DNA from: an uncultured virus (IMG/VR IMGVR_UViG_3300030098_006004)
Taxonomy: Duplodnaviria > Heunggongvirae > Uroviricota > Caudoviricetes
IMG/VR virus record: IMGVR_UViG_3300030098_006004
DNA: 20,000 bases
Strand: one strand, 5' to 3'
Shown piece after piece: positions 1 to 20,000 of the stretch. Both the position numbers and the translations under genes were made by a program. Every line of letters begins with the position of its first letter. Within the stretch, counting starts at the first letter, position 1. A model generated the notes under the pieces. The model had not been told where the DNA came from, made no database searches, and saw only the letters and a program-made list of their open reading frames with translations.

Positions 1-142
1 CAAGGTCACTTTGATAGAAAGGGTTTCTAAGCATTAATTTAAAAAATGAAATAACACTTCTATTCGTGTGTTGAGTAAAATCACCCTCTTGCTGCTCTTT
101 AATAACTTCTTTTACCAAGTTTCGTAGTTCGTTAAGTTTCAT
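1..142 (-). CDS. Hypothetical protein running off the window end (MKLNELRNLVKEVIKEQQEGDFTQHTNRSV...), with a variant of the MK..L..I.E N-terminal leader
   Basis: Not in the ORF track. ATG at 142 with GGAG Shine-Dalgarno upstream; frame open to the window edge; ACTATTTA motif upstream. Confidence 0.75.
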   Translation of the reverse strand, partial: MKLNELRNLVKEVIKEQQEGDFTQHTNRSVISFFKLMLRNPFYQSDL

Positions 143-162
143 TTATAAATCTCCGTCTTTAT

Positions 163-170
163 TAAATAGT
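163..170 (-). promoter_or_regulatory. ACTATTTA putative phage late-promoter motif
   Basis: Same or near-identical motif at 2258-2265 and 9687-9694, each in a short intergenic gap directly upstream of a gene. Confidence 0.5.
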
Positions 171-1018
171 TACATACAACTCAAATACCTTTCTCCTCTA
201 TCACAAAGAAAGGTTACCACCACTCCGGTGGGGTTATTTTTTTCTATCCAGCGCTCTGCTGCGAGCACATTAGCTCCTGAACTAATACCTACGAGCAATC
301 CATTTTCTTTTGCTAACTGACAGGCTCTTTGTTTGGCGTCCTCTGTGGATACTAAAAGCTCTTCGTCAATAATCTTTTTATCCACTAGAAAGTCATCGCC
401 GTCATTAATTCCTTGAATGCCGTGGCTTGCTGCGTCTTCGGCAGGCATTGTCAAGAGGAACTTAGTTTCTTTCCATAGGCGAGACAAGTGGCGTTGGCAA
501 CCCATAATAGTGCCGCCAGTGCCTGCACCTGATACAAGAGCAGATAAGCGCGTAGGCATATCTAATATTGCTTGCCCGATCTCTACTGCTGTAGTTTTCT
601 CGTGACATTCAATATTGTAAGGGTTGCTAAATTGTCTTGGTGACCAGTAAGTTCCAAAGTTATGGACTAACTGATCTCTTTGTTCAATCGCGTCTTTAAA
701 AGCATTGTCGCCTACTTCAATAATACGAGCCCCGAAGCGCCGCATCATTTGCTTGCGCTCTTCGCTCATATTGCGCGGCATAACAATAATACAGCCGTAT
801 CCTTTGGCTGCTGCGAGCATAGCAAAGGCGATGCCTGTGTTGCCTGACGAAGCTTCTACAATAGTATAGCCTTCTCGCAAATCGCCGTTTTCTTCGGCTT
901 TTTGGAGAATGTAAGCAGCCATCCTGTCTTTAATAGAGCCAGATGGATTGTATGCTTCAAACTTAGCGTAAAGTTTATCGCTCAACTTTACAAGAGGCGT
1001 GTTACCTATAAGGTTCAT
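170..1018 (-). CDS. cysK: Cysteine synthase / O-acetylserine sulfhydrylase (PLP-dependent CysK/CysM family), phage auxiliary metabolic gene
   Basis: IGNTPLV, KFEAYNPSGSIKDR (PLP lysine), EASSGNTG, GAGTGGT, GIQGI, GISSGAN, CDRGERYLS motifs. CysK versus CysM cannot be resolved by eye. Confidence 0.93.
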   Translation of the reverse strand: MNLIGNTPLVKLSDKLYAKFEAYNPSGSIKDRMAAYILQKAEENGDLREGYTIVEASSGNTGIAFAMLAAAKGYGCIIVMPRNMSEERKQMMRRFGARIIEVGDNAFKDAIEQRDQLVHNFGTYWSPRQFSNPYNIECHEKTTAVEIGQAILDMPTRLSALVSGAGTGGTIMGCQRHLSRLWKETKFLLTMPAEDAASHGIQGINDGDDFLVDKKIIDEELLVSTEDAKQRACQLAKENGLLVGISSGANVLAAERWIEKNNPTGVVVTFLCDRGERYLSCM

Positions 1019-1019
1019 T

Positions 1020-1319
1020 TTATTCCTTATCTTCGTTCATTGTCTTGGTGTAGCTTAATAGCTCTTCGTCGCCTGCGGCGTGAGCTAGGGCAACCATAAT
1101 ATCTCTAATTCCATCGGCACCCAAAATGCTAAACATAGCGTCAGTCGCCTCTTCAGGATTATCGCGAATAACTTGAACTACTTTTTCTTTCGGCTCTTTA
1201 TCTTTACGTCCCATAGCCAAGAGACGGTCGAGTTCCCTATCGGAGATATCAATTTCTGACAAGGCTCTTTGGACTTCTTCGGTAATAATCTTGTTTAAAT
1301 GTTGTTTAGTTATCTTCAT
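1020..1319 (-). CDS. Hypothetical protein with N-terminal MKITKQHLNKIITEE leader (possible virion internal protein)
   Basis: 99-aa ORF packed between its neighbours; leader shared with the upstream gene. Confidence 0.8.
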   Translation of the reverse strand: MKITKQHLNKIITEEVQRALSEIDISDRELDRLLAMGRKDKEPKEKVVQVIRDNPEEATDAMFSILGADGIRDIMVALAHAAGDEELLSYTKTMNEDKE

Positions 1320-1322
1320 TTT

Positions 1323-2126
1323 TTAATCACGAATTGAATCTATGTAATCAATAGGGACAGTGATTTTTTTTACAAGACCTTTTCGTTCCAGCTTTGCAAG
1401 TATTTCCTTGTTTTGCAGCGCCTCTTTCAATATTTCTTTAGGGCTTTTAGATAATTGTATATCAACCAACATGTATTGCTCCTCGTCGGGATCGACGGTG
1501 TTTACCGACTTGACGCCACGGGGTCCAATTCTCGCAATCCACTCTCCTTTTACATTTTTTCTAATGTATTTGGTTAATCCCAAGCCGCTGGCTAGTTTGC
1601 CTACGTTTGCGTTCACTATCTCTGTACGCGGATCTGCGCCATATCCTGATCGGGGTTTAAAGTCTTTACCGGGCTTTTTCAGTGCGATAGCTTCTTCCAG
1701 CGCCTCGGAAGGCTTCTCTGTTTTTAGATGTTCATAATATTCTGGATCTAGATCATAGAACTCTGTGTATTTGCTTTGGACTTGATCAAAAGTCAAACCA
1801 TCTTTAATAGCTTTTTTAAGTATGTCTTCTCTTCTTTTTACATTCTGGTAGTAGCGAGAGCCTGCTTCAGAATCTTCCAAGGCTTCTTTGACAACTTTCT
1901 CAACTTCTTCTTTGATGATTTCTTTAAGTCTTTGTTCTGTGATTTTCATTTTATTTTCCTTTGATTTCGGTCGGATCCACCCGGCATCTTCTAATTTTTT
2001 AAAAAGAAACATCTTGGCGTCAGAGGAGATTAATCGGCGGCTGAACCAATTATCCAGTTCCTCTTGAGGTGATCCTTCGTATTGTTCGTTGATAATTTCT
2101 TTAAGTCTTGTTTTCGTGATTTTCAT
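1323..2126 (-). CDS. Hypothetical protein with two tandem MKIT leaders (MKITKTRLKEIINEQ ... MKITEQRLKEIIKEE); likely start ATG 2126, possible internal start at 1949
   Basis: The track start (2147) overlaps the Cys-peptide gene. ATG 2126 begins the shared leader. The second leader at 1949 is preceded by AAGGAAAATAAA. Confidence 0.8.
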   Translation of the reverse strand: MKITKTRLKEIINEQYEGSPQEELDNWFSRRLISSDAKMFLFKKLEDAGWIRPKSKENKMKITEQRLKEIIKEEVEKVVKEALEDSEAGSRYYQNVKRREDILKKAIKDGLTFDQVQSKYTEFYDLDPEYYEHLKTEKPSEALEEAIALKKPGKDFKPRSGYGADPRTEIVNANVGKLASGLGLTKYIRKNVKGEWIARIGPRGVKSVNTVDPDEEQYMLVDIQLSKSPKEILKEALQNKEILAKLERKGLVKKITVPIDYIDSIRD

Positions 2127-2135
2127 TTTATTTTC
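1915..2135. repeat. Imperfect direct repeat (about 45 bp; 1915-1958 and 2091-2135) covering the translation-initiation region and the MKIT leader
   Basis: + strand atttctttaagtctttgttctgtgattttcattttattttc versus atttctttaagtcttgttttcgtgattttcattttattttc. Confidence 0.85.
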
Positions 2136-2137
2136 TT

Positions 2138-2233
2138 TTAGCAGCAAGCGCAGTTAGTGCAGCCGCAGGTCTCGCAACAGCAGCAGCAGTGCTCGCGAAA
2201 TAGATTTCTTAGTCTGTGTAAAAATTTCTTCAT
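2138..2233 (-). CDS. Cysteine-rich micro-protein, 31 aa, MKKFLHRLRNLFREHCCCCCETCGCTNCACC (metallothionein-like C-terminus)
   Basis: Manual translation: ATG at 2233, TAA at 2138-2140, AGGGAG SD 8 nt upstream. Fills the intergenic gap; 10 Cys in the last 16 residues; too short for the ORF track. Confidence 0.8.
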   Translation of the reverse strand: MKKFLHRLRNLFREHCCCCCETCGCTNCACC

Positions 2234-2257
2234 TTTAGTTACTCCCTAAATATATAT

Positions 2258-2265
2258 TAATTAGT
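2258..2265 (-). promoter_or_regulatory. ACTAATTA putative late-promoter motif upstream of the Cys-peptide operon
   Basis: One-base variant of ACTATTTA at 163-170 and 9687-9694. Confidence 0.45.
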
Positions 2266-3115
2266 CATCCGACTTGGGGATGCCATTAAATTCTCTATAT
2301 TTAAGTAGTCTTTCACTTGGTCTTTTGATTTTTTTAGCGACACCATTTATAACATCGCAATATGTTTCCCAATCTTTTATCTCTTGTGCCTCGGGAATGT
2401 CTGCTTTATTATAATCACCAAGTTCCAAATATCCAAAGATTTGCTCTAAGGAAGCATCCCTGATAGAAGGAATGTTTGAGAGACATTGATGTCTTACTTC
2501 TTTTACCTGCTCCCAAGACAAGGTAAACGCCCAAGGCTTATTATTTAGTACAGTCTCGCCCTCAAACTCCAAAAAAAAGTTCTTTTTTGAAGAAATTAAT
2601 CTTCTGTGTTCTCGCAAAAACCCTATGTTATAGATTCCAAAGGGAAAACTGAAATAAAACATATCTGGCTTTAACCAACGACTAATGTTCCTTGTGATTT
2701 TATGGCAGGTGAAAGCTCCGTGAAGAGAAGCCCACCCCATTGAGTCTTTGTGGTTTCTATCGTGGACAGAAATAGGGACATAATAGATAGGAATAGGTTT
2801 TTGTCGGAGGGTTTTATCGTAGAGAAAGTCATCAAAGTGGCGATAAAGCATAACAGGGTCTTGGACATAATCTCCAAGGCGTTTCCTTATAAGAGGCTCT
2901 ATATCGTCGCTACAGACAATCCATATTGTTTCGCACCCAGCATACGCACATTCCATTACGGAGCGTTCTACGGCTAAATAGTTAGGGGCTATGGGCATCA
3001 TGACATCCGACCAAGGCATATTGAAATCAAGCGGTGGATGTGAAGCCGGGATAACTCCCGCCAAATGGAAGTTAGGTCCTGGCTGCGAGGATCTCTTCTG
3101 TACTTCTACCGTCAA
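2261..3115 (-). CDS. Nucleotidyltransferase-like protein (sugar-phosphate NTP-transferase fold, degenerate signature)
   Basis: LAGVIPA...MMPIAPNYLAVERSVMECAYAGCETIWIVC resembles the RmlA/GalU N-terminus but lacks GxGTR; start uncertain. Confidence 0.55.
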   Translation of the reverse strand: MTVEVQKRSSQPGPNFHLAGVIPASHPPLDFNMPWSDVMMPIAPNYLAVERSVMECAYAGCETIWIVCSDDIEPLIRKRLGDYVQDPVMLYRHFDDFLYDKTLRQKPIPIYYVPISVHDRNHKDSMGWASLHGAFTCHKITRNISRWLKPDMFYFSFPFGIYNIGFLREHRRLISSKKNFFLEFEGETVLNNKPWAFTLSWEQVKEVRHQCLSNIPSIRDASLEQIFGYLELGDYNKADIPEAQEIKDWETYCDVINGVAKKIKRPSERLLKYREFNGIPKSDD

Positions 3116-3932
3116 CTATAACATCTCCACATTCCATACTTTTTATTTCTGTCACTGGAATGATTTCTCTCCGATTAAGTTCAATCTTTAAAGGTCTGTA
3201 TACTACTTTACCATTTCTGTCCGTTCCATTTAAGGGACCTTTTATGCCCCTTTGCTTCATCATTGAAAGAACTTTTAAACGGGCATATGTATCTGAGTAT
3301 TCAGGGTCGTAGAGTTGTTTCTCTGTGAGAAAAGACTCTGCTACAAGATCTTTATTATTGTTGTTTCCTGGATCTCTTTCGTTTGGATAGAATATTATTT
3401 TTCTAACCAAGTTGGAATTGTCATCTTCAATCAAATCCACGTCGTGTTGAGCGCCTTTATTTACATCAAACCAATCATAAACACGAAAACCCTTTGTGAC
3501 TTTTTCTGCCTCAAAGGGTAAATCATGGACATTTGTTGTGTCAAAGATGCGTAGTTTATCGTATGATACACGAAAGACGCGAGCATTCTTGGTTGCTATC
3601 TTAAGCATATTGTTTTCTTCTAAGCGAATAGAAGAAACTTTATCAGCGAAAGGGTTTAATCCTCGGAAGGATAGCTTATACGCTAACGCATCAAACAAAT
3701 CAATCTTCTTCGAGCCCTTGGGGAAGGACTCGCCTATCCCCAGATCATAACCAAAGCTGGTGGCGTCGAAAGTAAAAACGCTGTCCAGAGTATTATTGAT
3801 GATATAAGAACTTTTTTCATTTGCGTAGATGTGAGCATTTAAGTTGCCTCCTATAACTATCTCTTTCCAATGGAAGAGGTGATTTTTTAGCAGCCGGTGA
3901 GTTTCGTCTTCCTCTTTATATTCCTTTGCCAT
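3072..3932 (-). CDS. Hypothetical protein with an N-terminal Rossmann-like strand-helix (EIVIGGNLNAHIYA); possible degenerate FAD-binding fold
   Basis: 286-aa ORF; VIGGxxxA resembles GxGxxG; start uncertain because of a 46-nt overlap with the upstream gene. Confidence 0.5.
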   Translation of the reverse strand: MAKEYKEEDETHRLLKNHLFHWKEIVIGGNLNAHIYANEKSSYIINNTLDSVFTFDATSFGYDLGIGESFPKGSKKIDLFDALAYKLSFRGLNPFADKVSSIRLEENNMLKIATKNARVFRVSYDKLRIFDTTNVHDLPFEAEKVTKGFRVYDWFDVNKGAQHDVDLIEDDNSNLVRKIIFYPNERDPGNNNNKDLVAESFLTEKQLYDPEYSDTYARLKVLSMMKQRGIKGPLNGTDRNGKVVYRPLKIELNRREIIPVTEIKSMECGDVIVDGRSTEEILAART

Positions 3933-4477
3933 TTCTTTAAAATCCTTAAGTGTAAAGGTCTTTCATAGCATCGTCCCGAAGGTTTAGGATACCTAATAGA
4001 GGTAACCCAAGCCGCTATCCATAGTTTCTTTTGCGAGCGAAAGCGACATTGTTTCTTCACTTTCTTCAATTGCCTTACGACATGTTTCATCCAAAATTCA
4101 GCAGCTTGATGGGGGTTAAAACGGTCAACACCGTATTTCTTGACCCATACCCATTGCTGAAGTATCCCTTTCGCACGAGGGATGCGCTTCTTTTTCGTGT
4201 AATCACCGAGAGCCTTGGGGTTATACCCTGACTCGTGACACGCAGCAGCAAGAAGCATTCCTTGCAGCTCGGGCGGTGGATTATGTTTGGCTTCAATCTT
4301 AACCAGATCCCATAACAAACTTACGTTAACCTTTTCAGGCTTAGCGTAGGGGCACTTATAAGTTGCCTGGTCTACGATGCTAACATAATCATCATAAATA
4401 TCTTGTGGGATATTGTTATCTTGAGGATAACCCCCGATTATTGCTGAAGAAATCAGCGCTGTTAGTAAAGCATTCAT
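3887..4477 (-). CDS. Lytic transglycosylase (SLT-like) with N-terminal hydrophobic signal/anchor
   Basis: LAAACHESGYNPKALG (catalytic ES), AKGILQ (GLMQ-like), DRFNPHQAA; N-terminus MNALLTALISSAIIGG. Confidence 0.75.
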   Translation of the reverse strand: MNALLTALISSAIIGGYPQDNNIPQDIYDDYVSIVDQATYKCPYAKPEKVNVSLLWDLVKIEAKHNPPPELQGMLLAAACHESGYNPKALGDYTKKKRIPRAKGILQQWVWVKKYGVDRFNPHQAAEFWMKHVVRQLKKVKKQCRFRSQKKLWIAAWVTSIRYPKPSGRCYERPLHLRILKKWQRNIKRKTKLTGC

Positions 4478-4483
4478 AAGAAT

Positions 4484-4489
4484 ATTATA
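4484..4489 (-). promoter_or_regulatory. -10 box TATAAT 6 nt upstream of the transglycosylase ATG (putative leaderless transcript)
   Basis: TGAGTATAATATTCTTATG on the minus strand; no SD; no clear -35. Confidence 0.5.
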
Positions 4490-4531
4490 CTCATAACTAG
4501 AATATTCCTTGAGGAAAATCCCATTTTGAGC

Positions 4532-4795
4532 TTAATCCAAAGCCCCCATGACATAATTTTCAAGAATAAGAAACTTTGTTTCCTTATTGATTTCAACTTG
4601 TTGAACCATGGAGTTATCAATGATGATTGTTTGGTCTTTTTTTACATTTAATTTGCAATCATCAGCAAAATCTAGGACTTTTGCACTGATATATGGCGAT
4701 GCGGGTTTGTAGCCATCGGGAACCAACACAAAACTTTCTTGCTCTTGTTCCGTCGTCACAGGCTGCACCAGCAGGTGCCTGTTAAAAGGCTTCAT
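4532..4795 (-). CDS. groES: GroES-like co-chaperonin
   Basis: MKPFNRHLLVQP start, mobile-loop-like FVLVPD, C-terminal FLILENYVMG; 87 aa. Confidence 0.75.
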   Translation of the reverse strand: MKPFNRHLLVQPVTTEQEQESFVLVPDGYKPASPYISAKVLDFADDCKLNVKKDQTIIIDNSMVQQVEINKETKFLILENYVMGALD

Positions 4796-5049
4796 TAAAA
4801 CACCCCCAAGGTTTTCCTGAGTCGGTCGTAAATATCTTGCAGAGTGTTGAAGTCTTCATCCTTCTGAAGCATGCGGTAAGCGCGGACGGCTTGTTTCATT
4901 TCATCTTTAGATAGCCAGCCGTTCTCCACATAATTCTTACGCAGATCGCGGCGGTGTTCCTTGAAAGGCTCCATCGCTCGCTCATTCTCGTCGAATGCCT
5001 TGATGAAATCAACTACATATTCTTCTTTTGTTTTATCGTATTCAGACAT
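4795..5049 (-). CDS. Small helical dsDNA-binding protein (T4 DsbA / GapR-like)
   Basis: 84 aa, charged and helical; KEHRRDLRKNYVENGWLSKDEMKQAVRAYR resembles the DsbA/GapR pattern; strong AAGGAG SD. Confidence 0.45.
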   Translation of the reverse strand: MSEYDKTKEEYVVDFIKAFDENERAMEPFKEHRRDLRKNYVENGWLSKDEMKQAVRAYRMLQKDEDFNTLQDIYDRLRKTLGVF

Positions 5050-5077
5050 TAGTCTCTCCTTTTAATTTGATACCTTT

Positions 5078-5105
5078 AATATAAGCACTATTCTTCATAG
5101 TTCAA
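5078..5105 (-). promoter_or_regulatory. Sigma70-like promoter TTGAAC-16-TATATT
   Basis: Intergenic, upstream of the ATG at 5049; CTTGAA shared with two other promoters. Confidence 0.55.
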
Positions 5106-5108
5106 GTG

Positions 5109-6965
5109 TTAAGTTACCTCACAGCCGCCCGCGCCGCAAGCGACCTCTCCTTTGAGATCCGTATTATCCTCCATTTCGACCACTTTTGTTAAGTCAATAT
5201 TTTCTAAATCTTCCAAAAGCGCTTCATATCGCTCTTTAGAGCAATCTTCAAATGGTGCTTGAACATAAGTTCCTCCATCGTGAGGAAGGACTGATAAACC
5301 ATTATAGGAGGTTCTATTCTCCCACATCCACTCACCTACATCAATCCACTCGGCTTCTTTAATAGAAATGGTGGCAGAGACATTGTGCGTATTCTGCCCT
5401 CTAACGTGTCCATTTCGAACCCACTCCTCGCTTACGCCCTTTACCCTTCGTAGAAGCTGAAGAGCGCTCTCAGTGCGTGTAATAGCGCCTTCTGGGGATT
5501 TCTGAGGGATGGATATGACCGCTGTATCGTGAGGTCGGAAATATTCATCTTCCACTAAATTGTCGTGGTTTATCGTAAGGTAAGTATAAATTGGCTCATT
5601 CTTTCCAACTCTAAGGCGTCTAATATAGAAATCGTTGTGCCAAGCGTGAATACCGCTGGATGTGCCTAATGTAAGTGACGTGGTTCCAGCAGGCTTTACG
5701 CAAGTTGTGCGATTCGCTGGTTTGATGCCGATAAGAGCAGCAGCTCTTTTATTTTCTTTTTTTACTGCCTGTGCTGCTTTCTTCATGTCAAGTTCTAAAA
5801 CTTTACCCGAGGCGATACCAGTCATCGAAACACCAATTAATGCATCTTTCTCAGTATTTCTACGCCACACATCGCGAAGATAATGAAAATCCGTATAACC
5901 CGCTTGCAATGTACCAATAAATGCAGCGGCGGTTACTCGCGCTTCATATTCTTCTTGTGTATTTACATCGCTTACATTTACTTCGCATAGGTTGCAGAAC
6001 TGATAAGGACGAAGAGCGATTTCACAGCAAGGATTAGTTCCCCAGTCTTTGTCGTTGGTGAAATAAAACCCTGGTTCTCCTGCGCCTGACGCTTTTACGC
6101 GGTTCCATAGGTCAATAAAATAATCTTTTGTTATTCTGTGTCTCATCAAAACAACAGAGTTGTTTGCTCGTCCTCTTTGTGGGTTCTTTTCCCACCAGTT
6201 ACCTGTTTTAGCGGCGAGCATTTCATCATCATCGGCACTAAAAAGTGAGATAAGAGCAGCGCGGCGAATACCGCCGGCAAGTACAGCGTCAGCAATGTGA
6301 CATACAATGTCATGCACTTCAATCGTTGAAAGTTGTTCACCGTCTTCCTTGTGGCTAAGTATGCCTTCTACTTTTAAAAGACACTCTTTAAGAGGCTGTG
6401 CCCCTGGGGCTTTTCCGCCTGATGTGAGTAGACGAGCGCCTTTAGGGCGAATGTCAGAAAAATCAAAGCGCAGCTTAGATCCTCCTTGGAAGTAAGTTCG
6501 CATAAGAGCCTTAACAGAATCAGCCCATCCTTCAATAGAGTCGGCGATTAAGAATCGTCTGGTTCTCTTTGAATTAGGCTTTTGAATTTCTGGTAGTTTT
6601 TCAACATGGTGCTTTTGAACGGAGTATCCCACTCCTGTTCCCCCAAGAAGTAAAAACATAGTCTCTGAAAAAGAACGCCAATCGTCAATAGGCAAAAAAC
6701 AACAATTATAAATACGGTTAGGAGCAACCTCAATGGGCTTGCCGCCAAATTGCATAGAGCGCATAGAAGGGAGAACTTTTTTCGCATAGACGTATTTATA
6801 CGCCTGATTTATTTCTTCCTTCAAATCAGGATATTTTTTTAAGTGCATCTTTTTGTTGCGCGTCACGAGTTCTTTCCAAGTTTCGCGCCTTTCTTTCTTG
6901 GGCAAATAACGCGCATACTTCATATGCACTGTGATATCTGATAAAATCTGCTTAGTTATGTCCAT
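5109..6965 (-). CDS. nrdJ: Class II (adenosylcobalamin-dependent) ribonucleotide reductase
   Basis: PSMR, YNCC, GGTGVG, GGIRRAA, TNPCCEI (thiyl-radical Cys), FCNLCE, KPAGT, C-terminal ACGAGGC redox pair; no ATP cone; no adjacent nrdB. Confidence 0.88.
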   Translation of the reverse strand: MDITKQILSDITVHMKYARYLPKKERRETWKELVTRNKKMHLKKYPDLKEEINQAYKYVYAKKVLPSMRSMQFGGKPIEVAPNRIYNCCFLPIDDWRSFSETMFLLLGGTGVGYSVQKHHVEKLPEIQKPNSKRTRRFLIADSIEGWADSVKALMRTYFQGGSKLRFDFSDIRPKGARLLTSGGKAPGAQPLKECLLKVEGILSHKEDGEQLSTIEVHDIVCHIADAVLAGGIRRAALISLFSADDDEMLAAKTGNWWEKNPQRGRANNSVVLMRHRITKDYFIDLWNRVKASGAGEPGFYFTNDKDWGTNPCCEIALRPYQFCNLCEVNVSDVNTQEEYEARVTAAAFIGTLQAGYTDFHYLRDVWRRNTEKDALIGVSMTGIASGKVLELDMKKAAQAVKKENKRAAALIGIKPANRTTCVKPAGTTSLTLGTSSGIHAWHNDFYIRRLRVGKNEPIYTYLTINHDNLVEDEYFRPHDTAVISIPQKSPEGAITRTESALQLLRRVKGVSEEWVRNGHVRGQNTHNVSATISIKEAEWIDVGEWMWENRTSYNGLSVLPHDGGTYVQAPFEDCSKERYEALLEDLENIDLTKVVEMEDNTDLKGEVACGAGGCEVT

Positions 6966-6976
6966 TGTTAAATCCT

Positions 6977-8332
6977 TTATTTTTTTCTAAAATTCTTATA
7001 CTTCTCTTTTAAGTTATTCTTCTCGTCCTGCAAGGATTTTTGATTTAAGCTTTCGATTGTTTCATGGTCTTGGGGAAGAACATTTATTCTTACATTAGAT
7101 GTATCCATAAAGATTGGATAAACTAGACCATCTGGACCATTTCTGTTCTTGGCAATAAAAACTCGCCCTGTATTTTCATTTTTATGCTTGATTGTACGGG
7201 AAAGAGAGAAGATAAAATCTGCTACAAAGCACTTGCTAAATGCTTCTGAAATGGATTCCATTGTGATTACTTCTGTGTTCAATCCCGACCTATTAGTTTG
7301 CGAAACTGTCCATAAAGGACACTCTTGTTCTTGGGCGATTCCTCGCAGTTCTTCGTAAATAGACTCTAATTCATTTCTTTTTTCTTTAAAGTTTGAAACA
7401 GGCTTAAGAAGGTCTCCGTAATCGACGATTATCAAGTCAATTTGATGATTTCTTTTTTGTAATTTATCTAAATGAGCACGGATTGTATTGGTTGATGCCG
7501 ATTTAGTTGGATACTCTTTAATAATAAGATTTCCTTCCACATCAGAACAAGTTTCAAACACATGGTCTTTGTATGCCTTTAAGTCTCCAATGGGAACCCC
7601 GCTTAAACAGCTGTCATATCTTAGCCCAACCACAGGCTCTGTAAGTTCTAGCGTGTAATGAACAACGTTCTTACCTGCTTTAAGCGCAGCAGCACCCAGA
7701 TGAACAAGAGCCATAGATTTTCCTGCTCCTGTAGCGGCAATACCTACGCCCAGTTCGCCTTTTCCAAGACCACCTTTAGTAATCTTATCCATTTCAATCC
7801 AACCAGTGGAGACTGGATGTCTGGGACGATCAATGTACCTAAATTCAAAATCTTTCTTGTAGTCGTGACCAAATTTGTTATCAGTCCCCAGCTTTAGAGC
7901 ATCATCAATGATTGTTTTTATCTCTCCAAAGGAGGAGCGTTGAAGCAGCGCTACTGATTTAATCATTGCCTCTTTGAGCTTTTGTTTTTTACAAAAGTCC
8001 AGGGCAGTTTCTTTAATATAATCAACGTCTTTGACTTTAGTAGCGATAGAGCGTGCAAAATAATCTCGCAGTTGTTTTTTAATTAAATCGCTTTCGTCAT
8101 CAATCTCGGTTCTGAGCATGGAGGACATAATGTCCTCCGAGGGATGCACACCGTATTTGTGACGGTAGCCAAATACCAGCCGCACAAACTCTTGTAAATA
8201 TTTTAACTCAAAAAAGTTAATATCTAACACCTCTTCCATCTGTTCGGAAAAAGCACGGTCTTCAAATATTAACTGTGAAAGAGTTTCTTGAAATGCTTTT
8301 CCATAATTGGAAAAGGTTGCGTCTTCTTTCAT
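6977..8332 (-). CDS. dnaB: Replicative DNA helicase, DnaB / T4 gp41-like
   Basis: Walker A AATGAGKS, YTLEL, IIVDYGDLL, SQTNR, IAKNRNG. Confidence 0.92.
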   Translation of the reverse strand: MKEDATFSNYGKAFQETLSQLIFEDRAFSEQMEEVLDINFFELKYLQEFVRLVFGYRHKYGVHPSEDIMSSMLRTEIDDESDLIKKQLRDYFARSIATKVKDVDYIKETALDFCKKQKLKEAMIKSVALLQRSSFGEIKTIIDDALKLGTDNKFGHDYKKDFEFRYIDRPRHPVSTGWIEMDKITKGGLGKGELGVGIAATGAGKSMALVHLGAAALKAGKNVVHYTLELTEPVVGLRYDSCLSGVPIGDLKAYKDHVFETCSDVEGNLIIKEYPTKSASTNTIRAHLDKLQKRNHQIDLIIVDYGDLLKPVSNFKEKRNELESIYEELRGIAQEQECPLWTVSQTNRSGLNTEVITMESISEAFSKCFVADFIFSLSRTIKHKNENTGRVFIAKNRNGPDGLVYPIFMDTSNVRINVLPQDHETIESLNQKSLQDEKNNLKEKYKNFRKK

Positions 8333-8355
8333 GTTGCCTTCCTTTTATAGGGTAT

Positions 8356-8384
8356 ATTATAAACTCATTTAGAGCGATTTTCAA
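8356..8384 (-). promoter_or_regulatory. Sigma70-like promoter TTGAAA-17-TATAAT upstream of the helicase
   Basis: Near-consensus boxes with a 17-nt spacer, followed by an AAGGAAGG SD. Confidence 0.7.
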
Positions 8385-9348
8385 GGCATATATTGTTAAA
8401 GAAAGCAAAGAGTTCAGAGAAGTTATTTTTCTCCATGTCAAATCCATCTTTCATCATATGTGTCCTGAATGCAGTTCTATTAAACTTGTATTCTGATTCG
8501 GCTAAGGTACGCCTAACTGCTATCGCTGCCTGAGCACTCAGCAGGGGAGTTTTAAGTTGCATCATCTTATAGTTTCGCAGAATAACTTGACGACCCTCTA
8601 TTACAGAAGGGTAAAACTTTAGCTTTGTTTCATTCAACATTTTGTCAGAATATTCTAACAAGTCGCTGATTGAATATTCTTTTTCTTCTTTTAGAAATGG
8701 AAATCTTTTAGCAATGGTCTTTAATCCTGCTCCTGGGATTCCATCTAAGTTATCGCTTTTATCACCTGCAATAGACCTAGCCAAGACAAAATTAGTAGGA
8801 TGAATGTTTTCTTTTTCTAAAACAACTTCTTTTGTTATGGTTTCTGAGCCAATAGGGCGGTAAACAATCGTATCATCTGTGATGAGTTGCCAAAAGTCTT
8901 TATCAGCCGACACAATAATCTTTTTATAATCTTCGAGGTTAGCCGACTGAACTACCTTTGATATAACATCATCAGCTTCTACTCCTGGGAATCCAAGTTG
9001 AATAATGGGTGTCTCGTTCAAGTATTCCATGACTCGCATATTTTGCCATACTTGATTTTGCTGGACTTGATTCGGGGTCAAAGCTTGGACAGACCTGTTA
9101 AGTTTCAAAGGTTTGCGACCTTCTTTATATTCTTTAGTAATCTTTCGTCGCTTTTGTGAGCCGCCTTCTCCGTCCCAGCAAGCAACAATCTTTGTCGGAT
9201 TTAACTCACGACAGATCTTTTGCAAGGAACGGAAAAATCCTCTTATACCTCCAATAGGGGGTCCATTGAGAGAGATGGTCGGGTCCATAATATACGACCG
9301 CAAGAACAAATTGTTCATGTCGAGAACAATCACTCGTTTATCAGACAT
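8365..9348 (-). CDS. 5'-3' exonuclease / flap endonuclease (T4 RNase H, PolI 5'-nuclease family)
   Basis: LDMNNL, CWDG, YKEGR, EADD, SADKDFWQL, GDKSDNLDGIPGAGLKT (helix-3-turn-helix). Confidence 0.92.
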   Translation of the reverse strand: MSDKRVIVLDMNNLFLRSYIMDPTISLNGPPIGGIRGFFRSLQKICRELNPTKIVACWDGEGGSQKRRKITKEYKEGRKPLKLNRSVQALTPNQVQQNQVWQNMRVMEYLNETPIIQLGFPGVEADDVISKVVQSANLEDYKKIIVSADKDFWQLITDDTIVYRPIGSETITKEVVLEKENIHPTNFVLARSIAGDKSDNLDGIPGAGLKTIAKRFPFLKEEKEYSISDLLEYSDKMLNETKLKFYPSVIEGRQVILRNYKMMQLKTPLLSAQAAIAVRRTLAESEYKFNRTAFRTHMMKDGFDMEKNNFSELFAFFNNICLENRSK

Positions 9349-9360
9349 TTTTACCTCGGT

Positions 9361-9681
9361 TTAGTCTTGTATTCGGCGCATCTTAAAAGAGAGAATACCG
9401 GCAATATTATTTATTTTCTCTGTGAGAACTTCTAAATATCCTACCAAATCTTCTGGAGGTAGGAGTTTTATTGTCAAGGTAGATCTTTCTTTAAGCTCGC
9501 CCATCTTAACTGTATCGCCACCGGGCGACACAATTACAACTCCCGAAAAGGCGCGGATAGTAGTGAGAATATCTGAAATTTGATAATCGGTACTGATGAC
9601 TATTCCAGCCTCAAACTTCATTAAATCTTTTTCAGCTGCTTCTACTATTCGCTTGTACACTTTTTCTACGATATGATTCAT
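9361..9681 (-). CDS. Hypothetical protein
   Basis: 106-aa ORF filling the gap between recA and the exonuclease; preceded by ACTATTTA. Confidence 0.7.
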   Translation of the reverse strand: MNHIVEKVYKRIVEAAEKDLMKFEAGIVISTDYQISDILTTIRAFSGVVIVSPGGDTVKMGELKERSTLTIKLLPPEDLVGYLEVLTEKINNIAGILSFKMRRIQD

Positions 9682-9686
9682 AAGTA

Positions 9687-9694
9687 TAAATAGT
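9687..9694 (-). promoter_or_regulatory. ACTATTTA putative late-promoter motif, 5 nt before the ATG
   Basis: AACTATTTATACTTATG; identical octamer at 163-170. Confidence 0.5.
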
Positions 9695-10789
9695 TTATTC
9701 TTCGTCTATTTCGTAAAAATCTGATGCATTGCCTTCTCTGGAATCGAACTTCATTATAACCTCTTCATCCATGATTTCAAGGATGCGGTTTTTAAACTTT
9801 TCATTCTTAAGCTTGTCCATCCATTTGGCTGCTTGAAACTTTTCAGTCTTGCCGTCTTTGTAAGTCAACGTGTACCAAGCGCCCTTAGATTCAATCTGCG
9901 GTGCTCCCTTGACGGCTTCAAACCAACTTTCTTCATCTTGGACGCCAATGTTCTCGCCCCATAAGATTTTGAACGTGCATTGACGACCTTGAGTTCCAAA
10001 GCGGCTTTTCTTTAATGTACATTTAACTTCTGAACCAATTCTAAATCCTTTATCATCAGTAACAAAAGAATTCTTTGCTTTGCGAGAAGTCAGCCATACC
10101 CTTAGTGAATAAGTATAAGGAAGAGTCTTGCCTCCTGGTGTTACATAGGGAGTAGTTAAAGTTTCAGCAACATTGCGCGTGATGTTGGTTTTTAGCTGAT
10201 TCAAAACAAGCATGGTACTTTGAGTGTTGGCAATAGGAACTGTAAGTTTCTGCATTCCTTTTGATAATACTCTTGCTTTTACCGCCATGGAAGACTGAGG
10301 GTTGAAGTCTCCTTCAATAGTTTTTTCCGTGGGAGTAAGAGCCAGTGAATCCCAAATAAACAACATTTTTTGTTCGTTATTTACCATCAACATCTCAATC
10401 ATTTCGAGTACTTTTTCAACAGAGACCGCCTGGGTGTAGACGATATCATCTACATTGCACCCTGACCTCTCAAGAAATGAAGAATCAAGCGCAGACTCGG
10501 AATCAAAATAAACCACTTGAATCCCCATTTTCTGCGCGTTGGCTGCTACTTGAGCAGCCATGTAAGATTTACCAGTTGATTCTAGACCGGCAATTTCTGT
10601 AACCTTACCTACTGGAATCCCTGCAAGACTCCCTCTACAAACAATGGAATCCAACCAGCGTGAGCCAGTTGGAATCCATTCCTTTACATTTGTAGGGTTA
10701 TCTTTATTGAGATTATGAGAGATTTGTTGTCCAGCGGTTTTATTTAAAAGTTTTCTTATGTCGTCTGGCGACATTTTACCTACTGACAT
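9695..10789 (-). CDS. recA: RecA/UvsX-like recombinase
   Basis: IPTGSRWLD, GIPVGKVTEIAGLESTGKS (Walker A), FDSESALD, IWDSLA (Walker B), LNQLK, TPGG, GAWY. Confidence 0.93.
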   Translation of the reverse strand: MSVGKMSPDDIRKLLNKTAGQQISHNLNKDNPTNVKEWIPTGSRWLDSIVCRGSLAGIPVGKVTEIAGLESTGKSYMAAQVAANAQKMGIQVVYFDSESALDSSFLERSGCNVDDIVYTQAVSVEKVLEMIEMLMVNNEQKMLFIWDSLALTPTEKTIEGDFNPQSSMAVKARVLSKGMQKLTVPIANTQSTMLVLNQLKTNITRNVAETLTTPYVTPGGKTLPYTYSLRVWLTSRKAKNSFVTDDKGFRIGSEVKCTLKKSRFGTQGRQCTFKILWGENIGVQDEESWFEAVKGAPQIESKGAWYTLTYKDGKTEKFQAAKWMDKLKNEKFKNRILEIMDEEVIMKFDSREGNASDFYEIDEE

Positions 10790-10800
10790 GTAATCCTCCT

Positions 10801-11235
10801 TTACTCAGTAATATCCACCAGTTCAATTTCAAATGTAAGCTCTTTTCCTGCAAGAGGATGATTTAAATCAAGAGTTACGGTATCTTCATTGAGAGCCGCT
10901 ACGCGGGCGACCATTGGTTGACCATCTCCCGACTCTCCATGCACAATAGCGTCCACTTCTAGTTCCATATCTGCTCCGAAAGCTGTGCGTGGGAAGTCTC
11001 GAACTGCTGCTTCATGGACCGGTCCATATGCTTCATTGGAAGCGAGAGTGACTGTTTTCACTTCTCCAAGTCCCATTCCAACAACAGCGTTGTCGAAGCC
11101 CTTGATCATCTGACCGGAACCAACTTTAAACTCCAGAGTCGAACCGCGAAGCTTAGAGTTATCAAATTCAGTTCCATCATCCAAAGTTCCTTTGTAGTGA
11201 ACTGAAACTGTGTTTCCTTCTTTAACTGTACTCAT
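10801..11235 (-). CDS. FKBP-type peptidyl-prolyl isomerase with insert-in-flap domain (SlyD/SlpA-like, no metal-binding tail)
   Basis: VSVHYKGTLDDGTEFD, GSGQMIKGFD, EAYG, DLNHPLAGKELTFEIEL. Confidence 0.92.
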   Translation of the reverse strand: MSTVKEGNTVSVHYKGTLDDGTEFDNSKLRGSTLEFKVGSGQMIKGFDNAVVGMGLGEVKTVTLASNEAYGPVHEAAVRDFPRTAFGADMELEVDAIVHGESGDGQPMVARVAALNEDTVTLDLNHPLAGKELTFEIELVDITE

Positions 11236-11262
11236 TTTTTTATTCCTTTTAGTGTGAAAATT

Positions 11263-11298
11263 AAGGCACCTGTAACCCCGTGCCTTCCTGCGGGCAGA
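11263..11298 (-). other. Structured intergenic element (hairpin AAGGCAC-10 nt-GTGCCTT plus an upstream mini-hairpin); terminator, processing site or ncRNA
   Basis: Perfect 7-bp inverted repeat 11263-11269 / 11280-11286 in a GC-rich patch between the SSB and PPIase genes. Confidence 0.55.
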
Positions 11299-11302
11299 TT
11301 GT

Positions 11303-12034
11303 CTAGCTTTCTAAATCTGCTAGAGCATTATCAATGGCGTTGGAACCATAGCGATTGGTTCCTTCGGAATCGTTATCCGCTTCCAAATCCATGAACTCGT
11401 CCAAGATAGTTTGAACTTGTTCAAACGTCTTCTTATCAAAAGAACCTTCAATATCAGGGATTGACTCAAGAAGAGTTGAAGTTTCATCAGTAGTCTTGGC
11501 AAGCTTTGAAGACTTGCGACGTGGAGTTAGGTTTGTCTGTGGGAATTGTGCTCCCGCAGGCTTACCATATTGAAGCGTAAGGTCAGTTCCCGAATCAACA
11601 TCGGTAATGTCCCCGTATTCAGGGTTTAAAACAAGATTGAGCAGTTGCTCATAGACTTGCTTGCCGTATCCCCAGATACGCACGCCTTTATCTTCCTCTC
11701 CTCGAACAAGGACAGGCGAAAAGAAACGTTGCTTAGCAGAGAGGCTTTTAGCCATCTTAATGCTTTCTTCGTCTCCTTCGTTATAAAGAGCGCGGACAAA
11801 CTCATCGAGTGGATCATCCTGCCCAAAGTTGCGCTTCAAGCTGAGAAACGCGGGATTCTTACCAACACCATAATGCAGCCAGAACTCCTTAAAGGGGTCA
11901 CCGTCAGCAGTAGGTACAATACGAATAACCTGTTCGCCGTCTTGAGGGCGGAACCACATGCTCTTGTTGTTGCCGCGACCGCGATTTTGCAAAGCAGCGT
12001 ACTTTGCTTTCATTTTTTTCATATCAATTGCCAT
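11303..12034 (-). CDS. Single-stranded DNA-binding protein, T4 gp32-like
   Basis: VIRIVP, DPF, VLVRGEEDKGVRIWGYGKQVY, acidic C-terminal tail; replisome context. Confidence 0.85.
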   Translation of the reverse strand: MAIDMKKMKAKYAALQNRGRGNNKSMWFRPQDGEQVIRIVPTADGDPFKEFWLHYGVGKNPAFLSLKRNFGQDDPLDEFVRALYNEGDEESIKMAKSLSAKQRFFSPVLVRGEEDKGVRIWGYGKQVYEQLLNLVLNPEYGDITDVDSGTDLTLQYGKPAGAQFPQTNLTPRRKSSKLAKTTDETSTLLESIPDIEGSFDKKTFEQVQTILDEFMDLEADNDSEGTNRYGSNAIDNALADLES

Positions 12035-12129
12035 TATATTCTCCTAAAAATTTTATTTAATAAATTTACTAAGAACAAGATTGAATCTCTATATTCTTCG
12101 TAAGATCTTCTGTCGTGAATCAACATCAC
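12034..12129 (-). CDS. Possible leaderless upstream ORF (V/M)MLIHDRRSYEEYRDSILFLVNLLNKIFRRI coupled to the SSB start via TAATG
   Basis: GTG 6 nt downstream of TATAAT; frame open across the whole AT-rich leader; stop overlaps the SSB ATG. Confidence 0.3.
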   Translation of the reverse strand: MMLIHDRRSYEEYRDSILFLVNLLNKIFRRI

Positions 12130-12135
12130 AGTAGT

Positions 12136-12163
12136 ATTATAATCCCTAAAAAGCGAGTTTCAA
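12136..12163 (-). promoter_or_regulatory. Sigma70-like promoter TTGAAA-16-TATAAT upstream of SSB
   Basis: CTTGAAACTCGCTTTTTAGGGATTATAAT in the intergenic region. Confidence 0.65.
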
Positions 12164-12172
12164 GTAGAAAGT

Positions 12173-13009
12173 TTATTTTTGAATAAAAGAAGCGTAGGAC
12201 AATGAATAGACATAATCATCATCGTAATTTGTAGGAAAGATTTTGTAAGAAACGCTTGTGTTTTCATCTGAAAATTGGCTTACTTGTTGCTTAATCTTCC
12301 TGAAAAGGCTTCCGTCCTTCTCTAAACTTTCTTTGTTAATCGCATAAAAGATTGTCTTGTCTCTTGGGTTCTCCAAGTCAAAGAAAAGGTTCTCTTGCGA
12401 TGTTTCAAGGTCTAGCATACCAAATGTGGCTATGCGGCTTGTTGGATGAAGCCCGAAGAAGTTAGTTTCCAAGGGCTTTGTGTTAGAATAAATGTTTGTC
12501 ATGTGGATTGTAGACACAAGCAGGTGATTTAGGTTGTTATAATAGTTCATAATAGGAACATCGCCTAATACTTCCTCTAGCTTTACATTGTCAACAATAA
12601 ACATACGTTCTAAGAGACCTGAACGGGCATATTCCTGTAAAATACCGTATACTGCTCTTTCTTGTAACTTCCTATCGGCTGAAAGCGTGGTTAAATCAGG
12701 CTTTATGTAAAGAACGTGGGGTTTTTTCTTTTTTAGAAGCTCTAATAGTCTCAAAGAACAACCAGATATTGTCCCAGAGCCGCCAATCACTAAGAGCGTG
12801 GGTTTTTTTGTTTTTTTAAGAAACTCTTCTGCTTTCCTTACTGGGAATGAGCTTTCGTATTTCTCATGGGTGGTGCGCTTAGGTATTTTAAGGAAGTTTT
12901 CTTCTTTTCTTGCCTCTGAATCAATATAATAACAATCATACTCAGGGTATTGTGAGAAGAATTTTGTTATGTTGCAGCCTGCGTTACCTAAACCTATGAT
13001 AGTTTCCAT
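12173..13009 (-). CDS. Tubulin/FtsZ-family GTPase (PhuZ/TubZ-like), divergent
   Basis: N-terminal IIGLGNAGCNI, YIDS, GGSGTISG (variant of GGGTGSG), IVDN. Confidence 0.8.
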   Translation of the reverse strand: METIIGLGNAGCNITKFFSQYPEYDCYYIDSEARKEENFLKIPKRTTHEKYESSFPVRKAEEFLKKTKKPTLLVIGGSGTISGCSLRLLELLKKKKPHVLYIKPDLTTLSADRKLQERAVYGILQEYARSGLLERMFIVDNVKLEEVLGDVPIMNYYNNLNHLLVSTIHMTNIYSNTKPLETNFFGLHPTSRIATFGMLDLETSQENLFFDLENPRDKTIFYAINKESLEKDGSLFRKIKQQVSQFSDENTSVSYKIFPTNYDDDYVYSLSYASFIQK

Positions 13010-13015
13010 TTATAC

Positions 13016-14200
13016 CTATAAAATCTTTCTTAATCTGCCGAAGTTCTTGCCTGTGGAGACATTTACTTTAAAATCTCCAAGGTCTGTTTCTTCAAATATG
13101 TTGATTACTTCTTCTAGCGTCTTTCTGTCTTGCCTATTATAATCTAAAACAAGCGAATCGTGAATACAAAAAGCAATCTTTGTCTTTTTTCCTTTAAGTT
13201 TCTTGTGAATCTCAATCATTCTTCGCAAGAAAAGGTCTGAAGAAGTTGATTGGATAATGTAGTTTAGTGCCTTGTCTGTTTGTACTTCTATCTTGCGACC
13301 GAAAGGCGTATGAACGTGCGTGCCATCGTAATGCTTGGCAATTACATCGTCTCTTTTAAATAGTTCTTCAAGTTTTTTGTTGGATGCTTTTGGATTGTAT
13401 AGCCAAGCAAAAACAGCCTTTTTCGTTTCTTCCCTAGTTTTTTGCCCCTTAAAGACGTTTTCATTTATCCAGGTATGAATATCTTCTTTTGGTTGTGAAA
13501 CGCCTGCAAGGGCTAAAAACACCCTTATCTCGGCTGCGTTAAAGTCTAGTTCGATGAAGTCATCGTTGTTAGGGTGAATTACTTGACGATGATCTTTGTC
13601 GAGGGTAAGAATAGGGAAGCTATTTCTTTTTGTGGTAAGGCGTCCTGTGATTGTTCCAAAGATATCATAGTTGATATAGGGCTGAAGATGCTTTAACTTT
13701 CGAGCGAAGTTGCGCGTCTTTATGGCAGACATTCGGTCTTCTAAGCCATAAGGAACAATATTAAGTTTCTGTGTTTTGATTTCTTCAAGGATTTTGGTTA
13801 GATTATAAAGAAAGTCATAGTTGGATGGCTTCTCGTAGTTTTCAAAGACGTGTTCTGAAATTTTATCTTTAAAGAAGCAAAGTTCTTTGAAGTACCTGTC
13901 GGGTATAAGAAGGTCCCGGCAAACATCCCTAGTTTCAATCCTAGCTTGCTTGAATGCAGTGTTGAATGCGGCGAACTTCTTTAATAGAGCGCTCCACTCT
14001 TCTTTTAAATCCTCGGGGCAAAGGTCGTTTAGGCTCTTGCCGTTCGCATAAAGAAAAGCGCATTCCACGTCAGCATCGCCAATAGAAGGCAACCAGCGCC
14101 AAGTTTTGGTAAGATTGTCGAACGAAGGGTCGCGCACAATCTTGCCGTTGAGGCATACAGATACGCACTCCTCTTTGTCATCTAATACTTGAAATAGCAT
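13016..14200 (-). CDS. polA: Family A DNA polymerase, compact (polymerase core without recognisable exonuclease motifs)
   Basis: GTITGRLT, motif A DFNAAEIR, motif B REETKKAVFAWLY, TPFGR, NYIIQSTSSD, motif C IHDS. Confidence 0.85.
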   Translation of the reverse strand: MLFQVLDDKEECVSVCLNGKIVRDPSFDNLTKTWRWLPSIGDADVECAFLYANGKSLNDLCPEDLKEEWSALLKKFAAFNTAFKQARIETRDVCRDLLIPDRYFKELCFFKDKISEHVFENYEKPSNYDFLYNLTKILEEIKTQKLNIVPYGLEDRMSAIKTRNFARKLKHLQPYINYDIFGTITGRLTTKRNSFPILTLDKDHRQVIHPNNDDFIELDFNAAEIRVFLALAGVSQPKEDIHTWINENVFKGQKTREETKKAVFAWLYNPKASNKKLEELFKRDDVIAKHYDGTHVHTPFGRKIEVQTDKALNYIIQSTSSDLFLRRMIEIHKKLKGKKTKIAFCIHDSLVLDYNRQDRKTLEEVINIFEETDLGDFKVNVSTGKNFGRLRKIL

Positions 14201-14208
14201 TTATCCTC

Positions 14209-15543
14209 TTAGTACGAGCTAGAACCACCGCCGCTGGTTGAGCCGCCAGTGATTTGTCCTGTATGGATGTTAGTGGTGGTAGAGAAAGTGTCTTTATCTT
14301 TCTTTTTCTTTTCCATGACTTTCTCTGGCTTTCCAGAGTAGATGTTGGTGCTAGGATTTAGCTTTCCATAGTTAAACTTTTCTTTTCTGTTTTTTGGAAT
14401 GGCTGTTGGGTCAAGTTTAATAAGTCTTTTCTCTCCCATATCTAAAGTTTTGCTCAAGCCATATTTCCTATAGAAATTTCCAATCTTCTTGTTTGTTTCT
14501 TTTTGCTCTTTTCTTGACATAGTTTTTCCATTCTCTATATTTCTTATAAGGAAATATTTTTCAAGCCAGAACATTTCAGGCATATTTTCAACATCAATTT
14601 CTGAAACGTATTCTCTTTTTATAGAGTTTATAAACATCTTTCCTTTTTTATTATAATCAGGGAAACTTTCTTCAGAAAAATTAGTAACGATGCCATTGTA
14701 ATATTCTCTTGCTGTAAGCTTAAAATCATCGTATTCTGTTTTGTATACCCTATTATAAGCATTATCAAAGACATTTTCAATTGTTAGATTTCTTTGTCTC
14801 ATATATTTTTTCATATGCGGAGAGTCTAAACGAGCAACGAGTCGCCAAGGAACATTAACATCTAATGACAGACCATGCTCAATCGCTGTTCTAATAAAAA
14901 AATCTAAGAACTTATCTTCCAAAAAATCTTTTTTCTTTAAATCGTCATCTGCGCGAATCTTCGAAAACAGGTCTATAGTTAATCCGCTAACCCCAGGAGA
15001 AGAAAGGTTGCTTTTCATAAAAGCTGTCTTTGTTACTGGACTGTTCCTAGCTACACCAGCCATAGAAGTAAAATAAAAATCTAGAAACTTTTTAAAATTG
15101 CAATACTTCTTTCGCAAGGTTTTATTTCCGAACATTGTTTGATATATAATAGAGTATATGTCTTTCTGATACTGATGATACTCTTGATGTGCGCTAATCC
15201 AGGCTCTTTTAGGTAGAAATTTCATGAATCTTGTGCTGTAGTTAGCGATTCCTAGTTTCTCTGTTACTTCATATATAAACTTAACCTTAAAATCTTCGAA
15301 AGCGTCAACAACAAAATTTAAACCAAATAAAGTAGTATCTGTTTCGTACTGCTTTAAATGAGACTCATCAAGAATAACAGCATATCCTTCTCTGTCTATT
15401 TTTCCATAAAAAGGATTGCCATAAAGAAAGTCTGTCAAGTTTAAATCGTCGTATGCCTGCATGGCAAATTCTTTATACATTGCCCTTTCATTAAAAGCCA
15501 TTTTCGGATCTAAGTTGTTTTTTGCATAATATTCTTCAACCAT
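14209..15543 (-). CDS. Hypothetical protein with Gly/Ser/Thr-rich C-terminal tail
   Basis: 444-aa ORF; no recognised motif; directly follows the structural-like gene. Confidence 0.75.
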   Translation of the reverse strand: MVEEYYAKNNLDPKMAFNERAMYKEFAMQAYDDLNLTDFLYGNPFYGKIDREGYAVILDESHLKQYETDTTLFGLNFVVDAFEDFKVKFIYEVTEKLGIANYSTRFMKFLPKRAWISAHQEYHQYQKDIYSIIYQTMFGNKTLRKKYCNFKKFLDFYFTSMAGVARNSPVTKTAFMKSNLSSPGVSGLTIDLFSKIRADDDLKKKDFLEDKFLDFFIRTAIEHGLSLDVNVPWRLVARLDSPHMKKYMRQRNLTIENVFDNAYNRVYKTEYDDFKLTAREYYNGIVTNFSEESFPDYNKKGKMFINSIKREYVSEIDVENMPEMFWLEKYFLIRNIENGKTMSRKEQKETNKKIGNFYRKYGLSKTLDMGEKRLIKLDPTAIPKNRKEKFNYGKLNPSTNIYSGKPEKVMEKKKKDKDTFSTTTNIHTGQITGGSTSGGGSSSY

Positions 15544-18500
15544 TGTTTAAATACCTAAAAGAGTTCTGTCCAGGCTGACGTCGCTTTTCCGATGCCTGAT
15601 ATCCCTTCCATAGCTTGTTGAGCTGCTGCTGCTGCTGCTTGTTCTGGCGTNNNNNNNNNNTAGGTTTTGGTTTTTTACCTTTTCCTGCGCCTAGCTTTTT
15701 GTCCCTAGCATTTTCAGGAGAAGTATACGGCACCCCTTTGTCTTTTATCTCTTCTGTTGGAGCTGGATAGAACGGTCGTTTATTGTCCCCTTTCTTGGCA
15801 ACACCTGTCTTGATGCCCTCAAGGACAGTCTCATATACTCCTGGTCCAATTCTGGTTTCTACAGAAGCAACATAAAAATAGCCGCCGAGTCCTGTATCCT
15901 TAATAACATTTATACCTGCATTGTCTTTTTTCCTGCCAGTTTGACCAATCATGGTTCCCATTGTGGGATCAACAAAAAAAGTATGACCTGGATCGAACAG
16001 CGAGTTTCCTATCATTGTTAAAGAACAGTTAAACAATCGAGGGATAAAAGCCGTTGCTTGTGGATTCACTGCTGAAATTCCTTCTAAAAGCAGAGCTTCG
16101 GTTTGATGTGGCAATTCTTCTGATTTGAAAGATACATTTTTAACCAATCCTTTTCCTGCTCCAAAATAAAAATGATGTATGTTATCTTGAAGATCAGATT
16201 TTCTGTCGTAAGATTGTCTAGTTAGACCTCTAGATCCTAAAAAGACATATTTATAATGCGGTCTCTTGCTTATATCTTTAGAGTTAGCCTTGATATTTGT
16301 TTCAAACTGTTGCATTCTAGCTTTGAAGGTATTTTTTGTATATGACCTGCCAAGGTCGCGTTTCTTACCCTTGAAACCAGACAGTTTCCATATTCCTCCA
16401 GTACCATCTCCCTTTTTATCTTTTTTACTAAAAGAAGGCATACTGAACAATACAGTTTGAGGAGTAGTTCTTTGTATATCTACTTGCCCTACAAAACAAT
16501 CTGAGTTGAAATAATCTCTTAAGATGCTTTTTAAAAGACCTTGAATAAAGTTGTATCTAGTCATTTTATACGCCTGTGGGGAGACTAGCTTTTCTACAAT
16601 ATAATTTGAAAAATGAGATAAAGTCAATGGAATATCAGCAATGTTTATAGAATAGAGAACTTGATTTTCTCCTTTGACGATAGGAACAAGAACAGTTCCT
16701 AAGATATAGTTGAGTTTTTCAGTGGGTCCCAGATCGTCCTCAACACCGATGTTTCCAGCAAAAAACTTATATGATTTAAAAGACTCTCTAAACACTGCCT
16801 GTACAAGATCTCCAAAATAAACAAAATGAATTGGCCAAACATCTTTTGAAGTATCAAAGCCTGCGCCGTGGCTTTTCAAAGCTTCAGTGGCGTTCTTTTT
16901 GATTGTACTGCTCATTTTCGATACTTTTTTAGACTTTTCAAACTCATCTCTTAACTTTTGAATTTCTTTTTTTATTTCCTCTTCGGTCTTTTTTTCAAGT
17001 GTTAACTTTATCCTCAGTTGACCAATCTTAAGTTTAAGTTGTTCTTCGTCTACATTTGCGTTGTTTTCTTTGACTCCTTTGCTAATACCTCCTTTGACTT
17101 TGCTCAAAGTTGTTGCTTTCGAGCCGACGCCTCTTTGAACAGTCCTGGGCGAGTCTCTAAGCATATTAATATCTCTTGTTGGAGACCATTTTAAAACATT
17201 TCCATCGGAGCGGGCTCCGAGAAATGCCTTGGGAACGGCGCAAGTATAAATATTTCTGTCCTCGTCAAAAATTGATGATAGAAAGTCAGAAAGTTGATGA
17301 CGCACGTAATCATCATACTGATTTGCTTTAGCATACAAAACTTCCCTTTTTATAATTTCTTTAAAATTGGCAAGATCTGAGGTTTGTCTTCTGGTCAATA
17401 CTTTACCAGAGTTTTGCAGTTGCTCTAACTTGCGAAGTTTTTCCACGTTGGTCTTTAGTGTCTGGTTTTGATCTAAAGATTCTTTGCCTGCTATTTGAGC
17501 TTGACCAGCGGCAGGAAAAAGTTTATTTTTTGGATTTACCTCTAAAGACCTTTCTATGCCGTAATATCTTGCTATTAACTCTACTTGACCTTCATTTGTG
17601 AAATTAAACTCAGAATCATAAGGATTCAAAACATAAGATTTAAATAAAGATTGTTCATTTAAGTTTTTAAAAAACTTTGAATCTTGTTCGTTAAGTTTTT
17701 TGATATCTTCGGGGGTTGTCCATCCAACCTCAAGAATAACATTGGCAGATTCTTCTGACATGGATATAACTTGAAGAAAATCAGTATTTTTAGTATTAAT
17801 AGGAAATACTAGTTCTGCGTAAGAAGCAGGTATTCTTTTTAATTTTTCTTTGTCATTAGAGCCAGCCAGCGAGGCATATTTAGGGTCAACTCCATAAGGA
17901 AAAGACACCTTTCCTTTCGGATCGAAAGAAGGAAAGTTTAAAAATATCTCCTGTAATGTATTGAATATAAAAGTAATTTCTACTTCAGTTGTATGCGGGG
18001 TATCAAAGTCTTTATCTCCACTGTGTGCTTTGTAGACAATTTCTTTAATACCAGCCCCCATAGAACGACCACCTCCCGCTTGGAGCATGGTTTGTAATGT
18101 AGATGTGTTTGTGTGGGTGCTAAATGGACCTTCAACTTCTACTGTATAAGTTTCAAACATTTTCGAGTTAGCTTTTCTAGTTTTTCTTTCTTTATAAAGT
18201 TTGATTCTAGGTTGCATCATCGCCAATTGATGTGGCTGGATATTCAGCATCCTATTGATAGTTCTAGGTTTGTAGCCTATCAGATTAAAAATATTTGTGT
18301 TTGGACCTGTTATCCTTAGAAATTCATAATTTTTTATATCTTTAGAGCCAAAAGAATGGTGATAGTTTTCAAACTCATCAATCAAGTTCAACATGAAACA
18401 TTGCATGTTTTTTCTTATTTGTTTGGCAACATTTTTGCTTTTAGCTACTCCAGATGATTTGGCATCTACTTTATCATTCTCTTTTTGAGCATTATCAACT

Positions 18501-20000
18501 GCTTTCTTAATCTTGGCGAACTTCTCGAACATTTGCCAAATAATATTAATAAGAAACTTAAGGAAATATTTTCCCCACTTTGAGTCTTTTGAAAACGGCT
18601 TTGCATCTTTTGGTAGATTTTTAAAGACTCCGTTATTAACGCAATCAATGATATACAGAACCAATCTCATTGACCACATCATCCAAGGTCTATTAACTTG
18701 AACTTTGTAGACAGGATCTAAAAGATACCATCGAAGATTTTGGTAAGATTTGCCTTTCTGGAGTATGTTAATTTTTTCGTTCTCAACAGGTATTTCACCA
18801 TCGCGGGTGCCAAAATCACTTGGGTTTCTTCCCATGCCAAGTTGTCTTGCAAAAATATCATCGACCCATTGCTTAAGCTTAGTTTTATTTTCCAGACTGC
18901 CTCCGGCGAATCCTGGACCATGCCTTAATGTGTGAATTATGGTTTCAATATCATGTTTTTGATAACCGCCAGGATACCAAGCTGCTTTAAGGTCGTCCGC
19001 ACCCCTTGTAAACTCGGCAATATTAAGCATGCTTTCGCCGTTAGTAATCTTATTTTCGTACCATAAGAGAATGTTGGAATCACCGCCATTCCAAGTGCCA
19101 CCTGCCCATTGTTCAAATTTTGGATTCCCACCTGTTGTCTCGTTTGCGAGATTCCATGCTTCTTTCGACGAATAAGGGGCTCCATTATCGTCCGTAAAAG
19201 GATTGTAAGCAGAATAATGAGTTTTATACTTATCCGTCTTGGTTGCAAAAGTGTCCTTAACCCCAGTTTTGCCATGCCCCGTCAGGTTATCAAGTGTCTC
19301 CCAGCCTCTGTGAAATTCAAAAGTCTGCTGAACAAGAGGGTCCATGTTCCTTTTTCTTTGAGAATAACTACGAGGTGTCCAATCTTTAATTTCCCCTTTT
19401 GCTTCTTTTCTGTATGGAGCACCTCTCCAGCCATGCTGTTCGCCTGCGACTGGTGAGCTATGCCACCAAAAATAGTAATCCTTTTCTACATATTTTAGAC
19501 ACCAGGCATCAAGCCATTTAGGACATTTAGGTCTATCAAAAGAAGGTCTACCTCCGAAAGCTTCATCATTATGACGGCGAATTGGAGTAAAAACAAATGT
19601 TCTGTATGGGAAATTCTCTGCTTTACGGGTCCACAGTCCGTAGGTGGCAAGCGTTCCCATCTTGTCGTTGCGAACCATCTTTGCCAAGCCGGGATGGTCG
19701 CTTGTGAGTTTCGCCATTGCTGAAGGGTAAGTCTCCCCGCCGCCCAGACTTTCCATTATTCGTACAAGTTTTTGCTCGCCAGAGTTTAGATTACCATATA
19801 AGCCGGGTATCTTTATTTGACTGCCGCCGTCGCTCACTACGCTCAATCGACCAGTTAGTTCATTAGCAGCTCCCATGCCATTTACCCCAAATATTTCATC
19901 GATGATCTCTTCTTGATTCCACTCGCGTTCGGTGGGTTCAAAGTGCGCCATTCCATCCCACCACTCCATTTTGTTCCAGTATGAAATATAGCCGCTGTTT
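15536..20000 (-). CDS. Very large virion structural protein, probably 5'-truncated; C-terminal region resembles a baseplate hub (gp27/gpD-like)
   Basis: Frame is open upstream of Met 19969 to the window edge. C-terminal GLVKNVSF...CSLTMIGNSLFDPGHTFFV...GLGGYFYVASVETRI...YETVLEG matches the hub beta-barrel pattern. The true stop is uncertain because of the N gap at 15651-15660. Confidence 0.6.
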   Translation of the reverse strand, partial: NSGYISYWNKMEWWDGMAHFEPTEREWNQEEIIDEIFGVNGMGAANELTGRLSVVSDGGSQIKIPGLYGNLNSGEQKLVRIMESLGGGETYPSAMAKLTSDHPGLAKMVRNDKMGTLATYGLWTRKAENFPYRTFVFTPIRRHNDEAFGGRPSFDRPKCPKWLDAWCLKYVEKDYYFWWHSSPVAGEQHGWRGAPYRKEAKGEIKDWTPRSYSQRKRNMDPLVQQTFEFHRGWETLDNLTGHGKTGVKDTFATKTDKYKTHYSAYNPFTDDNGAPYSSKEAWNLANETTGGNPKFEQWAGGTWNGGDSNILLWYENKITNGESMLNIAEFTRGADDLKAAWYPGGYQKHDIETIIHTLRHGPGFAGGSLENKTKLKQWVDDIFARQLGMGRNPSDFGTRDGEIPVENEKINILQKGKSYQNLRWYLLDPVYKVQVNRPWMMWSMRLVLYIIDCVNNGVFKNLPKDAKPFSKDSKWGKYFLKFLINIIWQMFEKFAKIKKAVDNAQKENDKVDAKSSGVAKSKNVAKQIRKNMQCFMLNLIDEFENYHHSFGSKDIKNYEFLRITGPNTNIFNLIGYKPRTINRMLNIQPHQLAMMQPRIKLYKERKTRKANSKMFETYTVEVEGPFSTHTNTSTLQTMLQAGGGRSMGAGIKEIVYKAHSGDKDFDTPHTTEVEITFIFNTLQEIFLNFPSFDPKGKVSFPYGVDPKYASLAGSNDKEKLKRIPASYAELVFPINTKNTDFLQVISMSEESANVILEVGWTTPEDIKKLNEQDSKFFKNLNEQSLFKSYVLNPYDSEFNFTNEGQVELIARYYGIERSLEVNPKNKLFPAAGQAQIAGKESLDQNQTLKTNVEKLRKLEQLQNSGKVLTRRQTSDLANFKEIIKREVLYAKANQYDDYVRHQLSDFLSSIFDEDRNIYTCAVPKAFLGARSDGNVLKWSPTRDINMLRDSPRTVQRGVGSKATTLSKVKGGISKGVKENNANVDEEQLKLKIGQLRIKLTLEKKTEEEIKKEIQKLRDEFEKSKKVSKMSSTIKKNATEALKSHGAGFDTSKDVWPIHFVYFGDLVQAVFRESFKSYKFFAGNIGVEDDLGPTEKLNYILGTVLVPIVKGENQVLYSINIADIPLTLSHFSNYIVEKLVSPQAYKMTRYNFIQGLLKSILRDYFNSDCFVGQVDIQRTTPQTVLFSMPSFSKKDKKGDGTGGIWKLSGFKGKKRDLGRSYTKNTFKARMQQFETNIKANSKDISKRPHYKYVFLGSRGLTRQSYDRKSDLQDNIHHFYFGAGKGLVKNVSFKSEELPHQTEALLLEGISAVNPQATAFIPRLFNCSLTMIGNSLFDPGHTFFVDPTMGTMIGQTGRKKDNAGINVIKDTGLGGYFYVASVETRIGPGVYETVLEGIKTGVAKKGDNKRPFYPAPTEEIKDKGVPYTSPENARDKKLGAGKGKKPKPXXXXRQNKQQQQQLNKLWKGYQASEKRRQPGQNSFRYLNNG
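15651..15660. other. Assembly gap (10 N)
   Basis: nnnnnnnnnn in the sequence. Confidence 1.

Follow-up and report, generated by a model that had tools for sequence, protein, structure and literature searches.

A conserved cysteine-rich microprotein gene, of predicted metal-binding kind, in an uncultured T4-like myophage lineage

The window analysed here, a 20,000-nucleotide stretch from an uncultured virus of the class Caudoviricetes, is phage DNA and encodes a gp32-like SSB, a RecA-like protein, DnaB, a class II RNR and GroES. Within an apparent intergenic gap, the initial annotation had proposed a very short cysteine-rich gene, and the Shine–Dalgarno (SD) sequence and clean stop codon described there are both present on the minus strand. 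The features of the locus are listed in Table 1.

Table 1. Features at the microprotein locus of the window
Feature	Coordinates	Strand	Basis
Poly-Cys microprotein gene, 31 aa, MKKFLHRLRNLFREHCCCCCETCGCTNCACC, TAA stop	2138..2233	-	ORF translation and family conservation
Residues 1-14, amphipathic helix, candidate docking/targeting tag	2192..2233	-	Conserved L5, H6, L8, N10, L11, F12
Residues 15-31, His + CCCCC + CxxC/CxC/CC domain, candidate metal-thiolate site	2141..2191	-	Cys conservation, composition
Shine–Dalgarno AGGGAG, at -14 to -9, 8 nt 5' of ATG	2242..2247	-	Sequence
CTAATTA, candidate late-promoter motif	2258..2264	-	25-31 nt 5' of the ORF; overlaps the upstream ORF stop codon
284-aa lineage gene, function not assigned, 5' neighbour	2261..3115	-	Adjoins the small ORF only in the window's clade
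Next gene, 267 aa, ATG 11 nt past the small-ORF stop	1323..2126	-	MKITK..EII.E leader at start
Second leader-bearing gene, 99 aa, MKITKQHLNKIITEE	1020..1319	-	ORF list
Cysteine-synthase-like PLP enzyme	170..1018	-	Pfam PALP; near the small ORF only in the window clade

The 16 C-terminal residues of the window peptide hold 10 cysteines, exactly as originally counted; when the window was shuffled 300 times with dinucleotides approximately preserved, no stop-free run of 16 codons held more than seven. The ORF is also richer in GC than its surroundings, as had been noted: its GC content is 46.9% overall and 62.5% over the Cys part, where the 100-nt flanks have 34% and 29%. Its N-terminus had been described as an amphipathic segment of 14 residues; the amphipathicity stands (hydrophobic moment of residues 1-13 of 0.81, shuffle p=0.012), whereas the length does not, the first cysteine being preceded by 15 residues that include His15. 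AlphaFold2 places a helix at residues 2-12, with low confidence (mean pLDDT 61).

The small ORF belongs to a family of 51 distinct coding sequences specifying 50 peptides, 31 or 33 residues long in 40 cases and mostly 31-34, with the consensus MKxxLH[KR]LxNLFNxxHCCCCCGCCxCxxCxxxC. A search with the upstream neighbour gene led to two syntenic copies, one of them with an in-frame 6-nt indel. The pattern MK...HCCCC, which does not demand the helix, matched at least 118 viral loci; among the matches listed, 44 were in frame, 43 of them with the helix, and one of the 44 (L241) was removed as a non-member. As a cross-check against search bias, a helix-only DNA pattern was used, and tails of 7-11 Cys followed at 11 of 11 metagenome loci. 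Nine further family proteins were found in databases, and phmmer with family representatives gave one match. The M, the K and, for most members, the His-Cys4 segment were fixed by the search patterns and are partly conserved by construction. Three matches of a Cys-pattern scan were rejected as antisense artefacts.

Both halves of the microprotein are under purifying selection. The pN/pS ratio is 0.27 overall, 0.28 in the helix and 0.26 in the Cys domain (1275 pairs, with pS saturated at 0.80), and the window gene differs from its relative L093 by seven synonymous changes and no non-synonymous one. An SD-like motif precedes 49 of the 51 members, the other five frames are open in no more than 10, and both TGC and TGT are used in the Cys columns. 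The homologue search that the initial annotation had proposed has therefore returned relatives with conserved cysteines, synonymous change and a retained frame, and the window ORF is confirmed as a real, conserved phage protein-coding gene. Ten cysteines occur in 40 members and 11 in eight, within a range of 7-11; since L008 and L095 carry just 7-8, the ligand count is not strict. His6 and His15 are each kept in 49 of 51 members, His15 being partly set by the search pattern. In one genome, a tandem partial copy (L479, G026:145199-145246, minus strand) lies directly before the intact gene; a deletion has removed the greater part of its helix, and its reading frame is not kept beyond CCCCCGCC.

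The family, whose members keep frame, SD and cysteines, is as unannotated as had been claimed for the single gene. NCBIfam models matched none of the 50 members at E<=1 and PDB entries none at E<=10, tests that short low-complexity queries weaken; with the same weakness, Pfam returned a sole match, PAXNEB at E 0.1 for four members. No match to the family was obtained in PHROGs, no usable one in the ESM Atlas, and none among viral structures with Foldseek, queried with the low-confidence model. No family member was detected by tblastn against cultured phages, and a GTDB pattern scan gave none among the at least 120 loci listed. Six locus-derived sequences, including that of the window, were looked up in a collection of 15 billion proteins and none was present. 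In effect, with no family model and no such entries, the family is largely invisible to annotation.

Two close relatives, G002 (158.6 kb) and G003 (185.5 kb, 100% complete by CheckV), served as genome stand-ins for the window. G003 carries T4-like myophage head genes (Portal_T4, Peptidase_S77 and Gp23), and the nearest cultured capsid proteins, those of Flavobacterium phage immuto and Microcystis phage Mel-JY01, are about 48% identical. A capsid protein of one lineage occurs in 17 of 18 large carrier records, with aligned stretches 53-81% identical to that of G003; it was not seen in the carrier G017 (81% complete). Judged from these proteins, the large carriers checked appear to share membership of one uncultured T4-like myophage lineage. 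Since homologues of the upstream neighbour gene come from Tara, among other sources, a marine origin of the lineage is probable. MopE-type repeats and a KamA-like enzyme in G003 presumably hint at a myxobacterial host. ARAGORN found no tRNA-Cys in G002 or G003.

The microprotein gene is accessory, because few records selected by the neighbour gene carry it: a member was present in 3 of 50 such records (out of 78), including one of the two that are at least 90% complete, and in G070 and G063 there is not a single small ORF that is both Cys-rich and SD-led. It is also mobile, having moved among at least 31 upstream contexts, this being the minimum number of different contexts among 47 loci. The small ORF lay behind the 284-aa gene at none of 78 more distant loci of that gene. 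Close relatives almost all differ in the gene set behind the small ORF, a pattern that resembles cassette shuffling.

In the window, the proteins encoded at 1323-2126 and 1020-1319 on the minus strand are unrelated, yet both start with an MKITK..L..II.EE leader; the former has a second in-frame MKITK-type leader from position 1949, and no Cys. Outside the window clade, the next gene bears a leader (MKITK..IIKEE, MKxLxENW or IDPRYFLNE) at 15 of 26 loci, against a background of 9 of 871 ordinary genes and 6 of 16 leader genes; with another filter, the proportion is 20 of 36 loci. In G003, proteins that start with such leaders have SAM-lyase, zeta-toxin-like and kinase domains, which fits injected cargo. 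The co-location of the microprotein with leader genes may nevertheless reflect shared cassette shuffling and late transcription, not a shared destination. Two database proteins, P0137 and P0142, were rejected as fusions of the microprotein to leader proteins: both junctions show Gln at the point where sister entries start or stop, a sign that the gene caller may have translated stop codons as Gln. A leader-bearing domain with a CPxATQD motif and further cysteines (L481:1624-2082, plus strand, and homologues) was seen in 12 of 25 records, frequently in the vicinity of iscU and the small ORF; the G003 version is embedded in a 655-aa SAM-lyase-domain protein.

The motif CTA[AT]TTA occurs 50 times in G003, 46 of them on the coding strand, and it precedes the gp25 baseplate gene and the gene before gp23. 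From this placement we infer a putative late promoter of the lineage. The motif lies within 60 nt of 19 of the 51 family members and, outside the window clade, accompanies 9 of 41 members versus 20 of 226 G003 genes (p=0.025). The window copy may be partly incidental, as it overlaps the upstream stop codon. Among the contigs of four RNA runs, none spanned the small ORF.

The tentatively preferred reading, to which we give slightly less than an even chance, is that of a late accessory microprotein working like a small metallothionein in this uncultured T4-like myophage lineage. The microprotein would be made late, alongside the products of the leader-bearing genes, and its Cys domain, in the reducing cytoplasm, would hold several thiophilic ions, whether Zn, Cu or Cd, in a thiolate cluster. 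Such a cluster would buffer metal and oxidant stress in late infection. The helix could act as a protein-docking tag that loads the peptide into the prohead, where it would shield packaged DNA or bring metal and thiols to the next host; given the metallothionein-like reading, this loading step is less certain, with a chance somewhat short of even.

Composition makes a metal or thiol function plausible. Metallothioneins are described as proteins of low molecular weight that are very rich in cysteine (PMC7387436), and the Cys content of the family (median over 51 members 32% of the whole peptide and 59% of the Cys domain) fits that description. As far as that source characterises SmtA, MymT and PflQ2 MT, the likeness covers low molecular weight, a Cys share of about one third, CxC, CxxC and CC motifs with His, and the near-absence of aromatics in the Cys domain, where the 51 members have Tyr twice and neither Phe nor Trp. 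Compared with these bacterial proteins, the microprotein has its own traits: the CCCCC run, the conserved amphipathic helix, a length of 31-34 residues, its place in phages and its apparently late expression. The remark that its Cys spacing is unlike that of SmtA is borne out, no metallothionein model having matched and none containing a match to the CCCCC run. Additionally, no metal-responsive regulator, such as one of SmtB type, was seen among the window proteins or the 103 of 113 neighbour proteins scanned. Because the profile and regulator tests failed, the microprotein is not filed in SmtA/BmtA or MymT.

A single case suggests that the Cys domain is able to stand alone. The complete genome G093 has no full family member and encodes a helix-less 22-aa peptide, MSNSNNCKCCKCCTCECENCCD, with nine cysteines and an SD (L487:5289-5357, plus strand), an indication that the working part is the Cys domain. 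The gene for this peptide is flanked by a phosphomannomutase-like gene and by tmRNA, with iscA-iscU downstream, and shares the position directly before tmRNA with five family members. A different small ORF of 49 aa, Cys/His-rich and SD-led, with a metallothionein-like look and no Pfam match, lies directly 5' of iscU at another locus (L523:5834-5983, plus strand).

An unlikely but more specific reading makes the peptide virion-packaged cargo, carrying metal or Fe-S: an uncut helical address tag would put many copies into the prohead, for delivery of metal or sulfur, or of a thiol shield, to the next host. The internal proteins of phage T4 are described as diverse, with the capsid targeting sequence (CTS) as their only common element (PMC3012670), and the T4 protease as cutting after L/I-X-E, Asp at the site stopping cutting while targeting is unaffected (PMC9026906). 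In so far as these descriptions reach, the lineage resembles T4 in having diverse accessory genes with a short common N-terminal tag, alongside a T4-like portal, an S77 prohead protease and gp23. The microprotein helix has only the hydrophobic 8/11/12 register in common with the lineage leaders and mostly no Glu, and the window peptide reads F-R-E where the T4 site is L/I-X-E.

The helix has hydrophobic positions 8, 11 and 12 in common with both leader classes of the lineage, and, when scored with the peptide profile, the leaders rank above control amphipathic N-termini (p=7e-9 and 1e-3). In the reverse comparison, 38-40% of such controls do as well as the peptide helix on the leader profiles. 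By sequence the helix appears only weakly like the lineage leaders. The leaders' invariant Glu14 is kept in just 9 of 51 members, with Asp in 11 and Ser in 18, and a Glu cleavage site is not a trait of the family. The conservation of His6, Asn10 (46 of 51 members) and Asn13 (36 of 51) on the polar face suggests that this face meets a defined partner protein rather than lipid.

It is improbable that the peptide is instead an Fe-S carrier or store, a phage analogue of giant-virus GciS that takes clusters from IscU/IscA and then stores or delivers them. Three of the 18 carriers encode IscU, in each case no farther than about 2 kb from the small ORF, and the helix-less peptide is a short way 5' of iscA-iscU, so that a link between the small ORF and IscU is hinted at. 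However, IscU was not seen in the other 15 carrier genomes, and the linked cases probably represent one ancestral neighbourhood, not independent events, because they have another neighbour gene in common. Within the retrieved DNA, a full member was found at none of 80 viral iscU loci, most of which belong to other phage groups. The precedent is GciS (R633b) of Megavirinae, described as a low-molecular-weight, Gly/Cys-rich protein that is the most abundant in the virion and binds Fe-S clusters (PMC12499515). In that account, GciS is likewise a small Cys-rich viral protein whose role is not known and offers a case of a virion-abundant metal-cluster protein; it differs in belonging to a eukaryotic giant virus and in its Gly/Cys composition, and is likened here by description, not by sequence. 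Fe-S binding and virion abundance were measured for GciS (PMC12499515), and are hypothesised for the microprotein.

The cysteines might also serve without any metal, as an antioxidant thiol buffer or as a post-lysis intermolecular disulfide network that stabilises the particle, which we consider just as improbable. Five adjacent cysteines presumably cannot all face one ion, 41 of the 51 members have an even count of cysteines, and late timing together with a variable Cys number (7-11) suits a non-stoichiometric role. The conserved His15 and His6 suit metal ligation instead, with the reservation that His15 is partly pattern-fixed, and the window's leader-bearing neighbours, being free of Cys, offer nothing to link to.

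With a still smaller probability, the helix is a membrane-surface anchor that holds the thiol or metal cluster at the inner membrane late in infection, the peptide not being packaged. The hydrophobic moment of residues 1-13 is significant in 43 of 51 members, net charge runs from +1 to +4, and the helix resembles what we take to be typical bacterial membrane-targeting helices. The specifically conserved polar face described above speaks against lipid as the partner.

The initial annotation had also raised a leader/core precursor peptide, in which the Cys-rich core of a RiPP would be made into azoles, thioethers or lanthionines. The design is indeed in two parts, a conserved N-terminal segment and a Cys/Ser/Thr-rich tail, and thiazole/oxazole-modified microcin precursors have cores that open with a Cys run. 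Phage-encoded modifying enzymes give this suggestion no support, and it is now very improbable: none of the 18 carrier records, the 8 near-complete ones included, shows YcaO, radical SAM enzymes occur in only 4 of 18, each at least 29 kb from the small ORF and KamA-like in G003, and no lanthipeptide enzyme was detected in 148 G003 proteins scanned. Moreover, a Gly-Gly site is present in none of the 51 members, and NCBIfam precursor models gave no match.

Least credible, and scarcely tenable, is a Cys-sensing translational attenuator for the downstream cysteine synthase, for which mycobacteria offer a precedent (10.1101/834739) and the window offers five consecutive Cys codons at the probable transcript head, 1.1 kb 5' of the cysteine-synthase-like gene: 5 of 8 near-complete carriers lack cysteine synthase, in G004, G014 and G030 it is 78-87 kb distant, no conserved cysteine-pathway operon follows the ORF, upstream contexts vary as noted, RNA folding is unremarkable (median z-score 0.05), no RBS-sequestering structure was found, the downstream RBS is 92% unpaired in the window, though less than 40% unpaired at 10 of 42 loci, the next start overlaps or abuts the small-ORF stop at 18 of 42 loci, and the helix is under protein-level selection. 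The likeness to Ms5788A-type polycysteine attenuators, as that source presents them, is confined to consecutive Cys codons 5' of a cysteine-metabolism gene in the window clade; by comparison, the microprotein is SD-led and conserved as a protein, its downstream gene varies and no RBS-sequestering duplex was found. The link between cysteine synthase and the small ORF was rejected as clade-specific. The G003 orthologue of the enzyme gave a cysKM match below the cut-off.

The microproteins constitute a real, undescribed phage family of small, Cys-rich, predicted metal-binding proteins of 31-34 residues. A literature search on viral or phage metallothioneins, with subscription journals mostly outside its reach, found no paper and no such microprotein family. 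Published catalogues of small phage genes could list the family in supplementary tables. Because a 31-residue peptide can be synthesised, its metal preference is directly testable. If metal is bound, metallothionein-type chemistry would extend to phages, with a new pentacysteine motif. If the peptide is packaged, phage heads would ferry metal or reduced sulfur from host to host, a matter of relevance to the trace metal that viruses hold in seawater, and the peptide would provide a minimal cargo for testing the candidate head-targeting leaders of the lineage. Should the cargo reading be true, the family would represent both a tailed-phage counterpart of GciS and a phage metallothionein-like protein of new architecture.

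Several other genes of the window and its relatives were observed. A 278-aa protein encoded at 12173-13009 on the minus strand, which we take to be FtsZ/tubulin-like, starts with IIGLGNAGCNI and contains a GGSGTISG motif; the searches of Pfam, PHROGs and NCBIfam, which also covered an orthologue, gave no informative match. Next to it, at 13016-14200 on the same strand, lies a gene for a protein that is like family A polymerases but short, at 394 aa; a DnaE-type polymerase seems to be encoded as well in G003, of the same lineage. Near position 15690, a run of N inside a 1477-aa ORF (XXXX) is an assembly gap. In G003, a gene for ribosomal protein bS21 (L219:7124-7342, plus strand) is the second after the prohead protease, on the same strand.
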